In this document: positions 1-64,000 of the stretch, one piece after another | How the letters are laid out: the number at the start of each line of letters is the position of its first letter | Position numbering within the stretch: the stretch's first letter is position 1 | Assembly (NCBI GenBank): GCA_963770895.1 | Contig: CAVYRF010000002.1 | Span: forward strand, 1,344,001 to 1,408,000 | Source of the DNA: an uncultured Acidobacteriota bacterium | GTDB lineage: Bacteria > Acidobacteriota > Thermoanaerobaculia > Multivoradales > UBA5704 | Length of the DNA: 64,000 bases | Reading direction: 5' to 3' | Notes under the pieces: generated by a model | Databases searched by the model: none | The model's input: the letters and a program-made list of their open reading frames with translations, nothing else | Told to the model about the DNA's origin: nothing | Made by a program: the position numbers and the translations under genes

Positions 1-381
1 GAATCCGGTTGAAGTCCGCATCGGATCGGACGTGCGCCACCTCTTCCGCGGCTTCATGGTCTGGAACAGCGAGGTCGGCCACCACCGCTTAGGCATCCTC
101 ACCTTCCTCTACGATTTCGTCTGCGACAACCGCATGGTGCACGGCGCGCGGGAGGTGAAGGAGCTCTCCATCCGCCACACCAAGAACGGCCCGTACCGCT
201 TCGCGAGGGAGGCGCGCCCCATGCTTCAGGCTTACGCCGAGGCGTCGGTCTCCCAAGTCGAGAGCGAACTTCAGCGGGCAACCGAAACAATGGCGGGACG
301 GCGCTCGCGCGGTCGATCCCGCATGCGGACCAGCGGGTTTCCTTCGAGCGCAAGGTGAGTTCGTTGCTCCGGGCTGCATAG
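1..381 (+). pseudogene. DUF932-like mobile-element protein, 3' part, internally deleted and frameshifted
   Basis: One frame reads RGFMVWNSEVG...FLYDFVCDNRMVHG...IRHT (DUF932-like motifs). Near 297 the natural-looking C-terminus ALARSIPHADQRVSFERKVSSLLRAA* continues in another frame and ends at TAG 379-381. The 5' end lies outside the window. Confidence 0.6.
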
Positions 382-387
382 CCCAAG

Positions 388-416
388 AGCCCCTCCACTG
401 GAGGGGCTTGTCTTGT
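388..416 (+). terminator. Putative intrinsic terminator hairpin
   Basis: Inverted repeat AGCCCCTCCA-C-TGGAGGGGCT (388-408) followed by TGTCTTGT, 6 nt after the DUF932 stop. Confidence 0.45.
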
Positions 417-506
417 GGTAACATGGCGGTAACGGCGCACAAGAAACCAATAAAGTGGGGGCGCACACTACAAGCTATCTGAGCAGACTCTTTTGGAGAA
501 GTACCA

Positions 507-938
507 ATGGATGACATGGGTAACACATTGCAGAATGCTCGCCGGAGTTGGGACGAGCCATGGGGATGGTTCACATTTGAAGAGGGTAACCGGGTCATAC
601 ATCTGCTTCTCCGGCGCAGCGATCCCGTTGCCCAGAGGCTAGACGAGGCTCGGCATCGAGGTGAACCTTTAGGAGGCAAATACTCCGCCCGCCTGGACCC
701 TCCCCACACCCCGATGGGTCAACAGCACCTGCACCTCTTCGCCAATGGCAATCAACTCTGCGCCTTGAATGTAGACGGCACGGCTCACGACCGAAGCCAT
801 AGCGTCCAAATCCCTCGGAGGGCTGCAGCAGGGATTACTAGGCGCTTTCCGCAGTTCCTCCTACCCTCGGACAATCTAATCGAGGCTTTTGATGTGAGAT
901 CCGCAGATGACGTCAAAGCGCTCCTCGAATCGCTCTAA
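507..938 (+). CDS. Hypothetical His-rich protein (QQHLH, DGTAHD motifs), 143 aa
   Basis: Intact ORF, GGAG Shine-Dalgarno upstream, lower GC than host, overlaps the next gene by 32 nt. Confidence 0.75.
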   Translation: MDDMGNTLQNARRSWDEPWGWFTFEEGNRVIHLLLRRSDPVAQRLDEARHRGEPLGGKYSARLDPPHTPMGQQHLHLFANGNQLCALNVDGTAHDRSHSVQIPRRAAAGITRRFPQFLLPSDNLIEAFDVRSADDVKALLESL

Positions 939-2622
939 GCGGCGGCCGAATGCTCCGAGAAAGGCGCAGCAAGTGCGACAGAGAAAGACAGCTCCATCTA
1001 CAGCACCTCCGGCAGCTCATAACGCGGGAGTGGTTTGGACGCCGACCTGGCTTGCCTCTTTAAGTGAAGCTGATCTCCGCACACAGGTGCTCATACCGTT
1101 GTTTGAGGCAATGGGCTATCAAGGGGTTTACCACCATCACGGCGGAGCGTCCGAACTCGGCAAAGACCTCGTCATGTGGAAGGATGACCCAGCCATCGGC
1201 CGCTCCTATTATGGCGTGGTTGCCAAAGCCGGTGACATAAAAGGTGGCGTGACATCATCAGCCATACAGACAGTACTAATTCAGATTCGCCAAAGCTTTG
1301 GCAAACCGTACACAGACCCTCATTCGGGCGAGGAAAGAGCCATCACAACATGCTTTGTGGTCACATCGGCAGGCTTTCCAAAGGAGGCCCGGGATAGCAT
1401 TCGCGCAGACCTGGGCGACGCACATAGGCATGTAACATTTCACGATGGCGCATCACTTTGGAAATTGGTGGAGACTTATCTCTCAGGCAGATTGCTGCCT
1501 CACTACCTTGAGTCGGCGGCCAAGCTTCTTAACGACACTCATCCTGACTGGGCAATTGATGTTCATATAGTTGGTCGAGATATCTCACTCGAGCTGGCGC
1601 CAAAGACCCCCGACGCGCCACCCCTTGCTTGGTCGTTAGTCCCGCGCTTTCCGAACACGCAAGAAGGTCTGGCCGCAAAAGAAGCGTACAAAGAACATCT
1701 CGCCGTTGGCTCCGAGGTAACGCTTGACGGCTCCATGATCGAACGCTTCACCGCGCCTGAGTTTCTCCAACACTTGCACCCACACCCGATCACATCTCTA
1801 ACACTCTTTACCCGCTTTATTCTTCCAAAACCGCTAGTCGTTAATTTTGTCATTCAGTCGCGAGATAGTGCGCAGGTGTTCGAAATATCAGGAATCACCC
1901 TATCTACAGGTCAGCGCGGAGAACTGGAGACCAGCATAAATAATGAATCTCAATATACGCCCTTCAGGTTCAGGCTTCGCTTCCCGAAAAGCGGGAACGG
2001 CAGTTTTTCGCTCAGATTCGACCTGGATGGGCACAATATATATCGCCTCTGGCAAGCCATTCAAGCACTGACCCTCCTGGCCACAGGCGCGGACATCTTC
2101 TTCGTCGACGCAGAGACCGGTCGACACCTTCTCGGTGGACAGCCGGAAACTGATTTTAAGGCGCCATCTGAAGAGTTCGCCGCAAGCGTTGGAAAACTAC
2201 TAACCATTCAAGAGTTGACTGCTACTAACTTTCAGATTCCAGACCATAGTCCCACCGCGGATGAACTCTTAGAAGTTGAGTATGCCTATATTGCGCTTAC
2301 AGTGGGGCACTGCCCCGTAACAGAACTCGGCCTTTCGGTACCAGCCAAGGATGCACAGAACATTCTGGTCTCCCACGAGAAAGAGGGCGCCACTTTTTTG
2401 ATGTCACAAGAGGACAGAGTAATATCGGTTTTTGGGCAAGAAATACATCTCGGCCCCGTGGAAGTAAGGTGCAAAAGAGCGACAATCCATCCCGACGACC
2501 TGCCGGCGCTGACTAGCAACACAAACGACGATGAGAATATCCTCTTTAGGATGATTCCTCTTGGGAGCGAAGCCATGGAAGCGTTTTTTCTGAATTGGCC
2601 CAAGCCGGGACACAACCCCTGA
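907..2622 (+). CDS. Mrr-like/PD-(D/E)xK restriction-endonuclease domain fused to an uncharacterised ~380-aa C-terminal region
   Basis: N-terminal SEADLRTQVLIPLFEAMGY...ELGKDLV...GVVAK...VVTS...FHDGASL follows the Mrr-type nuclease pattern; intact 571-aa ORF with lower GC. Confidence 0.75.
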   Translation: MTSKRSSNRSKRRPNAPRKAQQVRQRKTAPSTAPPAAHNAGVVWTPTWLASLSEADLRTQVLIPLFEAMGYQGVYHHHGGASELGKDLVMWKDDPAIGRSYYGVVAKAGDIKGGVTSSAIQTVLIQIRQSFGKPYTDPHSGEERAITTCFVVTSAGFPKEARDSIRADLGDAHRHVTFHDGASLWKLVETYLSGRLLPHYLESAAKLLNDTHPDWAIDVHIVGRDISLELAPKTPDAPPLAWSLVPRFPNTQEGLAAKEAYKEHLAVGSEVTLDGSMIERFTAPEFLQHLHPHPITSLTLFTRFILPKPLVVNFVIQSRDSAQVFEISGITLSTGQRGELETSINNESQYTPFRFRLRFPKSGNGSFSLRFDLDGHNIYRLWQAIQALTLLATGADIFFVDAETGRHLLGGQPETDFKAPSEEFAASVGKLLTIQELTATNFQIPDHSPTADELLEVEYAYIALTVGHCPVTELGLSVPAKDAQNILVSHEKEGATFLMSQEDRVISVFGQEIHLGPVEVRCKRATIHPDDLPALTSNTNDDENILFRMIPLGSEAMEAFFLNWPKPGHNP

Positions 2623-3239
2623 ATCGTTGCGCACGGTTTCGCAAGCAAGAACAGCCCCACACGTTTCTGTGCAGGGCTATTCTGCACCAGCTGTCTCGCC
2701 TTTACGGATTGTCCTCAAGCTCCAGGAGCTTGGCGATCATTCTTTGTGCATTGGCCCCTGACCGAGAGTCCTCTCGTTGTGGGTCACGCAAAGCAACAGA
2801 CAGCCAATTTGCAATGACCTGGTAGCGCTTCGACAGCTTAACCTCAACGTTTTTCCGAAGTACGGTGCAGTTCGAAACGACTTCCGCGACGAGAAGGCGC
2901 TTTTCCTCCGGCAGCGCCATCTCGTAGCTTTAACAGAGCGCTCTTTGCCAGTTCGAAAAACTCGCCGAGGCGTTTTGGGGCCGGCCTTTCGGCGTCATCC
3001 CTCTGGGCTGTTTTCTGGTCAAGGAGCGAGCGCTGCTCTTCGAGGAGTCCGAGCTTGTGCGGATTCCGGCGAAGGCGACCACCTGTTCCGACGCAAGGCG
3101 ACCAGTCTGGTCGGAGCGAAGCGACGAAGAGGCTCAGGTTGGGTTCAAGGTAGTACCTCGCCGTAGCCCGTCTTTCCGCTGAAATCCAAATCTGGCAGGG
3201 TTGTGCTCCGAGAGGAGGACGACCATGGACGAGTTGGCA

Positions 3240-3831
3240 CGGCGGTTTCGCCATCAGGTTCCCCTTGGTCGGGCGCCTTTCCTCCATCCCCTCCGCCGGT
3301 TGGTGAGCATCGGTCGCTTCCACCGTAGGCCTCCCCTTGTCTGTTTCCGGCGTTTCCGCCTTCGTGCCCGCATAGGGTCGGCCATAGCCGCGTTTCCTCC
3401 ACTCTCGCTCGTTGTTCGGGGACTTCGTAGGTAGTACGCGCCCGTCTGACTTCCCGAGTCTGTTCATCGCTGGCTTCTGTCCGTAGACTTCCCAGCACGA
3501 CCCGTGGCACCATCTGCCCAGGGTGGACCCGGGATCTCCCGGTTCTCGCGTGAGATGGTTCTGTACATGCTCGAGGCCTCTGACCACGCGGGGTCCGTGC
3601 CCTTCTTGCCATACCGAAGGACCCGATGTTGCCTTCCGCCCGAGAGAACGGCGTCGGCACCCCGGACGACAAGCTTTTCGAGGCTCAATACTCGGCCTGT
3701 ACATACCCCTGTCAACGCTTCACGCCCGGCCTCACGACCGTCCGTGCATGACTCGGGGCCAGCATGGCTGGCTATGCCTTTGCTGTACGGCTCTTCCATC
3801 CGCTCCACCTCACCGGTTTATCCCGGCGCAC
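3240..3831 (-). mobile_element. Group II intron 5' fragment (roughly domains I-III; no RT ORF, no domain V/VI)
   Basis: Begins GTGCGCCGGG at 3831. Contains the typical segments GAACCGGGAG, GGAAGTCAGACGGG...CGAAG and GCGGAG...GGAGGAAAGG...AAGGGGAAC. EBS1 TCTCTCG (3641-3647) is complementary to the exon end CGAGAGA. Left boundary approximate. Confidence 0.85.
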
Positions 3832-3871
3832 TCTCTCGAATCTTCCTCATGCTCACTCTCCGTGCTGGCAT
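3832..3871 (-). pseudogene. istA: istA transposase N-terminal 13 codons, interrupted by the intron
   Basis: AGGAG RBS then ATG 3871 reading MPARRVSMRKIRE, a typical IstA N-terminus, ending at the intron's GTGCG. Confidence 0.75.
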
Positions 3872-4812
3872 CTCGACTCCTGATCGTCAAACGACCAGGA
3901 TGCCAGAGGTTTGTGAGCCCCTCCAAACGCTTATCGCGCATGCACTTACGGCGCATCGCGACCGGCATTCCGGGGAAGGCGACCACCCTTCCGGGCTTGG
4001 CGACCACTCTTCCGGCGGTCACACCAAAACCGGTCGTCTTCCCGTCGGAATCACTGGTCGCCTTCCGCCCGGAACGGTGGTCGCCTTCGACCCGGAATCG
4101 GTGGTCGCCTTCGACCGGATTACGCACGAGCTTGCGGCCTTCGAAGATTTCTTTCTCGATCGTGCCGTCAAGGAAGGCATCGGTGAGGCGCATGAGACGG
4201 CTCTCGACCAGCCCTTTTCGGCAAGCGCGAGAGAAAGGCTATCCAGGGTGAAGGCACCGGTTGCGTATGCTTCGAATGCCCATCTGATGAGCGGCCCATG
4301 TACCGGATCGATCTCCTTGGCCTTGCCTCTGCCGCGGTCGAGATAGCCGAGCGGAGCTTTCAGCGGATAGAGCCCCTGCTTCAGGCGGCCGTAGAATCCC
4401 TTGATGGTCTCTTCCCGAAGATTGCGGATGTAGTCCACGGCGACAACGGCCTGCACGTCGGCGGCCAGGCGGTCGTCGCGCGTCTCGATCCTGCGGTTCT
4501 CGCTTGCAATGTGGATCTCTACGCCCTCATCCATGAGGTCGTTCATGTCTGCCCAATCGAAGAAGTTCCGCGCACTGCGGTCTATCTTGTGGACGATCAC
4601 CCCTGCCGCGCCGGCTTTCCGGCGCTCGCGAAGCATCCGCTCGAAGACTCGCCGGCCGCGCTTTGCGGCCGTGACCTGATCCTCGTACCAGCGGTCAACA
4701 GCGAGATTATGCCGTCGAGCGTACTGCTCGATCGCGGTTCGCTGCTCTTGAAGCGAGACGCCTGTCTGCCCCTGCTTGGGCGTCGATACGCGTATATAGC
4801 CAAAGTAATGCT

Positions 4813-5049
4813 TCATGGCTTTTCATATTGATTTGTAAACGACCTTTCTGCGGCCATGGTAGGTTCTGAAGCGTCCGTTGTCAAAGCGCGAAGGGCGGCA
4901 AGGCGCTCGGGATCTGCCTCAATCGCCTCATATATTGTGAGGACGATCGCCAAATACCGCACCAATCCTTCGACGGCACTGTCTGTGTCTTCTCCCAGGA
5001 CAGGACTCAAGCGCTGTCGCAACTCGCGGAGCGCCTCGGTTTCTTTTGA

Positions 5050-5061
<12 letters not shown>
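4813..5061 (-). CDS. Small hypothetical protein translationally coupled to the serine recombinase
   Basis: 82 aa from ATG 5061, ATGA overlap with the recombinase start, TACACT box 6 nt upstream. Confidence 0.55.
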
Positions 5062-6440
<1,379 letters not shown>

Positions 6441-6505
6441 GCGGAGACCGACAGGACGCCTCATTCTAGAGGCGCCCGCTACGAGAGTCAAAATGACTGG
6501 CTGAA

Positions 6506-7041
6506 TGAGACGCCGTCTCCGACCTGGGCTTCTCGCATGGTGCCGGCGTCCCCCTTGTGCCGATCCGAATTGGCGTGGCGAAACCCGCCCTCGGGGGACA
6601 CCGGCGGGGCGCTTGCTCCCAGCGTCCGCGACGGGCGCCGGCAGGGGTTCGCGCGTCCCGAAGGATTGCCGGGCGCCCGATCTACGGCCGGCCCAACGCG
6701 AACACCGCGGTCGCGAGCCGGGCGCCCCGCACTTGCTTGCGGACAAGCCGGCCTGGCTTCGGCGCCCGCCTCAACCGTGGGGAGGAAGCCCCCCGCCGAG
6801 GTCCCCGCGAGTCAGCAACTCCGCCTCCTTCCGCAACGCCGCCGCGGGGACCTCGGCGTAAAGGATTTGAGACTCCCTCTCCCACCTGGTCTTCTCGAAG
6901 GGGTGCCGGCGTCCCCCTTGTGCCGATCCGAATCGGCGTGGCGAAACCCGCCCTCGGGGGACACCGGCGGGGTGCTTGCTCCCAGCGTCCGCGACGGGCG
7001 CCGGCAGGGGTTCGCGCGCCCAGAAGAATTGCCGGGCGCCC
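6506..7041 (+). repeat. Two ~173-bp imperfect direct repeats (6506-6678, 6868-7041) flanking a 16-bp-stem hairpin (6794-6858)
   Basis: GGTGCCGGCGTCCCCCTTGTGCCGATCCGAAT...TTGCCGGGCGCCCG occurs twice; CGCCGAGGTCCCCGCG and CGCGGGGACCTCGGCG form a perfect inverted repeat between the copies. Confidence 0.9.
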
Positions 7042-7141
7042 GGCGCACGCAGCACACAGCGTACGCGAAGGCAATACAGACCTAAGTGTGAAAAACGCCG
7101 CACAGCTGTCGCCGGTGCGGCCCTAGAATCGCCGCGGGCCT

Positions 7142-7181
7142 CCGGACCTCATCCGGCAGGCGGATGCCGGATGAGGTCCGG
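7142..7181. promoter_or_regulatory. Perfect 17-bp-stem hairpin directly upstream of the peptide RBS
   Basis: CCGGACCTCATCCGGCA-ggcgga-TGCCGGATGAGGTCCGG; TAGAAT box at 7124-7129 upstream, AAGGAG at 7184-7189 downstream. Confidence 0.6.
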
Positions 7182-7196
7182 CAAAGGAGAGCGAAC

Positions 7197-7382
7197 ATGC
7201 GCAAGAGTGCTCGGAAGTTCCGGCTGCATCGTGAATCGCTGCGCCGGCTGGATCCGGCGGCCTTGGGGCAGATGGTCGGCGGCATCAAGGCCACCGGGGT
7301 TCCGACCGCCTGCGACGCGGCATCGGGGTGTGCTTACAGTCTTTGTCGCAACTACCTTTCCGTCTGTAACAACCTCTGCTGA
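7197..7382 (+). CDS. Putative RiPP (lanthipeptide-like) precursor peptide 1, double-Gly leader
   Basis: AAGGAG RBS; MRKSARKFRLHRESLRRLDPAALGQMVGG|IKATGVPTACDAASGCAYSLCRNYLSVCNNLC. Confidence 0.75.
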   Translation: MRKSARKFRLHRESLRRLDPAALGQMVGGIKATGVPTACDAASGCAYSLCRNYLSVCNNLC

Positions 7383-7571
7383 TCGACGCCCCTGCGGGCG
7401 CGCCCGCCGCTTCGCCGCAGGGCGAGCGGCTGGGCCAGGGCGCCGGCGTTGCCGCGCCGGGCGGGGCGGCAACGCCGGGCGTCCATCCAGCAGCGACAGC
7501 TACGGCGGCCGGCGGCGCGGCAGGTCAGCGTGCGGCGCCACCGGCGCAACGGTCACAGCCGGCCCGCCGGC

Positions 7572-7763
7572 TCAAGCGTTGGTGACCGGCTCGGGGCAGG
7601 GCTTCTGGGTGAACTGCGGGCACCAGGCGGGCGTCGACGGGCAGCCGTCGACGACGGACGGGTTGGTGGTGGTGATGACGGCGCCGCCCGCCGGCAGGCG
7701 GAGATCGGCGGCCACATGCAGGCAGCGGAGGGTTTCACGGCTGAGATTGAGCTTCTTTTTCAT
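7572..7763 (-). CDS. Putative RiPP (lanthipeptide-like) precursor peptide 2, double-Gly leader
   Basis: AAGGGAG RBS; MKKKLNLSRETLRCLHVAADLRLPAGG|AVITTTNPSVVDGCPSTPAWCPQFTQKPCPEPVTNA. Confidence 0.75.
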   Translation of the reverse strand: MKKKLNLSRETLRCLHVAADLRLPAGGAVITTTNPSVVDGCPSTPAWCPQFTQKPCPEPVTNA

Positions 7764-7977
7764 CGTCGTCTCCCTTTCGACCAGGCTTTGACACTGCGGT
7801 TCTGTTCTCTAGTGTGCAGGCGCCGGTAACGGCCGGGACGCTGGGGCGGGCGCTCCCGCTGGGGGGCAGAGAGACGAACGCTCCGCCTGCAGCCCCGCCG
7901 GCAGGACCCGGCGGTCGCAAGGACCGGGGACCCGGCGGGGGGGTGGCAGGGCAGCTGGAGGAGGGCCGGGCCGGGAG

Positions 7978-8361
7978 CTACTCGAAAGCGGCGGCGACCA
8001 GCTTGGGGGGGCCGCCGGCGGCGGCCAGTTCTGCGACCAGGACGGTTTCGTTGCTGCCGAAATCGTTGGGCGCGAAGGTGACCTTGACGGTCTTGGCATC
8101 GGCGACCTGGGGTTGGCCGGCCGGAGTGTTGAAAAAGATGCCTTCGTACTCGAAGTTGAACTTGCAGGCGTCGATCTGGATCGGCCGGTCGCATTCGAGG
8201 CGCACGGTGCGCGCGGAGAACGGGACGTTGGTCGCCAGGCGGACGCGCAGGATGTCCACGGGCGAGCCCTGGTGGTCCCTGCGATCAAGCTCTTCGGATT
8301 CGCTCTTGAGGCGGGGTTGGGCCTGTGTGCCGGCGGACCCCGGCGGGTTTCTCCAGGTCAT
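7978..8361 (-). CDS. Hypothetical protein, beta-rich, 127 aa
   Basis: Host-like codon usage, protein-like composition, TATACT box 6 nt upstream of ATG 8361. Confidence 0.7.
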   Translation of the reverse strand: MTWRNPPGSAGTQAQPRLKSESEELDRRDHQGSPVDILRVRLATNVPFSARTVRLECDRPIQIDACKFNFEYEGIFFNTPAGQPQVADAKTVKVTFAPNDFGSNETVLVAELAAAGGPPKLVAAAFE

Positions 8362-8437
8362 GGGCCGAGTATACACGAGGCCTCAAACGTGCAGGATAGA
8401 CTGTTGGCTGGCCGAAGCCGAGGGAGGGTTTGCGACG

Positions 8438-10471
8438 ATGGAAACGCTGGACATGGACGTCGATCAGCAGGTCATCAACACCATCCGCTTTCTGGCGGTG
8501 GACATGGTGGAAAAGGCGAACTCGGGGCACCCAGGCGCGCCGATGGGCCTGGCGCCGCTGGCGTACCTGCTGTGGGCGCGGCACATGCGCTTCGATCCCA
8601 CCGATTGCGACTGGCCGAACCGCGATCGGTTCGTGCTGTCCGCCGGCCATGCGTCGGCGCTGCTATACGCGATGCTGCACCTGACCGGGTATCCCCTGCC
8701 GATGGAGGAGCTGCAGCGCTTCCGCCAGCTCGACTCGCGCACGCCCGGCCACCCGGAATACGGGCACACGCAGGGCGTCGAGACGACCACCGGTCCGCTG
8801 GGCCAGGGGCTCGGCAACGCCGTCGGCATGGCGATCGCGCAGCGCAAGGCGGCCGCCGCCTTCAACCGCGACGGCTATTCGCTGTTCGACTACCGGGTGT
8901 GGGTGATCGCGAGCGACGGCGACATGATGGAGGGGGTGGGCGCCGAGGCGGCGTCGCTGGCCGGCCACCTGCAGCTGGGCAACCTGAAGGTCTTCTACGA
9001 CGACAACCACATCACCCTCGACGGCCCCAGCGCCCTGTCCTTCGGCGACGACGTGCCGAGCCGCTTTGCGGCGTACGGCTGGCGCGTCGAGCGGGTGCAC
9101 GACGTCAACGACCTGGCAGCGCTCGAGGCGGCGATCGCCGCCGCCGAAAGCGAGACCGAGCGGCCGTGCATGGTGGCGGTGCGCTCGATCATCGGCTACG
9201 GCGCCCCCACGAAGCAGAACACCGCCAAGGCGCACGGCTCGCCGCTGGGCAAGGCGGAGGCGGAGGGGGCCAAGAAGTTCTTCGGCTGGCCGCTCGATCC
9301 CACCTTCCTGGTGCCGCAGACGGCGCGCGACGCCTTCGCTCCCGCCCGCGAACGCGGCGCCCAGCTGCGGGCGGCCTGGCAGGACCTGTGGCAGCGCTAC
9401 CAGCAGGCCTTCCCGCAGGAGGGCGCCGACCTGGCCGGTCGCCTGGCCGGCCGCCTTCCCGACGGCTGGCATGAGGCGCTGCCGACGTTCGCGCCGGGCG
9501 ACGGACCGATCGCCACCCGCAACGCTTCGGGCAAGGTGCTCAACGCCCTGGCGCCCAAGCTGCCGCAGCTGATCGGCGGCGCCGCGGACCTGTCGTCCTC
9601 CAACGAGACGATGATCAAGAACGAGGCGAACTTCGAGCCGGACCAGCCCGCCGGCCGCAACTTCTTTTTTGGCGTCCGCGAGCACGCCATGGGGTCGGCG
9701 CTCAACGGCATCGCCGTGTCGCGCCTCTGGATACCCTACGGCGGCACCTTCCTCATCTTCTCCGACTACATGCGGCCGCCGGTCCGCCTTGCCTGCTTGA
9801 TGGGGCTGCAGGTGATCTACGTGTACACCCACGATTCGATCTTCCTCGGCGAGGACGGCCCGACGCACCAGCCGATCAGCCAGCTGGCGTCGTTGCGCTC
9901 GCTGCCGCACATGACGGTGATCCGGCCGGCCGACGCCAACGAAACGGCGGCGGCGTGGCGGGTGGCGATCGAAAACAGCCACGGTCCGACGGCGCTGGTG
10001 CTGACCCGGCAAAACCTGCCCGTCTTCGCCGAAACGGCCACCGCCGCCGTCAGCGGCGTGCCGCGCGGCGCCTACGTGCTGAGCGAGCCGGCTCCCGCCG
10101 CCGGCGCGGCAGCGGGCCAGCCGGACATCCTGCTGCTGGCCACCGGTTCCGAGGTTTCCCTGGCGTACGACGCAGCCCAGCGCCTGGCAGGCCAGGGAGT
10201 GCGGGCGCGGGTGGTGAGCATGCCCAGCTGGGAGCTGTTCGACCGCCAGGACGCCGCCTACCGCGACCAGGTGCTGCCGCCGGCGGTGCGCCGGCGCCTG
10301 GCGATCGAAGCCGCGGCGCCCTTCGGCTGGCACAAGTACCTTGGCCTCGACGGCGAGATGATCGGCATGGAAGGCTTCGGCGCCTCGGCGCCGGCCAAGG
10401 ACCTGTATCCGCGCTTCGGCTTCACCGTCGACAAGATCGTGGAGCGCGCCCTGCACATCATGAAACGCTGA
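8438..10471 (+). CDS. tkt: Transketolase
   Basis: NSGHPGAPMG, RDRFVLSAGH, GDMMEG ThDP motif, THDSIFLGEDGPTHQP; GGAGG RBS. Confidence 0.97.
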   Translation: METLDMDVDQQVINTIRFLAVDMVEKANSGHPGAPMGLAPLAYLLWARHMRFDPTDCDWPNRDRFVLSAGHASALLYAMLHLTGYPLPMEELQRFRQLDSRTPGHPEYGHTQGVETTTGPLGQGLGNAVGMAIAQRKAAAAFNRDGYSLFDYRVWVIASDGDMMEGVGAEAASLAGHLQLGNLKVFYDDNHITLDGPSALSFGDDVPSRFAAYGWRVERVHDVNDLAALEAAIAAAESETERPCMVAVRSIIGYGAPTKQNTAKAHGSPLGKAEAEGAKKFFGWPLDPTFLVPQTARDAFAPARERGAQLRAAWQDLWQRYQQAFPQEGADLAGRLAGRLPDGWHEALPTFAPGDGPIATRNASGKVLNALAPKLPQLIGGAADLSSSNETMIKNEANFEPDQPAGRNFFFGVREHAMGSALNGIAVSRLWIPYGGTFLIFSDYMRPPVRLACLMGLQVIYVYTHDSIFLGEDGPTHQPISQLASLRSLPHMTVIRPADANETAAAWRVAIENSHGPTALVLTRQNLPVFAETATAAVSGVPRGAYVLSEPAPAAGAAAGQPDILLLATGSEVSLAYDAAQRLAGQGVRARVVSMPSWELFDRQDAAYRDQVLPPAVRRRLAIEAAAPFGWHKYLGLDGEMIGMEGFGASAPAKDLYPRFGFTVDKIVERALHIMKR

Positions 10472-10569
10472 ACATGGGGGCCGGGTACTTCCAGTAACCG
10501 CCCCCCCTGCGCTACCATGCGGCGAGGGTTGATTGGGAACGCCTGCTGACACCTGACAGCCAAATAGAA

Positions 10570-11985
10570 ATGACTAATTCTCTGCCTCATGCGGCCGGCC
10601 CGCGCCGCTGCGGGCTGGGCTTGCGCCGCCAGGCTCGGCAAGCCCGGCCAGCTCAGCCAGCTCGGCCGGCCCGGAAACGGCGCCAAGCCCCCTACGCCTC
10701 GATCCCCGCCACCGTCGTTGTCGCCGGCGTGATGGCCATCGCCCTGGCCGGCTGCGGCGGCGGCCAGGCCGACAAGCAGAAGGCCGCGCCGCCGCCGCCG
10801 CCCGAAGTGGTGGTGGTCCAGGCCCTCCAACGCGACGTGCCGATCTACAACGAATGGATCGGCACCACCGAGGGCGACATCAACGCCGACATCCGGCCGC
10901 AGATCAGCGGCTACCTGCTGCGGCGGGTCTACCAGGAGGGCAGCTTCGTCCACCAGGGCGACCTGCTGTTCGAGATCGACCCCCGCCAGCTGCGCGCCGC
11001 GCTCGAACAGGCGCAGGCCAACCTGGGGCAGGGCCAGGCGACGCTCGCCAAGGCGCAGCGCGACGTGGCCCGCTACCGGCCGCTCGCCGCGCAGCGCGCG
11101 GTCAGCCAGCTGGAGCTGGACAATTCGATCGCCGCCGAAGAGGTGGCGGCGGCCAACGTCGAATCGCTCAAGGCGCAGGTCGACCAGGCCAAGCTCAACC
11201 TGTCGTGGACGCGGGTGACGGCGCCGATCAGCGGCATCGCCGGCCTTGCAGTGGCCCAGGTGGGCGACCTGATGAACCCGCAGACGGTGCTCGCCACCGT
11301 GTCGCGGGTGGACCCGCTGCGCGTGCGCTTCAACCTGAGCGAGCAGGAATACCTGCGCTTCCGCCAGAAGGGCGAAGCCGACCCCGCTGCGGCCAAGCGT
11401 TTTGCCAACCTGCAGATGATCCTCGCCGACGGCCAGACCTTCCCGCCGCAGGGCCGGCTGATCTTCACCGACCGGCAGGTGGACGTGAAGACCGGCACCA
11501 TCGGCGCGATCGGCCTCTTCCCCAATCCCGGCAACCTCCTGCGCCCCGGCCAATACGCCAAGGTGCGGGCGGAAGTGGACATGAGGCAGGGGGCGCTGCT
11601 GGTGCCGCAGCGCGCCGTCAACGAACTGCAGGGCGGCTACCAGGTCGCCGTCGTCGGCCCCGGCGACGTGGCGGAGGTGCGCAACGTCCAGGTGGGCCCG
11701 CGGCTGGGCGACCTGTGGGTCATCGACAAGGGGCTCCAGCCGGGTGACCGGGTGGTGGTCGCCGGCTACTCGCGCGTCAAGTCGGGCGCCAAGGTGACGC
11801 CCAAGTCGCCGCAGCAGGCCTCCGCCGTGTCGGGCGAGGGCTCCGGCTCGGGCGCCGGAGGGTCGGGCGGTTCCGGCGCGGGCGGTTCGGGCTCCGGGTC
11901 GGGATCGGGCTCCGACGCAGGCGGTTCGGGTTCGACTGCCGGCGGTTCGGGCTCCGGCTCCGGCAGCGCACCGGCGGGACGGTAA
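10570..11985 (+). CDS. RND efflux periplasmic adaptor (MFP) lipoprotein with Gly/Ser-rich tail
   Basis: Lipobox ALAGC, IRPQISG, APISG, LRPGQY, VPQRAV motifs; start uncertain. Confidence 0.92.
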   Translation: MTNSLPHAAGPRRCGLGLRRQARQARPAQPARPARKRRQAPYASIPATVVVAGVMAIALAGCGGGQADKQKAAPPPPPEVVVVQALQRDVPIYNEWIGTTEGDINADIRPQISGYLLRRVYQEGSFVHQGDLLFEIDPRQLRAALEQAQANLGQGQATLAKAQRDVARYRPLAAQRAVSQLELDNSIAAEEVAAANVESLKAQVDQAKLNLSWTRVTAPISGIAGLAVAQVGDLMNPQTVLATVSRVDPLRVRFNLSEQEYLRFRQKGEADPAAAKRFANLQMILADGQTFPPQGRLIFTDRQVDVKTGTIGAIGLFPNPGNLLRPGQYAKVRAEVDMRQGALLVPQRAVNELQGGYQVAVVGPGDVAEVRNVQVGPRLGDLWVIDKGLQPGDRVVVAGYSRVKSGAKVTPKSPQQASAVSGEGSGSGAGGSGGSGAGGSGSGSGSGSDAGGSGSTAGGSGSGSGSAPAGR

Positions 11986-11992
11986 GCCGGCC

Positions 11993-14900
11993 ATGTCGCG
12001 CTTCTTCATCGACCGGCCCATCGTCGCGATCGTCCTCGCGATCCTGACCGTCATTCTCGGCGTCGTGTCGATGCTCGGGCTGCCGATTGCGCAGTTCCCG
12101 CTGATCGTGCCGCCGCAGATCCAGATCCAGACCACCTACACGGGCGCCGACGCGGTGACGGTCGAGCAGACGGTGGCGACGCCGATCGAGCAGCAGATGA
12201 ACGGCGTCGACAACATGCTGTACATGTATTCGGTCAACGCCAGCGACGGCACGCTCACCCTGCGCGTGGTCTTCGACGTCGACACGGACGTCAACATCGA
12301 CCAGGTGAACGCGCTCAACCGCGTCGCCCAGGCGCAGCCGAACCTGCCCACCGACGTGAGCCAGTTCGGTTTGACCTACCGCAAGACCGCCGGCGTGCCG
12401 CTCATCCTGATCGGCCTCTACTCGCCGAAGGGCACGTACGACAGCCTGTTCCTGGGCAACTACGCGCTGATCAACGTCGACGACCCGCTGTATCGCGTCA
12501 ACGGCGTCGGCCAGGTGCTCAACTTCGGCGCCGGCGACTATTCGACGCGCATCTGGATCAAGCCCGACCAGCTGGCCAAGCTGGGCCTCACCGTGTCCGA
12601 CCTGATGCGGGCGATCCAGGCGCAGAACACCAACAACCCTTCAGGCCAGATCGGCGCCGAGCCGGCGCCGCCGGGGCAGGAGTTCACCTATTCGGTGCGC
12701 GCCCAGGGCACGCTGATCACCCCCGAACAGTTCGGCAACGTGGTGGTGCGGCTCAACCCCGACGGATCGATCGTGCGGCTCAAGGACGTGGCGCGCATCG
12801 AGCTGGGAGCGCTCTATTACAAGCAGGTCGCCCGCCTCAACGGCCAGCCGTCCAGCATCATCGGCATCTATCAGCTGCCCGGCTCGAACGCCCTGGCGGT
12901 CGTGCAGGGCGTGCGCAAGGTGATGGAGCAGCTCAAGCAGCGCTTCCCCAACGACCTCGACTATTCGGTTTCGCTCGACACCACGGTGGCGGTCACCGAA
13001 GGCATCAAGGAGATCCTGACCACGCTGCTCGAAGCGATCGGCCTGGTCGTGCTGGTGGTCTTCATCTTCCTGCAGAACTGGCGCGCGACGTTGATCCCGC
13101 TGATCGCCGTGCCGGTGTCGCTGATCGGCACCTTCGCGGTCTTCCCGATGCTCGGCTTCTCGATCAACACCCTGTCGCTGTTCGGCCTGGTGCTGGCCAT
13201 CGGCTTGGTGGTCGACGACGCCATCGTCGTCGTGGAAGCGGTGGAGCACAACATCGAAGAGGGGCTGGCGCCGCGCGACGCGACGATCAAGGCGATGGAT
13301 CAGGTTTCGGGGCCGGTGGTCGCGATCGCGCTCATCCTCGCCTCGGTGTTCCTGCCGGTGGCGTTGATGAGCGGCATCCAGGGGCGCCTCAACAAGCAGT
13401 TCGCCGTCACCATCGCCATCTCGGTGTTGATCTCGGCGTTCAACGCTCTCAGCCTGTCGCCGGCGCTGTCCGCCATGCTGCTCAAGCCGCGCAAGGAATC
13501 GAAAGGGCTGCTGGCCCGCTTCTTCAAGGGCTTCAACCGCTACTTCGAGAAGACCACCAACGGTTACATCAAGGCGTCGGGCTTCCTCATCCGCAAGTTC
13601 GTGGTCGGCCTGTTGATCCTGGTCGCCTTCGGCGTGCTCGCTTTCATTTTCGCCAAAAAGACGCCGTCGAGCTTCCTGCCGGACGAAGACCAGGGCTACT
13701 TCTTCCTGAACATCCAGCTGCCCGACGCTTCGTCGTTGCAACGCACCGACCTGGCCTTGCGCAAGGTGGACACCATCCTCAAGCAGACGCCAGGGGTGAG
13801 CAACGCCACGACCATCGCCGGCTTCAGCCTGCTGTCCTACGTCTCGGCCAGCTATTACGGCTTCTACTTCGTGTCGCTCAAGCCGTGGGATCAGCGCTCC
13901 GGCGGCCAGACGGCACAGGAGCTGATCGCGCGCATCAACCGCGACCTCAAGGCGCAGATCCCCGAAGCCACCTCCGCCTTCGGCTTCCTGCCGCCGGCGA
14001 TCCCCGGCCTGGGCCAGGCCGGCGGCTTCTCGTTATGGTTGCAGGACCAGAGCGGCGGCACGCCCGACTTTCTGTATCAGAACCTGCAGCGCTACCTGAC
14101 CGCGGCGCGCAAGCGGCCCGAGCTGCAGAACGTCAACGCCGTCTTCCGCGCCGGCGTGCCGCAGCTCTTTGTCGACGTCGATCGCGACAAGGTGATCAAG
14201 CAGGGCGTGCCGATCACCGACGTCTACCAGACGCTGCAGGCGTTCCTGGGCGGCATCTACGTCAACCAGTTCAACCGCTTCGGCCGCCAGTGGCGCGTCT
14301 TCCTGGCGGGCGAGGCGGCCTCGCGCGCCGATGCGCGCCAGATCGATCAGTATTACGTGCGCAACAACGACGGCAACATGGTGCCGCTGTCGGCACTGGT
14401 CACCACGCGCAGCATCGCGGGCCCCGAATACACCACCCGCTTCAATCTGTTCCGCTCCGCCCAGATCACCGGCTCGGCATCCGAAGGGCACAGCTCGCAG
14501 CAGGCGATGGCGGCGCTCGAGGAGGTCGCCAAACAGGTGCTGCCGCGCGACATGAGCTACACCTGGTCCGACCTGTCCTACCAGGAGCAGCAGGCCCAGG
14601 GGACGGAGGGCAGGGTCCTGATGCTGTCGCTGGTGTTCGTGTTCCTGATCCTGGCGGCGCTCTACGAAAGCTGGTCGCTGCCGTTCAGCGTCCTGCTGTC
14701 GGTGCCGGTCGCGGTCTTCGGCGCCTTCGCGGGCCTGCTGATGCGGCATTTCGACTTCGACATCTACGGCCAGATCGGGCTGGTCATGCTGATCGGCCTG
14801 GCGGCCAAAAACGCCATCCTGATCGTCGAGTTCGCCAAGGACGGCCTGGACAACGGCAAGCCGCTGGTGGACGCCGCGCTGGAGGGGGCGAAGCTGCGCC

Positions 14901-15313
14901 TGCGCCCCATCCTGATGACCTCGTTCGCCTTCATTTTCGGCTGCCTGCCGCTGTGGGCGGCCACCGGCGCCGGCGCCGCGGCACGGCAGATCCTGGGCAC
15001 CACCGTGATCACCGGCATGATGGCGGCGACCTGCCTCGGCATCTTCCTGATCCCGGTGCTGTTCGTGGTCGTCGAGCGCCTCTCCGGCGCCGAGCGCAAG
15101 CACGGCAAGGGCAAGCCTGGCGAAGGCGGCCAGCCGCCGGACCAGGGGGGAGGCGAGCGGCACGGACGCGATGGGCGGCAGGACCGCGACGAACGGCAGG
15201 ACCAGGACTACCAGGACGGCCAGAGCGGCCGGAGGGAGGGACGCGCCGACCCGCGGGACCACGCCGCCCCCGCTCCGACCGCGCCGACCGCCCCGGCGGG
15301 CGCACACCGATGA
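11993..15313 (+). CDS. RND efflux permease (AcrB/HAE1 family)
   Basis: MSRFFIDRPI, GLVVDDAIVVVE, AKNAILIVEFA, RLRPILMTS. Confidence 0.97.
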   Translation: MSRFFIDRPIVAIVLAILTVILGVVSMLGLPIAQFPLIVPPQIQIQTTYTGADAVTVEQTVATPIEQQMNGVDNMLYMYSVNASDGTLTLRVVFDVDTDVNIDQVNALNRVAQAQPNLPTDVSQFGLTYRKTAGVPLILIGLYSPKGTYDSLFLGNYALINVDDPLYRVNGVGQVLNFGAGDYSTRIWIKPDQLAKLGLTVSDLMRAIQAQNTNNPSGQIGAEPAPPGQEFTYSVRAQGTLITPEQFGNVVVRLNPDGSIVRLKDVARIELGALYYKQVARLNGQPSSIIGIYQLPGSNALAVVQGVRKVMEQLKQRFPNDLDYSVSLDTTVAVTEGIKEILTTLLEAIGLVVLVVFIFLQNWRATLIPLIAVPVSLIGTFAVFPMLGFSINTLSLFGLVLAIGLVVDDAIVVVEAVEHNIEEGLAPRDATIKAMDQVSGPVVAIALILASVFLPVALMSGIQGRLNKQFAVTIAISVLISAFNALSLSPALSAMLLKPRKESKGLLARFFKGFNRYFEKTTNGYIKASGFLIRKFVVGLLILVAFGVLAFIFAKKTPSSFLPDEDQGYFFLNIQLPDASSLQRTDLALRKVDTILKQTPGVSNATTIAGFSLLSYVSASYYGFYFVSLKPWDQRSGGQTAQELIARINRDLKAQIPEATSAFGFLPPAIPGLGQAGGFSLWLQDQSGGTPDFLYQNLQRYLTAARKRPELQNVNAVFRAGVPQLFVDVDRDKVIKQGVPITDVYQTLQAFLGGIYVNQFNRFGRQWRVFLAGEAASRADARQIDQYYVRNNDGNMVPLSALVTTRSIAGPEYTTRFNLFRSAQITGSASEGHSSQQAMAALEEVAKQVLPRDMSYTWSDLSYQEQQAQGTEGRVLMLSLVFVFLILAALYESWSLPFSVLLSVPVAVFGAFAGLLMRHFDFDIYGQIGLVMLIGLAAKNAILIVEFAKDGLDNGKPLVDAALEGAKLRLRPILMTSFAFIFGCLPLWAATGAGAAARQILGTTVITGMMAATCLGIFLIPVLFVVVERLSGAERKHGKGKPGEGGQPPDQGGGERHGRDGRQDRDERQDQDYQDGQSGRREGRADPRDHAAPAPTAPTAPAGAHR

Positions 15314-16971
15314 GAGCCCCGCGCGCCCGCTTCCTGTCGCCGCTGCTCGCCGCCGCGGTTCTCGCCGGCTGTACGGTCGGACCGACCTACCAGCGTCCGG
15401 AGATCACCTCGCCTGACCGGTTCTACGGCCAGGCCGCCGCCGCCCAGGCCGCCTCGCTGGCCGACCTGCCCTGGTGGCAGGTCTTCCAGGATTCGGCGCT
15501 CCAGTCGCTGATCCAGGAAGCGCTGCGCGACGGCTACGACGTCAAGATCGCCGCCGCCCGCGTGGCGGAGGCCCGCGCCCGCTGGGGCATCGCGGGAGCC
15601 GCGTTCTACCCGCAGGTCTCCTACCAGGGGGAGTTCGCCCGCGAGCGGTTCTCCGGCTACCAGCCGGGCGTGCCGTCCAACGGCGCCGTCAGCGACCTGG
15701 TGAGCGCCACCGTGCCCAACGTCTCGTGGGAGATCGACATCTGGGGCCGCGTGCGACGCCTCAATGAATCGGCCAAGGCGCAATACTTTGCCACCGAAGA
15801 GGCGCGGCGCGGCGTCGTGCTCACCCTGGTCTCCGAGGTCGCGGCAGCCTATTTCGACCTGCGCCAGCTCGACGAAAACCTCGAGATCGCGCGCCGCACC
15901 ACGGCCGAGTTCCAGGATACCTACAACCTGTTCAACGCTCAGCTCCAGGGCGGCATCGCCTCGGCGCTCGACACCGCCGACGCCGAAGCGGCATGGGCCA
16001 ACGAGGCGGCCCAGGTGCCGCTGATCGAAAGCCAGATCGCCGCCAAGGAGAACCAGCTGGCGGCGCTCCTGGGGCGCAATCCCGGCCCCATGCCGCGCGG
16101 CACGCCGCTGTTCCAGCAGCCCTTCCCGCCCGAGATCCCGCCGGGTCTCCCCGCGGCCCTGCTGCTGCGGCGGCCCGACCTGCGCCAGTCCGAGCAGCAG
16201 CTGATCTCCGCCAACGCCAACATCGGCGTCGCCGAAGCCGCCTTCTACCCCACCATCAGCCTCACCGGCATGTTCGGGGGCCTCAGCCCCGACCTGACCC
16301 ACCTGTTCACCAAGGGCGAAACCTGGTCCGTCGGCGCCGGCCTCACCGGTCCCATCTTCGAGGGCGGCAGCCTGCGAGCCCAGTACAACGTCGCCAAGGC
16401 GCAGTTCGACCAGGCGCGCCTGCGCTACGAGCAGCAGGTCAACAACGCCCTGGGCGAAGTCTCCACCTCGATCGTCGCCCTGGGCAAGCTCGCGGACGCC
16501 ACCGTCCAGCGCCAGCGCGGCGTCCACGCCTACCAGGAAGCCGTCCGTCTGGCCACCCTGCGCTACACCTCGGGCCTGTCCGCCTACTTCGAAGTCATCG
16601 ACGCGCAGGAAAATCTGCTCACGTCGGAGAACAGCCTGGCGCAGACCCAGCACGACCGCCTCATCTCCCTGGTCAACCTCTACAAAGCCCTGGGCGGCGG
16701 CTGGCAAGTCGAAGAAAAATCAGTCCCACCCCCTGCCACCGGCGCCGCCGCTCCGCCCCCCGCCGCGGCCGGACCCGGATCGGGAGCCGAAACCGGAACC
16801 GCAGGAACCGCGGGTCCAGGAGGAGTCCCAGAGCCCTCCGCGCCAGCCACCCCGCCGGGCGCGACACCAGCCACTCAGGCGCCGCCCCCGGTGCCTGCCG
16901 AGCCCTCGACCACTCCGCCGCCACCATCGTCCGCCTCCCCAGCAGCCGCCCACCTGGGCGACCAGCTCTAG
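15310..16971 (+). CDS. Outer-membrane efflux lipoprotein (OprM/NodT family)
   Basis: LAGC lipobox, WEIDIWG, LLRRPD, LYKALGGGW; ATGA overlap with the permease stop. Confidence 0.95.
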   Translation: MRAPRARFLSPLLAAAVLAGCTVGPTYQRPEITSPDRFYGQAAAAQAASLADLPWWQVFQDSALQSLIQEALRDGYDVKIAAARVAEARARWGIAGAAFYPQVSYQGEFARERFSGYQPGVPSNGAVSDLVSATVPNVSWEIDIWGRVRRLNESAKAQYFATEEARRGVVLTLVSEVAAAYFDLRQLDENLEIARRTTAEFQDTYNLFNAQLQGGIASALDTADAEAAWANEAAQVPLIESQIAAKENQLAALLGRNPGPMPRGTPLFQQPFPPEIPPGLPAALLLRRPDLRQSEQQLISANANIGVAEAAFYPTISLTGMFGGLSPDLTHLFTKGETWSVGAGLTGPIFEGGSLRAQYNVAKAQFDQARLRYEQQVNNALGEVSTSIVALGKLADATVQRQRGVHAYQEAVRLATLRYTSGLSAYFEVIDAQENLLTSENSLAQTQHDRLISLVNLYKALGGGWQVEEKSVPPPATGAAAPPPAAAGPGSGAETGTAGTAGPGGVPEPSAPATPPGATPATQAPPPVPAEPSTTPPPPSSASPAAAHLGDQL

Positions 16972-17125
16972 AAACAGTAGTCCGACGCCGGCGCGGCGCC
17001 AGCGCCGCGCCGGCCCTGGCTGCACCAGCCGGAGGGTACACTGTCACCGGGGCCTGCCGGGGCAGAGGGCGGACGCCGATCTGGGCGCCGCCGAACCAGG
17101 CGGGTGCGCGCGAGGGGTCGAGACC

Positions 17126-18019
17126 GTGCCTGCGACTGCCATATCATCATCTGAGACTGCCGCCCGCGATCTGCGGGTGGTCAGCCATAGCTCCGGGCAC
17201 GGCCGGTGGCAGTTTGTATACGGGGAGGCGGCGCCGCGGCTGCGCCCGCTGCTGGCCGGGCCGTACCTGGGGTATTCCGAAAGCGCCACCAGCTTCCTGC
17301 GGCGCATCGAGGTGGCCAACGCCAACGCGGTGCTGATCGTCGCCTTTTCACCGCTCTACCTGATCGACCCGCTGCAGCCAGCCGCTGCCGTCGAGTGCCG
17401 CGCCTTCGTCGGCGGCATCAGCGACTCGCACGTCATCACTGAAACCGAACGGGAGTCGCTGGGCTTGCAGGTGGACCTGACGCCGCTCGGCGCCTACCAG
17501 CTGTTCGGACTGCCGATGAGCGACACCACCAATCGCGTCGTGACGCTCGACGACATCTTCGGCCACGACGGCCGCCGCCTGAGCGAACGCCTGCAAGCCG
17601 CGCCCACCTGGGAAGCCCGCTTCGCCATCCTGGACGCCTTCCTATGCGCCCGCCTGGACCGCGCGCGAGCCCCGTCCGCCGCCGTAGGCTGGGTCTGGGA
17701 TCGCCTGCAGGAAACCGCCGGCAACGCCAGCATCGCCGATCTGGCCGCCGCCGTCGGCTGGAGCCGCAAGCACCTCATCGAGCGCTTCCGCGACCAGGTC
17801 GGCATGCCGCCCAAGCTCTACGCCCGCCTGCTGCGCTTCCAGCGCGTCATCCAACTGCTCAAACGCGGCACCCCCGTCCGCTGGGCCGACCTGGCCCTGG
17901 ACTGCGGCTACTACGACCAGGCCCACTTCATCCGCGACTTCCGCCAGTTCGCCGGCAAAACCCCCACCGACTTCCAGCCCCGCATCCTCCCCGACAGCGG
18001 CGGCATCATCGGCGACTAG
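17126..18019 (+). CDS. AraC-family transcriptional regulator
   Basis: C-terminal HTH with GYYDQAHFIRDFRQFAGKTP. Confidence 0.92.
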   Translation: MPATAISSSETAARDLRVVSHSSGHGRWQFVYGEAAPRLRPLLAGPYLGYSESATSFLRRIEVANANAVLIVAFSPLYLIDPLQPAAAVECRAFVGGISDSHVITETERESLGLQVDLTPLGAYQLFGLPMSDTTNRVVTLDDIFGHDGRRLSERLQAAPTWEARFAILDAFLCARLDRARAPSAAVGWVWDRLQETAGNASIADLAAAVGWSRKHLIERFRDQVGMPPKLYARLLRFQRVIQLLKRGTPVRWADLALDCGYYDQAHFIRDFRQFAGKTPTDFQPRILPDSGGIIGD

Positions 18020-18029
18020 CTGGCGCGCG

Positions 18030-18458
18030 TCAGGCGCGGCCGGTGTAGTTGGGGCCGAAGAAGATGAGGAGGGAGAGGCCTTCGGAGTGGTCGAAGTCGT
18101 GGAAGGTGTGGGGGGTGTCGCGGGGGACGAAGATGAGGTCGCCGGTGACCAGGGGGTGGCGCTTGCCGGCGACGGTGAGGGCGCCGCTGCCGGCAAGGAC
18201 GTAGTAGAGCTCGTCCTGCTTGTGGGGCTGCTGGTTGTCGTGATCGCCGGGCTTGAGGTGCCAGAGGTGGGCGCTCAGGGTGTCGAGGGCCGGGGGCAGC
18301 GGGTCGGAGCCATTGCCTTCCATGTAGGTGCCGATGAGGGTCTTGAAGCTGGCGCCCGAGCGCAGGATGGCGGGGAGGTTCCAGGTCTGGCCGGGGGCTG
18401 GCGCCGGATGGGCGGCGGTGCCGGGTTGGGGGTGGGGCGAATCGGTTGGCGCGGTCAC
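18030..18458 (-). CDS. Cupin domain protein
   Basis: QPHKQDELYYVLAGSG and GDLIFVPRDTPHTF cupin motifs. Confidence 0.88.
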   Translation of the reverse strand: MTAPTDSPHPQPGTAAHPAPAPGQTWNLPAILRSGASFKTLIGTYMEGNGSDPLPPALDTLSAHLWHLKPGDHDNQQPHKQDELYYVLAGSGALTVAGKRHPLVTGDLIFVPRDTPHTFHDFDHSEGLSLLIFFGPNYTGRA

Positions 18459-18540
18459 GACGATACTGTACAGCAGGGTGGTGGGGGTGGGCGGCGCGGC
18501 GGCTGGCGGCTACCGGAGGACGGCTGGCGGCCGGGCTGTT

Positions 18541-18564
18541 AACCTTGGGACGGGGTTCTCCGTT
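18541..18564 (+). promoter_or_regulatory. Putative ECF-sigma promoter AAC-N17-CGTT
   Basis: AACCTTGGGACGGGGTTCTCCGTT about 60 nt upstream of an operon encoding an ECF sigma factor. Confidence 0.5.
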
Positions 18565-18622
18565 GGTTGGCTAGAGGGTGGCATAACGCGCCCACAACCT
18601 GACGACTGCCAAGGAGACTGCC

Positions 18623-19093
18623 ATGGCCTACATGGTTCCAATCATTCTCGTGCCGGGGTTCTTCATCGCCGTGGTGTTGGCGATCCGTTTGGTGGTGACC
18701 AATCGGCGCCGGATCCAGATCGCGACCCTGCATGCCGAGCTGCACCGGCACCTGTTGGAAAAGTTTGGCTCGGCGAGCGAAGCGCTCCAGTATCTGCAGA
18801 GCGATGCCGGCAAGAGCGTGCTGGACGCGGCATCGGTGGAGCAGGCCAATCCGTTCGGCCGCGTGCTGGGCTCGGTCCAGGCCGGGTTGATCACGCTGGG
18901 TGCGGGCATCGCCATGCTGATCAGCCAGCGGGTGATCCGAGACGGCGACGCCGCCGATGGTTTCTACGTCATGGGCATGCTGGGCTTGATGATCGGGATC
19001 GGTTTCCTGGTGTCGGCGGCGGTCGCCTACGTACTGATCCGCCGCTGGGGACTGGTGTCGCGTCCCAGCCAGGCACACAGTGACGCGGCCTGA
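18623..19093 (+). CDS. Membrane protein with ~3 TM helices, associated with an ECF sigma factor
   Basis: AAGGAG RBS, three hydrophobic segments, first gene of the sigma operon. Confidence 0.8.
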   Translation: MAYMVPIILVPGFFIAVVLAIRLVVTNRRRIQIATLHAELHRHLLEKFGSASEALQYLQSDAGKSVLDAASVEQANPFGRVLGSVQAGLITLGAGIAMLISQRVIRDGDAADGFYVMGMLGLMIGIGFLVSAAVAYVLIRRWGLVSRPSQAHSDAA

Positions 19094-19117
19094 CGACCTG
19101 CATAGATCCAGACCCTG

Positions 19118-19867
19118 ATGCGCGCGCTGTTCACCGTCATGGACCCGCCGGTTTCGCCGCCGGCGCCGCCAGCCTTCCGGCCCGCGTCCGGGCTGCTGGC
19201 GTCGCCGTCGACGGGCACCGTGACGGCGGCGGCGAGCGCGACAGCCGCGGCGGCGGCGGCGGCGGCGAACGATGCCGAAGCCGCCGCGGCGGAGTTTCAG
19301 GCGTTCTACCTGCGGACGTCGCGGGCGCTGTGGGCCTACCTGGTCGCCGCCGGCCGCGACCGCGCCCTGGCCGACGACCTGTTGCAGGAGAGCTATCTGC
19401 GTCTGTTGCAGGCGCGTGGCGCACCGCGCAATGAAGAAGACCGGCGCCGCTACCTGTTCCGCATCGCCAGCAACCTGCTCGCCGACGAACGGCGGGCAGG
19501 CCGGCGCTCGGTGCAGCTTGCCCCTCCCGGACGCGACGCGCGTGACGCCGGCGCAACCGGCGACGGCGCCCCTTCAGGTGAGCTGCACGCGAGCAGCGCT
19601 CCGGGCATGCTGGGCGCGGTCGACCCGGCGGCCCAGGGCGACACCAACGTCGAGATCAGCCGCGCCCTGGCCGAGCTGCCCGCGCAGCAGCGCCGGCTGC
19701 TCTGGTTGGCGCACGTCGAGGGCTGGGATCACCGCGAGATCGCCGCCATTGTCGGCGTGGGGGCTACCAGCGTGAAAGTGCTGCTGTTCCGCGCCCGCAA
19801 ACGCCTGGCCGCCCTGCTGGGCGCCGCCACCGGCACAGATGCCAGGTCCCAAGGAGCCCGCTCATGA
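19118..19867 (+). CDS. ECF RNA polymerase sigma factor
   Basis: Region 2 ADDLLQESYL...YLFRIASN and region 4 EGWDHREIAAIVG...SVKVLLFRAR. Confidence 0.93.
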   Translation: MRALFTVMDPPVSPPAPPAFRPASGLLASPSTGTVTAAASATAAAAAAAANDAEAAAAEFQAFYLRTSRALWAYLVAAGRDRALADDLLQESYLRLLQARGAPRNEEDRRRYLFRIASNLLADERRAGRRSVQLAPPGRDARDAGATGDGAPSGELHASSAPGMLGAVDPAAQGDTNVEISRALAELPAQQRRLLWLAHVEGWDHREIAAIVGVGATSVKVLLFRARKRLAALLGAATGTDARSQGARS

Positions 19868-20367
19868 CCCAAGTCGATTGCCCGCGGACCACCCAGGTGC
19901 TCGCAGCCCGGCGCCGTACGCCGCTCGGGGCCCCCGGCACCGGCGTCACGGCCGACCACGCAGCCGGCGCCGCAGACGCCACAGCGACGGCCGATCACAT
20001 CGCCACGTGCCCCACCTGCGCCGCCGCGCTGGTGGCCGATCGCGCGCTGAGCGATTTCGCCGCGGCCCTGGAGCGCCAGGCGGCGCTCCCCACCGCGACC
20101 CAGATTCTGTTTCGCGCCCAGCAGCGGCAGACCGCGCTGGCCGCCGACCGCGCCGTGCGGCCCATCAAGCTGTGGGGGCTGTGCGTGGCCGTGGGCTGCA
20201 TCCTGGCTGCCGCCGTCCTGCTGGTGACCCACGCCGGCGCTCTTTGGCACCGCGTGCTGTCGCTGCAAGCCGCCGCCGCCCCGCCGCTCCTGATCCTCGC
20301 CGGCGTGGTCAGCGTCGGCCTGGCCAGCCTCCTGCTGCACCTGCACGCCGCCTGGACCGAGCCCTAA
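19864..20367 (+). CDS. Putative zinc-finger (ZAS) membrane anti-sigma factor
   Basis: HIATCPTC (HxxxCxxC), two TM segments, ATGA overlap with the sigma gene. Confidence 0.8.
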   Translation: MTQVDCPRTTQVLAARRRTPLGAPGTGVTADHAAGAADATATADHIATCPTCAAALVADRALSDFAAALERQAALPTATQILFRAQQRQTALAADRAVRPIKLWGLCVAVGCILAAAVLLVTHAGALWHRVLSLQAAAAPPLLILAGVVSVGLASLLLHLHAAWTEP

Positions 20368-20532
20368 GCCCCGCCAACTGGTCGTACGCGGCGTGCCGGA
20401 AGTGGATCTCGCAACAGCTGGCCTGAGCTGCAAGAATCTCCCAGGTTCCCAGGGCACCGCCCAGCGGATCCAGTCGGGTTCGGTCGGCGCCTGCGCGAAG
20501 ACGGGCAGGGGCGGACCGCAACCTTGGAGGAG

Positions 20533-21720
20533 ATGATGATCAGAGCCTGCCGAAGCCTTGCCGCGCTCGCCGCGGCGGCGCTTGTTGCCGCTCCCGCGGC
20601 CGCCCAGCTGTTCAGCGGCGTCACGATCCCTTTGTCGGACTCCGACATCGATACTCATAGCCGTGGCGGCGCTCAGCACGCCTTGGTCAGCCAGGGCATC
20701 GGCCTGGTCCAGGTGACGATCGACTACAGCAGTCCGCACGTGCACAGCCCGACCGGCGTCGATCGACGGGGCAAGATCTGGGGCAAGGGCAACCTGGTCG
20801 AATACGGGATGGCGACTCTTCCCTGGGGCAGCTGCGGCAGTCAGTGCCCGTGGCGCGGCGGCGCCAACGAGAACACCGTCTTCACCACGACTCACGACGT
20901 CACCATCCAGGGCCAGCGCCTGCCGGCCGGCTCCTACGGCCTCTTTTTCATCCCCGACGCGACCGAATGGACGATCATCTTCTCGAAGAACCACACCTCC
21001 TGGGGCAGCTTCACCTATGACGCGAAGGAAGATGCCTTGCGCGTCACGGCGAAGCCCCAGCCGAGCGAGTATCACGAAGATCTCACCTACGAGTTCCGCG
21101 ACCAGAACCCCGACAGCGTAACGGCCGTGCTGCGCTGGGAGGACCTGCAGCTGCCGTTCGCCATCAAGGTCGAGAACATCGATGAGCTCTATTTCCAGAA
21201 GATCCGCCAGGAGCTGCGCTCGGCGGGCGGCTTCAATTGGCGCGGCTGGGCCATGGCGGTCCAGTTCTGCCTCACCCACAAGATCCACCTCGACGAAGCT
21301 CTCCTCTGGGCCCGGCACGGCATCGACCCGAACTTCGGCGGCCAGGAGAACGCGACGACCCTCTTCACCCTGGCGATGGCGCTCGAGGACAACGGCCAGA
21401 CGGCCGAGGGAAAGGCCGTGCTGGTCAAGGCAGTCCATCGCCCGGACGCCGCCCCGATCGACGTCCACCTCATCGGCCGCCGGCTCCTCGCGATGCACCG
21501 CCCCGCCGAAGCGATGGAAGTCTTCACGGCCAACGCCCAGCTCCACCCGGACGCCTGGCCGGTGCACTTCGGGCTGGCCCGCGGTTATGCGGCGCTGGGC
21601 CAGCAGGACCAGGCGATCGCCGAGGCCAAGCTGGCGCTGCGGCAGGCCCCCGACGCCGCAAACCAGCAGGCGGTCAAGGACTTCATCGCGACTCTCGAGG
21701 CAGGAAAGCCCGCCAACTGA
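20533..21720 (+). CDS. Secreted DUF2911 domain protein with C-terminal TPRs
   Basis: Signal peptide, IDYSSP..RGKIWG..WRGGANENT..WGSFTY motifs, TPR-like helices. Confidence 0.85.
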   Translation: MMIRACRSLAALAAAALVAAPAAAQLFSGVTIPLSDSDIDTHSRGGAQHALVSQGIGLVQVTIDYSSPHVHSPTGVDRRGKIWGKGNLVEYGMATLPWGSCGSQCPWRGGANENTVFTTTHDVTIQGQRLPAGSYGLFFIPDATEWTIIFSKNHTSWGSFTYDAKEDALRVTAKPQPSEYHEDLTYEFRDQNPDSVTAVLRWEDLQLPFAIKVENIDELYFQKIRQELRSAGGFNWRGWAMAVQFCLTHKIHLDEALLWARHGIDPNFGGQENATTLFTLAMALEDNGQTAEGKAVLVKAVHRPDAAPIDVHLIGRRLLAMHRPAEAMEVFTANAQLHPDAWPVHFGLARGYAALGQQDQAIAEAKLALRQAPDAANQQAVKDFIATLEAGKPAN

Positions 21721-21896
21721 GCCCGCCGCCCCGGGGCCGGACCTCCAGGTCGTCCGGCCCGGCGCGGCCCGCGCCGGGCACGGCTGGACCGACCTGACGG
21801 ACCTGACCAGCAGGCTCGCCGGTTCCGGCCCTCTGTGTGCTAGCATCCCGCCCGCTCGGCTGGGAAGGCTGTCGGTCCTGGCCGCGGCGCACACCT

Positions 21897-22874
21897 ATGG
21901 AAATCTACGACGACATCCTGGAAACGCTCGGCAATACGCCGCTGGTGCGCCTGCGCCGGTTTCACCCCGCAGGGGCGACGCTGGCGGCGAAGATCGAGTC
22001 GTTCAACCCTGGCGGCAGCGTCAAGGACCGGATCAGCATCGCCATGATCGAGGCCGGGGAGCGCGCCGGCCTGCTGAAGCCTGGCGGCACCATCGTCGAG
22101 CCCACCTCGGGCAATACCGGCGTGGGTCTGGCGATGGCGGCCAACCTGCGCGGCTACCAGCTGATCTGCACCGCCGCCGACAAGATCCCGCAGGAGAAGA
22201 TCGCCCTGTTGGAGGCCTTGGGCGCCAAGGTGATCACCTGCCCGACCCACGTCGAGGCGGACGACCCCCGGTCGTATTACAAGGTGGCGGAGCGGCTGCG
22301 CGACGAGGAAGGCGCCTACCTGCCCTACCAGTACTACAACCAGGCCAACCCGGAGGCGCACTATCGCACCACCGGCCCCGAGATCTGGCGCCAGACCGAC
22401 GGCAGGATCACCCACTGGATTGCCGGCGTGGGCACCGGCGGCACCATCAGCGGCACCGCCAAATATCTCAAAGAGCAGAACCCGGCGATCCGGGTCATCG
22501 GCGTGGACCCGATCGGCAGCGTCTACCTGTATTACCGCCAGCACGGCAAGCTGCCGCCCGCCGACCAGATCCACCAATACCTGATCGACGGCATCGGCGA
22601 AGACTTCCTGCCTTCGTGCGTGTGGTGGGACTATATCGACGAGATCGTCAAGGTGGACGACAAGGCGGCCTACCGCGCCACCCTGGAGCTGGCCCGCAAG
22701 GAGTCGATCTTTGTCGGCTCGTCGAGCGGCGCCGCCGCCGCCGGCGCCCGCCAGATCGCCGCCGGCCTGCCCGCCGACGCCCTGGTCGTCACGCTCTTCC
22801 CCGACTCGGGCGAGCGCTACCTTTCAAAGCTCAATCAGACCTGGCTGCGCGGCCACGGCCTGCTCGACGACTGA
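21897..22874 (+). CDS. PLP-dependent cysteine synthase/cystathionine beta-synthase family
   Basis: NPGGSVKDR (PLP lysine), EPTSGNTG, GVGTGGT, PDSGERYLSK. Confidence 0.95.
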   Translation: MEIYDDILETLGNTPLVRLRRFHPAGATLAAKIESFNPGGSVKDRISIAMIEAGERAGLLKPGGTIVEPTSGNTGVGLAMAANLRGYQLICTAADKIPQEKIALLEALGAKVITCPTHVEADDPRSYYKVAERLRDEEGAYLPYQYYNQANPEAHYRTTGPEIWRQTDGRITHWIAGVGTGGTISGTAKYLKEQNPAIRVIGVDPIGSVYLYYRQHGKLPPADQIHQYLIDGIGEDFLPSCVWWDYIDEIVKVDDKAAYRATLELARKESIFVGSSSGAAAAGARQIAAGLPADALVVTLFPDSGERYLSKLNQTWLRGHGLLDD

Positions 22875-22983
22875 CCGCGGCACACCCGCCGCCCCGCGCT
22901 CACCGCACGACGTCACCGGTCACCGCTCCGGCCGCCCCCTGGGGGACGACCGGGTGGCGTCTGCGTGCCCTTGGCGGCGCCGG

Positions 22984-24990
22984 CTAGGCGTCCAGCTTCT
23001 TTTGCGCGTTGGTGTACAGGCGCCAGCAGAGGACGCCGAAGACGGCGGCGCAGAGCAGGCCGCCGGTCACGTCGCCGCGCTTGAAGGCGCCGAAGGCCGG
23101 CACGAGGTTGCCCAGGTCGATGCGGTCGAGCAGCGTCGGATTTTCCATGTGGAAGAGGGAGTCGCCGCAGAAGGCGACCAGGGCTATGAGCACGCCTCCT
23201 AACGAGCCGCCGGCGACCAGGCCGGTGGCGTAGAGCATGCCGCTCGATAGCTCGCTCTCCTCCTTTCTGTTCGCCATCTTGTCGGCGAAGGCCTTGACCA
23301 TGCCGCCGATCCAGATGGGGAAGGTGGTGGACAGCGGCAGGTAGGCGCCGACCGCCCAGGATAGGGCGTGCGCGCCCGCCATCTGCGCCATGAAGGCGAG
23401 CCCGACGCCGACCAGGACCGGCGCCCAGGGGAGGTTCTTGGCCAGCAGGCCCTTGATGATCGTGGCCATCAGGGTGGCCTGCGGCGCGGCCAGCTTGGGG
23501 CCGCCGATGCCGTGCAGCTCGCCGGCACGATAGGTCTGGTCGAGCAGGAAGAGCGTGCCGCCGATGACCAGGGTCGACACCAGCACGCCGATGATGAAGC
23601 CGATCTGCTGGCGGCGCGGCGTGGCGCCGACCAGGAAGCCGGTCTTCAGGTCTTGCGAGGTGGCGCCGGCGTTGGCGGCGGCGATGCAGACCAGGGCGCC
23701 GACGCACAGGGCGACGGCCTGGTAGACGTCACCGGTGCGGCCGACGACGACGAAGACGACGCAGGTCGCCATCAGGGTGGCGATGGTCATCCCCGAGATC
23801 GGGTTGGACGAGGTGCCGATGATGCCGACGATGCGGCTGGACACGGTGACGAAGAACAGGCCGAACACCACGACCAGCAGGCCCATCAGCAGCGACCCCG
23901 GGAACTCGCCGTGCGGGAAGTGGGGCAGCACGGTGATGATCAGCGCCAGCACCAGCGATCCGACGATGACGATGCCGATGCCCAGGTCGTCGTCGGTGCG
24001 CAGCTTCTTGGCGCCCCCCGACCCTTCGCGCAGCGACTTGACCGACTCGCGGAAGGCGGAGACGATGGTGGGCAGCGTCTTGATCAGGGTCATCACGCCG
24101 GCACAGGCGACCGCCCCGGCGCCGATGTAGCGGATGTAGGCGCGATAGATCCATTCGGCGTGCGAGTGGCCGGAGCGCCAGCCTTCCGAGAAGCCCAAAG
24201 CCTGCAGGTCCTGCACCAGGCGCGTTTCGGGCACCAGCCACGAGATCAGCGGGATCAGCGCCAGCCAGGCCAGCACGCCACCCGAGGCCAGCTCGCCGGC
24301 GATCTTGGGGCCGATGATGTAGCCCAGGCCCAGGTACTCGGGGGTGACGTCGCACTGCAGGGTGGCGTCGGGGATGACCCCCGCTGTCTTGGTGCGGAAC
24401 CAGGTGGCGGTTTCGTTCCACAGGCCCAGGATGCCGTACAGGAACTTGTAGAGCAGCGCCATGCCCACACCGGCAAACACCGTCTTGGCCAGGTCGCCGC
24501 CGCGTTCGCCGGCGATCAGCACGTCGGCGCAGGCGGTGCCCTCGGGGTACGGCAGCTTGCCGTGCTCCTTGACGATGAGCGCCCGGCGCAGCGGGATCAT
24601 GAACAGCACGCCGAGCGTGCCGCCGACCGCCGACAGCACGAAGATGGTGGCGTAGTTGAAGTATTCGTTGCCGTTGGCGAGAAAGAGCAGCGCCGGCACG
24701 GTGAAGACGACGCCGGCGGCGACCGACTCTCCGGCCGAGCCGATCGTCTGCACGATGTTGTTTTCCAGAATGGTGGAGTTGCCGAGCCGCTTGAACACCG
24801 CGATCGACAGCACCGCGATCGGCACCGACGCCGAAACGGTGAGGCCGGCGCGCAGCGCCAGGTAGACCGTGGCGGCGCCGAACAGGACGCCGAAGAGGCT
24901 GCCCAGGATGACCGCCCTGGGCGTGAACTCCGCGATGTTCTGCGACGCGGGGATGAAAGGCTCGAACTTCTCGGGGCTCGTCTCGGCCAT
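22984..24990 (-). CDS. OPT-family oligopeptide transporter
   Basis: [48 protein letters not shown]. Confidence 0.95.
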
Positions 24991-25153
24991 CGGGACCTCC
25001 ATCCAAGAAACCGCGCGCTGGACCAACGCCGTGGAAAACCGTTGGCGATGCTACTGTGGTCTGTCGAATGGCGCAACAGCCTTGCCGGCTTGCCCATTCA
25101 CGCCTGCCGCAAAACGTCGCCGGCGCCCGTCCTGGCCGCGGCGCCCGGCCGCC

Positions 25154-26116
25154 TCAGGGCGCGAGCAGCGCGTCGAGCAGCGCCGCCAGGCGGTAGCCGG
25201 CGAGCGCGATCGCCGGCTGGGCGACGTCCGCGGCCAGCTGGCGATAGGTCTCCGGCGGCTCCTGGCCGCGCACCAGGAGCGGCGAATAGACCCTGGCCTT
25301 CACCGTGTCGTAGCCGTCGTTGGCCCACGCCTCGAAATGCAGCAGGTCCAGCCGAGCCGCCGTCCCGGCCGGCGGATGGAGCGCGGTCACCCGCGCCGCC
25401 AGGCGGCCGATGTAGTCCGCGTCGCTTTCCTGCGGCTGCCGCGGATAGGAGATGGTGAGGATCGAATCCCAATACCAGTGCAGGCTCGCATGGACGGGAT
25501 CGAGCTTGAACAGCAGGCCCCCCCGGTCGCCCTGCGGCTCCTCCGCGGTGACCCGCGACGCGGCGTGGAGCGGCATGTGGATGTCGCCCACCAGGTGCAG
25601 CACCCAGGCCAGGTCGAGCGCCTTCTGGGCCGGCAGCTGGCGCGGGTCCGCCAGGTGCGCCGCGAACAGCCGCAGCCGCTCGATGACGTTTTCGGGGCTG
25701 GCGGGCAGGTCGAGGCGGTCGCGCGCCACCCCCGTCCAGGGGCCGGCCGCGGCCACCTGCCAGAACCAGTCGACGTAGTGCCAGGGCGGGTGGTTGTACC
25801 TGGCCATGCGCTGCGGATGGCCGGCGTCCCGCACCAGGTCGGCCCAGGTCGCCGCCAGCTCGAACAGCTCGCGCTGGCGCACCGCCGCGGGCCGGCCGTC
25901 GCTGGGCAGCAGGCTGGCCAGGTCGGCGTCGCCGGGCGCCGCGGCGAGGATCGCCACCGCCCGCTCGCGCGTCGCCGGCTGCATGGCGTCCCAGGCGATG
26001 CGCGCCACCACGCGGTGGCCGTTGGGATCCCAGCCCGCCGCCGGGACGGCCGCCGGGAGCGCCGCGGCGGCGGCGACCACCCCACCGGCGACCAGGGCGC
26101 GGGCGAGCCGGTTCAT
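25154..26116 (-). CDS. Secreted S1/P1 nuclease
   Basis: Signal peptide then WDPNGH, ATWAD, WHYVD, HLVGDIHMPLH, LHWYWD zinc ligands. Confidence 0.93.
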   Translation of the reverse strand: MNRLARALVAGGVVAAAAALPAAVPAAGWDPNGHRVVARIAWDAMQPATRERAVAILAAAPGDADLASLLPSDGRPAAVRQRELFELAATWADLVRDAGHPQRMARYNHPPWHYVDWFWQVAAAGPWTGVARDRLDLPASPENVIERLRLFAAHLADPRQLPAQKALDLAWVLHLVGDIHMPLHAASRVTAEEPQGDRGGLLFKLDPVHASLHWYWDSILTISYPRQPQESDADYIGRLAARVTALHPPAGTAARLDLLHFEAWANDGYDTVKARVYSPLLVRGQEPPETYRQLAADVAQPAIALAGYRLAALLDALLAP

Positions 26117-26622
26117 GGGGCACCCCTGCGGGCCTTGAACGACCAGGTGAAGACGAAGCGGGCCACCATGTCGCCCTGGGGATTGCGGCCGATGGTGACG
26201 GCGCGCACCTGGGTGGGCTCATTGGAGGTGAGGGCCGCGGCGACGGCGCCGAAGATGGCGTCGCCGTCGACGCAGGTGAAGGTGGTGGGGGTCGTGGCTT
26301 TCTTTTCGAAGCTCCCCTCCATGCCGACGATCAGCAGCGCGACCGGGGCCGGAGCGCTGGTCGTCGCCAGCATCGCCAGGGCGCCGGTCGAAAGCTCCGC
26401 CGCCATGCTGAGCGCCGCGAAGTAGGTGGAGCGGAACGGATTGGTCGTGCGCCAGCCGTAGGGCACCGTCACCACGCAGTGCTGGCGGTCGACTTCGGGA
26501 ATGCGCAAGCCGGCGACCAGCGCCAGCGGCAGCCGCCGCAGAAAAAGGGCGCGCAGCAGCCAGGGACGGCCCAGGCGCGCCCGCAACGGTTCGACCGGCC
26601 AATCGGCGGTGGGATCGCTCAT
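26113..26622 (-). CDS. Hotdog-fold protein (DUF4442/thioesterase-like)
   Basis: WRTTNPFRSTYFAALSMAAELSTG. Confidence 0.8.
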   Translation of the reverse strand: MSDPTADWPVEPLRARLGRPWLLRALFLRRLPLALVAGLRIPEVDRQHCVVTVPYGWRTTNPFRSTYFAALSMAAELSTGALAMLATTSAPAPVALLIVGMEGSFEKKATTPTTFTCVDGDAIFGAVAAALTSNEPTQVRAVTIGRNPQGDMVARFVFTWSFKARRGAP

Positions 26623-26737
26623 CGCTGCCTCCTGCTCGTCGTGCTCATCCTGCTCATCGTCATCACATCATGCTCCATATGACGGACCTTGCGGGGGCGG
26701 ACCGCTGGCGCTGCCGCTCCCGGCTCACGCCGCACGC

Positions 26738-28579
26738 TCACGGCACCGCCAGGTGGGCCGACTCGGCATCGCCCATTTCGACGCCGCCGCCGGGGAAGTA
26801 TTCGCGCCAGCGGCGGGTGACCAGCGCCGCGGTGTCGGGATCGCAGTGCAGCTCAGCCGGAAACCCCGGTTTGAGGCGGGCGTCGATCAGCACCGGCGGC
26901 CGGTAGACCAGGTGGTTGCGCTCGACGGTGGTGGCGGCGGCGTGGATGTCGGCCGCCGGCTCGAAGCGGGTGAAGGTCGTCCACAGGAAGTTGATCGGGC
27001 TTGCCGCGGCCCGCCGCGGTTCGTCGGTCAGCACCAGCAGCGGCCAGCCGGCAAAGGCCGGGTGGGCGGCAAAGCGCGCCGCCGCGCCAGGGTCGGCGGC
27101 GGCGGACGGTCCGCCCAACACCAGGCAGCCGGGGCTGAACACCAGCGCCTCGGTCAGCCCCTGCGGCAGGCCGTGCGCGCCGGGCGCAAACTGGCGCGGC
27201 AGCTCGCGCACCGGGCTGCCCAGGCCGAGCCACACGCCCTTGGAGCCTTCGTTGACCCGCGGACCGGTGTAGTCCAGGGTGTCCATCGACAGATTGGCGA
27301 ACACGAACAGGTCGGTTTCGGGGCGCGTCCGCTCCAGGACATGGGTGAGCGTGGCGCGAAAATCCTTGAGATCGACGGCCTGGTCGGTGACCAGCAGGAA
27401 CTTGGTGAGCGACAGCTGCCCTTCGCCCAGGATGCGGAACGCCGAGGCCATCGCTTCGCGCGGGTAGCGCTGCTTGACCACCGCCGCCGCCAGCGAGTGG
27501 TAGCCGGTTTCGCCGTACGACCACAGCGCCTCGACCGCCGGCATCACCAGCGGGAAGAGCGGCGCCAGCAGCTCCTGCAGCAGGTCGCCCAGAAAGAAGT
27601 CCTCCTGCCGCGGCTTGCCGACCACGGTGGCGGGAAAGATCGCGTCGCGCCGGCGCGCCAGCCATTCGACTTCGAAGACCGGATAGTCGTGCCGCAGCGA
27701 GTAGTAGCCGTAGTGATCGCCGAACGGCCCCTCCGGCCGCCGCACCCCCGGCGGCACGCGGCCGAACAGCGCCAGCTCCGCCGCCGCCGGCACGCGGCGC
27801 CCGGCGGCGGGTCCCGGCATCATCGGCAGCCGGGCGCCGGCGACCAGCGAGGCCAGCATCAGCTCGGGGACGTTTTCGGGCAGCGGCGCGATGGCGGCGA
27901 GCATCAGCGCCGGCGGCCCGCCCAGCCAGACGCTCACCGGCAGGCTCTGGCCGCGCGCTTCCGCGACGGCGTAGTGGAAGCCGCCGCCCTTGCCGATCTG
28001 CCAGTGCATGCCGGTGGTGTGCGGATCGTGCACCTGCAGCCGGTACATGCCGAGGTTGTGCCCCTTGCCGGCGGGGTGCTCGGTGTAGACCAGCGGCAGG
28101 GTGACAAAGGGGCCGCCGTCCTCGGGCCAGGTGGTGAGCGCCGGCAGGCGGTCCAGCCGCACGTCCCGCGTCACCACCTCCATGACGGTGCCGCGCCGCC
28201 GGCGCGGCCGCTCCGCGATGCCGACCCGCAGCGCCTGGCGCGCCACGTCGCGCGCCCCCCACAGCTTGCCGGGGGTCGGCGGCAGCAGGGTTTCAGCCAG
28301 CTCGACCAGGCGCCGCACCAGCTGGAACGGCCGCCGGCCGAACGCCGTTTCGGCCCGCCGGGCGGTGCCGAACAGGTTGGTGGCCAGCGGCAGCTCGGCG
28401 CCGCGCACGTTCTGAAACAGCAGCGCCGGGCCGCCGGCCGCGATCACCCGCCGGTGGATCTCCGCCGCCTCCAGCCGCGCGTCGACCGGCGCCTCGACCA
28501 CCGCCAGGTCGCCGTCGCGGCGCAGCTGCGCCAGAAACGCGCGCAGGTCCGGGAAGGTGGCACCAGGGTCGGCCGGCAT
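26738..28579 (-). CDS. UbiD-family decarboxylase (long form, possibly futalosine-pathway menaquinone type)
   Basis: WPEDGG, NLGMYR, EGPFGDHYGYY, DTLDY motifs. Confidence 0.92.
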   Translation of the reverse strand: MPADPGATFPDLRAFLAQLRRDGDLAVVEAPVDARLEAAEIHRRVIAAGGPALLFQNVRGAELPLATNLFGTARRAETAFGRRPFQLVRRLVELAETLLPPTPGKLWGARDVARQALRVGIAERPRRRRGTVMEVVTRDVRLDRLPALTTWPEDGGPFVTLPLVYTEHPAGKGHNLGMYRLQVHDPHTTGMHWQIGKGGGFHYAVAEARGQSLPVSVWLGGPPALMLAAIAPLPENVPELMLASLVAGARLPMMPGPAAGRRVPAAAELALFGRVPPGVRRPEGPFGDHYGYYSLRHDYPVFEVEWLARRRDAIFPATVVGKPRQEDFFLGDLLQELLAPLFPLVMPAVEALWSYGETGYHSLAAAVVKQRYPREAMASAFRILGEGQLSLTKFLLVTDQAVDLKDFRATLTHVLERTRPETDLFVFANLSMDTLDYTGPRVNEGSKGVWLGLGSPVRELPRQFAPGAHGLPQGLTEALVFSPGCLVLGGPSAAADPGAAARFAAHPAFAGWPLLVLTDEPRRAAASPINFLWTTFTRFEPAADIHAAATTVERNHLVYRPPVLIDARLKPGFPAELHCDPDTAALVTRRWREYFPGGGVEMGDAESAHLAVP

Positions 28580-28709
28580 GGAGGCAGGCAGTCTATCGCC
28601 ATTCGCCAGGCCCCTTGGGGGAGCCGGACCGATCCAGCCGCGGGATCGGCGATAATGCGACGACGATCGACTCCTCCTCCCTGCAGCTCCCCCTCAAGAG
28701 GACAGCGCG

Positions 28710-31295
28710 ATGGCGGCAGACCCGACATACCCCGACCAGTACCCCGCCGGCGACCGCAACGGCGGTTCGCGGAGCTGCCTGGGGATGGCGGCGTGGGGCG
28801 TGGCGGGGCTCGTCGTGCTGGCGATCCTGCTGGCGGCGGCGGGCGGCTTCTGGCTGCGCTCGCGGCTGACGGCCAGCCTGCCGCGCACCACCGGCGAGGT
28901 GCGGGCGGCCGGCCTGGGCGCCGCCGTGCAGATCGACCGCGACGCGTCGGGGGTGCCGACGGTGGCGGCGGCAAGCCGGCTGGATGCCGCCCTGGCGCTG
29001 GGCTTCCTGCACGCGCAGGAGCGGTTCTTCCAGATGGACCTGCTGCGCCGGTTGGCCGCCGGCGAACTGGCCGAGCTGGTGGGGCCCGGCGCGCTGCCCA
29101 CCGACCGCGATCACCGCGTGCACCGCGGCCGCGCCCTGGCGGAGAGCTGCCTGCTGCGCGCCAGCCCCCAGGAGCGGGCGCTGGTCGCGGCCTACACGCG
29201 CGGCGTCAATGCCGGCCTGGCCGCGCTGGGCGGCCCGCCGCCCGAGTACCTGCTGCTGCGCACCGCTCCGGCCCCCTGGCGGGAGGCCGACTCGTATCTG
29301 GCGGTGCTCGCCATGTTCTTCAACTTGAACGATTCCCACGCCGCGACCGAGGCGATGCTGGGCGACCTGCAGGCCCGTCTGCCGCGCCCGCTGTACGAGT
29401 TCATCGAGCCGATCGGCACCGAATGGGACGCGCCGCTGGCCGGCGCCGCCTACACCACGCCGCCCATCCCCGGCCCCGACGTCCTGGATCTGCGCCAGGG
29501 ACCGGTGCCCCCGGCACCCAGGCGACCGCCGCGAGTGGCGGCCGCCACCGACGCGGCGCGGCCGCTGCTGGCAAACAGCCCACCGGCATCCGACGCCGCG
29601 CTCGCCACGCTCGCCACCCTCCCAGCCGGCGGCGGCATCCTGCCCGACCCGGCCGACCTGGATGCGGCGCAGCCGTTCGCCGCCGCCACCGGCAGCAACA
29701 ACTGGGCGGTGTCCGGCGCGCACACCGCCGACGGCGGCGCGCTGCTCGCCAACGACATGCACCTGGGCCTGTCGCTGCCCAACGTCTGGTACCGCGCCGT
29801 GCTGCGCTGGCGCGACGCCGGCGGTGCCCAGCGGCAGCTTGCCGGCGTCACCCTGCCGGGCACGCCGGGGGTGGCGGTCGGCAGCAACGGCCACGTCGCC
29901 TGGGGCTTCACCAACAGTTATGGCGACTGGACCGATCTCATCGACCTGGAGCTGGACCCCAAGGACCCCGACGTCTACATGACGCCCGCCGGGCCGCGCC
30001 ACTTCCTCCACCAGCACGAGCGCATCGCGGTGAAGGGCCGTCCCGACCAGGACCTGGACGTGCTCGCAACGATCTGGGGACCGGTGATCGAACGCACCGT
30101 CGGCCACCGGCGCGCGCTGGCGTGGACGGCGCACCACCCCGAAGCGCTCAATCTCTCCCTGGCGGCCCTGGAAGATGCGACCACCGTCGCGCAGGCGATC
30201 GAGGCGGCGCACGGCGCCGGCATCCCGCCGCAGAACTTCACCGTCGTCGACGACCACGGCCACATCGGCTGGACCATCATCGGCAAGATCCCGCGCCGGG
30301 TGGGTTTCGACGGCCGCACCCCGACCTCGTGGGCGGACGGGCGCCGCTCGTGGAACGGCTGGGTCTCCTCGGCCGAGGTGCCGCAGGTGGTGGACCCGCC
30401 CTCGGGCCGCATCTGGACCGCCAACGCGCGCACCATGGACGGCCAGCCGCTGGCGCTGCTGGGCAACAGCGGCTACGACCTGGGCGCCCGCGCCCAGCAG
30501 ATCCGCGACGACCTGCTGCGGCTGGAGGGCGCCACCCCGCGCGACCTGCTGGCGATCCAGCTCGACGACCGCGCCGTGCTGATGGCGCGCTGGCACACCC
30601 TGCTGCTTGCCGTGCTGACTCCCCAGGCGGTCCAGGCCGATCCGCGCCGCGCCACGCTGCGACGCGTCGTCCTCGGCGACTGGGACGGCAGAGCCAGCAT
30701 TGCGTCGGTCGGCTATCGCGCAGTGCGCGCCTTCCGCGGCCAGGTCGCGCTGCACACCTTCGCCAGCCTGACCGGTCTGGGCTCGGGCGAACGGGGAGCT
30801 CAGGCCCTGCGGCTCAGCAAGCAGTTCGAGGGCCCGCTGTGGCGGCTGGTCACCGAACGACCGCCGCACCTTCTGGCGCGACGCTACGCCACCTGGGATG
30901 CGGCGCTGCTGGCCGCCGCTGACGCCACGATCGCCCAGGCGGGAGCCAAGGGCCTGGACGGCCATCCCTGGGGCGAGCGCAACGCCCTGGCCGTGCGCCA
31001 CCCGCTGTCGCGCGTCCTGCCGTTCCTGTCGGGAGTGCTCGACGTGCCGGCCCACTGGATGCCCGGCGACACCGACATGCCGCGCGTGCAGGGCCCCAGC
31101 TTCGGCGCCTCCGAACGCCTGGTGGTGTCGCCGGGGCGTGAGGCCCAGGGCCTGTTCGAGATGCCGGGCGGTGAGAGCGGCCACTTCCTGTCGCCGCACT
31201 ACCGCGACGGCGAAGCCGCCTGGGAGCGCGGCCTGCCGACGCCGCTGCTGCCCGGCTCGACCGTCGCCACCCTGCGCCTGGTGCCGGCCGGCTAG
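28710..31295 (+). CDS. Penicillin acylase family (Ntn hydrolase)
   Basis: HAQERFFQMDLLRR, GSNNWAV autoproteolytic serine, ANDMHL, PGGESG. Confidence 0.93.
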   Translation: MAADPTYPDQYPAGDRNGGSRSCLGMAAWGVAGLVVLAILLAAAGGFWLRSRLTASLPRTTGEVRAAGLGAAVQIDRDASGVPTVAAASRLDAALALGFLHAQERFFQMDLLRRLAAGELAELVGPGALPTDRDHRVHRGRALAESCLLRASPQERALVAAYTRGVNAGLAALGGPPPEYLLLRTAPAPWREADSYLAVLAMFFNLNDSHAATEAMLGDLQARLPRPLYEFIEPIGTEWDAPLAGAAYTTPPIPGPDVLDLRQGPVPPAPRRPPRVAAATDAARPLLANSPPASDAALATLATLPAGGGILPDPADLDAAQPFAAATGSNNWAVSGAHTADGGALLANDMHLGLSLPNVWYRAVLRWRDAGGAQRQLAGVTLPGTPGVAVGSNGHVAWGFTNSYGDWTDLIDLELDPKDPDVYMTPAGPRHFLHQHERIAVKGRPDQDLDVLATIWGPVIERTVGHRRALAWTAHHPEALNLSLAALEDATTVAQAIEAAHGAGIPPQNFTVVDDHGHIGWTIIGKIPRRVGFDGRTPTSWADGRRSWNGWVSSAEVPQVVDPPSGRIWTANARTMDGQPLALLGNSGYDLGARAQQIRDDLLRLEGATPRDLLAIQLDDRAVLMARWHTLLLAVLTPQAVQADPRRATLRRVVLGDWDGRASIASVGYRAVRAFRGQVALHTFASLTGLGSGERGAQALRLSKQFEGPLWRLVTERPPHLLARRYATWDAALLAAADATIAQAGAKGLDGHPWGERNALAVRHPLSRVLPFLSGVLDVPAHWMPGDTDMPRVQGPSFGASERLVVSPGREAQGLFEMPGGESGHFLSPHYRDGEAAWERGLPTPLLPGSTVATLRLVPAG

Positions 31296-31322
31296 CGGCG
31301 GGCCGGCCGGGGATCTGCGGCC

Positions 31323-31727
31323 TTACGCCAGCGGCTTTTCGGCCATCAGCGCCAGCAGGTTGTCTTCGCTGTCGTAGAAGTCGGCCAGCCACAGCTCGTG
31401 GTCGGGCATGCGGGCGACCAGGTGGGGGGCCTGCTCGAAGCGGACGCCGCGCGCCGCGAGGGCGGCATGGGCGGCGTCGATGTCGGCGACGCGGTAGTAC
31501 AGGATGGACGCCTTGTGGTCGAGGTCGGGGCGTTCCGCCCTGGCGAGCATCAGGCGCAGGCCGCCGCAGTCGAAGAAGCTCAGCGCCGGGCCGGCGGCGA
31601 ACAGAAAGCGCATGCCGAGCGTGTCGCGATAAAACGCCGTGGCCCGCGCCACGTCCTGCACGTTGACGGCGACCTGGCCGATCTGCGAGAGCCCGGCGAA
31701 CGCGGCGCCGTCGGTCGTTTCGGTCAT
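31323..31727 (-). CDS. VOC/glyoxalase family protein
   Basis: IGQVAVNVQDVARATAFYRDTLG...FYDSEDNLLALM. Confidence 0.9.
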   Translation of the reverse strand: MTETTDGAAFAGLSQIGQVAVNVQDVARATAFYRDTLGMRFLFAAGPALSFFDCGGLRLMLARAERPDLDHKASILYYRVADIDAAHAALAARGVRFEQAPHLVARMPDHELWLADFYDSEDNLLALMAEKPLA

Positions 31728-31742
31728 CGTGGTTGGAACCGC

Positions 31743-32126
31743 TCAGTTGACGGCGTGCGGTGCGGCCAGGCCGAAGGGCGCGATGGCGGCGTCGAAGGCG
31801 CCGCCGTCCTTGTAGACCATGCGGTAGGAGCCGTGCATGGAGCCCACCGCCGTCGGCAGCGGGCAGAAGCTGGTGTATTCGAAGCTTTCACCGCGGGCGA
31901 GCACCGGCTGTTCCCCCACCACGCCGGGCCCTTCCACCCGTTGCACTTCGCCGTTGGCGTCGGTGATGATCCATTCGCGGCTCATCAGCTGCACCGTGCG
32001 GCTGTCCAGGTTGGAGATGCGGACGTGGTAGGCGAAGAAGTAGTAGTTTTCCTGCGGCGAGCTGCGCTCCGCGTCGTAGACGCTTTCCACTTCGACACGG
32101 ATACCTCGGGTTTCGGTTGCGCTCAT
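31743..32126 (-). CDS. apaG: ApaG protein
   Basis: WIITD, VEGPGVVGEQP, FEYTSFCPL...GSMHGSY. Confidence 0.96.
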   Translation of the reverse strand: MSATETRGIRVEVESVYDAERSSPQENYYFFAYHVRISNLDSRTVQLMSREWIITDANGEVQRVEGPGVVGEQPVLARGESFEYTSFCPLPTAVGSMHGSYRMVYKDGGAFDAAIAPFGLAAPHAVN

Positions 32127-32180
32127 CGCCCGGATTATAGACCGCGGCCGGTTACCATGTCGTCGGCAGCGCCGGCCGGG

Positions 32181-32204
32181 AACCTGCAGCCCCGCCCCGG
32201 CGTT
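32181..32204 (+). promoter_or_regulatory. Putative ECF-sigma promoter AAC-N17-CGTT
   Basis: AACCTGCAGCCCCGCCCCGGCGTT about 110 nt upstream of the ATG at 32316. Confidence 0.4.
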
Positions 32205-32315
32205 GCAACCAGGTAGATCGATTCCAGCCAGCGGACCTGCACTACTCTTGCGATGCGTCCCGGATCACCTGGTCTTCACGCCAGGACCCGGCAGCTGACT
32301 TTCTCGGAGGGAACC

Positions 32316-35300
32316 ATGCGCCGACCCCTGTTGCCGCCCACCTGCCCGGCCGCCCGCCTCACCTCCAGCCTGACCCTCGTGCTGACCGCCTGCCTGGCCG
32401 CGTGCCTGTGCGCCGGCCTTGCCGCGCCGCCCGCCGCCGCGTCGAGCTCCCCGGCCGCCCCGGCAGGCGCCGCCGCACCGGGAACCATCGATCCCAGCCT
32501 GCTCGCCGGCATGCGGGCGCGCTCGATCGGCCCGGCCGCCATGAGCGGGCGCATCGTCGACATCAAGGGGGTGGAAACGGACCCGCTGACGGTCTACGTC
32601 GGCGCCGCCACCAGCGGCATCTGGAAGACGGCCAACGGCGGCCTCACCTGGGCGCCGATCTTTGACGACCAGCCGGTGCATTCGATCGGCGCCATCGCCA
32701 TCTTCCCGGCCAACCCCAATGTCGTCTGGGTGGGGACCGGCGAGGGCAACACCCGCAACAGCGCTTCGGTGGGCAACGGCGTCTACCGCTCGCTCGACGC
32801 CGGCCGCACCTGGCAGCACGTCGGCCTGGACAAGACCGAACACATCCGCCGCATCGTGCTCCACCCCACCGACCCCGACGTGGCGTACGTCGCCGCCGAA
32901 GGCCGGGAGTGGGGAGAAAACCCCGAGCGCGGCATCTTCAAGACCACCGACGGCGGCCGGTCCTGGAAGCGCATCCTGTACGTGGACGAGCGCACCGGCG
33001 GCGCCGAGCTGGCGATGGACCCGGGCAATCCCAACAAGATCTTCGCCGGCATGTGGCAGTTCCGCCGCTGGCCCTGGGGCTTCCGCTCGGGCGGTCCGGG
33101 CTCGGGGCTGTACGTCACCCTGGACGGTGGCGACACCTGGAAGAAGCTCACCGCCGACGATGGCCTGCCCAAGGGCCTGCTGGGTCGCATCGGGGTCGCC
33201 TTCGCGCGCTCCCAGCCGAGCGTCGTCTACGCGCTGGTCGAGGCGGAAGGCAAGAACGCGGTGCTGCGCTCCGACGACGGCGGCGCCAGCTGGCAGACCA
33301 CCAACACCGACGCCGACACCACCGAGCGGCCCTTTTACTACGCCGAGATCCGCGTCGATCCGCAGCGGCCCAACCGGCTGTACGACCTCACGTCGCGCCT
33401 GCGGGTGTCGGAGGACGGCGGCAGGACCTTCCACCTGCTCGGCCAGTCGCGCGAGATCCACGGCGACTACCACGCCCTGTGGATCGATCCCAACGATTCG
33501 CGCTTCATGGTCGTGGGCGAAGACGGCGGCGTCGGCATCAGCCGCGACCGCGGCGAAAACTGGCAGTTCGCCGCCAACCTGCCGTTCGGCCAGTTCTACC
33601 ACGTCGCCGTCGACAACGAGGTCCCCTACAACGTCTACGGCGGCCTGCAGGACAACGGCGCCTGGCGCGGCCCCAGCTCGGTGTGGGAAAACGCCGGCGT
33701 GCGCAACGCCCATTGGGTGATCGTCGGCGGCGGCGACGGCTTTGTCACCCTGCCCGACCCGCACGACGCGCACCAGGGCTACTCGGAGGCGCAGGGCGGC
33801 GACCTGCAGCGCTTCGACCTGCGCACCGGCGAGCGCAAGACGCTGCGGCCGCCCGAGCTGTCGACCGATCCCGCCAAACGCCTGCGCTTCAACTGGAACA
33901 CCGGCCTGGCCGAGGACCCCTTCGACCCCGCGACGATCTACTACGGCAGCCAATACCTGCTCAAGTCCACCGACCGCGGCGACACCTGGACGGTGGCCAG
34001 CCCCGACCTGACCACCAACAATCCCGACTGGCAGCACCAGGACCAGAGCGGCGGCCTGACCCTGGACGCTTCGGGCGCCGAGAACTACTGCACCATCATC
34101 GCCATCGCGCCCAGCGCCGTCGAGCGCGGCGTCCTCTGGGTGGGCACCGACGACGGCCGGGTGCAGGTGACGCGCGACGGCGGCAAGTCCTGGACCAGCG
34201 TCGAAGCCAACATCCCCGGCGTCCCGGCGCACACCTGGGTGCCGCAAATCCGCGCCTCGCACCACGCCGGCGGCAGCGCCTTCGTGGTCTTCGACGACCA
34301 CCGCCGCTCCAATTGGACGCCGTACGTCTATCGCACGGACGACTACGGCAAGACCTGGAAGAGCCTGGCGACGCCGAACCTGTGGGGCTACGCGCTGGCG
34401 ATCGAGCAGGACCCGGTGGACCGCGACCTGCTGTTCCTGGGCACCGAGTTCGCGCTCTACGTATCGCTCGACGGCGGCGCCCACTGGCTGCCGTGGAAGC
34501 ACGGCCTGCCGACCACCTCGGTGATGGACCTGGTGATCCAGCCGCGCGACGCCGACCTGGTCCTGGGCACCCACGGCCGCTCGATCTACATCCTGGACGA
34601 CATCACGCCGCTGCGCCAGCTGACCGCGGCCACCCTGAGCGAGCCGCTTCACCTGTACGTGGGGATGCCGGCGCTGGAGCACCCGATGGTCTGGGGCATC
34701 GGCGCCTACGAGCCCGGCGGCGGCGAGTTCCACGGCGAAAACCGTCCCTACGGCGCCATCCTCACCTACTCGCTCAACCTGCCCGACCTGCCGCTGGCCG
34801 ACCAGCACGCCGAGCGGGAGCGCCGCGAACGCCAGCGCGCCGAGCGGTTGGCGCACCCGCCCCCCGCGACGCCGGCGACAGCCGCGACCGCGACGGGCGC
34901 GAGCAAGCCGGCCGGCGACGAGGCGGCGTCCCCCGAAGTGGAGGCCGCCGCCGCCGCCGCGCCTGAAGAGGAAGAGCCCGAAAACGATCTGCCGTCGGCC
35001 TTTGGCGGCAGCACCAGCAACGGTCCGCGGCCGCTGCCCGGCGAGCCGCAGGTCGAGATCCGCATCAGCAACCACGCCGGCAAGGTGGTGCGGACGTTCA
35101 AGGGGACGGCGCACCTGGGCGTCAACCGCGCCGTCTGGGACCTGACCCGCGACCCGTTCGACCAGCCGCACGGCACCGGCCGCGGCTTCTTCCGCCACGC
35201 CGGCGGCCCGCAGGTGCCGCCCGGCACCTATGACGTGGCGATCACCTTCAAGGGGCACACGGCGCACGGCACCGTGCGCGTCGACGCCGATCCGGACACC

Positions 35301-35879
35301 CACAACACCGCCGCCGACTGGCAGGCGCGGGAAGCCCTGATCGCACGCGCCGGCGCCCTGCAGAACGCGCTGGTCGAAGGCATCGCCCGCATCGCCGCGG
35401 CCAAAAGCGACGTCCAGGTGGTGATCGGCAAGCTCCGCCGCGCCGAGGAGCGCCGCCGGGAAAGCCACCGCGAAGCCGAGCAGGCACAGCACCACGCGCC
35501 CGGCGAGCCGGAGGCGCCGCCGGCACAGTCGCCCGAAGGGCAGCTGCTGCGCGCGGCCCGCGATCTGGAACGCAAGCTGGACGCCGCCGAGCGGCGGCTG
35601 CACGTGCCGTCGGGCAACAAGGGGATCGTCGACGACCGCACGCCGCTCACCCAGGTCGAAGGGACGATCGAAGCGCTCGACGGTTCGTGGGACCCGCCCG
35701 ACGCCAGCGAGCGCACCCGCCTGCAGCAGGCGGACGCCGTGGCGACCGCGGCCCTGGCCGAGCTCAACCGCTTCCTGGCCGCCGACGTGGCGGCGTTCAG
35801 CCGCCAGGCGGCCACCGCCCACATCGATCTGCTGCCGGAGGAAAAGCCGCTGGAGGTGGCACCGCCGCCAGCCGGCTGA
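32316..35879 (+). CDS. Secreted BNR/Asp-box (VPS10/sortilin-like) beta-propeller protein
   Basis: Many S-x-D-x-G-x-T-W boxes, GGLQDNG, GTHGRSIYILDD; GGAGG RBS. Confidence 0.92.
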   Translation: MRRPLLPPTCPAARLTSSLTLVLTACLAACLCAGLAAPPAAASSSPAAPAGAAAPGTIDPSLLAGMRARSIGPAAMSGRIVDIKGVETDPLTVYVGAATSGIWKTANGGLTWAPIFDDQPVHSIGAIAIFPANPNVVWVGTGEGNTRNSASVGNGVYRSLDAGRTWQHVGLDKTEHIRRIVLHPTDPDVAYVAAEGREWGENPERGIFKTTDGGRSWKRILYVDERTGGAELAMDPGNPNKIFAGMWQFRRWPWGFRSGGPGSGLYVTLDGGDTWKKLTADDGLPKGLLGRIGVAFARSQPSVVYALVEAEGKNAVLRSDDGGASWQTTNTDADTTERPFYYAEIRVDPQRPNRLYDLTSRLRVSEDGGRTFHLLGQSREIHGDYHALWIDPNDSRFMVVGEDGGVGISRDRGENWQFAANLPFGQFYHVAVDNEVPYNVYGGLQDNGAWRGPSSVWENAGVRNAHWVIVGGGDGFVTLPDPHDAHQGYSEAQGGDLQRFDLRTGERKTLRPPELSTDPAKRLRFNWNTGLAEDPFDPATIYYGSQYLLKSTDRGDTWTVASPDLTTNNPDWQHQDQSGGLTLDASGAENYCTIIAIAPSAVERGVLWVGTDDGRVQVTRDGGKSWTSVEANIPGVPAHTWVPQIRASHHAGGSAFVVFDDHRRSNWTPYVYRTDDYGKTWKSLATPNLWGYALAIEQDPVDRDLLFLGTEFALYVSLDGGAHWLPWKHGLPTTSVMDLVIQPRDADLVLGTHGRSIYILDDITPLRQLTAATLSEPLHLYVGMPALEHPMVWGIGAYEPGGGEFHGENRPYGAILTYSLNLPDLPLADQHAERERRERQRAERLAHPPPATPATAATATGASKPAGDEAASPEVEAAAAAAPEEEEPENDLPSAFGGSTSNGPRPLPGEPQVEIRISNHAGKVVRTFKGTAHLGVNRAVWDLTRDPFDQPHGTGRGFFRHAGGPQVPPGTYDVAITFKGHTAHGTVRVDADPDTHNTAADWQAREALIARAGALQNALVEGIARIAAAKSDVQVVIGKLRRAEERRRESHREAEQAQHHAPGEPEAPPAQSPEGQLLRAARDLERKLDAAERRLHVPSGNKGIVDDRTPLTQVEGTIEALDGSWDPPDASERTRLQQADAVATAALAELNRFLAADVAAFSRQAATAHIDLLPEEKPLEVAPPPAG

Positions 35880-35888
35880 AAACCGGCT

Positions 35889-36899
35889 TTACAGCTGCAC
35901 GCAGATCTTGCCGAAGTGCGCGCCCGCCGCCATGTGATCGAAGGCGGCGCGCGCTTCGGCGAGCGGGAAGGTGCGATCGATCACCGGCCGCAGGCGGTGC
36001 AGCGCCACCGCCCGGTTGAGCGCTTCGAAGCTGGCGCGCGAGCCGACCAGGATGCCGTCGACGCGCACCCGGCGCATCTGAATGGCGGGCAGCGAGATGT
36101 CGGTGGAGTTGCCGGCCAGCACGCCGATCAGGTAGATCCGCCCGCCCGCTCTGACCGCCTGCAGCGACTGCGCGAGCGTGCCGGCGCCGCCCACCTCCAG
36201 CACGTGGTCGACGCCTTCGCCGCCGGTCAGCTCCTTGACCCGCGCCCCCCATTCGGGCACCTGGCGATAGTTGACCACGTGGGCGGCGCCCAGCTGGCGC
36301 GCGCGTTCCAGCTTGTCATCGCTGCTCGAGGTGACGATGACGCGCGCGCCGGCCAGCACGGCCAGCTGCAGGGCGAAGATGGACACGCCGCCGGTGCCGA
36401 GCACCAGTACGGTGTCGCCGGCCTTGAGGCCGCCGCCTTCGATCAGGGCGCTCCAGGCGGTGACCGCGGCACAGGGGAGCGTCGCCGCCTCTTCGTCGCT
36501 CAGATGGTCGGGCACCTTGACCAGCCCGTCGGCCGACAGCACCACGCTTTCGGCCAGCATGCCGTCGAGCGGGCCGCCCAAGGTCGTGCGCACCAGGTCG
36601 CGCCCCGGCTCGCCCGCCAGCCAACCCTGGGCGAAGATGGCGCACACGCGGTCGCCGGCGCGCACCCGCGTCACGCCGTCGCCCACCGCCACCACTTCGC
36701 CGGCGCCGTCGGAGCAGGGGATCAGCGGCAGCTTCTGCTTGCGGTTGTAGCTGCCCTGCACCATGAGCAGATCGCGGTAGTTGAGGGAAGCCGCGCGCAC
36801 CCGCACCAGCGCCTGGCCGGGTCCGGGGTACGGTTCGGGGCGCTCCACGAGCGCCAGGTGATCCAGGCCGAAGGTGTCGCCGATCTGCACCGCGCGCAC
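35889..36899 (-). CDS. NAD(P)-dependent MDR-family oxidoreductase (alcohol dehydrogenase/quinone reductase-like)
   Basis: AASLNYRD, PCSDGAG, GTGGVS, HFGKICV; GTG start inferred. Confidence 0.92.
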   Translation of the reverse strand: MRAVQIGDTFGLDHLALVERPEPYPGPGQALVRVRAASLNYRDLLMVQGSYNRKQKLPLIPCSDGAGEVVAVGDGVTRVRAGDRVCAIFAQGWLAGEPGRDLVRTTLGGPLDGMLAESVVLSADGLVKVPDHLSDEEAATLPCAAVTAWSALIEGGGLKAGDTVLVLGTGGVSIFALQLAVLAGARVIVTSSSDDKLERARQLGAAHVVNYRQVPEWGARVKELTGGEGVDHVLEVGGAGTLAQSLQAVRAGGRIYLIGVLAGNSTDISLPAIQMRRVRVDGILVGSRASFEALNRAVALHRLRPVIDRTFPLAEARAAFDHMAAGAHFGKICVQL

Positions 36900-36901
36900 G
36901 G

Positions 36902-37333
36902 TCAGCGCTCCTGGTCCAGGGCGTGGCGCAGCTTGCCCAGCAACGCTTCGGCGTCCGCCGGCGCCAGCTTGCCGGCAGGCCACAGGATGCCCAGGCCGGC
37001 GCCGTGCAGGCGCGGGATGATGTGGAAATGCACGTGCATCACCACCTGGTGCGCGGCGGAGCCGTTGTTCTGCAGCACGTTGTAATCGGTCGCGCCGGTC
37101 GCCGCCATCACCGCCCGGCAGAGGCGCGGCAGCACCCGTCCCACGGCCGCCGCGGCGGCGTCGGACAGTTGGTGCAGGTGGGCCTTGCGCTCCTTGGGGA
37201 TCACCAGCGTGTGCCCCGGCGACAGCGGCCCGATGTCCAGGAACGCCAGCACGTGGTCGTCCTCGTAGACGCGGTGGCAAGGAATCTTGCCGGCGAGGAT
37301 CTGGTCGAAGACAGTGGTCTGCGGTTCGCTCAT
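36902..37333 (-). CDS. HIT family nucleotide hydrolase
   Basis: HVHFH triad, GHTLVIPK. Confidence 0.95.
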   Translation of the reverse strand: MSEPQTTVFDQILAGKIPCHRVYEDDHVLAFLDIGPLSPGHTLVIPKERKAHLHQLSDAAAAAVGRVLPRLCRAVMAATGATDYNVLQNNGSAAHQVVMHVHFHIIPRLHGAGLGILWPAGKLAPADAEALLGKLRHALDQER

Positions 37334-37398
37334 GCCGCTATCTTAGCCCGCATCCCGCATCCGCCGGCCGCTTGCGGCGCGCCGTGGCGCCGCACCTC

Positions 37399-37426
37399 TT
37401 GACAGCGGCGATAAGTCCGATACGCT
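37399..37426 (+). promoter_or_regulatory. Sigma70-type promoter TTGACA-N16-TACGCT
   Basis: Consensus -35 box and TAnnnT -10 box upstream of the kamA operon. Confidence 0.6.
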
Positions 37427-37433
37427 TAAGTCT

Positions 37434-37667
37434 GTGGAAACCAGCACGGCGACCGATCAGCCTCCCAGTAGCATGCGCATCGTCGCCTTCGGGGACGTTT
37501 GGCGACCTCTGTCAGGGCGCCGCCAAAAACCTGGCCACCGTGCTCCGTCGCCCCACCTGCCTCAACCCTTCCACCCGTCCCTCCCTTCCGCCGCTCCCGC
37601 AGCTCAAGGCTCCGCATCCGCCGGCCCCGCGATCGTTCGCGCCGGCGCTGTAAAAGCCACCCACTGA
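37434..37667 (+). CDS. Putative leaderless upstream ORF (leader peptide) of the kamA operon
   Basis: GTG lies 7 nt after the -10 box; 77 codons; stops ~150 nt before kamA. Confidence 0.4.
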   Translation: METSTATDQPPSSMRIVAFGDVWRPLSGRRQKPGHRAPSPHLPQPFHPSLPSAAPAAQGSASAGPAIVRAGAVKATH

Positions 37668-37819
37668 CCGCCATGCGCTCGGAGCCCCCCGGGGCAGCGC
37701 CGCTTCCGGCCGTTGATCGCAGCGGGTCGAGAACCCGCATCCAGCGACCCCAGCGCGGCGCCGCCGCACCCATTCGCTCGACCCCTGCATCCTCGCCGCG
37801 AGGACCAAGGAGATCCACA

Positions 37820-38977
37820 ATGAAGCAAGAGGCGTTCGCCTCAGCTGTACAGCTTGCCGACCGGTGCGACGACGTCTGCGCCATTGTCAACGACAGCTAC
37901 GACCCCGCGACCTGGGGCGACTGGCGCTGGCAGATGCGCCACCGCCTGACCCGCCTCGATCAGTTCGAGCGCCTGTTGCGGCTCACCGAAGCGGAGCGGC
38001 GGGGGCTGGCGATGGCAAGCGAAAAGTTCTCGGTTGCCGTGACGCCGTATTTTGCGACGCTGATCGATCCGGACAACCCGGCCTGCCCGATCCGCAAGCA
38101 GGTGGTGCCGGTCGAAGGGGAGCTGGTGGTCAGCGCCGACGACATGAGCGATCCCTGCGGCGAAGACGACGCCAGCGTCCTCGAAGGGCTGGTGCATCGC
38201 TATCCCGATCGGGTTCTTTTCCTGGTGCTCGACACCTGCGCTTCCTATTGTCGCTACTGCACGCGCAGCCGCCTGGTCAGCCAGGGCGAGCTCGAGCCGC
38301 TCGGCCGCCGGGTGGAAGGCGCGCTCGCCTACCTGCGGGCGCACCGCGAAGTGCGCGACGTGTTGATCTCGGGCGGCGATCCGCTGCTGATGTCCGACGC
38401 CACGCTCGACAAGCTTCTGGGACAGCTGCGGGACATCCCGCACATTGAATTCGTGCGCATCGGCACGCGCATCCCCTGCTTCCTGCCGCAGCGCATCACC
38501 CCGGAGCTGGTGGCGGTGCTGCGCAAGCATCGGGTGTGGCTCTCGGTGCACTTCTGTCACGCCAGCGAGCTGACCCCCGAAGTCGCGCAGGCCGCCGACC
38601 TGCTGGCCGACGGCGGCATCCCGCTCGGCTGCCAGACCGTGCTGCTCAAGGGCGTCAACGATTCGGCCGACACGCTGCGCGACCTGTTCCACGGCCTGCT
38701 CAAGCTGCGCATCCGTCCTTACTATCTCTACCAGTGCGACCCGGTGATCGGCACTTCGCACCTGCGCACCTCGGTCGCCAAGGGGCTTGAGATCATGCAG
38801 CAGCTGCGCGGCCACACCACCGGCTACGCCGTGCCCACCTACGTCGTCGACGCCCCCGGCGGCGGCGGCAAGATCCCGGTGCAGCCAGAAACCATCGTCA
38901 GCCAGCACGACGGCGAATGGCGCCTGCGCAACTGGGCCGGCAAGGTCTACAGCTACTTCGATCCCGAGGCACGCTAG
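37820..38977 (+). CDS. kamA: KamA-family radical SAM aminomutase (lysine 2,3-aminomutase-like)
   Basis: HRYPDR, CASYCRYCTR (CxxxCxxC), SGGDPL, PYYLYQCD, DAPGGGGK (PLP lysine); AAGGAG RBS. Confidence 0.92.
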   Translation: MKQEAFASAVQLADRCDDVCAIVNDSYDPATWGDWRWQMRHRLTRLDQFERLLRLTEAERRGLAMASEKFSVAVTPYFATLIDPDNPACPIRKQVVPVEGELVVSADDMSDPCGEDDASVLEGLVHRYPDRVLFLVLDTCASYCRYCTRSRLVSQGELEPLGRRVEGALAYLRAHREVRDVLISGGDPLLMSDATLDKLLGQLRDIPHIEFVRIGTRIPCFLPQRITPELVAVLRKHRVWLSVHFCHASELTPEVAQAADLLADGGIPLGCQTVLLKGVNDSADTLRDLFHGLLKLRIRPYYLYQCDPVIGTSHLRTSVAKGLEIMQQLRGHTTGYAVPTYVVDAPGGGGKIPVQPETIVSQHDGEWRLRNWAGKVYSYFDPEAR

Positions 38978-39011
38978 TGACGTTGGTGCAGGCCCGGGCC
39001 ACAGGCCGGTG

Positions 39012-40034
39012 ATGGCGACGCTTGCCGCGGAGCCGCCGCCGCGCTGCCTGCGCGTGGCCTTGGCGTACGACCTCAAAACGGACTACCTGGCCGCCGGTTT
39101 CTCGCCGCAGGCGGTCATGGAGTTCGACGACGAGGCGACCGTCGGCGGGCTGGCAGCCACCATCAGCGGGCTCGGCCACCAGGTACACCGCGTCGGCCGC
39201 GGCGTCGAACTGGCGCGCCGGCTGGCCGCGGGCGAGCGCTGGGACCTGGTGTTCAATCTCGCCGAGGGCGTAGCCGGCCGCTCGCGCGAAGCGCAGGTGC
39301 CGGCGCTGTGCGAGCTGTTCGAGCAGGCCTACACGTTCTCCGATCCGCTGACCACCGCCCTGACCCTGGACAAGGCGATGAGCAAGCGGCTGGTGCGCGA
39401 CCACGGCCTGCCGACGGCGCCGTTCGCGGTGGTCAGCTGCTCCCAGCAGGCCGACCTGGTGGACCTGCCGTTGCCGCTGTTCGTCAAACCCGTCGCCGAA
39501 GGCAGCTCCAAGGGCGTCACCGAACGATCCAAGGTCGCCGACCGCGGACAGCTGCGGCAGCGCTGCGACGAGCTCCTGGCCGCGTTCGCACAGCCGGTGC
39601 TGGTGGAAGCCTACCTGCCCGGCCGCGAGATCACCGTCGGCATCGTCGGCAACGGCGGCGGCGCCCGCGTCGTGGGAGTGATGGAGGTCGCCTTCGATCG
39701 CGGCAGCGACCGCGAGTTCTACACCGCGCTCAACAAGGGCGAATTCGAAGAGCGGGTGACCTACAGCCTGCTCGCAAGCGGTCCCCTGGCCGACCGCGCC
39801 AGACAGGTGGCGCTGGCCGTCTACGCCGCCCTGGACTGTCGCGACGCGGCGCGCGTCGATCTGCGCTGCGACGCGGCGGGAGAGCCGTGCTTTCTGGAAG
39901 TCAACCCGCTGCCCGGCCTGCACCCGGTGCGCTCCGACCTGCCCATCATGTGCCGGCTGGGCGGCACCGACTTCCCGACCCTGATCGGCGGCATCGTCGA
40001 CGCGGCGGCGCGAAGGGTCGGGCTGTGGAGCTGA
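39012..40034 (+). CDS. D-Ala-D-Ala ligase-like ATP-grasp protein 1
   Basis: FNLAEG, LDK, KPVAEGSSKG, EAYLPGRE, RVDLR, EVNPLPGL. Confidence 0.9.
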   Translation: MATLAAEPPPRCLRVALAYDLKTDYLAAGFSPQAVMEFDDEATVGGLAATISGLGHQVHRVGRGVELARRLAAGERWDLVFNLAEGVAGRSREAQVPALCELFEQAYTFSDPLTTALTLDKAMSKRLVRDHGLPTAPFAVVSCSQQADLVDLPLPLFVKPVAEGSSKGVTERSKVADRGQLRQRCDELLAAFAQPVLVEAYLPGREITVGIVGNGGGARVVGVMEVAFDRGSDREFYTALNKGEFEERVTYSLLASGPLADRARQVALAVYAALDCRDAARVDLRCDAAGEPCFLEVNPLPGLHPVRSDLPIMCRLGGTDFPTLIGGIVDAAARRVGLWS

Positions 40035-41203
40035 ACGGCGCGGCGCGCCTGCTGATCGCCCACAACCCGGTGGGCAAGGACGACGATCCCTCGACGGCCG
40101 ACGTCCTGGCCCAGGTCGAGCTGGTCGAAACCGCCGCCGTCCGCCTCGGCCTGGACACCCTGCGCGTGCCGGTCGCGGCTTGGCGAGCCTGGGAAGACCT
40201 GCGGGCGCGGCTGCGGCGCGGCGACTGCGTGTTCAACCTGGTCGAAGCGCCGCCCGGCCTGCCCGCCGTCCACCCCGCCACCGCCTCGGCCTTCGAGCGG
40301 CTGGGCACCCCCTTCACCGGCGCCGGCACCGACTGCCTGTGGCTGACGACCGACAAGCTCGCGACGCGCGCCGTGCTCGCCGCAAGCGGCCTGCCCGTCG
40401 CCCCCGGCGGCTGCCTGGACGCCGGAGCCACGGTGCTCGATCGCGTGGCGCCGCCCTGGATCCTCAAACCGAGCTGCGAAGAGGCCTCGATCGGCCTCGA
40501 CGGCGATGCCGTCTGCGCCACGCGCGACGCCGCCCTGGCCCGCGCCGCCGCGCTCGCCGCCCGCTTTCCGCGCCAGCGTCTGCTGGTCGAGCGCTACCTG
40601 CCCGGCCGCGAGATCAACGTCTCGCTGCTCGCCGGCGGCCGCGCCCGGCGCGCCGGCGGCAACGATCAGGAAGTGCAGAACGTGCAGGCGCTGCCGGTGG
40701 CGGAGATCGACTTTGTGGACTACCCGCCCGGCATGCCGCGGATCGTCGGCTACGAAGCAAAGTGGGAGCCGCAGTCGTTCGCCTACACCCACACCGTACG
40801 CCGCTTCCCCACCGACCGCGCCTCGGCGTCGCTGGTCGCCGCCGCCCGCCGGCTGGCGCTCGCCGCCTGGCGCGCCTGCGGCCTGGCCGGCTACGGCAGG
40901 ATCGACCTGCGCGTGGACGACCAGGGCGGGCTCTGCATCCTCGAAGTCAACGCCAATCCCTGCCTGGCCGCCGACGCCGGCTTCATGGCCGCCGCCGCCC
41001 AGGCCGGCCTGGACGCCGCGGCCGTGGTGGCGCGCATCGTCGCCGCCGCGCTCGCACGGGTGCCGGGGCGTCAGGGCGTGCCGGAGCCCAGGCGGGGTTT
41101 TTCCAGGCCGAGCCAGCCGGCGACGCGGCGGGCGACGTCGGTGGCGGGGACCAGCGAACCGGTGGCGGTGGCGGGTTTGACGTCCTTGCCGATGGCCAGG
41201 TAG
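40025..41203 (+). CDS. D-Ala-D-Ala ligase-like ATP-grasp protein 2
   Basis: FNLVE, TDK, KPSCEEASIG, ERYLPGRE, YEAKW, RIDLR, EVNANPCL; GTG start overlapping the previous gene. Confidence 0.88.
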   Translation: MELNGAARLLIAHNPVGKDDDPSTADVLAQVELVETAAVRLGLDTLRVPVAAWRAWEDLRARLRRGDCVFNLVEAPPGLPAVHPATASAFERLGTPFTGAGTDCLWLTTDKLATRAVLAASGLPVAPGGCLDAGATVLDRVAPPWILKPSCEEASIGLDGDAVCATRDAALARAAALAARFPRQRLLVERYLPGREINVSLLAGGRARRAGGNDQEVQNVQALPVAEIDFVDYPPGMPRIVGYEAKWEPQSFAYTHTVRRFPTDRASASLVAAARRLALAAWRACGLAGYGRIDLRVDDQGGLCILEVNANPCLAADAGFMAAAAQAGLDAAAVVARIVAAALARVPGRQGVPEPRRGFSRPSQPATRRATSVAGTSEPVAVAGLTSLPMAR

Positions 41204-43392
41204 ATCCCCAGCATGTTGGAGTTGGACGACAGGTAGCCGTGCGTGCCGTAGAGGTTTGCCGGGTGGGTGACGTCCTTGCCCGGTTCGGGGCCGGTGTCGA
41301 AGGCATAGCCCTCGCGGGCGAAGACCAGCAGGTCGCCGGCGCTGGGATGGGCCAGGCCCAGCTCGCTCGCTTCCTGCCGGGTCAGCACGCGCTCGATCGG
41401 TGAATCGTCGCCCAGCCGCCAGCTGACCAGCGCGTCGCGCAGCTCGGCGATGGCCCGGCGGCGCTCGGGGGAGTCGTCCGCCGCGCCGCCGCCCGAGCTT
41501 TCGGGCAGGGTCAGATAGACGTGCGCCATGCCGGAGTCGCCGACGGCGTAGGCGGCGATCCCCCCGGCTGGCGGGGCCGGGGCTGGTGACGGCGCCGCGC
41601 CAGCTGCCGGAGCCGGACCTGAGCCCGCTGGCGGCGCCGGCGTGGATGCCGCATCAGCCCCCCCCGCGCCAGCCGCCTCCGGGTCCGGCGGGAGCTGCGC
41701 CAGCAGGCCGCGTTCGGCCAGCAGGGCGTTGAGGTCGATCATGGTGTGCACCGGCGCCATGCCGTGATCGCTCACCACCACCACCGTGGTGCGGCCCAGG
41801 TCGACCGAGGCGAGCAGCAGGCGCAGCTCGCGGTCCACCCCCTGCCACACCTTGCGGCGCGCCTTGGCCAGCTCGTCGCGGCGGGCTGGCGTGTACAGCG
41901 CCTGCCGCGGATCGGTCAGCAGCAGCACGTGGCCGGCGGTGTCGATCATCGGGATGTAGCCCATCAGCAGGTCCCAATCCTCGCGCGCCGTCACCGCCCG
42001 CATGGCGCCGCCGAAGAAGGTGGTGAAGTTCTGCGCCTGCTCGACCCAGGTGTCCAGGTCGATGCCGGGCTTTTCGTGCCAGGTGGCGGCCAGGAGGCGA
42101 TCGTCGGGGGGCCCGGGCCATGCCAGGTCGGCATCCACCAGGTCGCGGGTAAAGTCGGCGGGGTAGGCGTGCAGCTTGTACGTGGCGCTGACGTAGAGCC
42201 GCACCGTGGCCAGCTGCGGATCGAGCGCCAGGACCTTGATCCAGCACACCGACCGGCCGCCGCCGCTGGGAAAGCCCACCTCGGCCCACTCGCCCTGCCG
42301 CACCGGCTCGTCGTCGGTGCTGCTGGTGGCGTCCGCCCGCGACGCATTGACCGCGTGAAACGTGGACGGCGCGGGCGCGCTGCCCGAACCGGCGGGCTTG
42401 ATCACCAGGCCGTCGTAGTTTTCCTGCTGGTCGTTGGTGCGGTCCACCGCGTAGACGTCAAAGCTGGCGGGCGGCGCGGCGGCGGCTGCTGCACCGGCGG
42501 GGGCGGCTGCACCGGCGGGGGCGCCTGCACCGGCGGCGGCGGGAGCACCCGCGGGGGGGGCGGCGGCGGGCACCGTAATGTGAGCCAGCAGCAGCGGTGA
42601 ATGCGTGGCGAGCACCGGCGGCAGCGGCTTGGGCGGCGCCGGTGCGGGGCCCTTGGCGGACGCCGGGGGCGTGTCGCTCTTGGCGGCCGGCGATTTGGCG
42701 CCCTTGGCTGGCGGCTTGGGCTTGGCGGGAGGCGGCGGGGGCGGCATCGCCGGCGGCGGCGCGGCCTGCCAGTCGTCGCTGGTCAGCTCGACGATCTGGG
42801 CCTTGCGCTCGGGGGTGCTGACGTAGGCGACCCCCAGGTCGCCGCGCCGGCGCGGCCCGGTGTCGTCGGCAGTCGGCCATGCCACCACGGCCGTGCGCCG
42901 CTTTTGCCGCCGCAGGGCCTCCCAGAGGGTCTCGCCGGCGATGGGATAGGTGAAGCCGCCGGCGATTTCAAATTGCGGCGCCGTCGCCGGATGGAAATGG
43001 TTGCCGACGATGCCGGTCTGATCGGGGGCGCCGCCGGTCGCCAGGCTGACGTGATTGACGGCGGTGACCGTCGGATTCACCGGCACGAGGGGCGCCACCG
43101 TGCCTTCGCGGAAGAAGCGCGCGAAACCGCCTTCGTCCAGCAGGTCGTCCTGCCACAGCTGCTGCAGCGCCTCGAAGCTGGCGCCGTCCAGGCTGATCAG
43201 CACCACGCGGCGGTTCAGCCTGGGAACCGACGGCCCGCCGGTCGGCTTGGGGCCGTTGGGAGGCGGCTGCTTCTTGGGGGCGTTGGGATCGAACGGCTTC
43301 GCCGCTACCGTCGCCGCCGTCGCGGCCAGCGCCAGCGCAACACCGACGCCCACCCAGCTCGCTCTGCGCAGCTGCTGCATTCCTGTCCTCAT
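41071..43392 (-). CDS. Secreted alkaline phosphatase superfamily protein (nucleotide pyrophosphatase/phosphodiesterase type)
   Basis: ISLDG, PTVTAVNH..ATG, DTAGH, VSDHG, GTHGY; signal peptide. Confidence 0.88.
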   Translation of the reverse strand: MRTGMQQLRRASWVGVGVALALAATAATVAAKPFDPNAPKKQPPPNGPKPTGGPSVPRLNRRVVLISLDGASFEALQQLWQDDLLDEGGFARFFREGTVAPLVPVNPTVTAVNHVSLATGGAPDQTGIVGNHFHPATAPQFEIAGGFTYPIAGETLWEALRRQKRRTAVVAWPTADDTGPRRRGDLGVAYVSTPERKAQIVELTSDDWQAAPPPAMPPPPPPAKPKPPAKGAKSPAAKSDTPPASAKGPAPAPPKPLPPVLATHSPLLLAHITVPAAAPPAGAPAAAGAGAPAGAAAPAGAAAAAAPPASFDVYAVDRTNDQQENYDGLVIKPAGSGSAPAPSTFHAVNASRADATSSTDDEPVRQGEWAEVGFPSGGGRSVCWIKVLALDPQLATVRLYVSATYKLHAYPADFTRDLVDADLAWPGPPDDRLLAATWHEKPGIDLDTWVEQAQNFTTFFGGAMRAVTAREDWDLLMGYIPMIDTAGHVLLLTDPRQALYTPARRDELAKARRKVWQGVDRELRLLLASVDLGRTTVVVVSDHGMAPVHTMIDLNALLAERGLLAQLPPDPEAAGAGGADAASTPAPPAGSGPAPAAGAAPSPAPAPPAGGIAAYAVGDSGMAHVYLTLPESSGGGAADDSPERRRAIAELRDALVSWRLGDDSPIERVLTRQEASELGLAHPSAGDLLVFAREGYAFDTGPEPGKDVTHPANLYGTHGYLSSNSNMLGIYLAIGKDVKPATATGSLVPATDVARRVAGWLGLEKPRLGSGTP

Positions 43393-43421
43393 CGATCACG
43401 ACCTCCGCACCGGCAAGCAGC

Positions 43422-43862
43422 CTACAGTCCCGTGGACCCGAACCCTCCGGACCCGCGCTCGCTCTGGGCCAGGCTTTCCGCCTCTTCCCATTCGACGCTT
43501 TCCACCCTGGCGATCACCAGCTGGGCGATGCGGTCGCCGCGCCGCAGGGTGAACGCCGCCGAGCCCAGGTTGACCAGCAGCACGCCCACCTCGCCCCGGT
43601 AGTCGCTGTCGATGGTACCAGGGGCGTTGACCATGCCGATGCCGTGACGCAGGGCCAGGCCGCTGCGCGGACGCACCTGGCCTTCCCAACCCGGCGGGAT
43701 CTCCAGCGCCAGGCCGGTCGGCACCAGCATGCGCTCGCCCGGCAGCAGCACCTTTTCGCCTTCGATCGCCGCGCGCAGGTCGCAGCCGGCGCTGCCGCCC
43801 GAAGCTCGGGTCGGCAGCGGCAGGTCGTGCGCGCCCGGCAGGCGCTGCACCCGCAGCTTCAT
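43422..43862 (-). CDS. dut: dUTP diphosphatase
   Basis: [37 protein letters not shown]. Confidence 0.97.
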
Positions 43863-44791
43863 CAGGAGACGGGACCGCCGGTGCCCGGCTGCGGGGTCGG
43901 CGACGGGGCCGGCGTCGCCCCACTGCCGCTGCCGAAGCCGCTGTTGCCGAAGCCGCTGTTGCCGAAGCCGCTGCTGCCGAAGCCGCTGCTGCTGCCGGGC
44001 AGCGACCCGGGCATCAGCGTGCTGCCGGGCGTCGGGAACCCCGGCATCGGGCGCCCCAGCCAGCGGGTGCTGAGCGCCAGACCGCCGCCGCGGCCGCTGG
44101 TGACTCCGATGCCGGCCACGCTGCCGGCGACCTGGGTGTTGCCGGCGCCGCGGGTCAGCATCTCCAGGCGGAACTCCCACAGGTTGTAGTGATCGTGGCC
44201 GTAGAACAGCAGCAACGATTTTGCCGTGCTGCGGCTGCGCACTCCGACGATCGGCCCCACTGCCACCGGCTGGTTGGCGTCGCTGCCGCTGCCCGCCGCC
44301 TGCTGGCCGGTCTGGCCCGGCGCGCCTGGCACCGTGGGCGGCTGCTCCGAGCTGAAGGTGAGCGAGCTGTTGGAGGACAGGCCGCTGTTCTGCCCCTGCG
44401 CATCCGGCATGCCGGGCACCTGGATCTGCGAGCCCTGGCCCAGGAAGATCGGCACGAACGGGCCGTCGTCGGTCATCGGGTCCTTCCACAGCTGGCGGAT
44501 GCAGCGCGGCTTGGCCTTCAGCAGCTCGTCAAAGGACACCGGAAAGCGCTGGAAGCGCTTCTGGAAGACGCGGATCGCCTCGACGTACTGCCAGCCGCGC
44601 GAGATCAGCTCCTCTTCCTTGTCGCGCTTGATGCGCTCGCTCCACATCGGCAGCGCCGCCGCCAGCATGATGCTGAGCACCGACAGCGCCATGATCAGCA
44701 CCACCAGGCTGTAGCCTGCGCTGCCGCGGCGCGGCGCCCGCCCCCCCCGCGTCCCCTGCCGGCGGCCCGCCGGCGGCTCACCAGTCGGCAT
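43862..44791 (-). CDS. Pseudopilin/minor pilin-like protein with Gly/Ser/Pro tail
   Basis: [14 protein letters not shown] prepilin-like helix, [10 protein letters not shown]. Confidence 0.8.
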
Positions 44792-45260
44792 AGGGCGTGC
44801 CGGCGAACGAGATCGCCGTGGACCCCGAATGGATGTCCACGATTCCCGGCGTGTTGTCCGGATTGTCGTTGTCGGGGTTGTCCGTATTGTCGGGCACCGG
44901 CGTCGGATGATCCGGGTCTTCTTCTTCGCGCACCAGCACCCAGGTGTCGCTGCGCTTGGTGATCGGATCGATGGGGATGGCGCGCAGGTAGCCTTCCTTG
45001 ACCAGGATGTCGAGCGTGGCGGGATAGTGGCCCTTGTCGCCGTAGTACTGGTCGAGCACGTCGCGCATCGTCCGCAGGTTGTTCTTGAGCACCACCTCGT
45101 TGGCCCGCATCGGCATGTCCTTCAGGCGCGGCATGGCGATGGCGGCGAGGATGCCGATGATCGCCACGACGATGATCATTTCGAGCAGCGTGAAGCCCTG
45201 CTCGCCCCTGCTGCCGCGCCGTCTGCGCCCGGGTTCGTCGCCGCCGCATCGCTGTGCCAT
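44778..45260 (-). CDS. Pseudopilin (GspG-like)
   Basis: QGFTLLEMIIVVAIIGILAAIAMP class III signal, YLRAIPIDPIT; start uncertain. Confidence 0.92.
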   Translation of the reverse strand: MAQRCGGDEPGRRRRGSRGEQGFTLLEMIIVVAIIGILAAIAMPRLKDMPMRANEVVLKNNLRTMRDVLDQYYGDKGHYPATLDILVKEGYLRAIPIDPITKRSDTWVLVREEEDPDHPTPVPDNTDNPDNDNPDNTPGIVDIHSGSTAISFAGTPYADW

Positions 45261-45280
45261 CGATTCCACTCCCTGCCCCG

Positions 45281-45799
45281 TCACCATTTGCGATACGGGA
45301 TGCCGTTGAGGCCGCTGCCCTGCGCCAACGAATACACGTCGAACACGTCTTCACCGCCGCTCTCCGCCGCGTCCGGCTCGTCCTGGTAGCTGAGCAGTCC
45401 CCAGGTCGCCTTGCCGGTGAACGGATCGGTCGGGATGCGGCGCAGGAACTTCTTCTTGCGGTCGATCTGGCCCACCAGCGCGATGCCCTTGACCAGCGAG
45501 TCCAGGTCCTTCGGATAGCCTTCGGTGCCCAGGTCGACAGGCAGCAGCCCCTGGTCGCTGAAGCGCTTGTACTCGTCGATCGCCGCTCGCAGGTCGCGCA
45601 GGTCCTGGCGCAGCTCCATCTCCTTGGTCCGCTGGCTGGTGTACTTGACGACCGGCATGACGAGCAGCGACAGCGACGCCAGGATGGCGGTGACCATCAC
45701 CAGCTCTGCAAGGGTGAACCCCGCCTGCCGCCGGCGCCCGGCCGGCGCCGCCAGCCGCCGGCGCACCGACGCCGCCGCCGCGGCCCACCAACTAGCCAT
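45281..45799 (-). CDS. Pseudopilin (GspG-like)
   Basis: AGFTLAELVMV class III signal, FLRRIPTDPFT. Confidence 0.9.
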   Translation of the reverse strand: MASWWAAAAASVRRRLAAPAGRRRQAGFTLAELVMVTAILASLSLLVMPVVKYTSQRTKEMELRQDLRDLRAAIDEYKRFSDQGLLPVDLGTEGYPKDLDSLVKGIALVGQIDRKKKFLRRIPTDPFTGKATWGLLSYQDEPDAAESGGEDVFDVYSLAQGSGLNGIPYRKW

Positions 45800-48500
45800 C
45801 GCTCGGTCCCGCGCCGGCCGCCGGAGCGCTCTTCTTGCCTGGCGGGGGAGCATCCAGCGGCAGCGGGCCGCGCCCACCCCCGCCGCCACCGCCACCGCCG
45901 CCGTTGCCGCCCTGCTGGACGTTGATGTGGGCCGGCTGCACCGAGATCGGCAGCACCTGGTGCAGCGAGCTGTCGAGCGCCTGGTGGCCGGCGAAGCCCA
46001 CCAGGGCCGCCCCGGCCTTGAGCGCCTTGAAGGTGACCGTCACCAGGGTGCCGGCGCCGGTGACTCCCGGCTGCTCGCCCAGGCGGCTGGCGCCGATGAC
46101 GACGGCGCCCGGATGGCTGAAGTCGGACAGCACCTCGGCCGTCCCCGTCGCGCCCAGGAACTCGCCGGGCGCCACCTTGGCGACCGCCAGCAGCGTCGGG
46201 TCGAAGCTGAGCGTCAGCGGCAGGTGGGAGATGGCGCGGTCGGCGGACACCTGCACCGCCACGTTGAACTGGTCGCCCGGCCGCACGTTGAGCTGCTGCG
46301 GCAGCAGCCACAGGCGCACCGCCGCGCTCTGTGCGCCGGCAACGTCCTGCTGCTGGTAGGCGGCCTGGCGAACGGACAGGGTGGACGCGCCGGACGCCTT
46401 GGACGCTCCGGCGGGCGACCCGTGCTGGATGAGCGCCGACGACTGCCCGGCACCCGCTCCTTCCACACCGGAGGGCGGCGGCGTGGGCGGCGGTGTCGCC
46501 GGCGCGGTGGGCGTCGCCGGCACCGACGGCTGGAAGATGGTGGAGGGCGTCGTCGATGGCGTCAGGTTGACGCCGGTCGGCGGCGGCGGCGCCACCGGCT
46601 GCTGCGGCTGTCCGGGCGGCGCCCCGGGCCCCGCCTCGCCCTCGTCGGGTTCCTGCTGCAGACCCCGCGGCAGGCGCTGCAGGCGCTGGCGCCCTTCGTC
46701 GGCGGCGCTGCCTTCGTTGCCCTCGAACGGTCCCTCGGTCTCGGACTCGGCGCGCGGGCTGCCGCCGCGGAAGGTGACGTTGGCCTCGGTGCCGACCCAG
46801 ATCGGCAGCAGGTCTTCTTCGGTGATCTCGGCGTTGCGGATGATGTGCGGCGTCAGCGTCAGCACCACGTCGGTGTGCGCGTTCTGGTGGTTCTTGTCCG
46901 AGAACAGGCGCCCGATCACCGGCAGGTCGGAAAGCCCGGGGATGCCCTGGTCGCTGGTCGAATCGTCGTCGCGGATGAGGCCGGCCAGGAAGTTGGTTTC
47001 GCCGTCCTTCAAACGGATGGTCGAGTCGAAGGAGCGGGTGCCGATCGTCGGCTGCGAGGTGCCGTTGGAGACGATGTTGGCGCCCAGGTTGCTCACCTCG
47101 ATCTTGACCTTGAGCGTCACCTCCTGGTTGTGGTGAACGCGCGGCTCGATCTCGATCTTGACGCCGACGTCCTGGTATTGGAACGAGGTGACCGGCACGA
47201 TCGAGCTGCCCACCGTGTTCGAGGTGTTGAAGGTGGTCAGCGGGATCGGCACCTTGTCGCCGATGATGAGGTTTGCCTTCTGCCCTTCGGTGATGCGCAG
47301 CTGCGGTTTGGCGAGCAGCCGCGCCTCGCTGTTCTGCTTGATGAAGTTGTAGACGAAGCTGGGGATGTTGAGGATCCAGTTGCTCTGGTTGAGGTACGGG
47401 ATGTTGGACACGCGCAGCGGCGAGCTGGTCGACGACGTGGTGGCGGCCGCGCCGGTCGCGGTGCCGGAGGTGCTGGTGGCGGCGCCGATCGAGCCGGTGT
47501 CCAGCTGCTGGCCGATCGAATATTGCGACAGCGCGATGCCCAGGTCGCTCAGCTTGGTGGTGTCGATCTGCAGCAGCTCGACGTCCACCACCACCTCGGC
47601 CTTGGCCTTGTCGTTGGTCTCGATGATCTTTTCGGCCACCTTCACCTTGTCGGCGGTGTCGCGCAGGATGATGGCGTTGAGCTGCTCGTTGGTGGCGATC
47701 TTCTTGGCGTCGATCAGGCTGCGCAGGATCTGCGTCATGTCCTTCACTTCGGCGTTCGAAAGATAGAACGTCTGGATGACCAGGTCTTCGTAGGTGCGGC
47801 GGTTTTGCGGCGTGTCGGCGGCGATCAGGATGGTGTGCTCGTCGATCACCTTGTAGAAGTGGCCGGCGGCATGCATCAAGGTTTCGAGCGCCGACTGCGC
47901 CGTCACGTCCTTGAGGTCGATGGCGATGTCCTGATCCTTCAGGTTGGGATCGAACAGCACGTTGATGCCGAAGGCCTGGCCCAGCGCGCGGTAGATCTGG
48001 AAGATCGACACCGCCTGCGGGAACTCGAGCGAGATCGGCTGATCGGATCGCGGATTGAGCATCGGCGGCTGCGGCCGTGCGCCGCGCGCCCGTATCTTCA
48101 TCTGCTCGATCGTCTCGGCGGGCCGGTTCAGGCGTTGCAAGGCGATGGCGCGGCGGACGTGCTCCAGCTGCGCTTCGGCGTACTGGTTGGTGGGGTCCAG
48201 CTGCGTCGCCTGCTGGTACTCGACCAGCGCCCGCTCCAGGACGTTCGCCTTTTCGAACTGCTTGCCTTTTTCGAAATGGCTTTCGGAGGCCTTCATCTTG
48301 GCGCGCAGCAAGGCGGCCTGATACTTGATATTGCCGGGGTCGTTGCTCAAGGCGTCCATATACCTGAGCACGGCCTCGTCCCATTGCCCATCCGTTTCCA
48401 GCTGTTCCGCCTTGCGGTAGCTGGCATTGGCGGCACAGCCCAGCGCCACCGACGCCGAGATGAGCAGCAGGATGAGAAGCCGCAGATATGGTTTACGCAT
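45792..48500 (-). CDS. Secretin (GspD-like lipoprotein) with N-terminal TPR-like helices and C-terminal cohesin-like domain
   Basis: ALGC lipobox, YQDVGVKIEIEP, IPGLSDLPVIGRLFS, LTLTPHII; C-terminal LSFDP...VTVTFKA beta-sandwich. Confidence 0.92.
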   Translation of the reverse strand: MRKPYLRLLILLLISASVALGCAANASYRKAEQLETDGQWDEAVLRYMDALSNDPGNIKYQAALLRAKMKASESHFEKGKQFEKANVLERALVEYQQATQLDPTNQYAEAQLEHVRRAIALQRLNRPAETIEQMKIRARGARPQPPMLNPRSDQPISLEFPQAVSIFQIYRALGQAFGINVLFDPNLKDQDIAIDLKDVTAQSALETLMHAAGHFYKVIDEHTILIAADTPQNRRTYEDLVIQTFYLSNAEVKDMTQILRSLIDAKKIATNEQLNAIILRDTADKVKVAEKIIETNDKAKAEVVVDVELLQIDTTKLSDLGIALSQYSIGQQLDTGSIGAATSTSGTATGAAATTSSTSSPLRVSNIPYLNQSNWILNIPSFVYNFIKQNSEARLLAKPQLRITEGQKANLIIGDKVPIPLTTFNTSNTVGSSIVPVTSFQYQDVGVKIEIEPRVHHNQEVTLKVKIEVSNLGANIVSNGTSQPTIGTRSFDSTIRLKDGETNFLAGLIRDDDSTSDQGIPGLSDLPVIGRLFSDKNHQNAHTDVVLTLTPHIIRNAEITEEDLLPIWVGTEANVTFRGGSPRAESETEGPFEGNEGSAADEGRQRLQRLPRGLQQEPDEGEAGPGAPPGQPQQPVAPPPPTGVNLTPSTTPSTIFQPSVPATPTAPATPPPTPPPSGVEGAGAGQSSALIQHGSPAGASKASGASTLSVRQAAYQQQDVAGAQSAAVRLWLLPQQLNVRPGDQFNVAVQVSADRAISHLPLTLSFDPTLLAVAKVAPGEFLGATGTAEVLSDFSHPGAVVIGASRLGEQPGVTGAGTLVTVTFKALKAGAALVGFAGHQALDSSLHQVLPISVQPAHINVQQGGNGGGGGGGGGGRGPLPLDAPPPGKKSAPAAGAGPSDG

Positions 48501-48550
48501 CTTGACAAGTTCCTCCGTTCTACACGATCGCTTGGCTTCGGGCCCGAGCG

Positions 48551-49219
48551 CTACTTCTTGACCACCGCCAGCCGCTGCGCCGGCCAATCAGGAAAACCGA
48601 CAAAACGGATGTCCACCGATTCGTAGCCGATCTGGGCGACGATGAACTTGCCGCCGATGACTTCGCCTTCGCGGGCGTTGTATACCTTGTCGCCATCGAG
48701 AAAAACCGCGATCCGCCGGCCTGCCGGACCGAAGTGGCCCATGTAGGACCAGGTGAACGGCGGCGGCTTGGGCTTGGCCTGCTCGATGGCGACCTTTGCC
48801 GCCATCTCACGCAGCATGCGCTGGCGCGCCGCCTCCGCCTCTTCCATCGCCCGCAGCTCCGCCGCCGACGGCTTGTGCGGCACGGGCGGCGGCGGCGGCG
48901 GCGGTTCGACGAAGCGCCACGGGTCGCGCCCACCGGTGAAGTTGCGCGGGGTGAAATTCAGATCGGCGATGCGCAGCGGGACGATGGTGCGCACGTCCTT
49001 GTCGCTCGCGCGGCCGTTGACCGCCCGCACCGCGCGCGGCTGCGCCTGACCGCCGCCGGCGCCGCCGCCGATACCGACGTCACCGTCGGCGCCGGCGCCG
49101 CTGCCTGCCGTCCGCGCCGCCGGCGGCGGAGCGCTCTCATCGCTCGGCACCAGGTAGTGCCAGGCCAGGATCAGCACCAGGAGCCCCAGCACGATCGCCA
49201 GCGCTTTTTGCCGGTTCAC
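48551..49219 (-). CDS. PilP/GspC-like accessory protein
   Basis: N-terminal TM helix, RDPWRF, REGEVIGGKF; position between pilO-like and secretin genes. Confidence 0.65.
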   Translation of the reverse strand: MNRQKALAIVLGLLVLILAWHYLVPSDESAPPPAARTAGSGAGADGDVGIGGGAGGGQAQPRAVRAVNGRASDKDVRTIVPLRIADLNFTPRNFTGGRDPWRFVEPPPPPPPVPHKPSAAELRAMEEAEAARQRMLREMAAKVAIEQAKPKPPPFTWSYMGHFGPAGRRIAVFLDGDKVYNAREGEVIGGKFIVAQIGYESVDIRFVGFPDWPAQRLAVVKK

Positions 49220-50022
49220 GGCTGCTGCCTCCCGCGCGGCGTCACCGTGCTGCCCGGCAGCGGCGCAAAGGCGTCCTGCGATTCGTCCCGCGCCGCGAAC
49301 AGCGTCGACAGCGTGAGGTTCATGTGGAGCGGCGCTCCCGGCGCTGACGGCGCGGCGGCGCCGCCGCCGCCGCCGGCGGGTACTCCAGGCGGCGCCAGAC
49401 TGGCGCCGGGGATGCCCACGCCGTGGAAGGCGGTGGCGCCCGGAGGAGCGCCGGCGCTGCCGGGAACCCCGAAGGCGCCGGGGCGGCCGCCCGCGCCGCC
49501 CGCCGTCGCGCGCCGCTGGTTTTCTTCGGCGAGCGAGACGCTTTCCAGGGTCAGGAAGGACTCCGACAGCTCCAGCAGGTTGACGAACTTGCGCAGGTCG
49601 GCGTAGCTGCCTTCGACGGAAAAGATGAACGAGCGCTTGATCAGCCCGTACTGCTGGATCTGCTCTTCGGGGTAGTTGATCGAGCGCGGCGTCAGCCCGG
49701 CGCGGGTGGCGAGCATCCGCACCTCCGCCGTCACCCCGGTCAGGCGCCGGCGGCGGGTCGAAAAATGGTCGTCGTAGAGCTGCAGGATGCCCTGCCGGTT
49801 GACCTTCGCCTGGCGCAGCAGGTCGTTCTGCTGCGCGAACTCGGCACGGGCGTCGGCGAGCTGGCGAGTCTGGTCGGCCAGCTCGCCGCGCAGGGTCGTG
49901 ACGCGATCGGCGTAGCCGACCTTGTAGATCAGGAACCCGAAGCCGTTGAGCACCAGGAAGGCCAGGGCGACGGCCCACACCCACACCCGCTGGCGCCAGA
50001 TCTCCAGCTGCGGGCCGGTCAT
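49216..50022 (-). CDS. PilO/GspM-like protein
   Basis: TM helix, coiled coil, VEGSYADLRKFVNLLE. Confidence 0.8.
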   Translation of the reverse strand: MTGPQLEIWRQRVWVWAVALAFLVLNGFGFLIYKVGYADRVTTLRGELADQTRQLADARAEFAQQNDLLRQAKVNRQGILQLYDDHFSTRRRRLTGVTAEVRMLATRAGLTPRSINYPEEQIQQYGLIKRSFIFSVEGSYADLRKFVNLLELSESFLTLESVSLAEENQRRATAGGAGGRPGAFGVPGSAGAPPGATAFHGVGIPGASLAPPGVPAGGGGGAAAPSAPGAPLHMNLTLSTLFAARDESQDAFAPLPGSTVTPRGRQQP

Positions 50023-51134
50023 CGCCTGCCTCCGGGAGGTGCCGGCGGGGGAGGGCCGGCCGGGCGGCGCGTGGTTGGCGTCGAGGGCGTCGGCGCAAAG
50101 CTCTTGCTGCCGGGCGGGGCGACCCGCACCAGCCCGGCGCCGGCCGGCGAAGCCGGCCGCGTCGTCGGGGGGAGCGGCAGCGGCGCGTCGGCGTCGGGCG
50201 TCGCCGCGCCATCGGCGGCATCGGCGCCGCCAGCGCCGGCGGAATCGCGCTTCGCCTTCGCTGTCGCCTTGCCGGCCCCGGCCGCGCCCGGCATCGCCGC
50301 CGCCGCCAGCGGCGAGGCGGGTTGGTACTGCACGTTGAGATCGAACTTCACCAGCCCGTTGTCCATCTGCGATTCACTGAGCAAGTTCGGCTCCGCGAAG
50401 GCCGGATGCGCGAACAAGTTGTCTACGAACCGCAGCAGCGCTTCGTCATTTTTTGCCTCGCAGCTCATCGCCAGCACGACCGGCTGGCGGCGCTGCTCGC
50501 GTCCGGCGCGCAAGGCCGCGTCGAAGTCCTTCTGCACCACGTTGGAGGGGGTCAGGTGCAGCAGCCGCACCCCGTCGGGCAGCACTTGGGCAAGGCGATC
50601 GAACAGCAGGCTCCACGAGAACGTGCGCTCGGCGATGACGTGGTTGAGGAACAGCGCCATGCGGTTCTGCTGCTCCAGGTTCAAGGTGCCGATGCGGGTG
50701 TCCAGCCTGGCGATGCTGCCCCTTTGCACTTCGACCTGCTCACGCATCTGGGCGAGCTTGGCGCGGGTCTCGCGCGAGCTGTTCAGGTAGCCCACGAACA
50801 AGACCACGTTGGCGGTCAGCAGCAGCACGCCCAACGCCCACAGGATCACCGCCACCCGCACCACCGGCCGGGTGTTGATGAACGGGCGGCTGGCCAGGTT
50901 GAGCGACTGCCGTTCGTCGTCGGCCAGCGGCGCCGCCGCGGACCCGCCGCTGGGAAGGCCGCCCAGGGAGACGCCGCCCAGCCCCGCGGCCGGCGCCGCC
51001 TGCCGGCCGAGCGCGTCCAGATCGGGCGGCGACACGGATTCGCCACCCTGCCAGGCGGTGGCCGTGCCGGCGAGCGGCGCGACGCCGTCGCCGGCCGGGC
51101 GCGGGCGGGGTCCTTCGTAAGGCGGCAGCGTCAT
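50019..51134 (-). CDS. PilN-like protein
   Basis: LNLASRPF, TM helix, coiled coil, WSLLFDRLAQVLPDGVRL. Confidence 0.82.
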   Translation of the reverse strand: MTLPPYEGPRPRPAGDGVAPLAGTATAWQGGESVSPPDLDALGRQAAPAAGLGGVSLGGLPSGGSAAAPLADDERQSLNLASRPFINTRPVVRVAVILWALGVLLLTANVVLFVGYLNSSRETRAKLAQMREQVEVQRGSIARLDTRIGTLNLEQQNRMALFLNHVIAERTFSWSLLFDRLAQVLPDGVRLLHLTPSNVVQKDFDAALRAGREQRRQPVVLAMSCEAKNDEALLRFVDNLFAHPAFAEPNLLSESQMDNGLVKFDLNVQYQPASPLAAAAMPGAAGAGKATAKAKRDSAGAGGADAADGAATPDADAPLPLPPTTRPASPAGAGLVRVAPPGSKSFAPTPSTPTTRRPAGPPPPAPPGGRR

Positions 51135-52079
51135 GCGACCATCCGGCGCGCGGCGCCGACCATCGGCGCCAGGTCCCGCCACGGCACCAGCACGCTGCCG
51201 TCGCGCAGCGGCGGCAGCAGGCGGCCGTCGACCACTTCGGGCCGCTGCCCAAGGCCCTGTTCCAGCCGGTCCAGCCACAGCCGTTCGAGCGGCGGCGGCG
51301 CCAGCAGCAGGACGCTGTCGAGCGCCGCGCCGGAGAAGTTTTCGTCCAGGAAGTTGCGCGTCATGCGCAGATCACGCACCACGGAGCCGCCCGGATTGCT
51401 GTCGCCGGCGGCGCCCAACCCCTTGTAGCGATGCAGTACGGGCTCGCCGTGGTTGGCCAGGATCAGGCTGTAGCCGTCCTCTTCGACCAGCATCAGCGCC
51501 AGGAACGAGCGGCCGCGCGTCGGCTCCAGGGCGTCCAGCACCGAAAGGCTGACGTTCGAGATATGTCCCAGGCGCACCCCTTGCGCGGCGAAGGCCTCCT
51601 CCAGCTGGGTCAGCAGCGCCTCGACGGCGAACCCCATGAGCAGGCGGCGCGGCTCGGTCTGGCCGGCGATCGGCGACACCTCCGCGGCACCGATCCGCAC
51701 TTCGTCGACGCGAAAGGGCACCAGGCGGCGCAGCTTCCAACGCAACACCTCGTCGCGCGCCGCGGCGGCCCTGGGCAGCTCGCCGCTTTCGGCGTAGGCC
51801 ACCCGCAGCCAGGCGTCGGGGAGCACCAGCGACGCCTCGCGCACGCCGCCCGGCACGCCCTCGACGAGCGCCCCCACCAGCTCGCGGAAGGCGCCCACGG
51901 AGCGCAGCGGACCACCCAGCAGCCCCTGCTGGAACGCCTCGTTGGGCAGCGCCAGCTGGCGCAGCTCGCGCACCTTGAGCCCCTGGCGATCGAGCGTCAG
52001 GTGCCCGTAGCGCAGCCGGCCGTCGCCCAGGGCGAAGACGTGCGGCGGCGACGGCAGCGGCGTGAAGCCGAGCAGCCGC

Positions 52080-53735
<1,656 letters not shown>

Positions 53736-53787
53736 CGGTCTGTGCTCCTTCTGCTCATGCCAGCCCCTCTGGCGTACGCGGCGCGCA

Positions 53788-55005
53788 TCAGAACTTGCTC
53801 TGCCCCAGGGCGCTGACCAGCGGCAGATAGATGGCGATCAGGATCATGGCGACGATGATCCCCATGAACACCAACATCAGCGGCTCGATCAGCTGGAGGA
53901 TGCGCGCCATGCGGGTTTCGATCTGCTCGTCCAGGAAGTCGGCGACGCTGGTCAGCATTTCGTCCAGCGCGCCGGTGGCCTCGCCGACCTTCACCATGTC
54001 CACCGACATCTCGATGAAGACGCCGCTGCGCTCCAGCGCCTCGTGAAAGGGCTTGCCCTCGCGCACCATCTGGATCTGCGGCTCGATGGCGCCGCGCACC
54101 TTCAGGTTGCCCACCGCGCCGGTGGCGATCTCCAGCGCCGGCACCAGGGGCATGCCGCCCGACAGCAGGGTGGCCAGCGAGCGGCAGAACTCGGTGAGCG
54201 CGAAGCGGTGCAGCACCGGGCCGATGAAGGGCAGCTTCAGCTTGATCTTGTCGAGCCCCAGGCGTCCAGCCTCGGTGCGCTGCCAGGTGCGGAAGCTCCA
54301 CCAGGCCGCGACGGCGCCCAGGGCCAGCCACAGCACGTTGCGCTGGGCGAAGGTGGAAACGGCGATCAGCGCGCGCGTCATGAACGGCAGGTCGACTTCC
54401 AGGTTCTCGAAGAAGACCGTGATCTTCGGCACCACGTAGATCATCATCACGGTGATCATGGCGATCGACAGGCACACCAGGACCACCGGGTAGATCAACG
54501 CCGAGATCACCCGCCGGCGCGAATCCAGCACCAGCTTCATGTACTTGATGAAGCGGCGCAGCACCGCTTCCAGCTCGCCGCTCTTTTCGCCCGCCTTGAG
54601 CGTCGCCGGGAAGAGGCGCGGGAACAGCTCGCCGTGGGCGGCAAAGGCGCTGGACAGGTCCTCGCCGGCCTTGACGCGGTCGCGCACGTCGGTCAGGACC
54701 GCCTTGAAGTGCTGGTTCTGCATCCGCTCCAGCATCAGGTCGAGCGCCTGCAGCAGCGGCAGGCCCGCCTTGAGCAGCGCCGCCAGCTCCTGGGTGAAGA
54801 CCATGAACGCCTGCACCGGGATGCTCTTGCGGCGACGCCCGGGGCCGGACGCCCCAAGGCGGCGCGGCAGGCCGCGGCGGCGCACCTCGAAAACGTGCAG
54901 GCCGAGCTTGGCCAGCTCGCTCATCAGCGCCGTTTCGTCGCTGGCCACGAAGCTCTGCTCCAGCACGCGGCCATCGGGGGTCCCCACTCTGCATTCGAAC
55001 TGCAT
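53788..55005 (-). CDS. GspF/PilC platform protein
   Basis: AGEKSGEL, ALIYP, VGEATGAL, LIEP. Confidence 0.95.
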   Translation of the reverse strand: MQFECRVGTPDGRVLEQSFVASDETALMSELAKLGLHVFEVRRRGLPRRLGASGPGRRRKSIPVQAFMVFTQELAALLKAGLPLLQALDLMLERMQNQHFKAVLTDVRDRVKAGEDLSSAFAAHGELFPRLFPATLKAGEKSGELEAVLRRFIKYMKLVLDSRRRVISALIYPVVLVCLSIAMITVMMIYVVPKITVFFENLEVDLPFMTRALIAVSTFAQRNVLWLALGAVAAWWSFRTWQRTEAGRLGLDKIKLKLPFIGPVLHRFALTEFCRSLATLLSGGMPLVPALEIATGAVGNLKVRGAIEPQIQMVREGKPFHEALERSGVFIEMSVDMVKVGEATGALDEMLTSVADFLDEQIETRMARILQLIEPLMLVFMGIIVAMILIAIYLPLVSALGQSKF

Positions 55006-55023
55006 GATCTGCCTTCCTGATGG

Positions 55024-55791
55024 CTACGGCTCGGGGTGCGGCCGCGGATCGCCCTTGTGCGCCGTCACCACGATGATCAGGGCGTCGCGGCTGCCTTCGC
55101 TGCGCGCCAGGCCCAGGCTCATGGTCTGGTCCAGGCCCAGGTTGAGGTTGGTATGGACCAGGGGCACCGGGGGCACGGCGCCGTGGCGGCTGCCGATGTG
55201 ATGGTCGACTTCGAAATCGGACAGCTTGACGTGGTGCGGGTCGACCAGGGTGCCGATGCGGAAGCTGACCGCGTAGTCCTCTCCCAGGTCGTAGGCGACC
55301 GCCTGCCCCTCCTCGGAGGAGAGCTGGGCCTGGGCCTGCATTTCGTAGCTCTCGTAGGGCAGCAGCTGGCGCAGGCGCCGGGTCAGCGCCTCGGGCAGGT
55401 CCGAGTGGAAGACCGGCGGCGACACCGCGGCGCGGCTGGCGCGCACGATCAGAATCTCCACCCGCACCGGCTGGGCGGGATGGTCGAAGGCGCGCAGCAC
55501 CGGCACGATGCGGGCGAGCGCCGTCTGGGTGTCGCGGATCACCAGGGTGTTGCCGCTGGGCTGCAGCTCCAGCGCGCCGCGCGCCGACAGCAGCGGCTGG
55601 ATCAGCGGGATGGCCTCGATCGCGTGCTGGTAGCGCAGGGTGTAGGCGTGCAGCACCAGCGCTTCGTCCGCCGACACCACCGCCGTAGCTGGAAGGCAGG
55701 TCCAGAAGACGATCGCGACGATCGCGGCGAGGCGGCGCACGGGTACCATCAGAAAACTCGGAAGTTTAGCGCGTTGCAGGGTCCAGCTCAA
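55024..55791 (-). CDS. Exported protein with a secretin-N (NolW-like) domain
   Basis: YTLRY...LIQPLLS..G..NTLVIRD resembles a secretin N-domain; signal peptide. Confidence 0.6.
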   Translation of the reverse strand: MSWTLQRAKLPSFLMVPVRRLAAIVAIVFWTCLPATAVVSADEALVLHAYTLRYQHAIEAIPLIQPLLSARGALELQPSGNTLVIRDTQTALARIVPVLRAFDHPAQPVRVEILIVRASRAAVSPPVFHSDLPEALTRRLRQLLPYESYEMQAQAQLSSEEGQAVAYDLGEDYAVSFRIGTLVDPHHVKLSDFEVDHHIGSRHGAVPPVPLVHTNLNLGLDQTMSLGLARSEGSRDALIIVVTAHKGDPRPHPEP

Positions 55792-55892
55792 AGGACGAAC
55801 GCCACCAGCGGCCGGAGCTCCCAGGCTCCTGCGGGCGGTGGCAGCGGTGCGCGCGGCTGGAGCGGGATGATCTGCGGTCCTGACGCACCCGC

Positions 55893-56543
55893 TCAGACAT
55901 CGAGCTTCTCATCCACGATCATCACCACAGACATCTGCGGCCCGTCGATCTGGTACACCCGCGCGCCGGGACGGCTGAGGCCCTCGATGGAGGAGCGATC
56001 CGCCGCCGGGATCGCCGGCATTGCCGGGATCGCCGCGTTGGGGGCCGGACCGGCGGCGTGCGCCCAGCCGAACGACCTGGGCTGCGCCGCAAGGCTGGCG
56101 GGGGTGGCGCCGCCGGAGTCCAGAGCCCGCAGCGCCGGTGCCAGGGTGCCACCACTCCCCAGGGGATGCCAGGTGCGGTCGGAGCCGCACAGCAGCGCCA
56201 GGGCGGTCAGGCTGGCGGCCAGCGCCCAGCGCTTGGCGCCGTGAAAGGCGTGGTGGTCCCTGCCGCTGGTGGCGAGCGAAGCCAGGGCGCCGCGGACGGG
56301 GTGCGGGCGGTTGCGGCTCGCGGTGCGCATCGCGGCCACGGCCAGCCGGGCAGCCGCCACTTCGTCCGCCTCTGCCGCCGGGCTCAGCACCGCCCCCGGC
56401 AGGCGCCGGAAGATCAAGGTCGGGTCGGCGGCCAGCGCCTGCTGCCAGCATGCCTTGCAGCCGCTGTCGAGGTGGCCCAGGGCCGCCTGCCAGCGCGCCG
56501 CGTCCAGGTCGGGGTCGAGATGGCGCCAATCGGGGCAGCTCAT
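55893..56543 (-). CDS. Putative anti-sigma factor
   Basis: HLDSGCKAC zinc motif, TM segment, ATGA overlap with the sigma gene. Confidence 0.7.
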   Translation of the reverse strand: MSCPDWRHLDPDLDAARWQAALGHLDSGCKACWQQALAADPTLIFRRLPGAVLSPAAEADEVAAARLAVAAMRTASRNRPHPVRGALASLATSGRDHHAFHGAKRWALAASLTALALLCGSDRTWHPLGSGGTLAPALRALDSGGATPASLAAQPRSFGWAHAAGPAPNAAIPAMPAIPAADRSSIEGLSRPGARVYQIDGPQMSVVMIVDEKLDV

Positions 56544-57226
56544 GGCAGCTCCTGGCCGGCCCCCGGCAGCGGCTCGGCGCCGGCGCCCAGGGTCGTCATC
56601 GCCCCCGCGTATTCGGGGTAGCGCCGCAACAGCTCGGTGCGCAGAGACTTGCGGGCGTTGAACAGGTGGTTGCGCACGGTCGATTCGCGGCATCCCACGA
56701 TCGCCGCCACTTCGGGCGACGACAGGCCTTCGATCTCGCGCAGCAGGAACACCATGCGCTGCTTTTCAGACAACGACGCCGCCAGCTCGCGGAAGATCGT
56801 CGCCACCTCGCCCTGCTGCAGGCGGGACAGGTCGCGATGGGCGCGGCCGTCCGCCACCTGGCGCAGGTGCTGGCGCACCGGCTCCTGAATCCGCTCGCGG
56901 CTGCGCCGCGCCCGCAGGTGGTCGATCGCAAGGTTGCTGGCGATGCGGTAGATCCAAGTGTTGGGGCTCCATCGCTCGTCGAATTTGCGCCGGTTTTCCC
57001 ACACCTTGAAGAAGGTCACCTGCACCACGTCGCGCGCTTCTTCCATGTCGCCAAGGATGCGGGATACCAGTTGGAGCAACGGCTTGGTCTTGCGGCCGAT
57101 CAGCTCGTCGAGCGCCTGTTCGCTGCCCTCCCGCAGGGAGAGCAACAGATCACGGTCAGAGAGCTCAGCCCACTCGGACTGGGCGGGTCGCGACGATCGG
57201 CTGCGAGAGTAGACGAGTTCGAGCAT
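56540..57226 (-). CDS. ECF RNA polymerase sigma factor (alternative upstream start at 57568)
   Basis: EEARDVVQVTF, WIYRIASNLAIDHLR, EGLSSPEVA...TVRNHLFNAR. Confidence 0.93.
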   Translation of the reverse strand: MLELVYSRSRSSRPAQSEWAELSDRDLLLSLREGSEQALDELIGRKTKPLLQLVSRILGDMEEARDVVQVTFFKVWENRRKFDERWSPNTWIYRIASNLAIDHLRARRSRERIQEPVRQHLRQVADGRAHRDLSRLQQGEVATIFRELAASLSEKQRMVFLLREIEGLSSPEVAAIVGCRESTVRNHLFNARKSLRTELLRRYPEYAGAMTTLGAGAEPLPGAGQELP

Positions 57227-57588
57227 ATCACCACGGTATACGGGCCGCCCTCGCGGAGCGTCTAGCAGCTCATCCTGGGAGGTCAGCACGGACGACAACA
57301 ACGCTTCTGCCTGCAGATCCGCGCCGGCGATCCCGCCGCCGCCGCAATCGCCCACCAGGCCCGGATCGCCCGGATCTCCCACCAGGCCCGGATCACCCGG
57401 ATCGCCGGTCTGGTCGGGATCGCCCGGATCGCCCGCCTGGCCGGGATCGCCGGGATCGCCGGCCGGGGCAGGATGCGCCGCCGCCGCGCGATCGGCGGGC
57501 TCGCCAGGCGCGCGGTCCTGGCCGGGAGCCATGCTCAAGGAGCGAAAGAGGTTCGGTCGAAAGCGCATTGCCGCCACATCCAGCCGGT

Positions 57589-57686
57589 CCGGGGTCCGGG
57601 TTCCGGGGTCCGGGGTCCGGGGTCCGGGGTCCGGGGTCCGGGGTCCGGGGTCCGGGGTCCGGGGTCCGGGGTCCGGGGTCCGGGGT
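57589..57686. repeat. Heptamer tandem repeat (CCGGGGT)x14
   Basis: 14 consecutive units; the second is the variant CCGGGTT. Confidence 0.97.
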
Positions 57687-57709
57687 GGGCCATTATACTT
57701 CGTCGCCGG

Positions 57710-59314
57710 ATGGCTTCTCTTCTGTGGCTGCTGTATCAGGCCGGCTTGGCGTTGGCGCTGCTGATCGCCGGCCCGTTCCTGTTGGTGCGCCGGGGCAAGC
57801 ATTACTTACCCACCCTATCCGGGCGCCTGGGCGGCGGCAGCGGCATGCCGCCGGCGGGTCCCGCGGCAGGGAAGGCCGGACGGACCGGCGAGGCCCCGCC
57901 GGCGGATGTCGCTGGGCGCCCCCTGTGGCTGCACGCGGTTTCCGTCGGCGAGGTCGGGGTCGCCGCCACCCTGGCGCGGGCGCTGCCTGCCGCCGTGCCG
58001 CTCGTCGTCACCACCGTGACCCCAACCGGGCAGGCGCTGGCCCAGCGCCTCTTTGCCGGCCGCGCGCAGGTCGCCTACCTGCCCTTCGACCTGCGCCCGA
58101 CCTTGGGCCGCTTCTGGCGCCGTTTCACGCCGGCGGCCCTCATCCTGGTCGAAGGCGACTACTGGCCGCTGCTGCTGCGCCAGGCGAGCCGCCGGGGGCT
58201 GCCGGTGGCGGTCGTCAACGGCCGCGTCGGCGATCGCGGCTTCCGCCGCCTGCGACTCCTGCGCCCCCTGACCCGGCTGTTTTTTGGCAACGTCCAGCAC
58301 TTCGGCATGCAAACCGCCGAAGACCGTGCCCGCCTGGAGCGGCTGGGCGTCGAACCGGCGCGCCTGACGGTCACCGGCAACCTCAAGTTCGACACCCCCG
58401 AGCCGCCCATCGGCCCCGAGCTCAGGGTCCTGATCGCGGCATGCGAACAGCTGGCCGCGGGGAGGCCGCTGCTCATCGCCGGCTCGACCATGGCCGGCGA
58501 AGACGAGCAGGTCCTGGCCGCCTTCCAGACCCTGGGCGGCGGGCAGCGCGCCCTGCTCGTGCTCGCCCCGCGCCACCCCGAGCGCTGGGGCGACGTCGAG
58601 CGCCTGCTGCGCCAAAGCGGCCTGGCCGCCCGCCGCCGCACCTCCCTGGCCATCGCGCCGGCCACCGACCTGCCGCCGCGCGCCACCCGGACCGACGTCC
58701 TTCTTCTGGACACCGTGGGCGAGCTGGCCGCCCTGTACAGTGCCGGCGCCGCCGCCTTCATCGGCGGCACCCTGGTGCCCACCGGCGGCCACAACCCCAT
58801 CGAGCCCGCCCGCTACCGCCTGCCCATCGCCGTCGGCCCCTCCATGCACAACTTCCGCGACGTCGCCGCCCGCTTCGACGCCGCCGCCGCCTGGCAGCGC
58901 GTCGCCGGCCCTGACGACCTGGCCGCCGCCTGGCGCCATTGGCTGGACCACCCCACCGCCGCCCGCGCCCAAGGGGAAAAAGCCGCCGCCCTCCTGGCCG
59001 AAAACCGCGGCGCCATCCTCCGCACCCTCGACCTCCTGGCGCCGCTCCTGGCCACCCTGCACCCGCCCGCCGCCACCGGCACCGCGGCGTCCGTCGCAAG
59101 TGCCGGCGTCGGCGCAGGTGCGTCCGGCTCTGCCGCAGCGGCTGACGCTTCGCCGAGAGCCGCCTTTGCCGGCAACCAGACTTGGACGCCTGGGTCTGGA
59201 ATGGACAGAGCGGACGCGGCTCGCACGTCCGAGACCCCGGCAACGACCCCGCACGGTGACGCTGCGGCGCCTGCTTTGCCGGCACCGGCAGTGGGCGCCA
59301 GGACGGACGGATAG
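57710..59314 (+). CDS. waaA: Kdo transferase
   Basis: WLHAVSVGE, YLPFD, TGNLKFD, APRHPER, DTVGEL, GGHNPIEPA. Confidence 0.95.
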   Translation: MASLLWLLYQAGLALALLIAGPFLLVRRGKHYLPTLSGRLGGGSGMPPAGPAAGKAGRTGEAPPADVAGRPLWLHAVSVGEVGVAATLARALPAAVPLVVTTVTPTGQALAQRLFAGRAQVAYLPFDLRPTLGRFWRRFTPAALILVEGDYWPLLLRQASRRGLPVAVVNGRVGDRGFRRLRLLRPLTRLFFGNVQHFGMQTAEDRARLERLGVEPARLTVTGNLKFDTPEPPIGPELRVLIAACEQLAAGRPLLIAGSTMAGEDEQVLAAFQTLGGGQRALLVLAPRHPERWGDVERLLRQSGLAARRRTSLAIAPATDLPPRATRTDVLLLDTVGELAALYSAGAAAFIGGTLVPTGGHNPIEPARYRLPIAVGPSMHNFRDVAARFDAAAAWQRVAGPDDLAAAWRHWLDHPTAARAQGEKAAALLAENRGAILRTLDLLAPLLATLHPPAATGTAASVASAGVGAGASGSAAAADASPRAAFAGNQTWTPGSGMDRADAARTSETPATTPHGDAAAPALPAPAVGARTDG

Positions 59315-59326
59315 CGCGGGAACGAG

Positions 59327-60562
59327 ATGGAGCCTCCAAGCACCGCGGCGACGCTTGCCGCTCCCCCTCTTGCCTCGTCCCCCTGGCAGCGGCTCTACGC
59401 GGGAGCGCACCGGTTACGCGCTGCGTGGTACCTGCGGCACGCCGCGGCCCTGCCGCGACCGGTCATCAGCATCGGCAACGTCCATTGGGGGGGCACCGGC
59501 AAGACGCCCGTCGTCGCCGCCATCGCCCGCCATCTGCGGCAGCAGAGCCTTGCCGTCTGCATCCTGTCGCGCGGCTACGGCGGCCAGGGCCGGGGCGTAC
59601 GGATCGTCAGCCGCGGCGCCGGGCCGCTGCTGGGAGCGGCAGAAGCAGGCGACGAGCCCGTGCAGCTGGCAGGCGAGCTACCGGGAGTCGCCGTGGTGGT
59701 CGGCCCCGACCGGCACCGCGCCGGCCTCGAAGCGCTGGCCCGCCTGCGCCCGGTCCCGGACGTCTTCCTGCTCGACGACGGCTTTTCCCACCTCGCCCTG
59801 CGCCGCGACCTGGACCTGCTGGTCTTTCCCGCCAGCGACCCCTTCGGCGGCGGCCGCCTCTGGCCGGGAGGCCGCCTGCGCGAACCCTTGGCGGCGGCGG
59901 CACGAGCCGACGCCCTGCTGCTCACCCAGCACGTCGCCGCCGGCCCCGCTGCCGCCAGCAAGAGAGGCCGTGACGGCGGCGCGGGCCGGAGCGGTACAGA
60001 CGGCGGCGCGGGCGACGCTCCCGCCGGTGGCGGTGCGCTGGCCGCGGCCCTGCGCGCTCATGGGTTTGCGGGTCCGGGCTTCGACTGTCCGATCCGCGCC
60101 GGGGCGCCGATGCTGCAGACCGCGGAAGGGCCGGTGCCGCTTGCCCCCGGCAGCAAGGTCGTGCTGGTGAGCGCCGTCGCGCGCCCCGACGCGTTTGCCG
60201 CCACCGTGCGCAAGCTAGACTTTGCCGTCATGGACGAGCTGCGCTTCGCGGATCACCACCCCTATCCCGCGGCCAGCCTGGCCCACATCGCGGCGCGCGT
60301 CCACGCGAGCGGCGCGGCCGCGGCGCTGGTCACCGCCAAGGATGGCGTCAAGCTGATGGGGCGGCTCGCCGTTCCCTTGGCCGAGCTGTCCGTCGAGGCC
60401 GACCCGCAGCCGGCGTTCTGGGACTGGTTCGATCGCGCCGTCGCCACGCTGTCCCAGCAGAGCCCGCCGGCAGGAAGCATTCCGGCCCGGCAAAACCTCC
60501 CGACAGGCGCCGGCGCCGGTCCACCATCCCAGCGACGCCCGCCGGTCGGCGGCGGCGCGTGA
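59327..60562 (+). CDS. lpxK: Tetraacyldisaccharide 4'-kinase
   Basis: ISIGNVHWGGTGKTP, LSRGYG, GDEP, LDDGF, GRLREP, FADHH. Confidence 0.95.
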   Translation: MEPPSTAATLAAPPLASSPWQRLYAGAHRLRAAWYLRHAAALPRPVISIGNVHWGGTGKTPVVAAIARHLRQQSLAVCILSRGYGGQGRGVRIVSRGAGPLLGAAEAGDEPVQLAGELPGVAVVVGPDRHRAGLEALARLRPVPDVFLLDDGFSHLALRRDLDLLVFPASDPFGGGRLWPGGRLREPLAAAARADALLLTQHVAAGPAAASKRGRDGGAGRSGTDGGAGDAPAGGGALAAALRAHGFAGPGFDCPIRAGAPMLQTAEGPVPLAPGSKVVLVSAVARPDAFAATVRKLDFAVMDELRFADHHPYPAASLAHIAARVHASGAAAALVTAKDGVKLMGRLAVPLAELSVEADPQPAFWDWFDRAVATLSQQSPPAGSIPARQNLPTGAGAGPPSQRRPPVGGGA

Positions 60563-60587
60563 TGCGTCCATCGGGAGAGCGAGCGGC

Positions 60588-61565
60588 GTGAAGCACGCAC
60601 CGGTGCGCCACCGCCTGGAATATGGCGCCTACCTGGCGCTCAAGGGGCTGGTCCGCGCGCTGCCACACAATGCCGCACGGCCGCTGGGCGCCGCCCTCGG
60701 CCGGCTGGCACACCTCGTGGACCGCAGCCATCGGCGCCTCGCCGACGCCAACCTGTCCCTGGCGTTCCCGGACCTCACCCCCGCCGAGCGCCGGGCGCTG
60801 GTCGCCGCCTGCTTTCGCCACTTCGGCGCCGCACTGTGCGATCTCATCTCCGCCGACCGGCTGTCCGCCGTCGAGCTGTGCAGCCGCTTCACCTACGAAG
60901 GCTGGGAGCACCTGGACCAGGCCGAGCGCCTTGGCCGCGGCGTCTTCCTGCTGGGCGCCCACCACGGCTGCTGGGAGATCTCGGGCCGCCCCATCGCGCT
61001 CTACCGCGGCCTGCTGCACACCATCGCCCGCCCCGCCGACAACCCCCACCTGGAACGCGAGCTGTCCGGCCTGCGCCAGCGCCTGGGCTACGCCGTCATC
61101 CACAAGCGCGGCGCCGCCCGCCGCATGCTCCAGGTCCTGCGCGACCGCGGCCGCATCGGCATCCTCCCCGACCAGCGAGTCCAGGAGCACGAAGGCATCC
61201 TGGTCCCCTTCTTCGACCATCCCGCCCTGACCACCCCCATCCTGGCCCGCATGTCCCGCCGCACCAACTGTCCCGTCGTCCCCGTCTTCGCCTACCCCGA
61301 GCCCAAAGGCCGCTACCGCCTTGTCGTCCTGCCCGCGATCCTCCCCACCGATCCAACTTCCGACGCCGCATCAACGGCCGCTGCTTCCTCCACACAGGAC
61401 GACTCCGAGGAAGCCGCGGTCGCGGCCCTGACTCGCCGCTACCTGGAAGTCATCGAAAGCGAGATCCGCGCCCACCCCCACATGTGGCTGTGGATGCACC
61501 GCCGCTGGACCCCCCGCCGCCGACGCCGCCCCGCCGCCGACCTTGCCCAAAGCCCCGATTCATAA
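60588..61565 (+). CDS. Lipid A late acyltransferase (LpxL/HtrB family)
   Basis: AHHGCWE, LPDQ, WLWMHRRW. Confidence 0.93.
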   Translation: MKHAPVRHRLEYGAYLALKGLVRALPHNAARPLGAALGRLAHLVDRSHRRLADANLSLAFPDLTPAERRALVAACFRHFGAALCDLISADRLSAVELCSRFTYEGWEHLDQAERLGRGVFLLGAHHGCWEISGRPIALYRGLLHTIARPADNPHLERELSGLRQRLGYAVIHKRGAARRMLQVLRDRGRIGILPDQRVQEHEGILVPFFDHPALTTPILARMSRRTNCPVVPVFAYPEPKGRYRLVVLPAILPTDPTSDAASTAAASSTQDDSEEAAVAALTRRYLEVIESEIRAHPHMWLWMHRRWTPRRRRRPAADLAQSPDS

Positions 61566-61801
61566 CCGAAGTCAGTCGCCGCCCTGCAGCGCCTCGCGAA
61601 CCTTCGTACGCGCTGCGCTCCGGGCCGGCAGGTAGGCGGCCACCAGGCCGAGGCGGAAAGGGCCGAACAAGCGTACGTCTGTGCCACGACCGCCCGACAC
61701 GCGCGACATTCGGCGAATTATAGCGGTGACATGCTGGTCCCCATCTTCGAGTCCATGTTCCGCCCGCGCGACAGGTGGCGGGGCATCGGGGGGGCGTCGC
61801 T

Positions 61802-63682
61802 TCAGGGGCGCGGCGCGGGGATGTCGTACAGGTAGAGGCCGCCGCCCAGGTCGGCGCTGCGAGGGTAGCGGTTCAGCCAGGTGAAGGCGTCGGGGGGGAT
61901 GGGGACCATGTGGCCGGCGCGGTTGGTGACGTACGGGTAGCCGTGCAGGAAGTTGGCGCTGATGGCCGCCGGGCCGGGGCGGTCGGGTTGGGGGAAGCGC
62001 CAGCGGATGCCGTAGATGGCCGGATCGACGTGGCCGAAGTAGGCCAGCGCGATGCCGGGCTGGCCGGTGGCGTCCAGGTGGGCGCGCAGGCGCTTCAGGC
62101 CCTGGCCCCAATCCAGGTTGGAATCCAGGAAGATGCGATCGCCGTGGCCGCCGGCCAGAAGGTTGAAGTAGTCGATGGTGTCCGGAGTGGCAAGCAGAAC
62201 CGAAAACGGATAGATCACCAGGGCGGCGACCGCAACGGCCCGCGCCAGCCGGCCGCGGCGGCGGTACGCGGATGCGGCAAGCCAGGGCACCAGCCGTCCG
62301 CTATAGATACAGGCCAGGGGCAAAATCGGCAGCAGGTAGCGAATGCCATAGCTGACCGTCGACCCCAACGAAAAAAACGCCAGCATCGCCAGAGCCGGCA
62401 CCCACAGAAAAGCTTCGGCATCTGCCTGCCCGCCGGTGGATACAGCCGCGCAGTGGGCGCTGGAGGTCTGGGTTGAGGCGTGGTCGTCGGCAGTCAGGGC
62501 CGCCTCGAAATCACCGTTCGATCCGTTGCGCACGGCGCGGGCCGGCCGCGCCCAGGGGGCGACAAGCCAGGCGGCCAGCAGCGGCAGCGGCGTCTTGAAC
62601 AGGAGGGTCAGCGGGTAGTAGGCCCAGGTGCCGCGGGGAAGCCAGCGGCCGAACAGGTAGGTCGGGAACTCTCCCTGCTCGTTGATCAGCTGGATGGCGT
62701 CAAAACCTGACAGGTAGGCCGCCGGCAGGGGCGCTGGCAGGCGGGCCGGCAGGTGGGCGGCCAGGCGCTGCAGCCAGTGGCTGCGAAAAACGGTGGTGGC
62801 CAGCGGCTGGCCGACGCCGTGGAACAGATACCCGGCATCCAGGACCAGCAGGCTCACCAGCCAGAGCACGGCCAGGGCCGCCAGGCTCGATGCCGCGGCG
62901 GCGGCCCTGCCGCGGCCTGCGCTCGCGGTGAGCGGGAAGCGCCGGCCGCGGGCGAGCGCCGCGGCGGCGAGCAGCAACAGCACCGGGTAGAGGATGACGG
63001 CGCTGAACTTGGTCAGCTGCGCCAGGCCCAGGGCGACCCCGGCGGCGAGGAGAGTGGCCGGGCGCGGGTGCTCCAGCCAGCACGCGCACAGGTAGAGGGC
63101 GCCGGTCGCTGCCAGGGCAAAGCCGATATCGGTGGTCGCCAGGTGGGCGTGGGCGACGATGCTGGGGCAGAGGGCGTAGGCGTACAGGGCCGCCAGCCCG
63201 CCGCCTTCGCCGTAGAGCCGGCGCGCCCAGTGCCACACCAGCAGACCCAGCAGGGCTCCCAACGCCACGATCGGCAGCCGGCCCAGCAGGAAGATCGCGT
63301 CGTAGGCGGCGCGATTGCGGCGCATGAAGTCGGTGCCGAAAACCCACGGATACCAGCCGTTGTCGGCCAGGCGCGGCGCGGTGTCGACGTCCGGCTGGAC
63401 GGCCAGCAGGGGCAGCGCCGAAACCAGCCGCACCAGCGGCGGATTGAGGTTGTACAGCGCAAAGTTGCCGGTCTTCAGATAGTAGTAACCGGCGGGCAGG
63501 TGGGCGAACTCGTCGACCGTCGGGCTGTCCCAGCGCAACCCGTGAGCGCACAGCGCGACGAAGACTGCCAGCAGCGCCGTCACCGCCACCGGCACCACGC
63601 GCACCGGCCCCCACCGCCAGGAGGCGGCGGGCGGAACCGCCGCCGGCTCGGGGCCTGCCGGCGGCTCGGGCGGCCCGGTCAC
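61802..63682 (-). CDS. ArnT/PMT-like (GT-C) membrane glycosyltransferase
   Basis: SPTVDEFAH, NPPL, ATTD, LTKFS, RYLLP, DSNLDWGQ; multiple TM helices; GTG start inferred. Confidence 0.85.
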   Translation of the reverse strand: MTGPPEPPAGPEPAAVPPAASWRWGPVRVVPVAVTALLAVFVALCAHGLRWDSPTVDEFAHLPAGYYYLKTGNFALYNLNPPLVRLVSALPLLAVQPDVDTAPRLADNGWYPWVFGTDFMRRNRAAYDAIFLLGRLPIVALGALLGLLVWHWARRLYGEGGGLAALYAYALCPSIVAHAHLATTDIGFALAATGALYLCACWLEHPRPATLLAAGVALGLAQLTKFSAVILYPVLLLLAAAALARGRRFPLTASAGRGRAAAAASSLAALAVLWLVSLLVLDAGYLFHGVGQPLATTVFRSHWLQRLAAHLPARLPAPLPAAYLSGFDAIQLINEQGEFPTYLFGRWLPRGTWAYYPLTLLFKTPLPLLAAWLVAPWARPARAVRNGSNGDFEAALTADDHASTQTSSAHCAAVSTGGQADAEAFLWVPALAMLAFFSLGSTVSYGIRYLLPILPLACIYSGRLVPWLAASAYRRRGRLARAVAVAALVIYPFSVLLATPDTIDYFNLLAGGHGDRIFLDSNLDWGQGLKRLRAHLDATGQPGIALAYFGHVDPAIYGIRWRFPQPDRPGPAAISANFLHGYPYVTNRAGHMVPIPPDAFTWLNRYPRSADLGGGLYLYDIPAPRP

Positions 63683-64000
63683 TCCAGCTCGAAGAGGGGG
63701 TCGCCGCCGTCGACGGGCTGGCCGGTCTGGACCAGGATGCGGGTCACGGTGCCGGCGTGCTCGGCCTGAATTTCGTTCTGCATCTTCATCGCTTCCAACA
63801 CCAGCACCCCCTGGCCGGCTTCGACGGCCTGGCCTTCGGCGACCAGCAGCGCCACCACGCGTCCCGGCATGTAGGCGGTGACGCGCTGGCGGCGGCGGCC
63901 GCCCTTCGCGGTGCCGCCCTGGGCGGCCAGGTGGGCGAGCGGATCGGCGACCGGCACCGCCACCGCTCCGTGGGGGTCGCTCACCCAATAGGTGCCGTCA
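63679..64000 (-). CDS. Biotin carboxyl carrier (biotinyl domain) protein, 5'-partial
   Basis: MPGRVV, EAMKM biotinylation motif; the ORF runs off the window end. Confidence 0.92.
   Translation of the reverse strand, partial: DGTYWVSDPHGAVAVPVADPLAHLAAQGGTAKGGRRRQRVTAYMPGRVVALLVAEGQAVEAGQGVLVLEAMKMQNEIQAEHAGTVTRILVQTGQPVDGGDPLFELE

Follow-up and report, generated by a model that had tools for sequence, protein, structure and literature searches.

Fusions of an effector to a sensor are a main route by which bacteria detect phages, and most of the sensors characterized so far are STAND NTPases, SAVED or CARF domains, or Argonaute partners. An N-terminal Mrr-type nuclease is present in Avs4 and in certain other Avs/STAND defence proteins, and it is also present in the product of gene 2, the second of two genes carried by a mobile island in the genome of an uncultured Acidobacteriota bacterium, of which a 64 000-nucleotide stretch (the window) was analysed. 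The original prediction regarded the two genes as a candidate anti-phage pair, formed by a nuclease fused to an unassigned domain and by a small His-rich partner.

That the genes lie in a tRNA-integrated island was borne out by the presence of the tRNA-Ser(gct) gene, of a tyrosine integrase and of a 21-bp direct repeat corresponding to the tRNA 3′ end, the left copy of which is found at window coordinate −5198, 11.5 kb upstream. The two genes are the low-GC cargo of this small element of approximately 11.6 kb (table 1), just downstream of genes for a TrwB/TraG-like ATPase, RadC and DUF932. They are co-oriented, both start with ATG and overlap by 32 nt (positions 907–938), as initially described, and the motifs quoted at that time (PPHT, QQHLH, DGTAHDRSH and GKDLV) are all present in their translations. 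Their lower GC content (gene 1, 0.569; gene 2, 0.527; genome, 0.708) is also evident at the third codon position, with GC3 values of 0.60 and 0.54, as compared with 0.72–0.80 for the island backbone genes and 0.90 for the host genes. The hairpin that precedes gene 1 has a minimum free energy of −25.3 kcal/mol (z, −3.65; a fold this stable was reached by none of 200 shuffled sequences) and is not among the calls of a consensus terminator scan; as a likely terminator, it would set genes 1 and 2 apart as a transcription unit of their own. Downstream, the C-terminus of the serine recombinase enters a repeat array (repeats at 3967–4120), and no reverse-transcriptase ORF was detected with the group II intron fragment, the ORF at 2844–3704 being without a Pfam match. 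In agreement with the initial analysis, no DNA methyltransferase family was matched among the island ORFs scanned, nor (at E ≤ 1e-5) among 34 ORFs of at least 150 aa picked greedily at window positions 7814–63988, a procedure that at 70% GC may select wrong frames (14 of the 34 had no match at all). Sequence matches were found in four DNA data sets, all of them soil metagenomes from one study, with no RNA data set listed.

Table 1. Features of the island within the window (positions are those of the window).
Feature	Position	Strand	Remarks
DUF932-like island gene, 3′ end	2..358	+	full ORF begins 757 nt ahead of the window
Likely terminator	381..419	+	GC-rich hairpin, then U-rich stretch; between DUF932 gene and gene 1
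Gene 1	507..938	+	143 aa, ATG; GGAG 8 nt upstream of ATG
Gene 2	907..2622	+	571 aa, ATG; nuclease + C-module protein
Gene 2, residues 1–41	907..1029	+	basic disordered tail; pLDDT <50 for residues 1–38
Gene 2, residues 42–198	1030..1500	+	Mrr/FokI-type PD-(D/E)xK nuclease domain
Gene 2, residues 205–571	1519..2619	+	C-terminal module (C-module), mostly beta; ~365 residues
Group II intron D1-D4 RNA fragment	3574..3796	−	RF02005, 189 bits, E 1.9e-56; downstream of gene 2
Serine recombinase gene	4019..4816	−	PF00239, E 3.1e-24; resolvase N-terminal domain intact
Tyrosine integrase of the island	5050..6405	+	PF00589, E 1.7e-23; ORF extends into tRNA gene
tRNA-Ser(gct)	6348..6440	−	3′ end 6348–6368 = right-hand copy of 21-bp att repeat

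Both genes have families of homologues and are therefore not chance ORFs. The start of gene 2 at 907 is backed by a conserved N-terminus (MTSKRS here, MATSKRRS in the close relative P0006), and its structure model reaches a pLDDT of 91.1. The basic tail, which contains the 32-nt overlap, is found only in the closest relatives, as judged from the alignment with P0006 and P0007. The description of gene 2 as island cargo in which a nuclease is joined to a domain of no clear assignment was upheld by the Mrr/FokI-type fold of the following domain, with its alpha-beta-beta-beta-alpha-beta core, and by the invariance of E54, E83 and D87 in 86 sequences, in which K86 and K107 are also at least 90% conserved. 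The best fold matches are FokI, MspJI, AspBHI, BspD6I and LlaBIII. At the sequence level, Pfam Mrr_cat is the sole family match of gene 2 at E ≤ 1, with 18.9 bits, the cut-off being 21; precomputed tables assign PF04471 to the relatives P0010 and P0014, the L044 protein scores 21.2 bits, and PDB sequence profiles returned nothing below E 0.2 for gene 2. The spacing between D87 and K107 is 20 residues, the corresponding one in FokI being 19. The canonical D/E/Q position two residues before K107 is occupied by a conserved Val (V105), which makes for an unusual catalytic centre that may lack activity; by inference, the invariant E54 and E83 could replace the missing carboxylate.

The C-module is read as consisting of about three subdomains, on the basis of the secondary structure of the model. 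Only G and N/Q/P/W columns are conserved along it, with no conserved acidic, basic or His column, and we interpret it as the region of the protein responsible for sensing or recognition, without conserved residues of a catalytic type. It is used with different effectors: in a 516-aa acidobacterial protein, the only TIR fusion found, an N-terminal TIR_2 domain (E 1.1e-22) is followed by a region (residues 164–470) that aligns to residues 210–515 of gene 2 (hhalign, 97.4%, E 1.2e-11, 298 columns), and in a 623-aa protein the module is linked to another Mrr_cat/LmuA-like nuclease. In structure searches with the whole gene 2 model (Foldseek PDB, VIA wide, VIA second look and BFVD), the alignments were confined to the nuclease domain. 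Residues 200–571, a region that whole-model searches barely test and in which a DNA-binding fold of a known type may have gone unnoticed, gave no alignment to SRA, winged-helix or other folds that read DNA; sliding-clamp-like proteins appear among the weak Foldseek rows (prob 0.05–0.12), which is a hint only. The best score of the C-module in the ESM Atlas (0.80) is at chance level, and the likeness to AbiGii_2 proposed for this region did not hold, no Pfam match to it being obtained at E ≤ 1.

At E ≤ 1e-3, the gene 2 family counts 1255 representatives; at E ≤ 1e-30 there are 208, mostly of 530–560 aa and matching end to end. The C-module is found mainly in soil phyla (Acidobacteriota, Gemmatimonadota and Verrucomicrobiota), and the distribution is sparse and patchy: full-length gene 2 is present in one of 401 genomes of its own phylum, and the C-module in one and two of 391 genomes of two other phyla, respectively, the starting genome being counted in each case. 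No model of PADLOC v2, NCBIfam or PHROGs matches gene 2, so that its candidate defence role is argued from association. This role, which had been anticipated, appears plausible from the reuse of the C-module with TIR and from the neighbours of its relatives, which include Avs4, CapH/CapP, TIR and STAND genes: the cases include a full Avs4 (1330 bits) directly downstream and an HTH and CapP pair directly upstream, overlapping the start. As a raw count, PADLOC models match a neighbour (E ≤ 1e-5) in 6 of the 17 loci scanned and none in the other 11, and several relatives adjoin housekeeping genes (transketolase, PFOR and SHMT). The expected novelty also stands as far as PADLOC v2 is concerned, with no named system matched; a search of the literature by keywords, which cannot prove that a family is unpublished, returned no paper describing either gene family.

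From these observations, we give about an even chance to gene 2 being a single-protein sensor-effector defence nuclease. The N-terminal domain would be the effector, and the C-module a non-enzymatic recognition part sensing an invader cue, be it a protein of the phage or some feature of a nucleic acid. On detecting the cue, the protein would activate its effector, most probably through an association of nuclease domains like that of FokI and Avs4, and the ensuing DNA cleavage would halt the infection, with or without cell death. What we observed is the effector fold, its conserved residues, the recurrence of the C-module with a TIR domain, the absence of a conserved partner and the immune genes in the neighbourhood; sensing, activation driven by oligomerization, DNA as the target and any protection from phage are what we infer.

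Gene 1 belongs to a family of uncharacterized proteins of about 130 aa with conserved His, Asp and Glu residues (173 clusters of homologues at E ≤ 1e-3). In 70 sequences, E47, H74, G91, I102 and E126 are invariant, and H64, H67, H76, H94, D95 and H98 are at least 90% conserved. Its structure model (pLDDT 84.7) found no fold match in structure searches, including any supporting the HNH or His-Me finger nuclease that an H-x-H … N … H-x3-H pattern might suggest, and the only match to PDB sequence profiles is a beta-propeller repeat motif. Matches to the ricin A-chain (E 0.13–0.65, prob ≤0.41, TM about 0.25) and to the RIP Pfam model (E 0.2 in 1 of 15 family members) were judged to be noise. The proposed assignment to DUF6367 was not sustained: the score is 11.8 bits against a cut-off of 25, in 1 of 15 members of the family (E 0.2), and the model has no match in the genome. 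DUF4160 is similarly sub-threshold (E 0.05 in 2 of 15 members), and the neighbours of gene 1 in the ESM Atlas are unnamed clusters, one of which, at 0.89, has 24% DUF6367 members. Proteins of both families resemble gene 1 in being small, bacterial and of similar size, but all scores are far under the cut-offs; membership would in any case explain nothing because both are families of unknown function, DUF6367 having been found in none of the papers reached by the keyword search. Gene 1 is probably a separate, self-standing gene for a predicted small metal-binding enzyme.

The alternative that genes 1 and 2 form a two-component system, at least in the narrow subclade with the basic tail, with the His-rich protein regulating the nuclease, sharing in its sensing or serving as a second enzyme, is quite improbable. 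The 32-nt overlap, the shared and foreign GC3 and the upstream hairpin isolating the pair fit a functional unit better than the single-protein reading would allow. Also in its favour are the lack of an internal terminator and the retention, in the two closest relatives, of the N-terminal tail that makes the overlap; furthermore, in one metagenome locus a gene 1 relative lies 1 nt behind a type I HsdR gene, indicating that gene 1 can share an operon with genes for restriction nucleases. Against it, gene 1 is absent from all 22 genomic loci with a gene 2 relative (a set that leaves out the closest ones, P0006 and P0007, at about 50% identity), gene 2 from all 18 metagenome loci with gene 1 (9 of the 11 distinct ones having at least 1 kb of downstream DNA), and gene 1 from anywhere in five genomes with gene 2. 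Gene 1 is present in only one of the 401 genomes of the phylum, that of the window itself, and its closest relatives with known context (locus L023, 55% identity) have other genes downstream. For neither gene is there a neighbour family that recurs: when 158 neighbouring ORFs of the 22 loci were compared all against all by BLAST, the only repeats were transketolase (two loci) and a weak trio 2–4 kb away, and the small ORFs just downstream of gene 2 relatives and of gene 1 relatives are not mutually homologous. The predicted complex of the two proteins, which scored 0.04 against a mark of 0.32, counts neither way. Thus, the small-partner part of the original prediction fails on co-occurrence, and a role of gene 1 as the dedicated partner of gene 2 is not supported by the genomic comparison; the two would share the same low-GC cassette by chance and are putatively co-transcribed.

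Gene 2 might instead be a solitary type IV or type IIS restriction endonuclease, in which the C-module would itself bind DNA, at a sequence or at a modified base, and the N-terminal domain would cut nearby, with no separate trigger or abortive outcome. Such an enzyme would agree with the restriction enzymes with a separate recognition domain that are the best fold matches, with the lack of a methyltransferase in the island, with the sliding-clamp hint and with one relative (L015) that immediately follows a gene for an N6_N4 methyltransferase with a fused Mrr_cat domain. However, at 16 of the 17 loci scanned no methyltransferase adjoins the relative, a finding compatible with type IV but not with type II, the barely tested region of residues 200–571 yielded no DNA-reading fold, and the fusion to TIR, an NAD-consuming or signalling effector, would be ill-suited to a DNA-scanning enzyme, so that we regard this possibility as unlikely. 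It is very unlikely that neither gene is immune and that they serve the mobile element, for example in DNA processing or addiction, or that gene 1 is an anti-defence gene of a transfer leading region. In conjugative elements, genes such as those for the TrwB/TraG-like ATPase, RadC and DUF932 typically lie in the leading region, in which anti-defence genes are clustered, and gene 1 is a possible anti-defence gene of this kind because it follows RadC and DUF932. Nevertheless, 72 556 plasmid records contain no match to gene 1 and no full-length gene 2 (two matches, to the N-terminal domain only), 2.9 million viral contigs gave two weak relatives of gene 1 and none of gene 2, and the relatives of both genes, which lie in variable regions of chromosomes, have defence genes and not transfer genes as their neighbours.

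Returning to gene 2 as a sensor-effector nuclease, a broader and more tentative proposal, to which we attach somewhat less than even confidence, is that the C-module may represent a new bacterial family of invader-recognition domains, other than STAND, SAVED or APAZ, which soil bacteria would combine with interchangeable effectors (Mrr/FokI nuclease or TIR) in immune receptors made of one protein, gene 1 being a second, independent and uncharacterized family of small metal-dependent enzymes also present in defence islands. If true, a compact sensor module of no known fold serving two classic effectors would introduce a novel principle of recognition, in phyla that are poorly studied, and gene 2 would be a small, tractable protein for finding the trigger. 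The negative result on the pair also matters, as it illustrates that overlapping genes in island cargo do not by themselves make a system.

With respect to known systems, gene 2 differs from the Avs/STAND proteins in having no STAND/P-loop NTPase and no TPR (Mrr_cat being the only Pfam match), in its size (571 aa, against 1534 residues of the aligned Avs4 chain 8dgf_B) and in matching no PADLOC Avs model. As compared with FokI, MspJI and AspBHI, the domain order is reversed, the nuclease being first in gene 2, no match to their recognition domains was seen, and a Val is found where their D…(D/E/Q)xK pattern has a middle acidic residue or Gln. The alignments of gene 2 with Cap4 nuclease-SAVED, TIR-SAVED, Can2 and Card1, of CBASS and type III CRISPR, do not extend beyond the nuclease domain, Pfam gives neither a SAVED nor a CARF match at E ≤ 1, and the C-module is modelled mostly as long beta hairpins and not as a Rossmann-like fold. 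Neither cyclase nor CRISPR genes are present among the island ORFs, nor any cyclase among the neighbours at 17 related loci, and a Cap4-like or TIR-SAVED CBASS effector was rejected for the lack of a SAVED match, a PADLOC match and a cyclase. Lamassu LmuA was likewise discarded (no PADLOC match for gene 2 and no SMC-like LmuB neighbour), as was a Mrr-APAZ protein associated with a short pAgo, no Piwi match being found in the island ORFs or in 49 neighbour proteins of the relatives. It is with the partners of short pAgos (Mrr-, TIR- and DREN-APAZ) that the architecture can be compared, since there, as here, Mrr-type nuclease and TIR domains alternate on a common C-terminal module.

The preferred reading of gene 2 is as a single-protein immune nuclease of effector-sensor type, belonging to a family without a name; gene 1, which overlaps it by 32 nt, is an independent uncharacterised small protein, also frequent in variable and defence regions. 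The two ORFs are co-oriented and overlap, and every motif cited in the original prediction of a two-gene anti-phage system is present in their translations. A GGAG lies 8 nt 5′ of the gene 1 ATG. Translation of gene 2 probably begins at the ATG at 907, since the N-terminal MTSKRS has a counterpart, MATSKRRS, in the closest relative (P0006); at the other possible start, a GTG at 1030, a purine-rich stretch immediately abuts the codon.

In the host genome (8.16 Mb, 3 contigs, GC 0.708), the 21-bp direct repeat of the tRNA-Ser(gct) 3′ end sets the bounds of an island of approximately 11.6 kb. The host shares its phylum sample with a Pyrinomonadaceae MAG (the hits are identical), which places it in Acidobacteriota. 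The GC3 values of gene 1 (0.60) and gene 2 (0.54), compared with those of the island backbone (0.72–0.80) and of host genes (0.90), therefore identify the pair as foreign-composition cargo inside the island.

Features of the island and its surroundings (window coordinates; negative values lie upstream)
Feature	Position	Strand	Remarks
Lower-GC stretch (L041:1-1200)	-9000 to -7800		GC 0.60; outside island
21-bp direct repeat of tRNA-Ser(gct) 3′ end	-5198
Strong hairpin	381-419		between upstream DUF932 gene and gene pair; -25.3 kcal/mol, z -3.65, 0/200 shuffles equal
Gene 1 ORF	507..938	+	143 aa
Gene 2 ORF	907..2622	+	571 aa
GC-rich 21-23-nt repeat arrays	3063-3106 and 3967-4120		core GGTCGCCTTC / GAAGGCGACC
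Group II intron D1-D4 match (RF02005)	3574-3796	minus	189 bits, E 1.9e-56
Serine recombinase	4019..4816		island gene
Tyrosine integrase	5050..6405		island gene
tRNA-Ser(gct)	6348..6440	minus	island boundary
Transposase fragment			island gene
TrwB/TraG-like ATPase			island gene
RadC			island gene
DUF932-like gene			island gene
Transketolase gene	7814-10471		just past tRNA-Ser
tRNA-Gly call, anticodon ACC	22635-22727		93 nt (ARAGORN)

The strong group II intron match, in the stretch that separates gene 2 from the serine recombinase, is accompanied by neither a reverse-transcriptase ORF nor a D5-D6 match, and appears to be an intron that lacks an ORF or has decayed. It is flanked by the repeat arrays, which form long inverted repeats approximately 950 nt apart and reach into the serine recombinase ORF at its 3′ end; the C-terminus of this recombinase looks non-native. 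At two Acidobacteriota MAG loci (L012:5-1258 and L017:55-1194), the gene-2 relative is found 6–15 nt 3′ of a transketolase gene; with the transketolase gene next to the island in the window, this is a possible hot spot of insertion common to these loci. The tRNA-Gly call, of unusual length and anticodon, may be false because it overlaps a greedy ORF (21837-22874) with a PALP domain. The lower-GC stretch upstream sits past the glutaminyl-tRNA synthetase gene and tRNA-Gln.

The overlap, the common composition and the isolating hairpin are points in favour of a local functional link between gene 1 and gene 2. Against a conserved pair, the gene-1 HMM gave zero matches, even at E ≤ 10, among the 2935 ORFs of 22 gene-2 loci (a context set without the two closest relatives, of 52% and 49% identity, from Logan contigs), the gene-2 HMM gave zero matches at 18 gene-1 loci (11 distinct, with at least 1 kb of downstream DNA in 9/11), and gene 1 was present in 0/5 gene-2-bearing genomes. 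The predicted fusion of a nuclease with an extra domain in island cargo is borne out and the small gene-1 partner is not; judging from these homologues, the proposed two-gene system is not supported outside the window's island.

The initial gene 1 search returned just four relatives, and a 15-sequence profile led to 173 clusters, all annotated as hypothetical; they come from Aliarcobacter, Acidiferrobacter, Gallionella and Udaeobacter, and from many metagenomes. Two weak relatives were present in viral contigs, none was found on plasmids, and the family occurs in 1/401 own-phylum genomes, namely that of the window. In 70 sequences, E47, H74, G91, I102 and E126 are invariant, and Y59, S60, H64, H67, H76, Y78, N82, N88, H94, D95, S97 and H98 are conserved at 90% or more, a pattern suggestive of a metal site or an active site. 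The suggested kinship with DUF6367-type proteins found no support (a sub-threshold match in only 1/15 family members); DUF4160 was sub-threshold in 2/15, and PHROGs gave no match for five members. Gene-1 neighbours, taken from 10 distinct metagenome loci, include AbiD and RmrT/RmrA (L026), HEPN and Schlafen-like genes (L032), and PDC-M38 and AbiLi-like genes (L037), and at L031:1360-4951 the gene-1 relative begins 1 nt past the stop of a type I restriction HsdR gene, with two GmrSD-like genes after it; no neighbour family recurs (BLAST). At L038:1784-3250, a 488-aa ORF two genes 3′ of the gene-1 relative carries at its end a ribosomal protein L7/L12 C-terminal domain (E 1e-18), an unusual fusion.

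For gene 2, Mrr_cat was the sole Pfam match, below threshold (18.9 versus 21 bits), and PADLOC v2, NCBIfam and PHROGs gave none. A confident AlphaFold2 model from 86 sequences (pLDDT 91.1) and structure matches (top: MspJI 9.3, AspBHI 9.1, BspD6I 8.8, LlaBIII 8.8) identify residues 42–198 as a PD-(D/E)xK nuclease domain, preceded by a basic, disordered stretch (residues 1–41) confined to the closest relatives. E54, E83, G85, D87 and Q126 are invariant in the 86 sequences, and K86, V105 and K107 are conserved at 90% or more, D87 and K107 being the canonical Asp and Lys. V105 occupies the position two residues before Lys, where D, E or Q is normal, so that the metal site must be completed in another way, for which E83 or E54 would be candidates.

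The C-module (residues approx. 205–571) is modelled as mainly beta, with long hairpins, a few helices and, apparently, three subdomains. It went unrecognised in Foldseek PDB, VIA wide, VIA second look and BFVD, which took the 571-residue whole model, barely probed the C-terminal part and gave confident rows for the nuclease domain only. Conservation in the alignment falls on Gly, Asn, Gln, Pro and Trp columns and on no acidic, basic or His column, as would suit a binding module better than a catalytic one. The strongest single argument for the immune-nuclease reading is the reuse of the C-module with TIR: in a 516-aa protein of an own-phylum genome, an N-terminal TIR_2 (E 1.1e-22; top PADLOC matches, PDC-S66 and ThsB) is joined to the C-module, residues 164–470 corresponding to gene 2 residues 210–515 (hhalign 97.4%, E 1.2e-11, 298 columns). 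The C-module is preceded by a different Mrr_cat/LmuA-like nuclease in a 623-aa protein; in four other ORFs, the flanks are without assignment.

HMMER searches of 1.84 billion representatives yielded 1255 family proteins at E ≤ 1e-3 (521 at ≤ 1e-10, 208 at ≤ 1e-30), the best 150 being mostly of 530–560 aa and aligned from approximately residue 45 to 565. The 22 genomic loci, from MAGs of Acidobacteriota, Gemmatimonadota, Verrucomicrobiota, Eisenbacteria and others, comprise 15 full-length genes, two truncated by contig ends, one split over two ORFs, three with the nuclease domain alone and one fragment (HMM mapping). Full-length gene 2 is present in 1/401 own-phylum genomes, the window's own, and six more ORFs in five of these genomes matched via the C-module alone; with 1/391 Verrucomicrobiota and 2/391 Gemmatimonadota genomes, starting genomes counted, the distribution of the C-module is sparse and patchy.

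At 17 loci, 49 neighbours of gene-2 relatives were scanned with Pfam and 29 of them with PADLOC, along with 39 gene-1 neighbours and six C-module proteins. A PADLOC-matched neighbour (E ≤ 1e-5) was found at 6/17 loci and at none of the other 11; some relatives adjoin housekeeping genes, and the defence-gene association, as counts without a background rate, is no more than suggestive. No recurrent partner emerged when 158 neighbour ORFs were compared all against all by BLAST. Of the six loci, L005 has a Uma2 nuclease and a protein with TIR plus FGE-sulfatase, L007 has a pPIWI-associated nuclease, L013 has a STAND protein with an LmuA-like nuclease, and L015 has a methyltransferase-Mrr_cat fusion; at L009, a complete Avs4 (1330 bits) lies immediately 3′ of the gene-2 relative, with a 1609-aa STAND-like protein upstream. 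The sixth is L010, with a CapP match.

At the level of listings and the openings of abstracts, no description of either family was found, a result short of proof that none exists. At L010:2057-3324, an HTH_3 gene and a CapP-matching M78 peptidase (E 2.1e-42) lie directly upstream of the gene-2 relative, overlapping its start, an arrangement similar to that by which CapH/CapP controls other defence systems; gene 2 itself, by analogy with FokI and Avs-type proteins, would be activated through assembly.
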